Positions 1 to 64,000 of a stretch of 64,000 nt of DNA are shown piece by piece (position 1 is the stretch's first letter; each line of letters opens with the position of its first letter). The notes below the pieces were generated by a model that was not told the DNA's origin, did no database searches, and was given only the letters and a program-made list of their open reading frames with translations. The DNA lies in the NCBI GenBank assembly GCA_964057225.1, contig CAXKVF010000078.1:1-64000 (forward strand), given 5' to 3'. The DNA is from Auanema rhodensis. Lineage: Eukaryota; Animalia; Nematoda. Position numbers and translations under genes: made by a program.

Positions 1-3000
1 ATACCAAGTGCACATCACGTGTACATTTAATTAGCATAAATTAAAGTTCACGTAAATTTCAAAGTCATGGTTACCATGAAGCAATATCAATAAAAAATGG
101 TTTTTAGACTAATATGGACATGGGGAATCTAATTTTGAAAACCGCATCTCTTTATCTTTCACGTGAAGCGAGTTACATACCAAGTGCACATCACGTGTAC
201 ATTTAATTAGCATAAATTAAAGTTCACGTAAATTTCAAAGTCATGGTTACCATGAACCAATATCAATAAAAATTTGTTTTTAGACTAATATGGACATGGG
301 GAATCTAATTTTGAAAACCGCATCTCTTTATCTTTCACGTGAAGCGAGTTACATACCAAGTGCACATCACGTGTACATTTAATTAGCATAAATTAAAGTT
401 CACGTAAATTTCAAAGTCATGGTTACCATGCACCAATATCAATAAAAATTTGTTTTTAGACTAATATGGACATGGGGAATCTAATTTTGAAAACCGCATC
501 TCTTTATCTTTCACGTGAAGCGAGTTACATACCAAGTGCACATCACGTGTACATTTAATTAGCATAAATTAAAGTTCACGTAAATTTCAAAGTCATGGTT
601 ACCATGAACCAATATCAATAAAAATTTGTTTTTAGACTAATATGGACATGGGGAATCTAATTTTGAAAACCGCATCTCTTTATCTTTCACGTGAAGCGAG
701 TTACATACCAAGTGCACATCACGTGTACATTTAATTAGCATAAATTAAAGTTCACGTAAATTTCAAAGTCATGGTTACCATGCACCAATATCAATAAAAA
801 TTTGTTTTTAGACTAATATGGACATGGGGAATCTAATTTTGAAAACCGCATCTCTTTATCTTTCACGTGAAGCGAGTTACATACCAAGTGCACATCACGT
901 GTACATTTAATTAGCATAAATTAAAGTTCACGTAAACTTCAAAGTCATGGTTACCATGAAGCAATATCAATAAAAATTTGTTTTTAGACTAATATGGACA
1001 TGGGGAATCTAATTTTGAAAACCGCATCTCTTTATCTTTCACGTGAAGCGAGTTACATACCAAGTGCACATCACGTGTACATTTAATTAGCATAAATTAA
1101 AGTTCACGTAAATTTCAAAGTCATGGTTACCATGAACCAATATCAATAAAAATTTGTTTTTAGACTAATATGGACATGGGGAATCTAATTTTGAAAACCG
1201 CATCTCTTTATCTTTCACGTGAAGCGAGTTACATACCAAGTGCACATCACGTGTACATTTAATTAGCATAAATTAAAGTTCACGTAAATTTCAAAGTCAT
1301 GGTTACCATGAACCAATATCAATAAAAATTTGTTTTTAGACTAATATGGACATGGGGAATCTAATTTTGAAAACCGCATCTCTTTATCTTTCACGTGAAG
1401 CGAGTTACATACCAAGTGCACATCACGTGTACATTTAATTAGCATAAATTAAAGTTCACGTAAATTTCAAAGTCATGGTTACCATGAACCAATATCAATA
1501 AAAATTTGTTTTTAGACTAATATGGACATGGGGAATCTAATTTTGAAAACCGCATTTCTTTATCTTTCACGTGAAGCGAGTTACATACCAAGTGCACATC
1601 ACGTGTACATTTAATTAGCATAAATTAAAGTTCACGTAAATTTCAAAGTCATGGTTACCATGCACCAATAACAATAAAAATTTGTTTTTAGACTGATATG
1701 GACATGGGGAATCTAATTTTGAAAACCGCATCTCTTTATCTTTCACGTGAAGCGAGTTACATACCAAGTGCACATCACGTGTACATTTAATTAGCATAAA
1801 TTAAAGTTCACGTAAATTTCAAAGTCATGGTTACCATGAACCAATATCAATAAAAATTCGTTTTTAGACTAATATGGACATGGGGAATCTAATTTTGAAA
1901 ACCGCATTTCTTTATCTTTCACGTGAAGCGAGTTACATACCAAGTGCACATCACGTGTACATTTAATTAGCATAAATTAAAGTTCACGTAAATTTCAAAG
2001 TCATGGTTACCATGCACCAATAACAATAAAAATTTGTTTTTAGACTGATATGGACATGGGGAATCTAATTTTGAAAACCGCATCTCTTTATCTTTCACGT
2101 GAAGCGAGTTACATACCAAGTGCACATCACGTGTACATTTAATTAGCATAAATTAAAGTTCACGTAAATTTCAAAGTCATGGTTACCATGCACCAATATC
2201 AATAAAAATTTGTTTTTAGACTAATATGGACATGGGGAATCTAATTTTGAAAACCGCATCTCTTTATCTTTCACGTGAAGCGAGTTACATACCAAGTGCA
2301 CATCACGTGTACATTTAATTAGCATAAATTAAAGTTCACGTAAACTTCAAAGTCATGGTTACCATGAAGCAATATCAATAAAAATTTGTTTTTAGACTAA
2401 TATGGACATGGGGAATCTAATTTTGAAAACCGCATCTCTTTATCTTTCACGTGAAGCGAGTTACATACCAAGTGCACATCACGTGTACATTTAATTAGCA
2501 TAAATTAAAGTTCACGTAAATTTCAAAGTCATGGTTACCATGAACCAATATCAATAAAAATTTGTTTTTAGACTAATATGGACATGGGGAATCTAATTTT
2601 GAAAACCGCATCTCTTTATCTTTCACGTGAAGCGAGTTACATACCAAGTGCACATCACGTGTACATTTAATTAGCATAAATTAAAGTTCACGTAAATTTC
2701 AAAGTCATGGTTACCATGAACCAATATCAATAAAAATTTGTTTTTAGACTAATATGGAAATGGGGAATCTAATTTTGAAAACCGCATTTCTTTATCTTTC
2801 ACGTGAAGCGAGTTACATACCAAGTGCACATCACGTGTACATTTAATTAGCATAAATTAAAGTTCACGTAAATTTCAAAGTCATGGTTACCATGAACCAA
2901 TATCAATAAAAATTTGTTTTTAGACTAATATGGACATGGGGAATCTAATTTTGAAAACCGCATCTCTTTATCTTTCACGTGAAGCGAGTTACATACCAAG

Positions 3001-6000
3001 TGCACATCACGTGTACATTTAATTAGCATAAATTAAAGTTCACGTAAAATTCAAAGTCATGGTTACCATGCACCAATATCAATAAAAATTTGTTTTTAGA
3101 CTAATATGGACATGGGGAATCTAATTTTGAAAACCGCATCTCTTTATCTTTCACGTGAAGCGAGTTACATACCAAGTGCACATCACGTGTACATTTAATT
3201 AGCATAAATTAAAGTTCACGTAAATTTCAAAGTCATGGTTACCATGAACCAATATCAATAAAAATTTGTTTTTAGACTAATATGGACATGGGGAATCTAA
3301 TTTTGAAAACCGCATCTCTTTATCTTTCACGTGAAGCGAGTTACATACCAAGTGCACATCACGTGTACATTTAATTAGCATAAATTAAAGTTCACGTAAA
3401 TTTCAAAGTCATGGTTACCATGAAGCAATATCAATAAAAAATGGTTTTTAGACTAATATGGACATGGGGAATCTAATTTTGAAAACCGCATCTCTTTATC
3501 TTTCACGTGAAGCGAGTTACATACCAAGTGCACATCACGTGTACATTTAATTAGCATAAATTAAAGTTCACGTAAATTTCAAAGTCATGGTTACCATGAA
3601 CCAATATCAATAAAAATTTGTTTTTAGACTAATATGGACATGGGGAATCTAATTTTGAAAACCGCATCTCTTTATCTTTCACGTGAAGCGAGTTACATAC
3701 CAAGTGCACATCACGTGTACATTTAATTAGCATAAATTAAAGTTCACGTAAATTTCAAAGTCATGGTTACCATGCACCAATATCAATAAAAATTTGTTTT
3801 TAGACTAATATGGACATGGGGAATCTAATTTTGAAAACCGCATCTCTTTATCTTTCACGTGAAGCGAGTTACATACCAAGTGCACATCACGTGTACATTT
3901 AATTAGCATAAATTAAAGTTCACGTAAATTTCAAAGTCATGGTTACCATGAACCAATATCAATAAAAATTTGTTTTTAGACTAATATGGACATGGGGAAT
4001 CTAATTTTGAAAACCGCATCTCTTTATCTTTCACGTGAAGCGAGTTACATACCAAGTGCACATCACGTGTACATTTAATTAGCATAAATTAAAGTTCACG
4101 TAAATTTCAAAGTCATGGTTACCATGCACCAATATCAATAAAAATTTGTTTTTAGACTAATATGGACATGGGGAATCTAATTTTGAAAACCGCATCTCTT
4201 TATCTTTCACGTGAAGCGAGTTACATACCAAGTGCACATCACGTGTACATTTAATTAGCATAAATTAAAGTTCACGTAAACTTCAAAGTCATGGTTACCA
4301 TGAAGCAATATCAATAAAAATTTGTTTTTAGACTAATATGGACATGGGGAATCTAATTTTGAAAACCGCATCTCTTTATCTTTCACGTGAAGCGAGTTAC
4401 ATACCAAGTGCACATCACGTGTACATTTAATTAGCATAAATTAAAGTTCACGTAAATTTCAAAGTCATGGTTACCATGAACCAATATCAATAAAAATTTG
4501 TTTTTAGACTAATATGGACATGGGGAATCTAATTTTGAAAACCGCATCTCTTTATCTTTCACGTGAAGCGAGTTACATACCAAGTGCACATCACGTGTAC
4601 ATTTAATTAGCATAAATTAAAGTTCACGTAAATTTCAAAGTCATGGTTACCATGAACCAATATCAATAAAAATTTGTTTTTAGACTAATATGGACATGGG
4701 GAATCTAATTTTGAAAACCGCATCTCTTTATCTTTCACGTGAAGCGAGTTACATACCAAGTGCACATCACGTGTACATTTAATTAGCATAAATTAAAGTT
4801 CACGTAAATTTCAAAGTCATGGTTACCATGAACCAATATCAATAAAAATTTGTTTTTAGACTAATATGGACATGGGGAATCTAATTTTGAAAACCGCATT
4901 TCTTTATCTTTCACGTGAAGCGAGTTACATACCAAGTGCACATCACGTGTACATTTAATTAGCATAAATTAAAGTTCACGTAAATTTCAAAGTCATGGTT
5001 ACCATGCACCAATAACAATAAAAATTTGTTTTTAGACTGATATGGACATGGGGAATCTAATTTTGAAAACCGCATCTCTTTATCTTTCACGTGAAGCGAG
5101 TTACATACCAAGTGCACATCACGTGTACATTTAATTAGCATAAATTAAAGTTCACGTAAATTTCAAAGTCATGGTTACCATGAACCAATATCAATAAAAA
5201 TTCGTTTTTAGACTAATATGGACATGGGGAATCTAATTTTGAAAACCGCATTTCTTTATCTTTCACGTGAAGCGAGTTACATACCAAGTGCACATCACGT
5301 GTACATTTAATTAGCATAAATTAAAGTTCACGTAAATTTCAAAGTCATGGTTACCATGCACCAATAACAATAAAAATTTGTTTTTAGACTGATATGGACA
5401 TGGGGAATCTAATTTTGAAAACCGCATCTCTTTATCTTTCACGTGAAGCGAGTTACATACCAAGTGCACATCACGTGTACATTTAATTAGCATAAATTAA
5501 AGTTCACGTAAATTTCAAAGTCATGGTTACCATGCACCAATATCAATAAAAATTTGTTTTTAGACTAATATGGACATGGGGAATCTAATTTTGAAAACCG
5601 CATCTCTTTATCTTTCACGTGAAGCGAGTTACATACCAAGTGCACATCACGTGTACATTTAATTAGCATAAATTAAAGTTCACGTAAACTTCAAAGTCAT
5701 GGTTACCATGAAGCAATATCAATAAAAATTTGTTTTTAGACTAATATGGACATGGGGAATCTAATTTTGAAAACCGCATCTCTTCATCTTTCACGTGAAG
5801 CGAGTTACATACCAAGTGCACATCACGTGTACATTTAATTAGCATAAATTAAAGTTCACGTAAATTTCAAAGTCATGGTTACCATGAACCAATATCAATA
5901 AAAATTTGTTTTTAGACTAATATGGACATGGGGAATCTAATTTTGAAAACCGCATCTCTTTATCTTTCACGTGAAGCGAGTTACATACCAAGTGCACATC

Positions 6001-6770
6001 ACGTGTACATTTAATTAGCATAAATTAAAGTTCACGTAAATTTCAAAGTCATGGTTACCATGAACCAATATCAATAAAAATTTGTTTTTAGACTAATATG
6101 GAAATGGGGAATCTAATTTTGAAAACCGCATTTCTTTATCTTTCACGTGAAGCGAGTTACATACCAAGTGCACATCACGTGTACATTTAATTAGCATAAA
6201 TTAAAGTTCACGTAAATTTCAAAGTCATGGTTACCATGAACCAATATCAATAAAAATTTGTTTTTAGACTAATATGGACATGGGGAATCTAATTTTGAAA
6301 ACCGCATCTCTTTATCTTTCACGTGAAGCGAGTTACATACCAAGTGCACATCACGTGTACATTTAATTAGCATAAATTAAAGTTCACGTAAAATTCAAAG
6401 TCATGGTTACCATGCACCAATATCAATAAAAATTTGTTTTTAGACTAATATGGACATGGGGAATCTAATTTTGAAAACCGCATCTCTTTATCTTTCACGT
6501 GAAGCGAGTTACATACCAAGTGCACATCACGTGTACATTTAATTAGCATAAATTAAAGTTCACGTAAATTTCAAAGTCATGGTTACCATGAACCAATATC
6601 AATAAAAATTTGTTTTTAGACTAATATGGACATGGGGAATCTAATTTTGAAAACCGCATCTCTTTATCTTTCACGTGAAGCGAGTTACATACCAAGTGCA
6701 CATCACGTGTACATTTAATTAGCATAAATTAAAGTTCACGTAAATTTCAAAGTCATGGTTACCATGAAGC
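1..6770. repeat. Higher-order duplication, 19 monomers (3344 bp), two copies; boundaries approximate
   Basis: Private variants recur at +3344: AAAATGGTTT (about 97 and 3441), the AATAAC/GACTGAT monomers (ORF hits at 1615/4959 and 1967/5311) and GGAAATGG (about 2759 and 6103). Confidence 0.9.
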
Positions 6771-9700
6771 AATATCAATAAAAATTTGTTTTTAGACTAA
6801 TATGGACATGGGGAATCTAATTTTGAAAACCGCATCTCTTTATCTTTCACGTGAAGCGAGTTACATACCAAGTGCACATCACGTGTACATTTAATTAGCA
6901 TAAATTAAAGTTCACGTAAATTTCAAAGTCATGGTTACCATGAACCAATATCAATAAAAATTTGTTTTTAGACTAATATGGACATGGGGAATCTAATTTT
7001 GAAAACCGCATCTCTTTATCTTTCACGTGAAGCGAGTTACATACCAAGTGCACATCACGTGTACATTTAATTAGCATAAATTAAAGTTCACGTAAAATTC
7101 AAAGTCATGGTTACCATGCACCAATATCAATAAAAATTTGTTTTTAGACTAATATGGACATGGGGAATCTAATTTTGAAAACCGCATCTCTTTATCTTTC
7201 ACGTGAAGCGAGTTACATACCAAGTGCACATCACGTGTACATTTAATTAGCATAAATTAAAGTTCACGTAAATTTCAAAGTCATGGTTACCATGCACCAA
7301 TATCAATAAAAATTTGTTTTTAGACTAATATGGACATGGGGAATCTAATTTTGAAAACCGCATCTCTTTATCTTTCACGTGAAGCGAGTTACATACCAAG
7401 TGCACATCACGTGTACATTTAATTAGCATAAATTAAAGTTCACGTAAATTTCAAAGTCATGGTTACCATGAACCAATATCAATAAAAATTTGTTTTTAGA
7501 CTAATATGGACATGGGGAATCTAATTTTGAAAACCGCATCTCTTTATCTTTCACGTGAAGCGAGTTACATACCAAGTGCACATCACGTGTACATTTAATT
7601 AGCATAAATTAAAGTTCACGTAAATTTCAAAGTCATGGTTACCATGAAGCAATATCAATAAAAATTTGTTTTTAGACTAATATGGACATGGGGAATCTAA
7701 TTTTGAAAACCGCATCTCTTTATCTTTCACGTGAAGCGAGTTACATACCAAGTGCACATCACGTGTACATTTAATTAGCATAAATTAAAGTTCACGTAAA
7801 TTTCAAAGTCATGGTTACCATGCACCAATATCAATAAAAATTTGTTTTTAGACTAATATGGACATGGGGAATCTAATTTTGAAAACCGCATCTCTTTATC
7901 TTTCACGTGAAGCGAGTTACATACCAAGTGCACATCACGTGTACATTTAATTAGCATAAATTAAAGTTCACGTAAATTTCAAAGTCATGGTTACCATGAA
8001 CCAATATCAATAAAAATTTGTTTTTAGACTAATATGGACATGGGGAATCTAATTTTGAAAACCGCATCTCTTTATCTTTCACGTGAAGCGAGTTACATAC
8101 CAAGTGCACATCACGTGTACATTTAATTAGCATAAATTAAAGTTCACGTAAATTTCAAAGTCATGGTTACCATGAAGCAATATCAATAAAAATTTGTTTT
8201 TAGACTAATATGGACATGGGGAATCTAATTTTGAAAACCGCATCTCTTTATCTTTCACGTGAAGCGAGTTACATACCAAGTGCACATCACGTGTACATTT
8301 AATTAGCATAAATTAAAGTTCACGTAAATTTCAAAGTCATGGTTACCATGCACCAATATCAATAAAAATTTGTTTTTAGACTGATATGGACATGGGGAAT
8401 CTAATTTTGAAAACCGCATCTCTTTATCTTTCACGTGAAGCGAGTTACATACCAAGTGCACATCACGTGTACATTTAATTAGCATAAATTAAAGTTCACG
8501 TAAATTTCAAAGTCATGGTTACCATGAACCAATATCAATAAAAATTTGTTTTTAAACTAATATGGACATGGGGAATCTAATTTTGAAAACCGCATCTCTT
8601 TATCTTTCACGTGAAGCGAGTTACATACCAAGTGCACATCACGTGTACATTTAATTAGCATAAATTAAAGTTCACGTAAATTTCAAAGTCATGGTTACCA
8701 TGAACCAATATCAATAAAAATTTGTTTTTAGACTAATATGGACATGGGGAATCTAATTTTGAAAACCGCATCTCTTTATCTTTCACGTGAAGCGAGTTAC
8801 ATACCAAGTGCACATCACGTGTACATTTAATTAGCATAAATTAAAGTTCACGTAAATTTCAAAGTCATGGTTACCATGAACCAATATCAATAAAAATTTG
8901 TTTTTAGACTAATATGGACATGGGGAATCTAATTTTGAAAACCGCATTTCTTTATCTTTCACGTGAAGCGAGTTACATACCAAGTGCACATCACGTGTAC
9001 ATTTAATTAGCATAAATTAAAGTTCACGTAAAATTCAAAGTCATGGTTACCATGAAGCAATATCAATAAAAATTTGTTTTTAGACTAATATGGACATGGG
9101 GAATCTAATTTTGAAAACCGCATCTCTTTATCTTTCACGTGAAGCGAGTTACATACCAAGTGCACATCACGTGTACATTTAATTAGCATAAATTAAAGTT
9201 CACGTAAATTTCAAAGTCATGGTTACCATGAACCAATATCAATAAAAATTTGTTTTTAGACTAATATGGACATGGGGAATCTAATTTTGAAAACCGCATC
9301 TCTTTATCTTTCACGTGAAGCGAGTTACATACCAAGTGCACATCACGTGTACATTTAATTAGCATAAATTAAAGTTCACGTAAATTTCAAAGTCATGGTT
9401 ACCATGAACCAATATCAATAAAAATTTGTTTTTAGACTAATATGGACATGGGGAATCTAATTTTGAAAACCGCATTTCTTTATCTTTCACGTGAAGCGAG
9501 TTACATACCAAGTGCACATCACGTGTACATTTAATTAGCATAAATTAAAGTTCACGTAAAATTCAAAGTCATGGTTACCATGCACCAATATCAATAAAAA
9601 TTTGTTTTTAGACTAATATGGACATGGGGAATCTAATTTTGAAAACCGCATCTCTTTATCTTTCACGTGAAGCGAGTTACATACCAAGTGCACATCACGT

Positions 9701-12700
9701 GTACATTTAATTAGCATGAATTAAAGTTCACGTAAAATTCAAAGTCATGGTTACCATGCACCAATATCAATAAAAATTTGTTTTTAGACTAATATGGACA
9801 TGGGGAATCTAATTTTGAAAACCGCATCTCTTTATCTTTCACGTGAAGCGAGTTACATACCAAGTGCACATCACGTGTACATTTAATTAGCATAAATTAA
9901 AGTTCACGTAAATTTCAAAGTCATGGTTACCATGCACCAATATCAATAAAAATTTGTTTTTAGACTAATATGGACATGGGGAATCTAATTTTGAAAACCG
10001 CATCTCTTTATCTTTCACGTGAAGCGAGTTACATACCAAGTGCACATCACGTGTACATTTAATTAGCATAAATTAAAGTTCACGTAAATTTCAAAGTCAT
10101 GGTTACCATGAACCAATATCAATAAAAATTTGTTTTTAGACTAATATGGACATGGGGAATCTAATTTTGAAAACCGCATCTCTTTATCTTTCACGTGAAG
10201 CGAGTTACATACCAAGTGCACATCACGTGTACATTTAATTAGCATAAATTAAAGTTCACGTAAATTTCAAAGTCATGGTTACCATGCACCAATATCAATA
10301 AAAATTTGTTTTTAGACTGATATGGACATGGGGAATCTAATTTTGAAAACCGCATCTCTTTATCTTTCACGTGAAGCGAGTTACATACCAAGTGCACATC
10401 ACGTGTACATTTAATTAGCATAAATTAAAGTTCACGTAAATTTCAAAGTCATGGTTACCATGAACCAATATCAATAAAAATTTGTTTTTAGACTAATATG
10501 GACATGGGGAATCTAATTTTGAAAACCGCATCTCTTTATCTTTCACGTGAAGCGAGTTACATACCAAGTGCACATCACGTGTACATTTAATTAGCCTAAA
10601 ATAAAGTTCACGTAAATTTCAAAGTCATGGTTACCATGAACCAATATCAATAAAAATTTGTTTTTAGACTAATATGGACATGGGGAATCTAATTTTGAAA
10701 ACCGCATCTCTTTATCTTTCACGTGAAGCGAGTTACATACCAAGTGCACATCACGTGTACATTTAATTAGCATAAATTAAAGTTCACGTAAATTTCAAAG
10801 TCATGGTTACCATGAAGCAATATCAATAAAAATTTGTTTTTAGACTAATATGGACATGGGGAATCTAATTTTGAAAACCGCATCTCTTTATCTTTCACGT
10901 GAAGCGAGTTACATACCAAGTGCACATCACGTGTACATTTAATTAGCATAAATTAAAGTTCACGTAAATTTCAAAGTCATGGTTACCATGCACCAATATC
11001 AATAAAAATTTGTTTTTAGACTGATATGGACATGGGGAATCTAATTTTGAAAACCGCATCTCTTTATCTTTCACGTGAAGCGAGTTACATACCAAGTGCA
11101 CATCACGTGTACATTTAATTAGCATAAATTAAAGTTCACGTAAATTTCAAAGTCATGGTTACCATGAACCAATATCAATAAAAATTTGTTTTTAGACTAA
11201 TATGGACATGGGGAATCTAATTTTGAAAACCGCATCTCTTTATCTTTCACGTGAAGCGAGTTACATACCAAGTGCACATCACGTGTACATTTAATTAGCA
11301 TAAATTAAAGTTCACGTAAATTTCAAAGTCATGGTTACCATGAACCAATATCAATAAAAATTTGTTTTTAGACTAATATGGACATGGGGAATCTAATTTT
11401 GAAAACCGCATTTCTTTATCTTTCACGTGAAGCGAGTTACATACCAAGTGCACATCACGTGTACATTTAATTAGAATAAATTAAAGTTCACGTAAATTTC
11501 AAAGTCATGGTTACCATGAACCAATATCAATAAAAATTTGTTTTTAGACTAATATGGACATGGGGAATCTAATTTTGAAAACCGCATCTCTTTATCTTTC
11601 ACGTGAAGCGAGTTACATACCAAGTGCACATCACGTGTACATTCAATTAGCATAAATTAAAGTTCACGTAAATTTCAAAGTCATGGTTACCATGCACCAA
11701 TATCAATAAAAATTTGTTTTTAGACTAATATGGACATGGGGAATCAAATTTTGAAAACCGCATCTCTTTATCTTTCACGTGAAGCGAGTTACATACCAAG
11801 TGCACATCACGTGTACATTTAATTAGCATAAATTAATGTTCACGTAAATTTCAAAGTCATGGTTACCATGAACCAATATCAATAAAAATTTGTTTTTAGA
11901 CTAATATGGACATGGGGCATCTAATTTTGAAAACCGCATCTCTTTATCTTTCACGTGAAGCGAGTTACATACCAAGTGCACATCACGTGTACATTTAATT
12001 AGCATAAATTAAAGTTCACGTAAATTTCAAAGTCATGGTTACCATGAACCAATATCAATAAAAATTTGTTTTTAGACTAATATGGACATGGGGAATCTAA
12101 TTTTGAAAACCGCATCTCTTTATCTTTCACGTGAAGCGAGTTACATACCAAGTGCACATCACGTGTACATTTAATTAGCATAAATTAAAGTTCACGTAAA
12201 TTTCAAAGTCATGGTTACCATGAACCAATATCAATAAAAATTTGTTTTTAGACTAATATGGACATGGGGAATCTAATTTTGAAAACCGCATCTCTTTATC
12301 TTTCACGTGAAGCGAGTTACATACCAAGTGCACATCACGTGTACATTTAATTAGCATAAATTAAAGTTCACGTAAATTTCAAAGTCATGGTTACCATGCA
12401 CCAATATCAATAAAAATTTGTTTTTAGACTAATATGGACATGGGGAATCTAATTTTGAAAACCGCATCTCTTTATCTTTCACGTGAAGCGAGTTACATAC
12501 CAAGTGCACATCACGTGTACATTTAATTAGCATAAATTAAAGTTCACGTAAATTTCAAAGTCATGGTTACCATGAACCAATATCAATAAAAATTTGTTTT
12601 TAGACTAATATGGACATGGGGAATCTAATTTTGAAAACCGCATCTCTTTATCTTTCACGTGAAGCGAGTTACATACCAAGTGCACATCACGTGTACATTT

Positions 12701-15700
12701 AATTAGCATAAATTAAAGTTCACGTAAATTTCAAAGTCATGGTTACCATGAACCAATATCAATAAAAATTTGTTTTTAGACTAATATGGACATGGGGAAT
12801 CTAATTTTGAAAACCGCATCTCTTTATCTTTCACGTGAAGCGAGTTACATACCAAGTGCACATCACGTGTACATTTAATTAGCATAAATTAAAGTTCACG
12901 TAAATTTCAAAGTCATGGTTACCATGAAGCAATATCAATAAAAATTTGTTTTTAGACTAATATGGACATGGGGAATCTAATTTTGAAAACCGCATCTCTT
13001 TATCTTTCACGTGAAGCGAGTTACATACCAAGTGCACATCACGTGTACATTTAATTAGCATAAATTAAAGTTCACGTAAACTTCAAAGTCATGGTTACCA
13101 TGAAGCAATATCAATAAAAATTTGTTTTTAGACTAATATGGACATGGGGAATCAAATTTTGAAAACCGCATCTCTTTATCTTTCACGTGAAGCGAGTTAC
13201 ATACCAAGTGCACATCACGTGTACATTTAATTAGCATAAATTAATGTTCACGTAAATTTCAAAGTCATGGTTACCATGAACCAATATCAATAAAAATTTG
13301 TTTTTAGACTAATATGGACATGGGGCATCTAATTTTGAAAACCGCATCTCTTTATCTTTCACGTGAAGCGAGTTACATACCAAGTGCACATCACGTGTAC
13401 ATTTAATTAGCATAAATTAAAGTTCACGTAAATTTCAAAGTCATGGTTACCATGAACCAATATCAATAAAAATTTGTTTTTAGACTAATATGGACATGGG
13501 GAATCTAATTTTGAAAACCGCATCTCTTTATCTTTCACGTGAAGCGAGTTACATACCAAGTGCACATCACGTGTACATTTAATTAGCATAAATTAAAGTT
13601 CACGTAAATTTCAAAGTCATGGTTACCATGAACCAATATCAATAAAAATTTGTTTTTAGACTAATATGGACATGGGGAATCTAATTTTGAAAACCGCATC
13701 TCTTTATCTTTCACGTGAAGCGAGTTACATACCAAGTGCACATCACGTGTACATTTAATTAGCATAAATTAAAGTTCACGTAAATTTCAAAGTCATGGTT
13801 ACCATGCACCAATATCAATAAAAATTTGTTTTTAGACTAATATGGACATGGGGAATCTAATTTTGAAAACCGCATCTCTTTATCTTTCACGTGAAGCGAG
13901 TTACATACCAAGTGCACATCACGTGTACATTTAATTAGCATAAATTAAAGTTCACGTAAATTTCAAAGTCATGGTTACCATGAACCAATATCAATAAAAA
14001 TTTGTTTTTAGACTAATATGGACATGGGGAATCTAATTTTGAAAACCGCATCTCTTTATCTTTCACGTGAAGCGAGTTACATACCAAGTGCACATCACGT
14101 GTACATTTAATTAGCATAAATTAAAGTTCACGTAAATTTCAAAGTCATGGTTACCATGAACCAATATCAATAAAAATTTGTTTTTAGACTAATATGGACA
14201 TGGGGAATCTAATTTTGAAAACCGCATCTCTTTATCTTTCACGTGAAGCGAGTTACATACCAAGTGCACATCACGTGTACATTTAATTAGCATAAATTAA
14301 AGTTCACGTAAATTTCAAAGTCATGGTTACCATGAAGCAATATCAATAAAAATTTGTTTTTAGACTAATATGGACATGGGGAATCTAATTTTGAAAACCG
14401 CATCTCTTTATCTTTCACGTGAAGCGAGTTACATACCAAGTGCACATCACGTGTACATTTAATTAGCATAAATTAAAGTTCACGTAAACTTCAAAGTCAT
14501 GGTTACCATGAAGCAATATCAATAAAAATTTGTTTTTAGACTAATATGGACATGGGGAATCTAATTTTGAAAACCGCATCTCTTTATCTTTCACGTGAAG
14601 CGAGTTACATACCAAGTGCACATCACGTGTACATTTAATTAGCATAAATTAAAGTTCACGTAAACTTCAAAGTCATGGTTACCATGAAGCAATATCAATA
14701 AAAATTTGTTTTTAGACTAATATGGACATGGGGAATCTAATTTTGAAAACCGCATCTCTTTATCTTTCACGTGAAGCGAGTTACATACCAAGTGCACATC
14801 ACGTGTACATTTAATTAGCATAAATTAAAGTTCACGTAAATTTCAAAGTCATGGTTACCATGAACCAATATCAATAAAAATTTGTTTTTAGACTAATATG
14901 GACATGGGGAATCTAATTTTGAAAACCGCATCTCTTTATCTTTCACGTGAAGCGAGTTACATACCAAGTGCACATCACGTGTACATTTAATTAGCATAAA
15001 TTAAAGTTCACGTAAACTTCAAAGTCATGGTTACCATGAAGCAATATCAATAAAAATTTGTTTTTAGACTAATATGGACATGGGGAATCTAATTTTGAAA
15101 ACCGCATCTCTTTATCTTTCACGTGAAGCGAGTTACATACCAAGTGCACATCACGTGTACATTTAATTAGCATAAATTAAAGTTCACGTAAACTTCAAAG
15201 TCATGGTTACCATGAAGCAATATCAATAAAAATTTGTTTTTAGACTAATATGGACATGGGGAATCTAATTTTGAAAACCGCATCTCTTTATCTTTCACGT
15301 GAAGCGAGTTACATACCAAGTGCACATCACGTGTACATTTAATTAGCATAAATTAAAGTTCACGTAAATTTCAAAGTCATGGTTACCACGAACCAATATC
15401 AATAAAAATTTGTTTTTAGACTAATATGGACATGGGGAATCTAATTTTGAAAACCGCATCTCTTTATCTTTCACGTGAAGCGAGTTACATACCAAGTGCA
15501 CATCACGTGTACATTTAATTAGCATAAATTAAAGTTCACGTAAATTTCAAAGTCATGGTTACCATGAACCAATATCAATAAAAATTTGTTTTTAGACTAA
15601 TATGGACATGGGGAATCTAATTTTGAAAACCGCATCTCTTTATCTTTCACGTGAAGCGAGTTACATACCAAGTGCACATCACGTGTACATTTAATTAGCA

Positions 15701-17989
15701 TAAATTAAAGTTCACGTAAATTTCAAAGTCATGGTTACCATGCACCAATATCAATAAAAATTTGTTTTTAGACTAATATGGACATGGGGAATCTAATTTT
15801 GAAAACCGCATCTCTTTATCTTTCACGTGAAGCGAGTTACATACCAAGTGCACATCACGTGTACATTTAATTAGCATAAATTAAAGTTCACGTAAATTTC
15901 AAAGTCATGGTTACCATGAACTAATATCAATAAAAATTTGTTTTTAGACTAATATGGACATGGGGAATCTAATTTTGAAAACCGCATCTCTTTATCTTTC
16001 ACGTGAAGCGAGTTACATACCAAGTGCACATCACGTGTACATTTAATTAGCATAAATTAAAGTTCACGTAAATTTCAAAGTCATGGTTACCATGAAGCAA
16101 TATCAATAAAAATTTGTTTTTAGACTAATATGGACATGGGGAATCTAATTTTGAAAACCGCATCTCTTTATCTTTCACGTGAAGCGAGTTACATACCAAG
16201 TGCACATCACGTGTACATTTAATTAGCATAAATTAAAGTTCACGTAAATTTCAAAGTCATGGTTACCATGAACCAATATCAATAAAAATTTGTTTTTAGA
16301 CTAATATGGACATGGGGAATCTAATTTTGAAAACCGCATTTCTTTATCTTTCACGTGAAGCGAGTTACATACCAAGTGCACATCACGTGTACATTTAATT
16401 AGCATAAATTAAAGTTCACGTAAATTTCAAAGTCATGGTTACCATGCACCAATAACAATAAAAATTTGTTTTTAGACTAATATGGACATGGGGAATCTAA
16501 TTTTGAAAACCGCATCTCTTTATCTTTCACGTGAAGCGAGTTACATACCAAGTGCACATCACGTGTACATTTAATTAGCATAAATTAAAGTTCACGTAAA
16601 CTTCAAAGTCATGGTTACCATGAAGCAATATCAATAAAAATTTGTTTTTAGACTAATATGGACATGGGGAATCTAATTTTGAAAACCGCATCTCTTTATC
16701 TTTCACGTGAAGCGAGTTACATACCAAGTGCACATCACGTGTACATTTAATTAGCATAAATTAAAGTTCACGTAAATTTCAAAGTCATGGTTACCACGAA
16801 CCAATATCAATAAAAATTTGTTTTTAGACTAATATGGACATGGGGAATCTAATTTTGAAAACCGCATCTCTTTATCTTTCACGTGAAGCGAGTTACATAC
16901 CAAGTGCACATCACGTGTACATTTAATTAGCATAAATTAAAGTTCACGTAAATTTCAAAGTCATGGTTACCATGAACCAATATCAATAAAAATTTGTTTT
17001 TAGACTAATATGGACATGGGGAATCTAATTTTGAAAACCGCATCTCTTTATCTTTCACGTGAAGCGAGTTACATACCAAGTGCACATCACGTGTACATTT
17101 AATTAGCATAAATTAAAGTTCACGTAAATTTCAAAGTCATGGTTACCATGCACCAATATCAATAAAAATTTGTTTTTAGACTAATATGGACATGGGGAAT
17201 CTAATTTTGAAAACCGCATCTCTTTATCTTTCACGTGAAGCGAGTTACATACCAAGTGCACATCACGTGTACATTTAATTAGCATAAATTAAAGTTCACG
17301 TAAATTTCAAAGTCATGGTTACCATGAACTAATATCAATAAAAATTTGTTTTTAGACTAATATGGACATGGGGAATCTAATTTTGAAAACCGCATCTCTT
17401 TATCTTTCACGTGAAGCGAGTTACATACCAAGTGCACATCACGTGTACATTTAATTAGCATAAATTAAAGTTCACGTAAATTTCAAAGTCATGGTTACCA
17501 TGAACCAATATCAATAAAAATTTGTTTTTAGACTAATATGGACATGGGGAATCTAATTTTGAAAACCGCATCTCTTTATCTTTCACGTGAAGCGAGTTAC
17601 ATACCAAGTGCACATCACGTGTACATTTAATTAGCATAAATTAAAGTTCACGTAAATTTCAAAGTCATGGTTACCATGAACCAATATCAATAAAAATTTG
17701 TTTTTAGACTAATATGGACATGGGGAATCTAATTTTGAAAACCGCATTTCTTTATCTTCCACGTGAAGCGAGTTACATACCAAGTGCACATCACGTGTAC
17801 ATTTAATTAGCATAAATTAAACTTCACGTAAACTTCAAAGTCATGGTTACCATGAAGCAATATCAATAAAAATTTGTTTTTAGACTAATATGGACATGGG
17901 GAATCTAATTTTGAAAACCGCATCTCTTTATCTTTCACGTGAAGCGAGTTACATACCAAGTGCACATCACGTGTACATTTAATTAGCAT

Positions 17990-20900
17990 AAATTAAAGTT
18001 CACGTAAATTTCAAAGTCATGGTTACCATGAACCAATATCAATAAAAATTTGTTTTTAGACTAATATGGACATGGGGAATCTAATTTTGAAAACCGCATC
18101 TCTTTATCTTTCACGTGAAGCGAGTTACATACCAAGTGCACATCACGTGTACATTTAATTAGCATAAATTAAAGTTCACGTAAATTTCAAAGTCATGGTT
18201 ACCATGAAGCAATATCAATAAAAATTTGTTTTTAGACTAATATGGACATGGGGAATCTAATTTTGAAAACCGCATCTCTTTATCTTTCACGTGAAGCGAG
18301 TTACATACCAAGTGCACATCACGTGTACATTTAATTATCATGAATTAAAGTTCACGTAAATTTCAAAGTCATGGTTACCATGCACCAATATGAATAAAAA
18401 TTTGTTTTTAGACTAATATGGACATGGGGAATCTAATTTTGAAAACCGCATCTCTTTATCTTTCACGTGAAGCGAGTTACATACCAAGTGCACATCACGT
18501 GTACATTTAATTAGCATAAATTAAAGTTCACGTAAATTTTGTTTTTAGACTAATATGGACATGGGGAATCTAATTTTGAAAACCGCATCTCTTTATCTTT
18601 CACGTGAAGCGAGTTACATACCAAGTGCACATCACGTGTACATTTAATTAGCATAAATTAAAGTTCACGTAAATTTCAAAGTCATGGTTACCATGAAGCA
18701 ATATCAATAAAAATTTGTTTTTAGACTATTATGGACATGAGGAATCTAATTTTGAAAACCGCATCTCTTTATCTTTCACGTGAAGCGAGTTACATACCAA
18801 GTGCACATCACGTGTACATTTAATTAGCATAAATTAAAGTTCACGTAAATTTCAAAGTCATGGTTACCATGAACCAATATCAATAAAAATTTGTTTTTAG
18901 ACTAATATGGACATGGGGAATCTAATTTTGAAAACCGCATCTCTTTATCTTTCACGTGAAGCGAGTTACATACCAAGTGCACATCACGTGTACATTTAAT
19001 TAGCATAAATTAAAGTTCACGTAAATTTCAAAGTCATGGTTACCATGAAGCAATATCAATAAAAATTTGTTTTTAGACTAATATGGACATGGGGAATCTA
19101 ATTTTGAAAACCGCATCTCTTTATCTTTCACGTGAAGCGAGTTACATACCAAGTGCACATCACGTGTACATTTAATTAGCATGAATTAAAGTTCACGTAA
19201 ATTTCAAAGTCATGGTTACCATGCACCAATATCAATAAAAATTTGTTTTTAGACTAATATGGACATGGGGAATCTAATTTTGAAAACCGCATCTCTTTAT
19301 CTTTCACGTGAAGCGAGTTACATACCAAGTGCACATCACGTGTACATTTAATTATCATGAATTAAAGTTCACGTAAATTTCAAAGTCATGGTTACCATGC
19401 ACCAATATGAATAAAAATTTGTTTTTAGACTAATATGGACATGGGGAATCTAATTTTGAAAACCGCATCTCTTTATCTTTCACGTGAAGCGAGTTACATA
19501 CCAAGTGCACATCACGTGTACATTTAATTAGCATAAATTAAAGTTCACGTAAATTTTGTTTTTAGACTAATATGGACATGGGGAATCTAATTTTGAAAAC
19601 CGCATCTCTTTATCTTTCACGTGAAGCGAGTTACATACCAAGTGCACATCACGTGTACATTTAATTAGCATAAATTAAAGTTCACGTAAATTTCAAAGTC
19701 ATGGTTACCATGAAGCAATATCAATAAAAATTTGTTTTTAGACTATTATGGACATGAGGAATCTAATTTTGAAAACCGCATCTCTTTATCTTTCACGTGA
19801 AGCGAGTTACATACCAAGTGCACATCACGTGTACATTTAATTAGCATAAATTAAAGTTCACGTAAATTTCAAAGTCATGGTTACCATGAACCAATATCAA
19901 TAAAAATTTGTTTTTAGACTAATATGGACATGGGGAATCTAATTTTGAAAACCGCATCTCTTTATCTTTCACGTGAAGCGAGTTACATACCAAGTGCACA
20001 TCACGTGTACATTTAATTAGCATAAATTAAAGTTCACGTAAATTTCAAAGTCATGGTTACCATGAAGCAATATCAATAAAAATTTGTTTTTAGACTAATA
20101 TGGACATGGGGAATCTAATTTTGAAAACCGCATCTCTTTATCTTTCACGTGAAGCGAGTTACATACCAAGTGCACATCACGTGTACATTTAATTAGCATG
20201 AATTAAAGTTCACGTAAATTTCAAAGTCATGGTTACCATGCACCAATATCAATAAAAATTTGTTTTTAGACTAATATGGACATGGGGAATCTAATTTTGA
20301 AAACCGCATCTCTTTATCTTTCACGTGAAGCGAGTTACATACCAAGTGCACATCACGTGTACATTTAATTAGCATAAATTAAAGTTCACGTAAATTTCAA
20401 AGTCATGGTTACCATGCACCAATATCAATAAAAATTTGTTTTTAGACTAATATGGACATGGGGAATGTAATTTTGAAAACCGCATCTCTTTATCTTTCAC
20501 GTGAAGCGAGTTACATACCAAGTGCACATCACGTGTACATTTAATTAGCATAAATTAAAGTTCACGTAAATTTCAAAGTCATGGTTACCATGCACCAATA
20601 TCAATAAAAATTTGTTTTTAGACTAATATGGACATGGGGAATCTAATTTTGAAAACCGCATCTCTTTATCTTTCACGTGAAGCGAGTTACATACCAAGTG
20701 CACATCACGTGTACATTTAATTAGCATAAATTAAAGTTCACGTAAATTTCAAAGTCATGGTTACCATGCACCAATATCAATAAAAATTTGTTTTTAGACT
20801 AATATGGACATGGGGAATCTAATTTTGAAAACCGCATCTCTTTATCTTTCACGTGAAGCGAGTTACATACCAAGTGCACATCACGTGTACATTTAATTAG

Positions 20901-23900
20901 CATAAATTAAAGTTCACGTAAATTTCAAAGTCATGGTTACCATGAACCAATATCAATAAAAATTTGTTTTTAGACTAATATGGACATGGGGAATCTAATT
21001 TTGAAAACCGCATCTCTTTATCTTTCACGTGAAGCGAGTTACATACCAAGTGCACATCACGTGTACATTTAATTAGCATAAATTAAAGTTCACGTAAATT
21101 TCAAAGTCATGGTTACCATGAAGCAATATCAATAAAAATTTGTTTTTAGACTAATATGGACATGGGGAATCTAATTTTGAAAACCGCATCTCTTTATCTT
21201 TCACGTGAAGCGAGTTACATACCAAGTGCACATCACGTGTACATTTAATTATCATGAATTAAAGTTCACGTAAATTTCAAAGTCATGGTTACCATGCACC
21301 AATATGAATAAAAATTTGTTTTTAGACTAATATGGACATGGGGAATCTAATTTTGAAAACCGCATCTCTTTATCTTTCACGTGAAGCGAGTTACATACCA
21401 AGTGCACATCACGTGTACATTTAATTAGCATAAATTAAAGTTCACGTAAATTTTGTTTTTAGACTAATATGGACATGGGGAATCTAATTTTGAAAACCGC
21501 ATCTCTTTATCTTTCACGTGAAGCGAGTTACATACCAAGTGCACATCACGTGTACATTTAATTAGCATAAATTAAAGTTCACGTAAATTTCAAAGTCATG
21601 GTTACCATGAAGCAATATCAATAAAAATTTGTTTTTAGACTATTATGGACATGAGGAATCTAATTTTGAAAACCGCATCTCTTTATCTTTCACGTGAAGC
21701 GAGTTACATACCAAGTGCACATCACGTGTACATTTAATTAGCATAAATTAAAGTTCACGTAAATTTCAAAGTCATGGTTACCATGAACCAATATCAATAA
21801 AAATTTGTTTTTAGACTAATATGGACATGGGGAATCTAATTTTGAAAACCGCATCTCTTTATCTTTCACGTGAAGCGAGTTACATACCAAGTGCACATCA
21901 CGTGTACATTTAATTAGCATAAATTAAAGTTCACGTAAATTTCAAAGTCATGGTTACCATGAAGCAATATCAATAAAAATTTGTTTTTAGACTAATATGG
22001 ACATGGGGAATCTAATTTTGAAAACCGCATCTCTTTATCTTTCACGTGAAGCGAGTTACATACCAAGTGCACATCACGTGTACATTTAATTAGCATGAAT
22101 TAAAGTTCACGTAAATTTCAAAGTCATGGTTACCATGCACCAATATCAATAAAAATTTGTTTTTAGACTAATATGGACATGGGGAATCTAATTTTGAAAA
22201 CCGCATCTCTTTATCTTTCACGTGAAGCGAGTTACATACCAAGTGCACATCACGTGTACATTTAATTATCATGAATTAAAGTTCACGTAAATTTCAAAGT
22301 CATGGTTACCATGCACCAATATGAATAAAAATTTGTTTTTAGACTAATATGGACATGGGGAATCTAATTTTGAAAACCGCATCTCTTTATCTTTCACGTG
22401 AAGCGAGTTACATACCAAGTGCACATCACGTGTACATTTAATTAGCATAAATTAAAGTTCACGTAAATTTTGTTTTTAGACTAATATGGACATGGGGAAT
22501 CTAATTTTGAAAACCGCATCTCTTTATCTTTCACGTGAAGCGAGTTACATACCAAGTGCACATCACGTGGACATTTAATTAGCATAAATTAAAGTTCACG
22601 TAAATTTCAAAGTCATGGTTACCATGAAGCAATATCAATAAAAATTTGTTTTTAGACTATTATGGACATGAGGAATCTAATTTTGAAAACCGCATCTCTT
22701 TATCTTTCACGTGAAGCGAGTTACATACCAAGTGCACATCACGTGTACATTTAATTAGCATAAATTAAAGTTCACGTAAATTTCAAAGTCATGGTTACCA
22801 TGAACCAATATCAATAAAAATTTGTTTTTAGACTAATATGGACATGGGGAATCTAATTTTGAAAACCGCATCTCTTTATCTTTCACGTGAAGCGAGTTAC
22901 ATACCAAGTGCACATCACGTGTACATTTAATTAGCATAAATTAAAGTTCACGTAAATTTCAAAGTCATGGTTACCATGAAGCAATATCAATAAAAATTTG
23001 TTTTTAGACTAATATGGACATGGGGAATCTAATTTTGAAAACCGCATCTCTTTATCTTTCACGTGAAGCGAGTTACATACCAAGTGCACATCACGTGTAC
23101 ATTTAATTAGCATGAATTAAAGTTCACGTAAATTTCAAAGTCATGGTTACCATGCACCAATATCAATAAAAATTTGTTTTTAGACTAATATGGACATGGG
23201 GAATCTAATTTTGAAAACCGCATCTCTTTATCTTTCACGTGAAGCGAGTTACATACCAAGTGCACATCACGTGTACATTTAATTAGCATAAATTAAAGTT
23301 CACGTAAATTTCAAAGTCATGGTTACCATGCACCAATATCAATAAAAATTTGTTTTTAGACTAATATGGACATGGGGAATGTAATTTTGAAAACCGCATC
23401 TCTTTATCTTTCACGTGAAGCGAGTTACATACCAAGTGCACATCACGTGTACATTTAATTAGCATAAATTAAAGTTCACGTAAATTTCAAAGTCATGGTT
23501 ACCATGCACCAATATCAATAAAAATTTGTTTTTAGACTAATATGGACATGGGGAATCTAATTTTGAAAACCGCATCTCTTTATCTTTCACGTGAAGCGAG
23601 TTACATACCAAGTGCACATCACGTGTACATTTAATTAGCATAAATTAAAGTTCACGTAAATTTCAAAGTCATGGTTACCATGCACCAATATCAATAAAAA
23701 TTTGTTTTTAGACTAATATGGACATGGGGAATCTAATTTTGAAAACCGCATCTCTTTATCTTTCACGTGAAGCGAGTTACATACCAAGTGCACATCACGT
23801 GTACATTTAATTAGCATAAATTAAAGTTCACGTAAATTTCAAAGTCATGGTTACCATGCACCAATATCAATAAAAATTTGTTTTTAGACTAATATGGACA
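17990..23900. repeat. Nested higher-order repeat: a duplicated 6-mer (1017 bp) inside a duplicated 17-mer (2914 bp), carrying 137-bp deleted monomers; boundaries approximate
   Basis: Deletion junctions at 18540, 19557, 21454 and 22471 have spacings of 1017, 1897 and 1017. The GAATGTAA marker occurs at 20467 and 23381 (+2914). Confidence 0.92.
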
Positions 23901-26900
23901 TGGGGAATCTAATTTTGAAAACCGCATCTCTTTATCTTTCACGTGAAGCGAGTTACATACCAAGTGCACATCACGTGTACATTTAATTAGCATAAATTTA
24001 AGTTCACGTAAATTTCAAAGTCATGGTTACCATGCACCAATATCAATAAAAATTTGTTTTTAGACTAATATGGACATGGGGGATCTAATTTTGAAAACCG
24101 CATCTCTTTATCTTTCACGTGAAGCGAGTTACATACCAAGTGCACATCACGTGTACATTTAATTAGCATAAATTAAAGTTCACGTAAATTTCAAAGTCAT
24201 GGTTATCATGAACCAATATCAATAAAAATTTGTTTTTAGACTAATATGGACATGGGTAATCTAATTTTGAAAACCGCATCTCTTTATCTTTCACGTGAAG
24301 CGAGTTACATACCAAGTGCACATCACGTGTACATTTAATTAGCATAAATTAAAGTTCACGTAAATTTCAAAGTCATGGTTACCATGAACCAATATCAATA
24401 AAAATTTGTTTTTAGACTAATATGGACATGGGGAATCTAATTTTGAAAACCGCATCTCTTTATCTTTCACGTGAAGCGAGTTACATACCAAGTGCACATC
24501 ACGTGTACATTTAATTAGCATAAATTAAAGTTCACGTAAATTTCAAAGTCATCGTTACCATGCACCAATATCAATAAAAATTTGTTTTTAGACTAATATG
24601 GACATGGGGAATCTAATTTTGAAAACCGCATCTCTTTATCTTTCACGTGAAGCGAGTTACATACCAAGTGCACATCACGTGTACATTTAATTAGCATAAA
24701 TTAAAGTTCACGTAAATTTCAAAGTCATGGTTACCATGCACCAATATCAATAAAAATTTGTTTTTAGACTAATATGGACATGGGGAATCTAATTTTGAAA
24801 ACCGCATCTCTTTATCTTTCACGTGAAGCGAGTTACATACCAAGTGCACATCACGTGTACATTTAAATAGCATAAATTAAAGTTCACGTAAATTTCAAAG
24901 TCATGGTTACCATGCACCAATATCAATAAAAATTTGTTTTTAGACTAATATGGACATGGGGAATCTAATTTTGAAAACCGCATCTCTTTATCTTTCACGT
25001 GAAGCGAGTTACATACCAAGTGCACATCACGTGTACATTTAATTAGCATAAATTAAAGTTCACGTAAAATTCAAAGTCATGGTTACCATGCACCAATATC
25101 AATAAAAATTTGTTTTTAGACTAATATGGACATGGGGAATCTAATTTTGAAAACCGCATCTCTTTATCTTTCACGTGAAGCGAGTTACATACCAAGTGCA
25201 CATCACGTGTACATTTAATTAGCATAAATTAAAGTTCACGTAAATTTCAAAGTCATGGTTACCATGAACCAATATCAATAAAAATTTGTTTTTAGACTAA
25301 TATGGACATGGGGAATCTAATTTTGAAAACCGCATCTCTTTATCTTTCACGTGAAGCGAGTTACATACCAAGTGCACATCACGTGTACATTTAATTAGCA
25401 TAAATTAAAGTTCACGTAAATTTCAAAGTCATGGTTACCATGAACCAATATCAATAAAAATTTGTTTTTAGACTAATATGGACATGGGGAATCTAATTTT
25501 GAAAACCGCATCTCTTTATCTTTCACGTGAAGCGAGTTACATTCCAAGTGCACATCACGTGTACATTTAATTAGCATAAATTAAAGTTCACGTAAATTTC
25601 AAAGTCATGGTTACCATGAAGCAATATCGATAAAAATTTGTTTTTAGACTAATATGGACATGGGGAATCTAATTTTGAAAACCGCATCTCTTTATCTTTC
25701 ACGTGAAGCGAGTTACATACCAAGTGCACATCACGTGTACATTTAATTAGCATAAATTAAAGTTCACGTAAATTTCAAAGTCATGGTTACCATGAAGCAA
25801 TATCAATAAAAATTTGTTTTTAGACTAATATGGACATGGGGAATCTAATTTTGAAAACCGCATCTCTTTATCTTTCACGTGAAGCGAGTTACATACCAAG
25901 TGTACATCACGTGTACATTTAATTAGCATAAATTAAAGTTCACGTAAATTTCAAAGTCATGGTTACCATGAAGCAATATCAATAAAAATTTGTTTTTAGA
26001 CTAATATGGACATGGGGAATCTAATTTTGAAAACCGCATCTCTTTATCTTTCACGTGAAGCGAGTTACATACCAAGTGCACATCACGTGTACATTTAATT
26101 AGCATAAATTAAAGTTCACGTAAATTTCAAAGTCATGGTTACCATGAACCAATATCAATAAAAATTTGTTTTTAGACTAATATGGACATGGGGAATCTAA
26201 TTTTGAAAACCGCATCTCTTAATCTTTCACGTGAAGCGAGTTACATACCAAGTGCACATCACGTGTACATTTAATTAGCATGAATTAAAGTTCACGTAAA
26301 TTTCAAAGTCATGGTTACCATGAACCAATATCAATAAAATATTGTTTTTAGACTAATATGGACATGGGGAATCTAATTTTGAAAACCGCATCTCTTTATC
26401 TTTCTCGTGAAGCGAGTTACATACCAAGGGCACATCACGTGTACATTTAATTAGCATAAATTAAAGTTCACGTAAATTTCAAAGTCATGGTTACCATGAA
26501 CCAATATCAATAAAAATTTGTTTTTAGACTAATATGGACATGGGGAATCTAATTTTGAAAACCGCATTTCTTTATCTTTCACGTGAAGCGAGTTACATAC
26601 CGAGTGCACATCACGTGTACATTTAATTAGCATAAATTAAAGTTCACGTAAATTTCAAAGTCATGGTTACCATGCACCAATATCAATAAAAATTTGTTTT
26701 TAGACTAATATGGACATGGGGAATCTAATTTTGAAAACCGCATCTCTTTATCTTTCACGTGAAGCGAGTTACATACCAAGTGCACATCACGTGTACATTT
26801 AATTAGCATAAATTAAAGTTCACGTAAATTTCAAAGTCATGGTTACCATGAACCAATATCAATAAAAATTTGTTTTTAGACTAATATGGACATGGGGAAT

Positions 26901-28079
26901 CTAATTTTGAAAACCGCATCTCTTAATCTTTCACGTGAAGCGAGTTACATACCAAGTGCACATCACGTGTACATTTAATTAGCATGAATTAAAGTTCACG
27001 TAAATTTCAAAGTCATGGTTACCATGAACCAATATCAATAAAAATTTGTTTTTAGACTAATATGGACATGGGGAATCTAATTTTGAAAACCGCATCTCTT
27101 TATCTTTCTCGTGAAGCGAGTTACATACCAAGGGCACATCACGTGTACATTTAATTAGCATAAATTAAAGTTCACGTAAATTTCAAAGTCATGGTTACCA
27201 TGAACCAATATCAATAAAAATTTGTTTTTAGACTAATATGGACATGGGGAATCTAATTTTGAAAACCGCATTTCTTTATCTTTCACGTGAAGCGAGTTAC
27301 ATACCAAGTGCACATCACGTGTACATTTAATTAGCATAAATTAAAGTTCACGTAAATTTCAAAGTCATGGTTACCATGCACCAATATCAATAAAAATTTG
27401 TTTTTAGACTAATATGGACATGGGGAATCTAATTTTGAAAACCGCATCTCTTTATCTTTCACGTGAAGCGAGTTACATACCAAGTGCACATCACGTGTAC
27501 ATTTAATTAGCATGAATTAAAGTTCACGTAAATTTCAAAGTCATGGTTACCATGCACCAATATCAATAAAAATTTGTTTTTAGACTAATATGGACATGGG
27601 GAATCTAATTTTGAAAACCGCATCTCTTTATCTTTCACGTGAAGCGAGTTACATACCAAGTGCACATCACGTGTACATTTAATTAGCATAAATTAAAGTT
27701 CACGTAAATTTCAAAGTCATGGTTACCATGCACCAATATCAATAAAAATTTGTTTTTAGACTAATATGGACATGGGGAATGTAATTTTGAAAACCGCATC
27801 TCTTTATCTTTCACGTGAAGCGAGTTACATACCAAGTGCACATCACGTGTACATTTAATTAGCATAAATTAAAGTTCACGTAAATTTCAAAGTCATGGTT
27901 ACCATGCACCAATATCAATAAAAATTTGTTTTTAGACTAATATGGACATGGGGAATCTAATTTTGAAAACCGCATCTCTTTATCTTTCACGTGAAGCGAG
28001 TTACATACCAAGTGCACATCACGTGTACATTTAATTAGCATAAATTAAAGTTCACGTAAATTTCAAAGTCATGGTTACC

Positions 28080-31000
28080 ATGCGCCAATATCAATAAAAA
28101 TTTGTTTTTAGACTAATATGGACATGGGGAATCTAATTTTGAAAACCGCATCTCTTTATCTTTCACGTGAAGCGAGTTACATACCAAGTGCACATCACGT
28201 GTACATTCAATTAGCATAAATTAAAGTTCACGTAAATTTCAAAGTCATGGTTACCATGCACCAATATCAATAAAAATTTGTTTTTAGACTAATATGGACA
28301 TGGGGAATCTAATTTTGAAAACCGCATCTCTTTATCTTTCACGTGAAGCGAGTTACATACCAAGTGCACATCACGTGTACATTTAATTAGCATAAATTTA
28401 AGTTCACGTAAATTTCAAAGTCATGGTTACCATGCACCAATATCAATAAAAATTTGTTTTAAGACTAATATGGACATGGGGGATCTAATTTTGAAAACCG
28501 CATCTCTTTATCTTTCACGTGAAGCGAGTTACATACCAAGTGCACATCACGTGTACATTTAATTAGCATAAATTAAAGTTCACGTAAATTTCAAAGTCAT
28601 GGTTATCATGAACCAATATCAATAAAAATTTGTTTTTAGACTAATATGGACATGGGTAATCTAATTTTGAAAACCGCATCTCTTTATCTTTCACGTGAAG
28701 CGAGTTACATACCAAGTGCACATCACGTGTACATTTAATTAGCATAAATTAAAGTTCACGTAAATTTCAAAGTCATGGTTACCATGAACCAATATCAATA
28801 AAAATTTGTTTTTGGACTAATATGGACATGGGGAATCTAATTTTGAAAACCGCATCTCTTTATCTTTCACGTGAAGCGAGTTACATACCAAGTGCACATC
28901 ACGTGTACATTTAATTAGCATAAATTAAAGTTCACGTAAATTTCAAAGTCATGGTTACCATGCACCAATATCAATAAAAATTTGTTTTTAGACTAATATG
29001 GACATGGGGAATCTAATTTTGAAAACCGCATCTCTTTATCTTTCACGTGAAGCGAGTTACATACCAAGTGCACATCACGTGTACATTTAATTAGCATAAA
29101 TTAAAGTTCACGTAAATTTCAAAGTCATGGTTACCATGCACCAATATCAATAAAAATTTGTTTTTAGACTAATATGGACATGGGGAATCTAATTTTGAAA
29201 ACCGCATCTCTTTATCTTTCACGTGAAGAGAGTTACATACCAAGTGCACATCACGTGTACATTTAATTAGCATAAATTAAAGTTCACGTAAATTTCAAAG
29301 TCATGGTTACCATGAACCAATATCAATAAAAATTTGTTTTTAGACTAATATGGACATGGGGAATCTAATTTTGAAAACCGCATCTCTTAATCTTTCACGT
29401 GAAGCGAGTTACATACCAAGTGTACATCACGTGTACATTTAATTAGCATGAATTAAAGTTCACGTAAATTTCAAAGTCATGGTTACCATGAACCAATATC
29501 AATAAAAATTTGTTTTTAGACTAATATGGACATGGGGAATCTAATTTTGAAAACCGCATCTCTTTATCTTTCTCGTGAAGCGAGTTACATACCAAGGGCA
29601 CATCACGTGTACATTTAATTAGCATAAATTAAAGTTCACGTAAATTTCAAAGTCATGGTTACCATGAACCAATATCAATAAAAATTTGTTTTTAGACTAA
29701 TATGGACATGGGGAATCTAATTTTGAAAACCGCATTTCTTTATCTTTCACGTGAAGCGAGTTACATACCAAGTGCACATCACGTGTACATTTAATTAGCA
29801 TAAATTAAAGTTCACGTAAATTTCAAAGTCATGGTTACCATGCACCAATATCAATAAAAATTTGTTTTTAGACTAATATGGACATGGGGAATCTAATTTT
29901 GAAAACCGCATCTCTTTATCTTTCACGTGAAGCGAGTTACATACCAAGTGCACATCACGTGTACATTTAATTAGCATGAATTAAAGTTCACGTAAATTTC
30001 AAAGTCATGGTTACCATGCACCAATATCAATAAAAATTTGTTTTTAGACTAATATGGACATGGGGAATCTAATTTTGAAAACCGCATCTCTTTATCTTTC
30101 ACGTGAAGCGAGTTACATACCAAGTGCACATCACGTGTACATTTAATTAGCATAAATTAAAGTTCACGTAAATTTCAAAGTCATGGTTACCATGCACCAA
30201 TATCAATAAAAATTTGTTTTTAGACTAATATGGACATGGGGAATGTAATTTTGAAAACCGCATCTCTTTATCTTTCACGTGAAGCGAGTTACATACCAAG
30301 TGCACATCACGTGTACATTTAATTAGCATAAATTAAAGTTCACGTAAATTTCAAAGTCATGGTTACCATGCACCAATATCAATAAAAATTTGTTTTTAGA
30401 CTAATATGGACATGGGGAATCTAATTTTGAAAACCGCATCTCTTTATCTTTCACGTGAAGCGAGTTACATACCAAGTGCACATCACGTGTACATTTAATT
30501 AGCATAAATTAAAGTTCACGTAAATTTCAAAGTCATGGTTACCATGCACCAATATCAATAAAAATTTGTTTTTAGACTAATATGGACATGGGGAATCTAA
30601 TTTTGAAAACCGCATCTCTTTATCTTTCACGTGAAGCGAGTTACATACCAAGTGCACATCACGTGTACATTTAATTAGCATAAATTTAAGTTCACGTAAA
30701 TTTCAAAGTCATGGTTACCATGCACCAATATCAATAAAAATTTGTTTTTAGACTAATATGGACATGGGGGATCTAATTTTGAAAACCGCATCTCTTTATC
30801 TTTCACGTGAAGCGAGTTACATACCAAGTGCACATCACGTGTACATTTAATTAGCATAAATTAAAGTTCACGTAAATTTCAAAGTCATGGTTATCATGAA
30901 CCAATATCAATAAAAATTTGTTTTTAGACTAATATGGACATGGGTAATCTAATTTTGAAAACCGCATCTCTTTATCTTTCACGTGAAGCGAGTTACATAC

Positions 31001-34000
31001 CAAGTGCACATCACGTGTACATTTAATTAGCATAAATTAAAGTTCACGTAAATTTCAAAGTCATGGTTACCATGAACCAATATCAATAAAAATTTGTTTT
31101 TAGACTAATATGGACATGGGGAATCTAATTTTGAAAACCGCATCTCTTTATCTTTCACGTGAAGCGAGTTACATACCAAGTGCACATCACGTGTACATTT
31201 AATTAGCATAAATTAAAGTTCACGTAAATTTCAAAGTCATGGTTACCATGCGCCAATATCAATAAAAATTTGTTTTTAGACTAATATGGACATGGGGAAT
31301 CTAATTTTGAAAACCGCATCTCTTTATCTTTCACGTGAAGCGAGTTACATACCAAGTGCACATCACGTGTACATTCAATTAGCATAAATTAAAGTTCACG
31401 TAAATTTCAAAGTCATGGTTACCATGCACCAATATCAATAAAAATTTGTTTTTAGACTAATATGGACATGGGGAATCTAATTTTGAAAACCGCATCTCTT
31501 TATCTTTCACGTGAAGCGAGTTACATACCAAGTGCACATCACGTGTACATTTAATTAGCATAAATTTAAGTTCACGTAAATTTCAAAGTCATGGTTACCA
31601 TGCACCAATATCAATAAAAATTTGTTTTTAGACTAATATGGACATGGGGGATCTAATTTTGAAAACCGCATCTCTTTATCTTTCACGTGAAGCGAGTTAC
31701 ATACCAAGTGCACATCACGTGTACATTTAATTAGCATAAATTAAAGTTCACGTAAATTTCAAAGTCATGGTTATCATGAACCAATATCAATAAAAATTTG
31801 TTTTTAGACTAATATGGACATGGGTAATCTAATTTTGAAAACCGCATCTCTTTATCTTTCACGTGAAGCGAGTTACATACCAAGTGCACATCACGTGTAC
31901 ATTTAATTAGCATAAATTAAAGTTCACGTAAATTTCAAAGTCATGGTTACCATGAACCAATATCAATAAAAATTTGTTTTTGGACTAATATGGACATGGG
32001 GAATCTAATTTTGAAAACCGCATCTCTTTATCTTTCACGTGAAGCGAGTTACATACCAAGTGCACATCACGTGTACATTTAATTAGCATAAATTAAAGTT
32101 CACGTAAATTTCAAAGTCATGGTTACCATGCACCAATATCAATAAAAATTTGTTTTTAGACTAATATGGACATGGGGAATCTAATTTTGAAAACCGCATC
32201 TCTTTATCTTTCACGTGAAGCGAGTTACATACCAAGTGCACATCACGTGTACATTTAATTAGCATAAATTAAAGTTCACGTAAATTTCAAAGTCATGGTT
32301 ACCATGCACCAATATCAATAAAAATTTGTTTTTAGACTAATATGGACATGGGGAATCTAATTTTGAAAACCGCATCTCTTTATCTTTCACGTGAAGAGAG
32401 TTACATACCAAGTGCACATCACGTGTACATTTAATTAGCATAAATTAAAGTTCACGTAAATTTCAAAGTCATGGTTACCATGAACCAATATCAATAAAAA
32501 TTTGTTTTTAGACTAATATGGACATGGGGAATCTAATTTTGAAAACCGCATCTCTTAATCTTTCACGTGAAGCGAGTTACATACCAAGTGTACATCACGT
32601 GTACATTTAATTAGCATGAATTAAAGTTCACGTAAATTTCAAAGTCATGGTTACCATGAACCAATATCAATAAAAATTTGTTTTTAGACTAATATGGACA
32701 TGGGGAATCTAATTTTGAAAACCGCATCTCTTTATCTTTCTCGTGAAGCGAGTTACATACCAAGGGCACATCACGTGTACATTTAATTAGCATAAATTAA
32801 AGTTCACGTAAATTTCAAAGTCATGGTTACCATGAACCAATATCAATAAAAATTTGTTTTTAGACTAATATGGACATGGGGAATCTAATTTTGAAAACCG
32901 CATTTCTTTATCTTTCACGTGAAGCGAGTTACATACCAAGTGCACATCACGTGTACATTTAATTAGCATAAATTAAAGTTCACGTAAATTTCAAAGTCAT
33001 GGTTACCATGCACCAATATCAATAAAAATTTGTTTTTAGACTAATATGGACATGGGGAATCTAATTTTGAAAACCGCATCTCTTTATCTTTCACGTGAAG
33101 CGAGTTACATACCAAGTGCACATCACGTGTACATTTAATTAGCATGAATTAAAGTTCACGTAAATTTCAAAGTCATGGTTACCATGCACCAATATCAATA
33201 AAAATTTGTTTTTAGACTAATATGGACATGGGGAATCTAATTTTGAAAACCGCATCTCTTTATCTTTCACGTGAAGCGAGTTACATACCAAGTGCACATC
33301 ACGTGTACATTTAATTAGCATAAATTAAAGTTCACGTAAATTTCAAAGTCATGGTTACCATGCACCAATATCAATAAAAATTTGTTTTTAGACTAATATG
33401 GACATGGGGAATGTAATTTTGAAAACCGCATCTCTTTATCTTTCACGTGAAGCGAGTTACATACCAAGTGCACATCACGTGTACATTTAATTAGCATAAA
33501 TTAAAGTTCACGTAAATTTCAAAGTCATGGTTACCATGCACCAATATCAATAAAAATTTGTTTTTAGACTAATATGGACATGGGGAATCTAATTTTGAAA
33601 ACCGCATCTCTTTATCTTTCACGTGAAGCGAGTTACATACCAAGTGCACATCACGTGTACATTTAATTAGCATAAATTAAAGTTCACGTAAATTTCAAAG
33701 TCATGGTTACCATGCACCAATATCAATAAAAATTTGTTTTTAGACTAATATGGACATGGGGAATCTAATTTTGAAAACCGCATCTCTTTATCTTTCACGT
33801 GAAGCGAGTTACATACCAAGTGCACATCACGTGTACATTTAATTAGCATAAATTTAAGTTCACGTAAATTTCAAAGTCATGGTTACCATGCACCAATATC
33901 AATAAAAATTTGTTTTTAGACTAATATGGACATGGGGGATCTAATTTTGAAAACCGCATCTCTTTATCTTTCACGTGAAGCGAGTTACATACCAAGTGCA

Positions 34001-34400
34001 CATCACGTGTACATTTAATTAGCATAAATTAAAGTTCACGTAAATTTCAAAGTCATGGTTATCATGAACCAATATCAATAAAAATTTGTTTTTAGACTAA
34101 TATGGACATGGGTAATCTAATTTTGAAAACCGCATCTCTTTATCTTTCACGTGAAGCGAGTTACATACCAAGTGCACATCACGTGTACATTTAATTAGCA
34201 TAAATTAAAGTTCACGTAAATTTCAAAGTCATGGTTACCATGAACCAATATCAATAAAAATTTGTTTTTAGACTAATATGGACATGGGGAATCTAATTTT
34301 GAAAACCGCATCTCTTTATCTTTCACGTGAAGCGAGTTACATACCAAGTGCACATCACGTGTACATTTAATTAGCATAAATTAAAGTTCACGTAAATTTC
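28080..34400. repeat. Higher-order duplication, 18 monomers (3168 bp), two copies; boundaries approximate
   Basis: TGCGCC at 28084 and 31252, TTTGGACT at about 28813 and 31981, and GAAGAGAG at about 29228 and 32396. Confidence 0.9.
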
Positions 34401-37400
34401 AAAGTCATGGTTACCATGCACCAATATCAATAAAAATTTGTTTTTAGACTAATATGGACATGGGGAATCTAATTTTGAAAACCGCATCTCTTTATCTTTC
34501 ACGTGAAGCGAGTTACATACCAAGTGCACATCACGTGTACATTTAATTAGCATAAATTAAAGTTCACGTAAATTTCAAAGTCATGGTTACCATGCACCAA
34601 TATCAATAAAAATTTGTTTTTAGACTAATATGGACATGGGGAATCTAATTTTGAAAACCGCATCTCTTTATCTTTCACGTGAAGAGAGTTACATACCAAG
34701 TGCACATCACGTGTACATTTAATTAGCATAAATTAAAGTTCACGTAAATTTCAAAGTCATGGTTACCATGAACCAATATCAATAAAAATTTGTTTTTAGA
34801 CTAATATGGACATGGGGAATCTAATTTTGAAAACCGCATCTCTTTATCTTTCACGTGAAGCGAGTTACATACCAAGTGCACATCACGTGTACATTTAATT
34901 AGCATAAATTAAAGTTCACGTAAATTTCAAAGTCATGGTTACCATGAACCAATATCAGTAAAAATTTGTTTTTAGACTAATATGGACATGGGGAATCTAA
35001 TTTTGAAAACCGCATCTCTTTATCTTTCACGTGAAGCGAGTTACATACCAAGTGCACATCACGTGTACATTTAATTAGCATAAATTAAAGTTCACGTAAA
35101 TTTCAAAGTCATGGTTACCATGAACCAATATCAATAAAAATTTGTTTTTAGACTAATATGGACATGGGGAATCTAATTTTGAAAACCGCATCTCTTTATC
35201 TTTCACGTGAAGCGAGTTACATACCAAGTGCACATCACGTGTACATTTAAATAGCATAAATTAAAGTTCACGTAAATTTCAAAGTCATGGTTACCATGCA
35301 CCAATATCAATAAAAATTTGTTTTTAGACTAATATGGACATGGGGAATCTAATTTTGAAAACCGCATCTCTTTATCTTTCACGTGAAGCGAGTTACATAC
35401 CAAGTGCACATCACGTGTACATTTAATTAGCATAAATTAAAGTTCACGTAAAATTCAAAGTCATGGTTACCATGCACCAATATCAATAAAAATTTGTTTT
35501 TAGACTAATATGGACATGGGGAATCTAATTTTGAAAACCGCATCTCTTTATCTTTCACGTGAAGCGAGTTACATACCAAGTGCACATCACGTGTACATTT
35601 AATTAGCATAAATTAAAGTTCACGTAAATTTCAAAGTCATGGTTACCATGAACCAATATCAATAAAAATTTGTTTTTAGACTAATATGGACATGGGGAAT
35701 CTAATTTTGAAAACCGCATCTCTTTATCTTTCACGTGAAGCGAGTTACATACCAAGTGCACATCACGTGTACATTTAATTAGCATAAATTAAAGTTCACG
35801 TAAATTTCAAAGTCATGGTTACCATGAAGCAATATCGATAAAAATTTGTTTTTAGACTAATATGGACATGGGGAATCTAATTTTGAAAACCGCATCTCTT
35901 TATCTTTCACGTGAAGCGAGTTACATACCAAGTGCACATCACGTGTACATTTAATTAGCATAAATTAAAGTTCACGTAAATTTCAAAGTCATGGTTACCA
36001 TGAACCAATATCAATAAAAATTTGTTTTTAGACTAATATGGACATGGGGAATCTAATTTTGAAAACCGCATCTCTTTATCTTTCACGTGAAGCGAGTTAC
36101 ATACCAAGTGCACATCACGTGTACATTTAATTAGCATAAATTAAAGTTCACGTAAATTTCAAAGTCATGGTTACCATGAAGCAATATCAATAAAAATATG
36201 TTTTTAGACTAATATGGACATGGGGAATCTAAATTTGAAAACCGCATCTCTTTATCTTTCACGTGAAGCGAGTTACATACCAAGTGCACATCACGTGTAC
36301 ATTTAATTAGCATAAATTAAAGTTCACGTAAATTTCAAAGTCATGGTTACCATGAACCAATATCAATAAAAATTTGTTTTTAGACTAATATGGACATGGG
36401 GAATCTAATTTTGAAAACCGCATCTCTTAATCTTTCACGTGAAGCGAGTTACATACCAAGTGCACATCACGTGTACATTTAATTAGCATGAATTAAAGTT
36501 CACGTAAATTTCAAAGTCATGGTTACCATGAACCAATATCAATAAAAATTTGTTTTTAGACTAATATGGACATGGGGAATCTAATTTTGAAAACCGCATC
36601 TCTTTATCTTTCTCGTGAAGCGAGTTACATACCAAGGGCACATCACGTGTACATTTAATTAGCATAAATTAAAGTTCACGTAAATTTCAAAGTCATGGTT
36701 ACCATGAACCAATATCAATAAAAATTTGTTTTTAGACTAATATGGACATGGGGAATCTAATTTTGAAAACCGCATTTCTTTATCTTTCACGTGAAGCGAG
36801 TTACATACCAAGTGCACATCACGTGTACATTTAATTAGCATAAATTAAAGTTCACGTAAATTTCAAAGTCATGGTTACCATGCACCAATATCAATAAAAA
36901 TTTGTTTTTAGACTAATATGGACATGGGGAATCTAATTTTGAAAACCGCATCTCTTTATCTTTCACGTGAAGCGAGTTACATACCAAGTGCACATCACGT
37001 GTACATTTAATTAGCATAAATTAAAGTTCACGTAAATTTCAAAGTCATGGTTACCATGAACCAATATCAATAAAAATTTGTTTTTAGACTAATATGGACA
37101 TGGGGAATCTAATTTTGAAAACCGCATCTCTTAATCTTTCACGTGAAGCGAGTTACATACCAAGTGCACATCACGTGTACATTTAATTAGCATGAATTAA
37201 AGTTCACGTAAATTTCAAAGTCATGGTTACCATGAACCAATATCAATAAAAATTTGTTTTTAGACTAATATGGACATGGGGAATCTAATTTTGAAAACCG
37301 CATCTCTTTATCTTTCTCGTGAAGCGAGTTACATACCAAGGGCACATCACGTGTACATTTAATTAGCATAAATTAAAGTTCACGTAAATTTCAAAGTCAT

Positions 37401-40400
37401 GGTTACCATGAACCAATATCAATAAAAATTTATTTTAAAACTAATATGGACATGGGGAATCTAATTTTGAAAACCGCATTTCTTTATCTTTCACGTGAAG
37501 CGAGTTACATACCAAGTGCACATCACGTGTACATTTAATTAGCATAAATTAAAGTTCACGTAAATTTCAAAGTCATGGTTACCATGCACCAATATCAATA
37601 AAAATTTGTTTTTAGACTAATATGGACATGGGGAATCTAATTTTGAAAACCGCATCTCTTTATCTTTCACGTGAAGCGAGTTACATACCAAGTGCACATC
37701 ACGTGTACATTTAATTAGCATAAATTAAAGTTCACGTAAATTTCAAAGTCATGGTTACCATGAACCAATATCAATAAAAATTTGTTTTTAGACTAATATG
37801 GACATGGGGAATCTAATTTTGAAAACCGCATCTCTTTATCTTTCACGTGAAGCGAGTTACATACCAAGTGCACATCACGTGTACATTTAATTAGCATAAA
37901 TTAAAGTTCACGTAAATTTCAAAGTCATGGTTACCATGAACCAATATCAATAAAAATTTGTTTTTAGACTAATATGGACATGGGGAATCTAATTTTAAAA
38001 ACCGCATCTCTTTATCTTTCACGTGAAGCGAGTTACATACCAAGTGCACATCACGTGTACATTTAATTAGCATAAATTAAAGTTCACGTAAATTTCAAAG
38101 TCATGGTTACCATGCACCAATATCAATAAAAATTTGTTTTTAGACTAATATGGACATGGGGAATCTAATTTTGAAAACCGCATCTCTTTATCTTTCACGT
38201 GAAGCGAGTTACATACCAAGTGCACATCACGTGTACATTTAATTAGCATAAATTAAAGTTCACGTAAATTTCAAAGTCATGGTTACCATGCACCAATATC
38301 AATAAAAATTTGTTTTTAGACTAATATGGACATGGGGAATCTAATTTTGAAAACCGCATCTCTTTATCTTTCACGTGAAGAGAGTTACATACCAAGTGCA
38401 CATCACGTGTACATTTAATTAGCATAAATTAAAGTTCACGTAAATTTCAAAGTCATGGTTACCATGAACCAATATCAATAAAAATTTGTTTTTAGACTAA
38501 TATGGACATGGGGAATCTAATTTTGAAAACCGCATCTCTTTATCTTTCACGTGAAGCGAGTTACATACCAAGTGCACATCACGTGTACATTTAATTAGCA
38601 TAAATTAAAGTTCACGTAAATTTCAAAGTCATGGTTACCATGAACCAATATCAGTAAAAATTTGTTTTTAGACTAATATGGACATGGGGAATCTAATTTT
38701 GAAAACCGCATCTCTTTATCTTTCACGTGAAGCGAGTTACATACCAAGTGCACATCACGTGTACATTTAATTAGCATAAATTAAAGTTCACGTAAATTTC
38801 AAAGTCATGGTTACCATGAACCAATATCAATAAAAATTTGTTTTTAGACTAATATGGACATGGGGAATCTAATTTTGAAAACCGCATCTCTTTATCTTTC
38901 ACGTGAAGCGAGTTACATACCAAGTGCACATCACGTGTACATTTAAATAGCATAAATTAAAGTTCACGTAAATTTCAAAGTCATGGTTACCATGCACCAA
39001 TATCAATAAAAATTTGTTTTTAGACTAATATGGACATGGGGAATCTAATTTTGAAAACCGCATCTCTTTATCTTTCACGTGAAGCGAGTTACATACCAAG
39101 TGCACATCACGTGTACATTTAATTAGCATAAATTAAAGTTCACGTAAAATTCAAAGTCATGGTTACCATGCACCAATATCAATAAAAATTTGTTTTTAGA
39201 CTAATATGGACATGGGGAATCTAATTTTGAAAACCGCATCTCTTTATCTTTCACGTGAAGCGAGTTACATACCAAGTGCACATCACGTGTACATTTAATT
39301 AGCATAAATTAAAGTTCACGTAAATTTCAAAGTCATGGTTACCATGAACCAATATCAATAAAAATTTGTTTTTAGACTAATATGGACATGGGGAATCTAA
39401 TTTTGAAAACCGCATCTCTTTATCTTTCACGTGAAGCGAGTTACATACCAAGTGCACATCACGTGTACATTTAATTAGCATAAATTAAAGTTCACGTAAA
39501 TTTCAAAGTCATGGTTACCATGAAGCAATATCGATAAAAATTTGTTTTTAGACTAATATGGACATGGGGAATCTAATTTTGAAAACCGCATCTCTTTATC
39601 TTTCACGTGAAGCGAGTTACATACCAAGTGCACATCACGTGTACATTTAATTAGCATAAATTAAAGTTCACGTAAATTTCAAAGTCATGGTTACCATGAA
39701 CCAATATCAATAAAAATTTGTTTTTAGACTAATATGGACATGGGGAATCTAATTTTGAAAACCGCATCTCTTTATCTTTCACGTGAAGCGAGTTACATAC
39801 CAAGTGCACATCACGTGTACATTTAATTAGCATAAATTAAAGTTCACGTAAATTTCAAAGTCATGGTTACCATGAAGCAATATCAATAAAAATATGTTTT
39901 TAGACTAATATGGACATGGGGAATCTAAATTTGAAAACCGCATCTCTTTATCTTTCACGTGAAGCGAGTTACATACCAAGTGCACATCACGTGTACATTT
40001 AATTAGCATAAATTAAAGTTCACGTAAATTTCAAAGTCATGGTTACCATGAACCAATATCAATAAAAATTTGTTTTTAGACTAATATGGACATGGGGAAT
40101 CTAATTTTGAAAACCGCATCTCTTAATCTTTCACGTGAAGCGAGTTACATACCAAGTGCACATCACGTGTACATTTAATTAGCATGAATTAAAGTTCACG
40201 TAAATTTCAAAGTCATGGTTACCATGAACCAATATCAATAAAAATTTGTTTTTAGACTAATATGGACATGGGGAATCTAATTTTGAAAACCGCATCTCTT
40301 TATCTTTCTCGTGAAGCGAGTTACATACCAAGGGCACATCACGTGTACATTTAATTAGCATAAATTAAAGTTCACGTAAATTTCAAAGTCATGGTTACCA

Positions 40401-41900
40401 TGAACCAATATCAATAAAAATTTGTTTTTAGACTAATATGGACATGGGGAATCTAATTTTGAAAACCGCATTTCTTTATCTTTCACGTGAAGCGAGTTAC
40501 ATACCAAGTGCACATCACGTGTACATTTAATTAGCATAAATTAAAGTTCACGTAAATTTCAAAGTCATGGTTACCATGCACCAATATCAATAAAAATTTG
40601 TTTTTAGACTAATATGGACATGGGGAATCTAATTTTGAAAACCGCATCTCTTTATCTTTCACGTGAAGCGAGTTACATACCAAGTGCACATCACGTGTAC
40701 ATTTAATTAGCATAAATTAAAGTTCACGTAAATTTCAAAGTCATGGTTACCATGAACCAATATCAATAAAAATTTGTTTTTAGACTAATATGGACATGGG
40801 GAATCTAATTTTGAAAACCGCATCTCTTAATCTTTCACGTGAAGCGAGTTACATACCAAGTGCACATCACGTGTACATTTAATTAGCATGAATTAAAGTT
40901 CACGTAAATTTCAAAGTCATGGTTACCATGAACCAATATCAATAAAAATTTGTTTTTAGACTAATATGGACATGGGGAATCTAATTTTGAAAACCGCATC
41001 TCTTTATCTTTCTCGTGAAGCGAGTTACATACCAAGGGCACATCACGTGTACATTTAATTAGCATAAATTAAAGTTCACGTAAATTTCAAAGTCATGGTT
41101 ACCATGAACCAATATCAATAAAAATTTATTTTAAAACTAATATGGACATGGGGAATCTAATTTTGAAAACCGCATTTCTTTATCTTTCACGTGAAGCGAG
41201 TTACATACCAAGTGCACATCACGTGTACATTTAATTAGCATAAATTAAAGTTCACGTAAATTTCAAAGTCATGGTTACCATGCACCAATATCAATAAAAA
41301 TTTGTTTTTAGACTAATATGGACATGGGGAATCTAATTTTGAAAACCGCATCTCTTTATCTTTCACGTGAAGCGAGTTACATACCAAGTGCACATCACGT
41401 GTACATTTAATTAGCATAAATTAAAGTTCACGTAAATTTCAAAGTCATGGTTACCATGAACCAATATCAATAAAAATTTGTTTTTAGACTAATATGGACA
41501 TGGGGAATCTAATTTTGAAAACCGCATCTCTTTATCTTTCACGTGAAGCGAGTTACATACCAAGTGCACATCACGTGTACATTTAATTAGCATAAATTAA
41601 AGTTCACGTAAATTTCAAAGTCATGGTTACCATGAACCAATATCAATAAAAATTTGTTTTTAGACTAATATGGACATGGGGAATCTAATTTTAAAAACCG
41701 CATCTCTTTATCTTTCACGTGAAGCGAGTTACATACCAAGTGCACATCACGTGTACATTTAATTAGCATAAATTAAAGTTCACGTAAATTTCAAAGTCAT
41801 GGTTACCATGCACCAATATCAATAAAAATTTGTTTTTAGACTAATATGGACATGGGGAATCTAATTTTGAAAACCGCATCTCTTTATCTTTCACGTGAAG
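34400..41900. repeat. Higher-order duplication, 21 monomers (3696 bp), two copies; boundaries approximate
   Basis: TATCAGTA at 34958 and 38654, TTATTTTAAAAC at about 37431 and 41127, and TTTTAAAAACC at about 37996 and 41692. Confidence 0.9.
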
Positions 41901-44900
41901 CGAGTTACATACCAAGTGCACATCACGTGTACATTTAATTAGCATAAATTAAAGTTCACGTAAATTTCAAAGTCATGGTTACCATGAACCAATATCAATA
42001 AAAATTTGTTTTTAGACTAATATGGACATGATGAATCTAATTTTGAAAACCGCATCTCTTTATCTTTCACGTGAAGCGAGTTACATACCAAGTGCACATC
42101 ACGTGTACATTTAATTAGCATAAATTAAAGTTCACGTAAATTTCAAAGTCATGGTTACCATGAACCAATATCAATAAAAATTTGTTTTTAGACTAATATG
42201 GACATGGGGAATCTAATTTTGAAAACCGCATTTCTTTATCTTTCACGTGAAGCGAGTTACATACCAAGTGCACATCACGTGTACATTTAATTAGCATAAA
42301 TTAAAGTTCACGTAAATTTCAAAGTCATGGTTACCATGCACCAATATCAATAAAAATTTGTTTTTAGACTAATATGGACATGGGGAATCTAATTTTGAAA
42401 ACCGCATCTCTTTATCTTTCACGTGAAGCGAGTTACATACCAAGTGCACATCACGTGTACATTTAATTAGCATAAATTAAAGTTCACGTAAATTTCAAAG
42501 TCATGGTTACCATGAAGCAATATCAATAAAAATGTGTTTTTAGACTAATATGGACATGGGGAATCTAATTTTGAAAACCGCATCTCTTTATCTCTCACGT
42601 GAAGCGAGTTACATATCAAGTGCACATCACGTGTACATTTAATTAGCATAAATTAAAGTTCACGTAAATTTCAAAGTCATGGTTACCATGAACCAATATC
42701 AATAAAAATTTGTTTTTAGACTAATATGGACATGGGGAATCTAATTTTGAAAACCGCATCTCTTTATCTTTCACGTGAAGCGAGTTACATACCAAGTGCA
42801 CATCACGTGTACATTTAATTAGCATAAATTAAAGTTCACGTAAATTTCAAAGTCATGGTTACCATGAACCAATATCAATAAAAATTTGTTTTTAGACTAA
42901 TATGGACATGGGGAATCTAATTTTGAAAACCGCATCTCTTTATCTTTCACGTGAAGCGAGTTACATACCAAGTGCACATCACGTGTACATTTAATTAGCA
43001 TAAATTAAAGTTCACGTAAATTTCAAAGCCATGGTTACCATGAACCAATATCAATAAAAATTTGTTTTTAGACTAATATGGACATGGGGAATCTAATTTT
43101 GAAAACCGCATCTCTTTATCTTTCACGTGAAGCGAGTTACATACCAAGTGCACATCACGTGTACATTTAATTAGCATAAATTAAAGTTCACGTAAATTTC
43201 AAAGTCATGGTTACCATGAACCAATATCAATAAAAATTTGTTTTTAGACTAATATGGACATGGGGAATCTAATTTTGAAAACCGCATCTCTTTATCTTTC
43301 ACGTGAAGCGAGTTACATACCAAGTGCACATCACGTGTACATTTAATTAGCATAAATTAAAGTTCACGTAAATTTCAAAGTCATGGTTACCATGAACCAA
43401 TATCAATAAAAATTTGTTTTTAGACTAATATGGACATGGGGAATCTAATTTTGAAAACCGCATCTCTTTATCTTTCACGTGAAGCGAGTTACATACCAAG
43501 TGCACATCACGTGTACATTTAATTAGCATAAATTAAAGTTCACGTAAATTTCAAAGTCATGGTTACCATGAACCAATATCAATAAAAATTTGTTTTTAGA
43601 CTAATATGGACATGGGGAATCTAATTTTGAAAACCGCATCTCTTTATCTTTCACGTGAAGCGAGTTACATACCAAGTGCACATCACGTGTACATTTAATT
43701 AGCATAAATTAAAGTTCACGTAAATTTCAAAGTCATGGTTACCATGAACCAATATCAATAAAAATTTGTTTTTAGACTAATATGGACATGGGGAATCTAA
43801 TTTTGAAAACCGCATCTCTTTATCTTTCACGTGAAGCGAGTTACATACCAAGTGCACATCACGTGTACATTTAATTAGCATAAATTAAAGTTCACGTAAA
43901 TTTCAAAGCCATGGTTACCATGAACCAATATCAATAAAAATTTGTTTTTAGACTAATATGGACATGGGGAATCTAATTTTGAAAACCGCATCTCTTTATC
44001 TTTCACGTGAAGCGAGTTACATACCAAGTGCACATCACGTGTACATTTAATTAGCATAAATTAAAGTTCACGTAAATTTCAAAGTCATGGTTACCATGAA
44101 CCAATATCAATAAAAATTTGTTTTTAGACTAATATGGACATGGGGAATCTAATTTTGAAAACCGCATCTCTTTATCTTTCACGTGAAGCGAGTTACATAC
44201 CAAGTGCACATCACGTGTACATTTAATTAGCATAAATTAAAGTTCACGTAAATTTCAAAGTCATGGTTACCATGAACCAATATCAATAAAAATTTGTTTT
44301 TAGACTAATATGGACATGGGGAATCTAATTTTGAAAACCGCATCTCTTTATCTTTCACGTGAAGCGAGTTACATACCAAGTGCACATCACGTGTACATTT
44401 AATTAGCATAAATTAAAGTTCACGTAAATTTCAAAGTCATGGTTACCATGAACCAATATCAATAAAAATTTGTTTTTAGACTAATATGGACATGGGGAAT
44501 CTAATTTTGAAAACCGCATCTCTTTATCTTTCACGTGAAGCGAGTTACATACCAAGTGCACATCACGTGTACATTTAATTAGCATAAATTAAAGTTCACG
44601 TAAATTTCAAAGTCATGGTTACCATGAACCAATATCAATAAAAATTTGTTTTTAGACTAATATGGACATGGGGAATCTAATTTTGAAAACCGCATCTCTT
44701 TATCTTTCACGTGAAGCGAGTTACATACCAAGTGCACATCACGTGTACATTTAATTAGCATAAATTAAAGTTCACGTAAATTTCAAAGTCATGGTTACCA
44801 TGAACCAATATCAATAAAAATTTGTTTTTAGACTAATATGGACATGGGGAATCTAATTTTGAAAACCGCATCTCTTTATCTTTCACGTGAAGCGAGTTAC

Positions 44901-47560
44901 ATACCAAGTGCACATCACGTGTACATTTAATTAGCATAAATTAAAGTTCACGTAAATTTCAAAGCCATGGTTACCATGAACCAATATCAATAAAAATTTG
45001 TTTTTAGACTAATATGGACATGGGGAATCTAATTTTGAAAACCGCATCTCTTTATCTTTCACGTGAAGCGAGTTACATACCAAGTGCACATCACGTGTAC
45101 ATTTAATTAGCATAAATTAAAGTTCACGTAAATTTCAAAGTCATGGTTACCATGAACCAATATCAATAAAAATTTGTTTTTAGACTAATATGGACATGGG
45201 GAATCTAATTTTGAAAACCGCATCTCTTTATCTTTCACGTGAAGCGAGTTACATACCAAGTGCACATCACGTGTACATTTAATTAGCATAAATTAAAGTT
45301 CACGTAAATTTCAAAGTCATGGTTACCATGAACCAATATCAATAAAAATTTGTTTTTAGACTAATATGGACATGGGGAATCTAATTTTGAAAACCGCATC
45401 TCTTTATCTTTCACGTGAAGCGAGTTACATACCAAGTGCACATCACGTGTACATTTAATTAGCATAAATTAAAGTTCACGTAAATTTCAAAGTCATGGTT
45501 ACCATGAACCAATATCAATAAAAATTTGTTTTTAGACTAATATGGACATGGGGAATCTAATTTTGAAAACCGCATCTCTTTATCTTTCACGTGAAGCGAG
45601 TTACATACCAAGTGCACATCACGTGTACATTTAATTAGCATAAATTAAAGTTCACGTAAATTTCAAAGTCATGGTTACCATGAACCAATATCAATAAAAA
45701 TTTGTTTTTAGACTAATATGGACATGGGGAATCTAATTTTGAAAACCGCATCTCTTTATCTTTCACGTGAAGCGAGTTACATACCAAGTGCACATCACGT
45801 GTTCATTTAATTAGCATAAATTAAAGTTCACGTAAATTTCAAAGTCATGGTTACCATGAAGCAATATCAATAAAAATTTGTTTTTAGACTAATATGGACA
45901 TGGGGAATCTAATTTTGAAAACCTCATCTCTTTATCTTTTACGTGAAGCGAGTTACATACCAAGTGCACATCACGTGTACATTTAATTAGCATAAATTAA
46001 AGTTCACGTAAATTTCAAAGTCATGGTTACCATGAACCAATATCAATAAAAATTTGTTTTTAGACTAATATGGACATGGGGAATCTAATTTTGAAAACCG
46101 CATTTCTTTATCTTTCACGTGAAGCGAGTTACATACCAAGTGCACATCACGTGTACATTTAATTAGCATAAATTAAAGTTCACGTAAATTTCAAAGTCAT
46201 GGTTACCATGAACCAATATCAATAAAAATTTGTTTTTAGACTAATATGGACATGGGGAATCTAATTTTGAAAACCGCATCTCTTTATCTCTCACGTGAAG
46301 CGAGTTACATACCAAGTGCACATCACGTGTACATTTAATTAGCATAAATTAAAGTTCATGTAAATTTCAAAGTCATGGTTACCATGAACCAATATCAATA
46401 AAAATTTGTTTTTAGACTAATATGGACATGGGGAATCTAATTTTGAAAACCGCATCTCTTTATCTTTCACGTGAAGCGAGTTACATACCAAGTGCACATC
46501 ACGTGTACATTTAATTAGCATAAATTAAAGTTCACGTAAATTTCAAAGTCATGGTTACCATGAACCAATATCAATAAAAATTTGTTTTTAGACTAATATG
46601 GACATGGGGAATCTAATTTTGAAAACCGCATCTCTTTATCTTTCACGTGAAGCGAGTTACATACCAAGTGCACATCACGTGTACATTTAATTAGCATAAA
46701 TTAAAGTTCACGTAAATTTCAAAGTCATGGTTACCATGAACCAATATCAATAAAAATTTGTTTTTAGACTAATATGGACATGGGGAATCTAATTTTGAAA
46801 ACCGCATCTCTTTATCTTTCACGTGAAGCGAGTTACATACCAAGTGCACATCACGTGTACATTTAATTAGCATAAATTAAAGTTCACGTAAATTTCAAAG
46901 TCATGGTTACCATGAACCAATATCAATAAAAATTTGTTTTTAGACTAATATGGACATGGGGAATCTAATTTTGAAAACCGCATCTCTTTATCTTTCACGT
47001 GAAGCGAGTTACATACCAAGTGCACATCACGTGTACATTTAATTAGCATAAATTAAAGTTCACGTAAATTTCAAAGTCATGGTTACCATGAACCAATATC
47101 AATAAAAATTTGTTTTTAGACTAATATGGACATGGGGAATCTAATTTTGAAAACCGCATTTCTTTATCTTTCACGTGAAGCGAGTTACATACCAAGTGCA
47201 CATCACGTGTACATTTAATTAGCATAAATTAAAGTTCACGTAAATTTCAAAGTCATGGTTACCATGAACCAATATCAATAAAAATTTGTTTTTAGACTAA
47301 TATGGACATGGGGAATCTAATTTTGAAAACCGCATCTCTTTATCTTTCACGTGAAGCGAGTTACATACCAAGTGCACATCACGTGTTCATTTAATTAGCA
47401 TAAATTAAAGTTCACGTAAATTTCAAAGTCATGGTTACCATGAAGCAATATCAATAAAAATTTGTTTTTAGACTAATATGGACATGGGGAATCTAATTTT
47501 GAAAACCGCATCTCTTTATCTTTCACGTGAAGCGAGTTACATACCAAGTGCACATCACGT

Positions 47561-47583
47561 GTTACATACCAAGTGCACATCAC
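47561..47583 (+). repeat. Direct duplication of upstream target sequence at the LINE 5' junction
   Basis: GTTACATACCAAGTGCACATCAC at 47561-47583 repeats 47536-47558 with a 25-bp offset. This was not seen in any other monomer. Confidence 0.95.
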
Positions 47584-47585
47584 CT

Positions 47586-47963
47586 TTCCGCGCCGTGACC
47601 TCATTCCGCGCCGTGACCTCATTCCGCGCCGTGACCTCATTCCGCGCCGTGACCTCATTCCGCGCCGTGACCTCATTCCGCGCCGTGACCTCATTCCGCG
47701 CCGTGACCTCATTCCGCGCCGTGACCTCATTCCGCGCCGTGACCTCATTCCGCGCCGTGACCTCATTCCGCGCCGTGACCTCATTCCGCGCCGTGACCTC
47801 ATTCCGCGCCGTGACCTCATTCCGCGCCGTGACCTCATTCCGCGCCGTGACCTCATTCCGCGCCGTGACCTCATTCCGCGCCGTGACCTCATTCCGCGCC
47901 GTGACCTCATTCCGCGCCGTGACCTCATTCCGCGCCGTGACCTCATTCCGCGCCGTGACCTCA
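47586..47963 (+). repeat. Minisatellite: 21 perfect copies of TTCCGCGCCGTGACCTCA (18 bp) at the 5' end of the LINE
   Basis: The first unit is 47586-47603 and the last is 47946-47963. Each unit is 12/18 GC with 3 CpG. It is unrelated to the 176-bp satellite. Confidence 0.98.
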
Positions 47964-47990
47964 TTTCGTCGGACTGGTTCTTAAAGGTAC

Positions 47991-48188
47991 GCTTTCTTAG
48001 TTCTTTCATTTTTTTTTCTTGTTCTTTTTCTTTTATCTCTTCTATTTTATTACTCTCTCTCTTTTCCAATTCTCTCTGTCCTTTCTGTCTTTTACTTTGT
48101 TATTTATTGTCTTTCACTTCTTTATACCACTGTCTTTACATTCTTTTTTCTTATTTTTCTGTTTCTTAATCTTATCTTTTTTCTCAAT
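47991..48188 (+). other. Pyrimidine-rich (T/C) 5' leader upstream of ORF1
   Basis: About 190 nt of mostly T/C with very few G. There is no AG dinucleotide and no ATG from 48001 to the ORF1 start. Confidence 0.8.
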
Positions 48189-49229
48189 ATGACAGCTGTT
48201 ACAAAAGATTTCTTTACTGATGCTCTCGAGTCTCTTTCCAAATCTTTCCGAGAATCTTTCTCTCAACTTTCATCTGACATCAAAAACGAACTCAACAGTA
48301 TTAAAATCAATGTAGCAGCTAATGAAGCTCGTATCAAAACTATCGAAACAAACCTCAAATCACGTATCGATACTTTAGAGCAACAACTCCTAAATGTTCC
48401 AACTTTCAATGCCTCTTCTCCTTCTCAAACCACTTCTACCAGTATTATGTGTCATGTTCAAAAAGTTCGATCTGAGGAATCAAGGTATTCTTATCGCTTG
48501 AAAAGAGCGGTTTGGTTTAGGGTTCCTCACGATTCATCTGAGTTTCCCTCGGACCCTACCGCCCTTCTCAAACTTATAGCTGGAAAGTCTAATGATGACA
48601 CCTTGATTTCTTTGATTAACAGCAACCAAATAACCATTACTCGCTCAACTCTCAAATCTAATTCTCCAGGCCCTCTCATTATTTCATGTTCAACAGTTGA
48701 TTTACGTGACAAAATCATTGAAACCATTAGGACAAACAAAGCTAAATGTTTTGAAAGCTTGTCTAAAACGTTTATTCGTCGCGATTATCTTCCCTTCGAG
48801 GTAGATCTTGAAAAAAAACTGCGCGAAGAAGCAAAAGCGAAAAATTTGGATAATAGTGAATCACTTTTCATTGTACGCGATCTCAAACTTATAAAGATTC
48901 CACGTAAACCAACTGCCCGTTCAACCACTTCTACTCCACACGTTTCTCTAAATACTTCTACTGTTTCTAAGTCCAATTCAAATGTCCAATGTCCGTCCAA
49001 TATTGATACTGGTGTTATATCTAGCCCCCCTTTTAAATCTAGTAGGAATAGTCGCTCAACTGGCAGGTCAAAAATTCTTTCTCTGGAGAAAAAATCTTCT
49101 ATTAGCCCAAGAAGAAGAAAGAATCCACCACGCTCTGTTAAGCCTACTGCCGAACTTCCTACTAGATCAAGAAGCGGATCCGATACAACATCTTTATCTC
49201 GGTCCTGTAACAACATGTCCTTTCGTTAA
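48189..49229 (+). CDS. LINE ORF1 protein (putative RNA-binding chaperone, 346 aa)
   Basis: It lies directly upstream of ORF2. The N-terminus has a heptad, coiled-coil-like segment (LSSDIKNELNSIK...IDTLEQQL). A central block FIRRDYLPFEVDLEKKLREEA...FIVRDLKL resembles CR1-type ORF1 proteins by recollection. The tail is basic, Ser/Arg-rich and low-complexity, with an NLS-like PRRRK. No CCHC or PHD motif is seen. Confidence 0.85.
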   Translation: MTAVTKDFFTDALESLSKSFRESFSQLSSDIKNELNSIKINVAANEARIKTIETNLKSRIDTLEQQLLNVPTFNASSPSQTTSTSIMCHVQKVRSEESRYSYRLKRAVWFRVPHDSSEFPSDPTALLKLIAGKSNDDTLISLINSNQITITRSTLKSNSPGPLIISCSTVDLRDKIIETIRTNKAKCFESLSKTFIRRDYLPFEVDLEKKLREEAKAKNLDNSESLFIVRDLKLIKIPRKPTARSTTSTPHVSLNTSTVSKSNSNVQCPSNIDTGVISSPPFKSSRNSRSTGRSKILSLEKKSSISPRRRKNPPRSVKPTAELPTRSRSGSDTTSLSRSCNNMSFR

Positions 49230-52065
49230 AACCGCTTCTTCACCATGCTTGCTTTCTTCTCATGTCCCTGTTAAACTATCAGTCCACTGTTACAATGCAC
49301 GTTCTATTCTCAATAAACTTCATTTCCTCACAATCATTCATTCTATCTCATCCCCTGATATCATCGCCATATCGGAATCTTGGCTGTTTTCTGATTTTTC
49401 TTCTGATCATCTTCCTCTAAATGATCATTACAACATATTCAGAGCAGACAAGCATTCTTCACGCGGCGGTGGTACTCTTTTGTTCTTAAAAAAACAAATT
49501 AACTCAATTTTACTCTCCTCCTCACCCCTCTCTTCATCGGTTCAATATGTTACCATCCTTCTAACCTCTAACAACTCGGTTTTCTCCGTTTGTTATCGTT
49601 CCCCTACTGCTTCTCACTCTGATTTTTGTTCTTATCTTTCTGATCTCAATGGTCATATTTCTAACCGCTCTTTCTTTATTACGGGTGACCTGAACTTTCC
49701 TAATATCAATTGGGATCTTCTTCAGTCCTCACTCTCATCTCCTTCTAGTAAATCAATTATTCAATTTCTCCAAAGTAGTCACTCTGATCAACTTGTCAAT
49801 TTTCCTACACGTGGTAACAACATCTTAGACTACCTTATCACAAACAATCCTTCAATCATATCTAATATATCACGCTCCCCTCCATTGGGTAACTCCGATC
49901 ACTTCTCGGTTACATTCTCCATCATCATCAACACCCCTGTATCCCCTCTGGATACCCTTCCTTTCTCTTCCAATACATTCTTCAATACCTCCTCACTTTC
50001 CAACTTTTCTCAACTCAATTTCTATCGAGCCGACTTCAATGCCATCAATCGCCATCTTGTCAGCATCGACTTTTCTTTGGTATTATCTGGTCTTTCCCCT
50101 CTTGACTCTTACTCCAAATTCACCAACATCCTACAATCCATAATCTCTGTATTCGTTCCTCACAAACAACCTAGGCGTAGAAAAAAAGTTGACCGCAATA
50201 TTGCGGATCTCTACTGTTACATCAAAAGGCTCAGTTCATCTATTTGCCACCGTGACGAGCTTCTCCGCAAAAAACTAACTATAAAACTAGATAGACTTAT
50301 TAAACAAAAGTCTATTTTGGAAGAAGAACACATTGCTTCAACCAATAACCCCAAACTTTTTTATCGCTTCTGTAGAACTCGTCTCGGTGGTTGCTCTTCA
50401 GATATCCCCACGATTAGACTTGGTGAAGAAATATACTCGACAGACACAGAAAAAGCTTCCATTTTTGCAAGCTCTTTTTCTGTCAAACCAAGTATTTCAT
50501 CGGATTTAATCAACAGCTCCTCTCGCCCTTCCTCTATCATTGATTTTATAGACATTTCTCCCGAAAAAGTCTATAAAGTTCTTTCTCATCTTCCTCTCAG
50601 AGTTTCTACTTCTTCTGATGGCATTCCCTACTACTTTCTTAATCAGTGCGCCTCTACTCTTTGCTACCCACTTGCCTTCATTTTTCACAATTTACTCGTT
50701 TCTTCTTCATGCCCTCCGGACTGGAAGAAAGCTTGGATCCGTCCTGTTTTCAAATCCGGAAATCGCTCTAATCCTTCAAACTATCGCCCTATATCATTAA
50801 CACCAAGTCTTTCCAAAGTTTTTGAGCGACTCATTTCACCCCCGCTCCTCCACTTTGGCATTTCTACTGGATCTATATCTGCTCACCAGCACGCTTTTCT
50901 TCCTAAACGTAATACCATATCAGCAATCATTAACAATCATATTGCCTGGAGATCATGTTTGGATAAAAACATTCCAGTCTATACTGCTTTTATAGACTTC
51001 TCTAAAGCTTTTGATCTAATTGATCACTCGGTTCTTTTCCACAAATTTAAAACCATTGGTATCTGCGGTTCTCTTCAAACTTTTCTCAAAAACTTCATCA
51101 CTGGCAGATCTTACTCAGTTCTTGTCAATGGTTCTCTTTCTACTTCTGTAAACTTATCTTGTGGTGTCCCACAAGGCACTGTTCTCGGTCCTCTTCTATT
51201 CCTTTTCTACATTAATGACATTACGTCTTCTCTCCCTGAAGACGTTCATCCTACACTTTTTGCCGATGATCTCAAACTATACAGTACTAATCCGGTAAGT
51301 CTACAGATTGCCTTAAACACAATCAACGCCTGGTGCAAAAATAATGGAATGATGGTCAACACCACCAAATCCAAAATTATGATTGTGTGCAATAATAGCT
51401 CAACCCTCAACCCCACCGAGCCATTTACCTTTGGTGAGTTTCCTTTAGACTTTGTACCTCATTATAAAGACCTTGGAGTCTTAACTGATAACAATCTAAC
51501 ATTTGATTGTCACATAAACGCCATCTCTTGCGCCGCAGCTCTGAAATGTCGCATCCTTCTACGTTGCTTCTACTCTAGATCACCTTCATTTATGTTCAAC
51601 CTTTTTTGCAGCTACGTTCGACCAATCCTTGAATATGCATCCGTGATATGGTCTCCCCAAGTATCTAAAAAAATATCTCGTATTGAGATGGTTCAAAAAA
51701 AATTCTTGCGAGCAGTCTTCTCAAGAGCAGGAATTTTTTCCGACTACAAAAGTCAGCTCACTTTTTTGAATGCTCAAGAACTATCAACCAGGAGACAGGT
51801 AACTGATCTAGGTTTCTATTTCTCTCAAATTAAAGACGTATCAACGGACAGTATTTTAAGAATTTTTCAAATTAAACATTTCACCCACTCTCTTCGCAGA
51901 CACCAATGGAATATCGACTATCCCGAGCTTCGGAAAAAGGCGACAAGAAATGGTATTGAGTACAGAAGCATCAAAACATGGAACGATCTACCTGAAAACC
52001 TTATCAACCTTACTAATGTTCATAATTTTAAAAAACACCTACTCTCTGCTCCAATTGATTTGTAA
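48982..52065 (+). CDS. LINE ORF2: apurinic-type endonuclease plus reverse transcriptase (1027 aa; true start uncertain)
   Basis: Endonuclease motifs are YNARS (49291), SESW, RGGG, YRSP, GDLN (49684), LDY and SDH (49894). RT motifs are NYRPISLT, QHAF, FIDFSKAFD, GVPQGTVLGPLLFLFYIND and FADD (51259-51270). The downstream YVRPILEYASVIWSP motif is typical of CR1/L2-group ORF2. No stops or frameshifts. No evident RNase H or C-terminal CCHC knuckle. Confidence 0.97.
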   Translation: MSNVRPILILVLYLAPLLNLVGIVAQLAGQKFFLWRKNLLLAQEEERIHHALLSLLPNFLLDQEADPIQHLYLGPVTTCPFVKTASSPCLLSSHVPVKLSVHCYNARSILNKLHFLTIIHSISSPDIIAISESWLFSDFSSDHLPLNDHYNIFRADKHSSRGGGTLLFLKKQINSILLSSSPLSSSVQYVTILLTSNNSVFSVCYRSPTASHSDFCSYLSDLNGHISNRSFFITGDLNFPNINWDLLQSSLSSPSSKSIIQFLQSSHSDQLVNFPTRGNNILDYLITNNPSIISNISRSPPLGNSDHFSVTFSIIINTPVSPLDTLPFSSNTFFNTSSLSNFSQLNFYRADFNAINRHLVSIDFSLVLSGLSPLDSYSKFTNILQSIISVFVPHKQPRRRKKVDRNIADLYCYIKRLSSSICHRDELLRKKLTIKLDRLIKQKSILEEEHIASTNNPKLFYRFCRTRLGGCSSDIPTIRLGEEIYSTDTEKASIFASSFSVKPSISSDLINSSSRPSSIIDFIDISPEKVYKVLSHLPLRVSTSSDGIPYYFLNQCASTLCYPLAFIFHNLLVSSSCPPDWKKAWIRPVFKSGNRSNPSNYRPISLTPSLSKVFERLISPPLLHFGISTGSISAHQHAFLPKRNTISAIINNHIAWRSCLDKNIPVYTAFIDFSKAFDLIDHSVLFHKFKTIGICGSLQTFLKNFITGRSYSVLVNGSLSTSVNLSCGVPQGTVLGPLLFLFYINDITSSLPEDVHPTLFADDLKLYSTNPVSLQIALNTINAWCKNNGMMVNTTKSKIMIVCNNSSTLNPTEPFTFGEFPLDFVPHYKDLGVLTDNNLTFDCHINAISCAAALKCRILLRCFYSRSPSFMFNLFCSYVRPILEYASVIWSPQVSKKISRIEMVQKKFLRAVFSRAGIFSDYKSQLTFLNAQELSTRRQVTDLGFYFSQIKDVSTDSILRIFQIKHFTHSLRRHQWNIDYPELRKKATRNGIEYRSIKTWNDLPENLINLTNVHNFKKHLLSAPIDL

Positions 52066-52553
52066 ACCATCCATTGTAATTAATGTTCTCACCTCTCGAA
52101 AAACTATTTTTTTTTCTTTTATCAGGCTCCTTTTTATTTGTAGTTCGTATTTTTTTACACTTCTCTATGACCACATGGCAACAGTCTACCATCTATTTTT
52201 CTTTGTCCCTTCTCAATAATTGTTACTTCGTCACTATTCCTATAGACATTAGTCATACGGATCGGACGCTAGTTACCTCCAAATTGCTAGAACGGGCTTG
52301 CCTCACATCACGAGTACCACCGTACCTAACAACCACATTAGTGAGGTCAGCCATTGTGCTGAACAAACCCCAAGCATACAGCAAGAATTTTATTTGGCAG
52401 ACTGTTCACTATTGATCATAGATAAGCGAGCTCTTATCGAACTTACAATATTAAAAGTCCTTTTTTATGTTCTTATTGAATGGTTCTTGATTTTTTCACT
52501 CCATGACTTAACAGCTACTGTCTTAACCTGTGATATTGAACAATAAACATTAA
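52066..52553 (+). other. LINE 3' UTR (about 490 bp) with terminal AATAAA and no poly(A) tail
   Basis: It runs from the ORF2 stop to the satellite junction. T-rich flanks surround a compositionally balanced core at about 52225-52440. AATAAA is at 52542-52547. Confidence 0.85.
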
Positions 52554-55500
52554 ACGTGTACATTTAATTAGCATAAATTAAAGTTCACGTAAATTTCAAA
52601 GTCATGGTTACCATGAACCAATATCAATAAAAATTTGTTTTTAGACTAATATGGACATGGGGAATCTAATTTTGAAAACCGCATCTCTTTATCTTTCACG
52701 TGAAGCGAGTTACATACCAAGTGCACATCACGTGTTCATTTAATTAGCATAAATTAAAGTTCACGTAAATTTCAAAGTCATGGTTACCATGAAGCAATAT
52801 CAATAAAAATTTGTTTTTAGACTAATATGGACATGGGGAATCTAATTTTGAAAACCGCATTTCTTTATCTTTCACGTGAAGCGAGTTACATACCAAGTGC
52901 ACATCACGTGTACATTTAATTAGCATAAATTAAAGTTCACGTAAATTTCAAAGTCATGGTTACCATGCACCAATATCAATAAAAATTTGTTTTTAGACTA
53001 ATATGGACATGGGGAATCTAATTTTGAAAACCGCATCTCTTTATCTTTCACGTGAAGCGAGTTACATACCAAGTGCACATCACGTGTACATTTAATTAGC
53101 ATAAATTAAAGTTCACGTAAATTTCAAAGTCATGGTTACCATGAAGCAATATCAATAAAAATGTGTTTTTAGACTAATATGGACATGGGGAATCTAATTT
53201 TGAAAACCGCATCTCTTTATCTCTCACGTGAAGCGAGTTACATACCAAGTGCACATCACGTGTACATTTAATTAGCATAAATTAAAGTTCACGTAAATTT
53301 CAAAGTCATGGTTACCATGAACCAATATCAATAAAAATTTGTTTTTAGACTAATATGGACATGGGGAATCTAATTTTGAAAACCGCATCTCTTTATCTTT
53401 CACGTGAAGCGAGTTACATACCAAGTGCACATCACGTGTACATTTAATTAGCATAAATTAAAGTTCACGTAAATTTCAAAGTCATGGTTACCATGAACCA
53501 ATATCAATAAAAATTTGTTTTTAGACTAATATGGACATGGGGAATCTAATTTTGAAAACCGCATCTCTTTATCTTTCACGTGAAGCGAGTTACATACCAA
53601 GTGCACATCACGTGTACATTTAATTAGCATAAATTAAAGTTCACGTAAATTTCAAAGCCATGGTTACCATGAACCAATATCAATAAAAATTTGTTTTTAG
53701 ACTAATATGGACATGGGGAATCTAATTTTGAAAACCGCATCTCTTTATCTTTCACGTGAAGCGAGTTACATACCAAGTGCACATCACGTGTACATTTAAT
53801 TAGCATAAATTAAAGTTCACGTAAATTTCAAAGTCATGGTTACCATGAACCAATATCAATAAAAATTTGTTTTTAGACTAATATGGACATGGGGAATCTA
53901 ATTTTGAAAACCGCATCTCTTTATCTTTCACGTGAAGCGAGTTACATACCAAGTGCACATCACGTGTACATTTAATTAGCATAAATTAAAGTTCACGTAA
54001 ATTTCAAAGTCATGGTTACCATGAACCAATATCAATAAAAATTTGTTTTTAGACTAATATGGACATGGGGAATCTAATTTTGAAAACCGCATCTCTTTAT
54101 CTTTCACGTGAAGCGAGTTACATACCAAGTGCACATCACGTGTACATTTAATTAGCATAAATTAAAGTTCACGTAAATTTCAAAGTCATGGTTACCATGA
54201 AGCAATATCAATAAAAATTTGTTTTTAGACTAATATGGACATGGGGAATCTAATTTTGAAAACCGCATCTCTTTATCTTTCACGTGAAGCGAGTTACATA
54301 CCAAGTGCACATCACGTGTACATTTAATTAGCATAAATTAAAGTTCACGTAAATTTCAAAGTCATGGTTACCATGAACCAATATCAATAAAAATTTGTTT
54401 TTAGACTAATATGGACATGGGGAATCTAATTTTGAAAACCGCATTTCTTTATCTTTCACGTGAAGCGAGTTACATACCAAGTGCACATCACGTGTACATT
54501 TAATTAGCATAAATTAAAGTTCACGTAAATTTCAAAGTCATGGTTACCATGAACCAATATCAATAAAAATTTGTTTTTAGACTAATATGGACATGGGGAA
54601 TCTAATTTTGAAAACCGCATCTCTTTATCTTTCACGTGAAGCGAGTTACATACCAAGTGCACATCACGTGTACATTTAATTAGCATAAATTAAAGTTCAC
54701 GTAAATTTCAAAGTCATGGTTACCATGAACCAATATCAATAAAAATTTGTTTTTAGACTAATATGGACATGGGGAATCTAATTTTGAAAACCGCATCTCT
54801 TTATCTTTCACGTGAAGCGAGTTACATACCAAGTGCACATCACGTGTACATTTAATTAGCATAAATTAAAGTTCACGTAAATTTCAAAGTCATGGTTACC
54901 ATGAACCAATATCAATAAAAATTTGTTTTTAGACTAATATGGACATGGGGAATCTAATTTTGAAAACCGCATCTCTTTATCTTTCACGTGAAGCGAGTTA
55001 CATACCAAGTGCACATCACGTGTACATTTAATTAGCATAAATTAAAGTTCACGTAAATTTCAAAGTCATGGTTACCATGAACCAATATCAATAAAAATTT
55101 GTTTTTAGACTAATATGGACATGGGGAATCTAATTTTGAAAACCGCATCTCTTTATCTTTCACGTGAAGCGAGTTACATACCAAGTGCACATCACGTGTA
55201 CATTTAATTAGCATAAATTAAAGTTCACGTAAATTTCAAAGTCATGGTTACCATGAACCAATATCAATAAAAATTTGTTTTTAGACTAATATGGACATGG
55301 GGAATCTAATTTTGAAAACCGCATCTCTTTATCTTTCACGTGAAGCGAGTTACATACCAAGTGCACATCACGTGTACATTTAATTAGCATAAATTAAAGT
55401 TCACGTAAATTTCAAAGTCATGGTTACCATGAACCAATATCAATAAAAATTTGTTTTTAGACTAATATGGACATGGGGAATCTAATTTTGAAAACCGCAT

Positions 55501-58500
55501 CTCTTTATCTTTCACGTGAAGCGAGTTACATACCAAGTGCACATCACGTGTTCATTTAATTAGCATAAATTAAAGTTCACGTAAATTTCAAAGTCATGGT
55601 TACCATGAAGCAATATCAATAAAAATTTGTTTTTAGACTAATATGGACATGGGGAATCTAATTTTGAAAACCGCATCTCTTTATCTTTCACGTGAAGCGA
55701 GTTACATACCAAGTGCACATCACGTGTACATTTAATTAGCATAAATTAAAGTTCACGTAAATTTCAAAGTCATGGTTACCATGAACCAATATCAATAAAA
55801 ATTTGTTTTTAGACTAATATGGACATGGGGAATCTAATTTTGAAAACCGCATTTCTTTATCTTTCACGTGAAGCGAGTTACATACCAAGTGCACATCACG
55901 TGTACATTTAATTAGCATAAATTAAAGTTCACGTAAATTTCAAAGTCATGGTTACCATGAACCAATATCAATAAAAATTTGTTTTTAGACTAATATGGAC
56001 ATGGGGAATCTAATTTTGAAAACCGCATCTCTTTATCTTTCACGTGAAGCGAGTTACATACCAAGTGCACATCACGTGTACATTTAATTAGCATAAATTA
56101 AAGTTCACGTAAATTTCAAAGTCATGGTTACCATGAACCAATATCAATAAAAATTTGTTTTTAGACTAATATGGACATGGGGAATCTAATTTTGAAAACC
56201 GCATTTCTTTATCTTTCACGTGAAGCGAGTTACATACCAAGTGCACATCACGTGTACATTTAATTAGCATAAATTAAAGTTCACGTAAATTTCAAAGTCA
56301 TGGTTACCATGCACCAATATCAATAAAAATTTGTTTTTAGACTAATATGGACATGGGGAATCTAATTTTGAAAACCGCATCTCTTTATCTTTCACGTGAA
56401 GCGAGTTACATACCAAGTGCACATCACGTGTACATTTAATTAGCATAAATTAAAGTTCACGTAAATTTTAAAGTCATGGTTACCATGAACCAATATCAAT
56501 AAAAATTTGTTTTTAGACTAATATGGACATGGGGAATCTAATTTTGAAAACCGCATCTCTTTATCTTTCACGTGAAGCGAGTTACATACCAAGTGCACAT
56601 CACGTGTACATTTAATTAGCATAAATTAAAGTTCACGTAAATTTCAAAGTCATGGTTACCATGAACTAATATCAATAAAAATTTGTTTTTAGACTAATAT
56701 GGACATGGAGAATCTAATTTTGAAAACCGCATCTCTTTATCTTTCACGTGAAGCGAGTTACATACCAAGTGCACATCACGTGTACATTTAATTAGCATAA
56801 ATTAAAGTTCACGTAAATTTCAAAGTCATGGTTACCATGAACCAATATCAATAAAAATTTGTTTTTAGACTAATATGGACATGGGGAATCTAATTTTGAA
56901 AACCGCATCTCTTTATCTTTCACGTGAAGCGAGTTACATACCAAGTGCACATCACGTGTTCATTTAATTAGCATAAATTAAAGTTCACGTAAATTTCAAA
57001 GTCATGGTTACCATGAAGCAATATCAATAAAAATTTGTTTTTAGACTAATATGGACATGGGGAATCTAATTTTGAAAACCGCATTTCTTTATCTTTCACG
57101 TGAAGCGAGTTACATACCAAGTGCACATCACGTGTACATTTAATTAGCATAAATTAAAGTTCACGTAAATTTTAAAGTCATGGTTACCATGAACCAATAT
57201 CAATAAAAATTTGTTTTTAGACTAATATGGACATGGGGAATCTAATTTTGAAAACCGCATCTCTTTATCTTTCACGTGAAGCGAGTTACATACCAAGTGC
57301 ACATCACGTGTACATTTAATTAGCATAAATTAAAGTTCACGTAAATTTCAAAGTCATGGTTACCATGAACTAATATCAATAAAAATTTGTTTTTAGACTA
57401 ATATGGACATGGAGAATCTAATTTTGAAAACCGCATCTCTTTATCTTTCACGTGAAGCGAGTTACATACCAAGTGCACATCACGTGTACATTTAATTAGC
57501 ATAAATTAAAGTTCACGTAAATTTCAAAGTCATGGTTACCATGAACCAATATCAATAAAAATTTGTTTTTAGACTAATATGGACATGGGGAATCTAATTT
57601 TGAAAACCGCATCTCTTTATCTTTCACGTGAAGCGAGTTACATACCAAGTGCACATCACGTGTTCATTTAATTAGCATAAATTAAAGTTCACGTAAATTT
57701 CAAAGTCATGGTTACCATGAAGCAATATCAATAAAAATTTGTTTTTAGACTAATATGGACATGGGGAATCTAATTTTGAAAACCGCATTTCTTTATCTTT
57801 CACGTGAAGCGAGTTACATACCAAGTGCACATCACGTGTACATTTAATTAGCATAAATTAAAGTTCACGTAAATTTCAAAGTCATGGTTACCATGCACCA
57901 ATATCAATAAAAATTTGTTTTTAGACTAATATGGACATGGGGAATCTAATTTTGAAAACCGCATCTCTTTATCTTTCACGTGAAGCGAGTTACATACCAA
58001 GTGCACATCACGTGTACATTTAATTAGCATAAATTAAAGTTCACGTAAATTTCAAAGTCATGGTTACCATGAAGCAATATCAATAAAAATGTGTTTTTAG
58101 ACTAATATGGACATGGGGAATCTAATTTTGAAAACCGCATCTCTTTATCTCTCACGTGAAGCGAGTTACATACCAAGTGCACATCACGTGTACATTTAAT
58201 TAGCATAAATTAAAGTTCACGTAAATTTCAAAGTCATGGTTACCATGAACCAATATCAATAAAAATTTGTTTTTAGACTAATATGGACATGGGGAATCTA
58301 ATTTTGAAAACCGCATCTCTTTATCTTTCACGTGAAGCGAGTTACATACCAAGTGCACATCACGTGTACATTTAATTAGCATAAATTAAAGTTCACGTAA
58401 ATTTCAAAGTCATGGTTACCATGAACCAATATCAATAAAAATTTGTTTTTAGACTAATATGGACATGGGGAATCTAATTTTGAAAACCGCATCTCTTTAT

Positions 58501-61500
58501 CTTTCACGTGAAGCGAGTTACATACCAAGTGCACATCACGTGTACATTTAATTAGCATAAATTAAAGTTCACGTAAATTTCAAAGCCATGGTTACCATGA
58601 ACCAATATCAATAAAAATTTGTTTTTAGACTAATATGGACATGGGGAATCTAATTTTGAAAACCGCATCTCTTTATCTTTCACGTGAAGCGAGTTACATA
58701 CCAAGTGCACATCACGTGTACATTTAATTAGCATAAATTAAAGTTCACGTAAATTTCAAAGTCATGGTTACCATGAACCAATATCAATAAAAATTTGTTT
58801 TTAGACTAATATGGACATGGGGAATCTAATTTTGAAAACCGCATCTCTTTATCTTTCACGTGAAGCGAGTTACATACCAAGTGCACATCACGTGTACATT
58901 TAATTAGCATAAATTAAAGTTCACGTAAATTTCAAAGTCATGGTTACCATGAACCAATATCAATAAAAATTTGTTTTTAGACTAATATGGACATGGGGAA
59001 TCTAATTTTGAAAACCGCATCTCTTTATCTTTCACGTGAAGCGAGTTACATACCAAGTGCACATCACGTGTACATTTAATTAGCATAAATTAAAGTTCAC
59101 GTAAATTTCAAAGTCATGGTTACCATGAAGCAATATCAATAAAAATTTGTTTTTAGACTAATATGGACATGGGGAATCTAATTTTGAAAACCGCATCTCT
59201 TTATCTTTCACGTGAAGCGAGTTACATACCAAGTGCACATCACGTGTACATTTAATTAGCATAAATTAAAGTTCACGTAAATTTCAAAGTCATGGTTACC
59301 ATGAACCAATATCAATAAAAATTTGTTTTTAGACTAATATGGACATGGGGAATCTAATTTTGAAAACCGCATTTCTTTATCTTTCACGTGAAGCGAGTTA
59401 CATACCAAGTGCACATCACGTGTACATTTAATTAGCATAAATTAAAGTTCACGTAAATTTCAAAGTCATGGTTACCATGAACCAATATCAATAAAAATTT
59501 GTTTTTAGACTAATATGGACATGGGGAATCTAATTTTGAAAACCGCATCTCTTTATCTTTCACGTGAAGCGAGTTACATACCAAGTGCACATCACGTGTA
59601 CATTTAATTAGCATAAATTAAAGTTCACGTAAATTTCAAAGTCATGGTTACCATGAACCAATATCAATAAAAATTTGTTTTTAGACTAATATGGACATGG
59701 GGAATCTAATTTTGAAAACCGCATCTCTTTATCTTTCACGTGAAGCGAGTTACATACCAAGTGCACATCACGTGTACATTTAATTAGCATAAATTAAAGT
59801 TCACGTAAATTTCAAAGTCATGGTTACCATGAACCAATATCAATAAAAATTTGTTTTTAGACTAATATGGACATGGGGAATCTAATTTTGAAAACCGCAT
59901 CTCTTTATCTTTCACGTGAAGCGAGTTACATACCAAGTGCACATCACGTGTACATTTAATTAGCATAAATTAAAGTTCACGTAAATTTCAAAGTCATGGT
60001 TACCATGAACCAATATCAATAAAAATTTGTTTTTAGACTAATATGGACATGGGGAATCTAATTTTGAAAACCGCATCTCTTTATCTTTCACGTGAAGCGA
60101 GTTACATACCAAGTGCACATCACGTGTACATTTAATTAGCATAAATTAAAGTTCACGTAAATTTCAAAGTCATGGTTACCATGAACCAATATCAATAAAA
60201 ATTTGTTTTTAGACTAATATGGACATGGGGAATCTAATTTTGAAAACCGCATCTCTTTATCTTTCACGTGAAGCGAGTTACATACCAAGTGCACATCACG
60301 TGTACATTTAATTAGCATAAATTAAAGTTCACGTAAATTTCAAAGTCATGGTTACCATGAACCAATATCAATAAAAATTTGTTTTTAGACTAATATGGAC
60401 ATGGGGAATCTAATTTTGAAAACCGCATCTCTTTATCTTTCACGTGAAGCGAGTTACATACCAAGTGCACATCACGTGTTCATTTAATTAGCATAAATTA
60501 AAGTTCACGTAAATTTCAAAGTCATGGTTACCATGAAGCAATATCAATAAAAATTTGTTTTTAGACTAATATGGACATGGGGAATCTAATTTTGAAAACC
60601 GCATCTCTTTATCTTTCACGTGAAGCGAGTTACATACCAAGTGCACATCACGTGTACATTTAATTAGCATAAATTAAAGTTCACGTAAATTTCAAAGTCA
60701 TGGTTACCATGAACCAATATCAATAAAAATTTGTTTTTAGACTAATATGGACATGGGGAATCTAATTTTGAAAACCGCATTTCTTTATCTTTCACGTGAA
60801 GCGAGTTACATACCAAGTGCACATCACGTGTACATTTAATTAGCATAAATTAAAGTTCACGTAAATTTCAAAGTCATGGTTACCATGAACCAATATCAAT
60901 AAAAATTTGTTTTTAGACTAATATGGACATGGGGAATCTAATTTTGAAAACCGCATCTCTTTATCTTTCACGTGAAGCGAGTTACATACCAAGTGCACAT
61001 CACGTGTACATTTAATTAGCATAAATTAAAGTTCACGTAAATTTCAAAGTCATGGTTACCATGAACCAATATCAATAAAAATTTGTTTTTAGACTAATAT
61101 GGACATGGGGAATCTAATTTTGAAAACCGCATTTCTTTATCTTTCACGTGAAGCGAGTTACATACCAAGTGCACATCACGTGTACATTTAATTAGAATAA
61201 ATTAAAGTTCACGTAAATTTCAAAGTCATGGTTACCATGCACCAATATCAATAAAAATTTGTTTTTAGACTAATATGGACATGGGGAATCTAATTTTGAA
61301 AACCGCATCTCTTTATCTTTCACGTGAAGCGAGTTACATACCAAGTGCACATCACGTGTACATTTAATTAGCATAAATTAAAGTTCACGTAAATTTTAAA
61401 GTCATGGTTACCATGAACCAATATCAATAAAAATTTGTTTTTAGACTAATATGGACATGGGGAATCTAATTTTGAAAACCGCATCTCTTTATCTTTCACG

Positions 61501-64000
61501 TGAAGCGAGTTACATACCAAGTGCACATCACGTGTACATTTAATTAGCATAAATTAAAGTTCACGTAAATTTCAAAGTCATGGTTACCATGAACTAATAT
61601 CAATAAAAATTTGTTTTTAGACTAATATGGACATGGAGAATCTAATTTTGAAAACCGCATCTCTTTATCTTTCACGTGAAGCGAGTTACATACCAAGTGC
61701 ACATCACGTGTACATTTAATTAGCATAAATTAAAGTTCACGTAAATTTTAAAGTCATGGTTACCATGAACCAATATCAATAAAAATTTGTTTTTAGACTA
61801 ATATGGACATGGGGAATCTAATTTTGAAAACCGCATCTCTTTATCTTTCACGTGAAGCGAGTTACATACCAAGTGCACATCACGTGTACATTTAATTAGC
61901 ATAAATTAAAGTTCACGTAAATTTCAAAGTCATGGTTACCATGAACCAATATCAATAAAAATTTGTTTTTAGACTAATATGGACATGGGGAATCTAATTT
62001 TGAAAACCGCATCTCTTTATCTTTCACGTGAAGCGAGTTACATACCAAGTGCACATCACGTGTTCATTTAATTAGCATAAATTAAAGTTCACGTAAATTT
62101 CAAAGTCATGGTTACCATGAAGCAATATCAATAAAAATTTGTTTTTAGACTAATATGGACATGGGGAATCTAATTTTGAAAACCGCATCTCTTTATCTTT
62201 CACGTGAAGCGAGTTACATACCAAGTGCACATCACGTGTACATTTAATTAGCATAAATTAAAGTTCACGTAAATTTCAAAGTCATGGTTACCATGAACCA
62301 ATATCAATAAAAATTTGTTTTTAGACTAATATGGACATGGGGAATCTAATTTTGAAAACCGCATTTCTTTATCTTTCACGTGAAGCGAGTTACATATCAA
62401 GTGCACATCACGTGTACATTTAATTAGCATAAATTAAAGTTCACGTAAATTTCAAAGTCATGGTTACCATGAACCAATATCAATAAAAATTTGTTTTTAG
62501 ACTAATATGGACATGGGGAATCTAATTTTGAAAACCGCATCTCTTTATCTTTCACGTGAAGCGAGTTACATACCAAGTGCACATCACGTGTACATTTAAT
62601 TAGCATAAATTAAAGTTCACGTAAATTTCAAAGTCATGGTTACCATGAACCAATATCAATAAAAATTTGTTTTTAGACTAATATGGACATGGGGAATCTA
62701 ATTTTGAAAACCGCATTTCTTTATCTTTCACGTGAAGCGAGTTACATACCAAGTGCACATCACGTGTACATTTAATTAGCATAAATTAAAGTTCACGTAA
62801 ATTTCAAAGTCATGGTTACCATGCACCAATATCAATAAAAATTTGTTTTTAGACTAATATGGACATGGGGAATCTAATTTTGAAAACCGCATCTCTTTAT
62901 CTTTCACGTGAAGCGAGTTACATACCAAGTGCACATCACGTGTACATTTAATTAGCATAAATTAAAGTTCACGTAAATTTTAAAGTCATGGTTACCATGA
63001 ACCAATATCAATAAAAATTTGTTTTTAGACTAATATGGACATGGGGAATCTAATTTTGAAAACCGCATCTCTTTATCTTTCACGTGAAGCGAGTTACATA
63101 CCAAGTGCACATCACGTGTACATTTAATTAGCATAAATTAAAGTTCACGTAAATTTCAAAGTCATGGTTACCATGAACTAATATCAATAAAAATTTGTTT
63201 TTAGACTAATATGGACATGGAGAATCTAATTTTGAAAACCGCATCTCTTTATCTTTCACGTGAAGCGAGTTACATACCAAGTGCACATCACGTGTACATT
63301 TAATTAGCATAAATTAAAGTTCACGTAAATTTTAAAGTCATGGTTACCATGAACCAATATCAATAAAAATTTGTTTTTAGACTAATATGGACATGGAGAA
63401 TCTAATTTTGAAAACCGCATCTCTTTATCTTTCACGTGAAGCGAGTTACATACCAAGTGCACATCACGTGTACATTTAATTAGCATAAATTAAAGTTCAC
63501 GTAAATTTTAAAGTCATGGTTACCATGAACCAATATCAATAAAAATTTGTTTTTAGACTAATATGGACATGGGGAATCTAATTTTGAAAACCGCATCTCT
63601 TTATCTTTCACGTGAAGCGAGTTACATACCAAGTGCACATCACGTGTACATTTAATTAGCATAAATTAAAGTTCACGTAAATTTCAAAGTCATGGTTACC
63701 ATGAACCAATATCAATAAAAATTTGTTTTTAGACTAATATGGACATGGGGAATCTAATTTTGAAAACCGCATCTCTTTATCTTTCACGTGAAGCGAGTTA
63801 CATACCAAGTGCACATCACGTGTTCATTTAATTAGCATAAATTAAAGTTCACGTAAATTTCAAAGTCATGGTTACCATGAAGCAATATCAATAAAAATTT
63901 GTTTTTAGACTAATATGGACATGGGGAATCTAATTTTGAAAACCGCATCTCTTTATCTTTCACGTGAAGCGAGTTACATACCAAGTGCACATCACGTGTA
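52554..64000. repeat. 176-bp tandem satellite array, right arm (about 65 monomers), same orientation as the left arm
   Basis: Satellite resumes as ACGTGTACATTTAATTAGC at 52554. Monomer starts at 52714 and 63978 are exactly 64 x 176 apart. The array runs off the right edge of the window. Confidence 0.99.
52714..61730. repeat. Higher-order duplication with a 28-monomer offset (4928 bp) right of the LINE; boundaries approximate
   Basis: AATGTGTTT at 53163 and 58091, AAGCCATGG at about 53657 and 58585, TTTTAAAG at about 56468 and 61396, and GGAGAAT at about 56709 and 61637. Confidence 0.88.

Follow-up and report, generated by a model that had tools for sequence, protein, structure and literature searches.

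In the Drosophila melanogaster group, R1 elements display what have been called ‘insertion site rearrangements’, in which the target-site duplication (TSD), sometimes together with filler, is followed by 16–27 nt of upstream 28S sequence having a fixed inner end (Stage and Eickbush 2009, PMC2718515). These were ascribed to RNAs carrying 6–27 nt of upstream 28S sequence in conjunction with top-strand cleavage too far downstream, with independent support from a majority of precise inner junctions (75% of full-length copies) and from tags on off-target insertions (PMC2718515). R2 RNAs often keep 13–36 nt of upstream 28S sequence after ribozyme cleavage, and in some species upstream duplications of about 24 bp are seen, or two repeats split by non-templated bases (Eickbush et al. 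2013, PMC3774820). The initial annotation of the DNA studied here had pointed to R2 and 28S rRNA as a precedent, and this precedent is real, with the upstream duplications of both R1 and R2 being attributed to RNA-borne target (PMC2718515, PMC3774820).

The 5′ junction analyzed here, of a LINE inserted into a 176-bp satellite of the nematode Auanema rhodensis, is a further instance of the junction class known from R1 and R2. Shared with R1 are a site-specific LINE with an APE-type endonuclease, a tandem target, an invariant 3′ junction and flexible top-strand cleavage, as well as a full-length copy in which a TSD is followed by an upstream duplicate, with filler or microhomology in between. 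In contrast to R1, the target here is the satellite and not 28S rDNA, no CCHC motif was found, neither 75% precise inner junctions nor off-target tags were seen, and only one such junction was present in the subfamily of the copy studied. With R2 it has in common upstream-target duplications of similar size and the occurrence of non-templated bases between the repeats when annealing fails, whereas in R2 the endonuclease is restriction-like and the ribozyme HDV-like, and the present LINE is APE-type, gave no ribozyme match and has non-uniform junctions. In LINE-1 5′ transduction, transcription from upstream of the element carries donor flank into a new full-length copy; here the donor would have the same sequence as the target, and the piece would thus show as a tandem target duplication instead of as foreign DNA. 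Polymerase theta type repair inserts short copies of nearby flank at joins having 2–5 nt of microhomology, but such insertions are not specific for retrotransposition and would leave unexplained that the inner boundary coincides with the usual junction position.

A LINE specific for one position of a 176-bp satellite

The window, i.e. the whole 64,000-nt stretch of DNA that was analyzed (GCA_964057225.1, CAXKVF010000078.1:1-64000), is filled homogeneously by the 176-bp satellite (32% G+C, about 330 monomers), with a single interruption at 47563-52553. The interrupting sequence, a non-LTR retrotransposon lying on the + strand, is an intact 5-kb LINE with both ORF1 and ORF2, and the contig is unplaced and satellite-rich (locus C85). 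The features at its junctions and within it are as follows.

47536-47562, + strand: end of the upstream 176-bp satellite monomer (the monomer found about 330 times in the window), including the 5′ TSD copy ACGTGT at 47557-47562
47563-47583, + strand: extra 21-nt copy of upstream target, equal to 47538-47558 and ending at +2 (...CATCAC), found by Tandem Repeats Finder and having a unique join
47584-47585, + strand: filler CT, being C and then an extra T that gives the first unit TTTCCGCG, likewise in three other full-length copies
47586-47965, + strand: 5′ minisatellite of the LINE, with 21 perfect 18-bp units (21.1 copies according to Tandem Repeats Finder)
47966-48188, + strand: remaining 5′ UTR
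48189-49229, + strand: ORF1, 346 aa, with neither a Pfam domain nor a CCHC knuckle
48982-52065, + strand: ORF2, 1027 aa, with apurinic-type endonuclease and reverse transcriptase (FADD motif), overlapping ORF1
52066-52553, + strand: 3′ UTR of 0.5 kb having the tail ...AATAAACATTAA with no poly(A), the element ending in ...CATTAA at 52553
52554-52559, + strand: 3′ TSD copy ACGTGT, where the satellite resumes

In Pfam, ORF2 matched Exo_endo_phos (2.2e-08) and RVT_1 (3.1e-32), making the endonuclease APE-type, and its PDB matches were to the reverse transcriptase portions of LINE-1 ORF2p and of R2. The frame is open at five further places in the genome, one of which is the inverted twin of the copy on C6. 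Elements of the R1 clade are marked by a gag-like ORF1 with CCHC knuckles and by a CCHC motif near the C-terminus of ORF2. Because a regex scan found no CCHC motif in ORF1 or in ORF2 including its C-terminus, with ORF1 also having no Pfam domain, the LINE probably belongs outside the R1 clade; a word search for its clade gave only relatives at ≤30% identity, and Atlas only generic endonuclease-RT clusters. No Rfam family, self-cleaving ribozymes included, gave a match at E ≤ 1 on either strand of 46800-52900, the 5′ end being made up of the 18-bp array. This 18-bp unit heads subfamilies A, B and C alike, with differing copy numbers and variants.

The genome (181 Mb; 180,911,798 bases) was searched using the 5′ and 3′ ends of the element, whereupon the fetched loci were read. 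In subfamilies A, A′, B and C, about 18 independent satellite insertions end in ...TAA followed by ACGTGTACA, all in one orientation, and the 3′ junction TAA/ACGTGT is hence shared across four subfamilies at 70–100% nucleotide identity. The specificity of the LINE for this satellite position, which had earlier been deduced from the duplication, is thereby strongly supported on grounds that are independent of the duplication. Copies of subfamily A are 99–100% identical to the window copy, with four being full-length (C85 in the window, C7:18.09 Mb, C6:21.57 Mb and C4:23.00 Mb) and others truncated; subfamily A′ is 92% identical, and subfamilies B and C show about 70% DNA identity (74% in the RT half of ORF2).

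Variable 5′ truncation, short TSDs and junction microhomology, all typical of target-primed reverse transcription, were present. The truncation points fell at 598, 1130, 2089, 2600, 2744, ~4008 and ~4500 of the 4968-nt element, and the TSDs were mostly 2–6 bp, with others of 18, 19, ~38, 46–54 and 73 bp. Six insertions were off-target (C3:10.70 Mb; C8:9.17, 10.43 and 26.44 Mb; C5:10.94 and 11.26 Mb). Five of these are visibly 5′ truncated, the sixth (L054) having been missed by the 5′-end search, and in three of the six 3′ junctions the tail is followed by AC. A gapped search for the 21-nt tag together with the array gave matches inside the satellite only.

A fifth family (L012–L017, at C81:714751, C5:21973427, C86:77077, C4:13.08 Mb, C101:92001 and C95:168540) also resides in this 176-bp satellite, at a different site and oppositely oriented. 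It shows 64% identity in the RT half, has its own 19-bp 5′ repeat array, and its 5′ junctions cluster after ...GTGAACTTTAATT. For its 3′ junction, two guessed patterns matched variant monomers only, with none at the expected places.

Several further observations were made in the course of the survey. The off-target truncated subfamily B copy at C5:10.94 Mb (L058/L059) lies about 115 bp upstream of a tRNA-like sequence, and its 3′ flank starts with ACGTGTA and continues with satellite-like patches in order; this flank may be a 3′ transduced piece of satellite or a relic monomer used as target. At C4:2668521-2673225 and C3:10704611-10714935, truncated copies have been amplified in tandem along with their flanks, at spacings of 1351/1703 and 3260/3505 bp, such that the LINE fragments now lie within higher-order repeat units. 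The copies L045 (C80) and L048 (C83), which share 99% and 92% identity with the window element, have the same truncation position and junction, which could reflect either a hotspot or a common origin combined with conversion. A further related family at C3:9.42-9.48 Mb (L018–L020, L026 and L027), with a 5′ repeat as in the opposite-strand family, has at least three copies at one and the same point of a repeated sequence that is not satellite and has coding potential, and this pattern fits either another target specificity or segmental duplication. The exact 22-nt SL1 spliced-leader, which is diagnostic of nematodes and marks the genome as that of a nematode, was present in 1,267 copies, most of them within a tandem array of 252-bp units from C3:6741531 onward.

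The duplicated 5′ junction and the junctions of other copies

Tandem Repeats Finder gave 47536-47583 as a perfect tandem duplication (period 25, 1.9 copies, 100% matches). The order of bases proved to be as initially annotated, with satellite up to 47562, the 21-nt satellite copy at 47563-47583, CT, and the minisatellite from 47586, and with ACGTGT flanking the insert on both sides (47557-47562 and 52554-52559). The microhomology TACAT that had been proposed could not be recovered at the outer join, which instead displayed GT or, if CGTGT is compared to CGAGT, identity in four of five bases.

The uniqueness of the join could be read directly from the genome. A 23-nt string spanning it occurred once in the 181 Mb with one mismatch allowed, and a 30-mer spanning the uninterrupted target site occurred 115,119 times genome-wide, so that the satellite should comprise at least 20 Mb, or at least 11% of the genome. 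Since the duplication was unique to the LINE-bearing monomer and present at none of at least 115,000 empty sites, it most probably arose with the insertion. We therefore have high confidence that the junction, as read from the assembly, is a real and insertion-associated 5′ rearrangement of a site-specific LINE.

It might be argued that the 25-bp duplication was already present in one monomer, through slippage or aborted nicking, and that an ordinary +2 insertion then occurred into the second copy, which would reproduce the exact sequence with a common type of junction. That no uninserted site among the at least 115,000 carries such a duplication means that two rare events must have coincided on a single monomer, and we consider this course of events very unlikely. 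An assembly or consensus error, which could be suspected in a highly repetitive, unplaced and satellite-rich contig with a junction known from the assembly alone, appears very improbable, because a clean 25-bp duplication placed exactly at the unique boundary between satellite and element is atypical of long-read error and because a similar design is independently found in L015/L016 on two contigs. A satellite variant pre-dating the insertion was rejected on the basis of the unique join compared with 115,119 intact sites, and so was simple slippage of a +2 junction, which cannot yield the GT GT at 47559-47562, two extra bases (GT) separating the copies.

L015/L016 is one insertion of the opposite-strand family, represented on two contigs that are 98.9% identical. 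Its junction consists of satellite up to the usual point, a 12-nt filler, an 18-nt target copy (−26 to −9), and then the element, with the filler partly re-copying the same target stretch. This arrangement is a second instance of the design found in the window. Long upstream duplications were thus present in 2 of 12 full-length copies and in none of about 10 truncated ones, a difference that is not significant.

The 5′ junctions of the other copies were positioned relative to the 3′ junction, with 0 being immediately before ACGTGT. Full-length copies joined the satellite at +2 (C3:21.27 Mb, L065), +3 (C4:23.00 Mb), +5 (C7:18.09 Mb, having an extra CAC before the terminal unit; C4:13.0 Mb; and C7:0.36 Mb, having an extra CA), +6 (the window copy) and +73 (C4:2.78 Mb), and the full-length copy on C6 adjoins an inverted copy. 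Among truncated copies, L038/39, L055, L068 and L069 were at +2 or compatible with it, L045/L048 and L008 at +3 to +6, C98 at +18, L066 at +19 and L071 at +46 to +54 with a 9-nt microhomology overlap, while L070 (C1:27000-35000), at about +38, is preceded by a 23-nt inverted piece of 5′ array, like the products of twin-priming or snap-back. The commonest single 5′ position was accordingly +2, with none being unambiguously to the left of it, and only one other of the eight full-length copies (L065) was found precisely at +2, unlike the uniform precise junctions of R1. Among the other full-length copies of these subfamilies, the comparison of which had been proposed with the initial annotation, none had a long tag, and at most two to three bases were possibly satellite-derived.

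An odd first unit, TTTCCGCG, replaces TTCCGCG in four full-length copies of three subfamilies, which suggests a defined 5′ end of the RNA. A genome-wide gapped search for a donor having the inner junction CATCAC-C-TTTCCGCG found the window copy only, and a gapped search for satellite followed by array within 45 nt gave six near-target junctions, with the long duplicate in the window copy only. None of the three other full-length A copies can have been the donor, given the junctions, arrays or flanking variants that they show. At the C7 junction, GTGCAC is duplicated 10 nt apart.

The 5′ arrays differ greatly between copies that elsewhere are 98.7–99.9% identical, having 21 perfect units in the window copy and 5, ~12 and ~25 units in L028, L029 and L030, respectively, and the variant units are always on the outer side, as if rewritten outward with each insertion. 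L029 (C6:21565000-21573500) and L034/L035 represent a full-length copy lying head to head with an inverted 5′-truncated copy, with identical 3′ flanks; this palindromic duplication near a contig end is either real or an assembly artefact. Doubled tails were seen in L029/L034 (...TTAA-ACGTGT-AAACATTAA-ACGTGT), L066 (...AATAA-ACGT-ATAA-ACGTGT) and L070 (...TTAA-ACATTAA-ACGTGT), and could have come either from successive insertions into a TSD-regenerated site or from template switching on satellite read-through RNAs.

Origin of the 21-nt satellite copy

We consider that the 21-nt copy most likely arrived on the RNA template, as a 5′ transduction whose donor occupied this very position of the monomer, and assign this reading a probability of roughly 45%. 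The RNA origin, the donor and the priming step that we infer would combine as follows. The donor would have had the commonest 5′ junction, with satellite ending in ...CATCAC at +2, and its transcription would have started about 21–26 nt upstream of its own boundary, yielding an RNA with a satellite tag that is now 21 nt and probably was 23–26 nt originally. At the new site, the bottom strand would have been nicked at the usual place and the top strand cut 4 nt further downstream, at +6, leaving its 3′ end unable to pair with the tag. The top strand could then have primed second-strand synthesis on the terminal GT of the cDNA (CGTGT versus CGAGT), such that both copies remained.

Several observations argue for this RNA-borne origin. 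The architecture matches that of R1, with a TSD, then an upstream duplicate with a fixed inner end, in a full-length copy, and it likewise matches R2 junctions having 24-bp upstream duplications. The inner boundary ...CATCAC lies at the modal +2 position, which this origin, with its exact precedent, would explain; the position is seen in or allowed by L065, L038/39, L055, L068 and L069, so that a donor joined there would be nothing out of the ordinary. One unusual step is sufficient, namely priming at 2–5 nt of microhomology; the duplication is tied to the insertion, has its parallel in L015/L016, and both long duplications are on full-length copies. The extra CAC of the C7 copy equals the last three bases of the putative tag, and the doubled 3′ tails enclosing ACGT or ACGTGT (the C6 copies and L066) would fit RNAs that extend into the adjoining satellite.

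Other observations speak against it. The inner junction was found in no other assembled copy, and the three other full-length A copies differ. If RNAs regularly bore a tag, the junctions ought to be uniform, which they are in R2 and R1, and the heterogeneity of the full-length junctions (+2, +3, +5, +5, +5, +6, +73) therefore counts against RNA-borne tags. The four copies sharing the terminal unit TTTCCGCG point to a defined internal start, no Rfam ribozyme was found, and of the six off-target insertions, the class that supported the case of R1, five have visibly lost their 5′ ends. The tag is also identical to the local monomer and unmarked as foreign. Its 21-mer is the local as well as the majority monomer variant (317 of 332 monomers, 95%), and with 95% of local monomers sharing it, a test for foreign origin is powerless.

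The proposal of the initial annotation that the donor RNA began in the satellite thus stays a plausible candidate, having the R1/R2 architecture and the +2 boundary in its favor and the sister copies without a long tag and the lack of any other copy with the inner junction against it. That the 5′ junctions vary instead of being uniform argues against satellite read-through, which it had also implied, as the normal mode of transcription. Its alternative of template jumping or microhomology repair stays about as likely, with signatures of switching seen in sister copies.

In that alternative the RNA was untagged and the 21 nt were synthesized locally, as a templated insertion of the kind made in microhomology-mediated end joining, which we regard as a serious possibility. 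Two routes can be envisioned. In one, the top strand, ending in ...CGTGT, slips back 25 nt onto the similar CGAGT of its complementary strand, extends to the nick and joins the cDNA; in the other, the RT or a repair polymerase copies 21 nt of upstream target by template switching and then joins. The outer-join microhomology of GT, or of four of five bases, would agree with either, as would the sister signatures, i.e. the 9-nt overlap of L071, the inverted 23-nt piece of L070 and the GTGCAC repeat of the C7 copy, together with the L015 filler, which re-copies a target stretch as in iterative synthesis. The tag being local monomer, the donor not having been found and the 5′ arrays differing among copies that are otherwise 99.8–99.9% identical also favor local synthesis; those array differences and the inverted piece of L070 would mean that the RT or repair step often switches templates. 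Local synthesis nevertheless requires more steps than an RNA-borne tag. Were the top strand cut at +2 and used as the acceptor of a template jump, GTGT (+3 to +6) could not also stay on the left flank, and run-off at the nick predicts the inner end ...CATC. The observed sequence is fitted only if the nick is at CAC/GTG and the AC of the 3′ junction is RNA-templated, or if that AC is due to chance, and a nick at CAC/GTG is not consistently supported, with AC following the tail in three of the six off-target copies. No truncated copy carries such a duplication.

Returning to an RNA-borne tag, an extended version of that reading would have the 18-bp array acting as a tandem internal promoter, of which the outer units start transcription about 20–26 nt upstream, within the satellite. 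As all donors share one position in the satellite, each of these transcripts would come with its own homology arm matching the next target. We consider this idea unlikely. If true, it would amount to a ribozyme-free, protein-plus-RNA homing device for 5′ attachment, in a LINE lineage living on a germline-restricted satellite that this nematode eliminates from its soma, and the tag would show itself only after top-strand cleavage too far downstream, of which the window copy and L015 would be examples.

Satellite-targeting LINEs in the Auanema germline genome

A preprint on Auanema rhodense (2026) describes a 180.9-Mb germline assembly and multi-megabase terminal tandem repeats, of 167–504 bp, that are eliminated from the soma. 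It reports transposon-derived genes in the eliminated DNA, with none of these LINEs among them. The 176-bp satellite is probably such DNA discarded from somatic cells, and no report of a satellite-specific nematode LINE turned up in literature searches.

The general picture of LINE integration is left unchanged by the present findings, the junction type being already known from R1 and R2. What they offer is a testable handle on the transcript start of a satellite-targeting LINE and on how the second half of target-primed reverse transcription is completed. With more than 100,000 target sites of identical sequence and several elements that are young and intact, natural series of junctions such as this one could be gathered in quantity from population or long-read data. 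The setting is unusual in that at least five related LINE families are specialized on a single 176-bp satellite that makes up at least 11% of the germline genome of this nematode.

Follow-up and report, generated by a model that had tools for sequence, protein, structure and literature searches.

A near-copy of the insertion site inside the conserved 3' UTR core of a LINE in a nematode satellite array

How a retrotransposon finds one base within a tandem repeat, and whether its own RNA helps to read that base, is the question raised by a 64,000-nucleotide stretch of Auanema rhodensis DNA (contig CAXKVF010000078.1, positions 1 to 64,000; hereafter the window). The whole window is a single 176-bp satellite array, interrupted once by a LINE on the + strand at 47584-52553, the one LINE copy that it holds. 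The 3' UTR of this LINE carries a two-part near-copy of its own insertion site, which an earlier note took as a possible RNA guide for targeting the satellite. We lean towards a different reading, in which the stretch is part of a conserved module recognised by the element's reverse transcriptase (RT), its resemblance to the target is either a relic or coincidental, and the site is read by the endonuclease.

The LINE is full length, running from 5' repeats through ORF1 and ORF2 to the 3' UTR. Its 5' end consists of 21 copies of an 18-bp repeat (47586-47965, + strand), and these units (TTCCGCGCCGTGACCTCA) are perfect and CpG-containing, in sharp contrast with their AT-rich surroundings. ORF1 (48189-49229, + strand, 346 aa) has no Pfam match. 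ORF2 (48982-52065, + strand, 1027 aa) encodes an APE endonuclease and an RT, matching Exo_endo_phos at 2e-08 and RVT_1 at 3e-32, and Pfam gives no DNA-binding domain other than these two. Judged by this order of domains, an AP-endonuclease-like domain and then an RT in ORF2, the element belongs to the APE-type LINEs (non-LTR retrotransposons). The predicted ORF2 frame overlaps ORF1 by 248 nt (48982-49229), and the endonuclease domain begins only ~100 codons into it. The 3' UTR (52066-52553, + strand, 488 nt) ends ...AACAATAAACATTAA (ACATTAA), without poly(A), a microsatellite or any other repeat tail. Searching Rfam at E<=1 with the whole LINE and its flanks gave no match, known ribozymes and LINE 3' elements included.

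The surrounding array comprises 337 site anchors and 330 full monomers, at a mean divergence of 0.7% from the consensus. Its upstream part (1-47561, + strand) is made of 176-bp units and ends ...CACATCACGTG, its downstream part (52554-64000, + strand) restarts at ACGTGTAC, and the consensus of the 330 monomers across the insertion point reads ...GAAGCGAGTTACATACCAAGTGCACATC^ACGTGTAC. Within 18491-22559 there are four 137-bp monomers, which are 39-bp deletion variants starting at 18491, 19508, 21405 and 22422; their spacing of 1017, 1897 and 1017 bp indicates a 2,914-bp segmental duplication within the array. Runs of variant monomers, such as ADOPVADH and AAMAADCAAAAAASCAC, also turn up repeatedly elsewhere in it. 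The LINE does not lie within any duplicated block inside this window. The monomer that it interrupts (47375-47561) and the second monomer after it (52724-52899) have two rare variants in common, T at position 13 and G at position 71 of the monomer (numbered from CACATC); at both positions the monomer directly following the LINE resembles the consensus.

The junctions of the LINE carry traces of how it was inserted. At the 3' junction the sequence passes from ...CATTAA(52553) directly into ACGTGTAC(52554), and the ACGTG at 47557-47561 is found again at 52554-52558, a repeat flanking the LINE that is likely a 5-bp target-site duplication. Between the upstream flank and the LINE sits an extra satellite segment (47562-47583, + strand) of 22 nt, or 23 nt counting G47561. 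It is an exact copy of the satellite immediately upstream of the site (TTACATACCAAGTGCACATCAC) and ends at CACATCAC, 2 nt beyond the 3'-junction position. The RNA 5' end of R2 keeps about 28 nt of upstream rRNA, and the cDNA end can in this way anneal to the upstream target (PMC13580325). Because this review of R2 describes the same arrangement, we take the 22 nt, by analogy, for upstream target that the RNA of a donor copy brought along at its 5' end. So read, the 5' extra implies that the donor LINE lay at the same satellite site. A past capture of satellite sequence is also plausible, since LINE RNA that starts with 22 nt of upstream target would itself carry satellite.

Copies outside the window were followed in Logan contigs of four runs (X1, X3, X7, X10) under three organism labels, for the region 48000-52700. 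Two unitigs from two of the organism labels, X3#23 (51894-52580) and X7#32 (52220-52581), run from the UTR across the 3' junction into the satellite and stop 27-28 nt into it, where other tails merge. A tail variant from X7, with three indels in the last 20 nt (52535-52551), reaches the same junction, and a contig from X3 joins UTR position 52333 to 52551. Three different tail variants enter the satellite at the same ACGTGTAC, as is directly observed in the contigs. Among the contig loose ends listed, no well-supported one leads from 52553 into non-satellite DNA, bearing in mind that Logan contigs drop rare forms. The concern that other copies might be inserted at unrelated sites is not borne out in these contig ends, where the LINE 3' end adjoins only ACGTGTAC. 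The same-site junctions and the 5' carry-over favour true site specificity, and co-amplification of the LINE with the satellite is possible too. As to the tails themselves, the 52333/52551 contig (label B) possibly represents a short-tailed form that ends soon after the second block of the near-copy, and both it and the three-indel tail (label C) are seen only on short contig sides.

The palindrome at the site is not unique within the repeat unit. Each monomer contains two CACGTG E-box palindromes (TTTCACGTGAAG and ATCACGTGTAC) together with a half-site (TTCACGTAAA). Insertion is at the second CACGTG box only and the TTTCACGTGAAG box is not used here, therefore specificity must read flanking bases.

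The near-copy in the 3' UTR consists of two blocks on the + strand. Block 1 (52264-52285) matches the satellite upstream of the site at 16 of 22 positions without a gap; in the version first described (GCTAGTTACCTCCAA, 52268-52282) it matches at 13 of 16 with one gap. Block 2 (52304-52317, CACATCACGAGTAC) matches CACATC^ACGTGTAC at 13 of 14 positions. Both blocks were found where the earlier note had placed them, and its claim that block 2 has the strand of the target and spans the insertion point, here the nick position, was confirmed; the match and its position are thus matters of direct observation. Block 2 contains a 9-nt exact core, and its lone mismatch changes the CACGTG palindrome to CACGAG. 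Taken together, the blocks align 36 contiguous target bases to 52264-52317, with 29 of the 36 identical and one 17-nt insert on the UTR side. In an alignment to the monomer the similarity is confined to these 36 nt, with none further out, and on this ground we rejected both an origin of the satellite from the UTR and large-scale capture of a monomer. A former 3' end at 52309 followed by read-through was also rejected, as the bases after ACGAGTAC are unlike the satellite after ACGTGTAC.

How far this match exceeds chance depends on how the comparison is drawn, and the shuffle test called for earlier gave a divided answer. Against the whole monomer the match is ordinary. A Smith-Waterman alignment of the UTR on both strands gives P=0.21, a gapped chain placed anywhere in the monomer gives P 0.035-0.6, varying with gap costs, and whole-monomer tests on both strands fall overall at P 0.2-0.6. 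When the whole LINE (47966-52553) is compared on both strands with every satellite 14-mer, block 2 is the only 13/14 match, one observed where shuffles give a mean of 0.8 expected somewhere in the LINE. Tests centred on the site are more favourable. An ungapped same-strand match across the junction has P=0.0012 (5000 dinucleotide shuffles), the highest-scoring local alignment on either strand within ±20 to ±44 nt of the site has P 0.003-0.08, and block 1 conditional on block 2 has P=0.023. The match beats chance because of its position at the insertion point only. The target likeness is real and modestly above chance; as the site-centred tests were framed after the match was seen, amid a scan of very many windows, it is suggestive and not compelling.

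The minimum-free-energy fold places block 2 within a predicted hairpin at 52295-52352 (+ strand), closed by an 11-bp stem in which GGCU.GCCUCAC pairs with GUGAGGU.AGCC. Predicted pair probabilities in this hairpin are near 1, for a fold whose z-score against shuffles is a modest -1.7. Inside it lies a predicted mini-hairpin, GUAC-CACC-GUAC (52314-52325, + strand), preceded by a linker, AUCACGA (52307-52313), that contains the nick-equivalent position and is predicted to be unpaired with p about 0.9. Half of block 2, its first three and last four bases, is in predicted helices. The spacer of 17-21 nt between the blocks holds the 5' strand of the closing stem, and therefore blocks 1 and 2 cannot both pair with adjoining target bases unless this stem opens. 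Two stems had been suggested previously. The CCTCAC/GTGAGG stem is present in the minimum-free-energy fold of the window copy, but a commoner read variant (C added after 52335, T52342 lost) is predicted to shorten it to CCU/AGG. As the CAC/GUG pairs are lost in this variant and CACAUCACGA becomes unpaired in its predicted fold, the stem is not strictly kept. The CTAG/CTAG stem is a palindrome pair of 4-5 bp that appears in some folding contexts only.

Both blocks lie inside a conserved 3' UTR core of ~150 nt, with approximate limits at 52239-52395 (+ strand). Contig depth over this core is 3-8x that of both flanking UTR bins in X1, X3 and X7; in X1, for instance, the core bin reaches 317 against 44 and 52 in the neighbouring bins. 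The excess comes with a second abundant LINE family, whose core differs from that of the window copy only by the added C after 52335 and the loss of T52342, at core contig depths of 268 in X1, 101 in X3, 48 in X7 and 3.1 in X10. At depths that match in the same four runs (246, 113, 30 and 3.3), another contig has 10-11 substitutions in 51920-51978, so that the second family diverges by ~17% where the ORF2 C-terminus is best kept. No contig of second-family depth in the four Logan runs aligns to 51985-52238 or 52396-52552, and depth over 52396-52552, downstream of the core, is not raised in these contigs. From the depths and the contig pattern it therefore follows that ~150 nt of UTR are near-identical between families with strongly diverged proteins. 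The shared core is directly observed, and its near-identity could come from recent exchange of the module instead of selection.

Among 5.8 billion proteins, no relative above 46% identity was found for ORF2 or for its C-terminal 249 aa, the best database relatives being only 25-30% identical, and a spurious UTR ORF had no match at all. The UTR core and the satellite site, searched as exact patterns in JGI metagenomes and GTDB genomes, gave no match. The C-terminal WNxLP...FKK motif of ORF2 is also present in the relative L001. The window LINE may thus be CR1-like, a placement based on the C-terminal motif and (GTAA)n tail of L001, which look CR1-like. The nearest relative, P0001/L001, was rejected as a comparator for covariation, being an ordinary CR1-like element whose UTR is short, whose tail is (GTAA)n and which lies outside satellite.

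In the reading towards which we lean, the 80-nt stretch (52268-52347) would sit in a ~150-nt structured 3' UTR module of a probably CR1-like LINE that appears to insert at one position of the 176-bp satellite. The element's own RT would recognise the module and so start target-primed reverse transcription, as in LINEs requiring their own 3' UTR, while the APE endonuclease would choose the site. A read-through RNA 3' end (into ACGUGUAC) may pair briefly with the nicked primer, and the cDNA 3' end may pair briefly with the upstream target, as in R1 and R2. The module's resemblance to the target would be due to a short satellite piece once picked up or to positional coincidence, and it is most probably unused in targeting. 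We infer the recognition by the RT from conservation and the fold, and we infer the read-through pairing and the capture too. This module reading has in its favour the core shared with a diverged family, the predicted hairpin, the same-site junctions and a match that is ordinary unless its position is prespecified. The extra copy of upstream target at the 5' end, by analogy with R2, also speaks for it (PMC13580325). Against it, a junction-spanning P of about 0.001, to which block 1 adds about 0.02, is low for coincidence, and a neutral relic would not be expected to persist in the best-conserved part of the UTR. The nick-equivalent bases are moreover predicted to be single-stranded, which would suit pairing or protein contact and argues against an unused likeness. 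The fold z-score of only -1.7 and the chance that the core was recently exchanged also weigh against a selected module.

An RNA guide or tether, as first proposed, would work by base pairing of the unpaired AUCACGA, together with its flanks, to the bottom strand over the nick, so holding the RNP at one CACGTG; we consider it unlikely. Perhaps block 1 would join this pairing once the closing stem melts, or alternatively the cDNA of AUCACGA and its flanks would pair with the displaced top strand and hold the nascent cDNA at the site. The T-to-A change (CACGAG) would on such a reading keep the LINE's own DNA from becoming a target. The sense RNA segment is indeed complementary to the bottom strand at 13 of 14 positions across the nick, the sole 13/14 match in the whole LINE falls exactly on the insertion site, and the site-centred P values given above are nominally significant. 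The blocks lie in the core kept almost unchanged in the second family, the central 7 nt of the block 2 region are predicted unpaired, and disuse of the monomer's other CACGTG (TTTCACGTGAAG) means that flanks must be read. However, joint pairing of both blocks clashes with the predicted closing stem, and predicted helices take up half of block 2. Primer annealing at block 2 would lead to an internal cDNA start and the loss of the last 244 nt (52310-52553). The window copy kept these 244 nt, so there was no internal start at block 2, and no junction lacking 52310-52553 is seen among the best-supported loose ends of the Logan contigs. The post hoc framing of the test across many windows weighs against a guide as well, and APE LINEs are not known to open duplex DNA. 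The fuller claim, that an internal single-stranded UTR segment pairs with the target across the nick and picks one of the two CACGTG boxes, so that the LINE would be potentially reprogrammable, is slightly more doubtful again.

Protein could instead account for the likeness. ORF2p, ORF1p or a host satellite-binding factor may recognise a CACATCACG-type motif in two places, the target DNA and the RNA or DNA of the LINE, in which case the resemblance would be convergent and involve no base pairing. The motif is conserved within the core, part of it falls in the predicted single-stranded junction linker, a usual site of protein contact, and the target holds an E-box palindrome. That E-box is broken in the UTR copy (CACGAG), however, and Pfam gives no candidate DNA-binding domain except APE and RT. 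We also know of no precedent among LINEs for one surface that reads both duplex DNA and folded RNA, and the idea seems improbable. It is more improbable still that the near-copy acts as DNA, from which a short transcript of the tail alone, with the RT-recognition core in it, would start. Block 1 does resemble the satellite bases where the 5' extra begins (GTTACAT), and the start of that extra falls inside the target stretch equivalent to block 1. Against such a start, no RNA run contains the LINE, and the depth at 52396-52552, which is not raised, indicates that tail-only copies are not abundant.

Among known systems, R2 and R1 resemble the window LINE in behaviour. They occupy a single fixed position of a multicopy repeat and keep to one orientation, as the window LINE appears to do, and their protein recognises a structured 3' UTR, a role that the core would share. 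R2 carries ~28 nt of upstream target on its RNA 5' end, compared with 22-23 nt in the window LINE, and a few nt of downstream target at its RNA 3' end pair with the primer (PMC13580325). The target-derived sequence of R2 and R1 is terminal and comes from co-transcription, whereas the site copy of the window LINE is internal, 237-290 nt from the 3' end, and is a diverged copy of the uninterrupted site. The endonucleases also differ, that of R2 being restriction-like with zinc-finger and Myb domains and that of the window LINE being APE.

The window LINE also resembles the stringent CR1/L2-type LINEs such as UnaL2, reportedly the subject of work by Kajikawa and Okada in 2002. In common with them it has the APE and RT domains in ORF2, a CR1-like C-terminal motif, a 3' module shared between lineages and a conserved stem-loop in the 3' UTR that the element's own RT probably needs for recognition. 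Insertion of the stringent CR1/L2 LINEs is largely unselective as to site, and short tandem repeats form their 3' ends. Unlike them, the window LINE ends in ACATTAA without repeats, apparently uses one site and has a much longer UTR (488 nt); L001 likewise ends in (GTAA)n, a tandem-repeat tail that the window LINE does not have. In its apparent choice of one position of a tandem repeat unit it is like Tx1L in the PTR-1 repeats of Xenopus and the Cp1 SINE in the centromeric repeats of Chironomus. The specificity of Tx1L is attributed to its endonuclease, and we know of no internal near-copy of the target described for Tx1L or Cp1. A two-part RNA that matches both sides of the insertion, as the earlier note proposed here, is found in the EBS/IBS pairing of group II introns and in the bridge RNA of IS110. 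In both of these systems the pairing has been demonstrated, covaries with the target and is reprogrammable. Their enzymology is unrelated to that of the window LINE, in which any such pairing would be putative.

Site-specific LINEs underlie new tools for RNA-templated gene insertion. In every studied site-specific LINE, to our knowledge, the site is read by protein, aided only by a few terminal base pairs. Target reading by an internal RNA segment would, if true, introduce a new principle among eukaryotic retrotransposons, one that could in principle be reprogrammed. The guide aside, the locus combines an apparently CR1-like LINE that seems tied to one satellite base, an R2-like 5' carry-over and a 3' module far better conserved than the protein. 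The window LINE thus offers a useful natural setting in which to study how APE LINEs become site-specific and how they last in satellite or centromere-like arrays.
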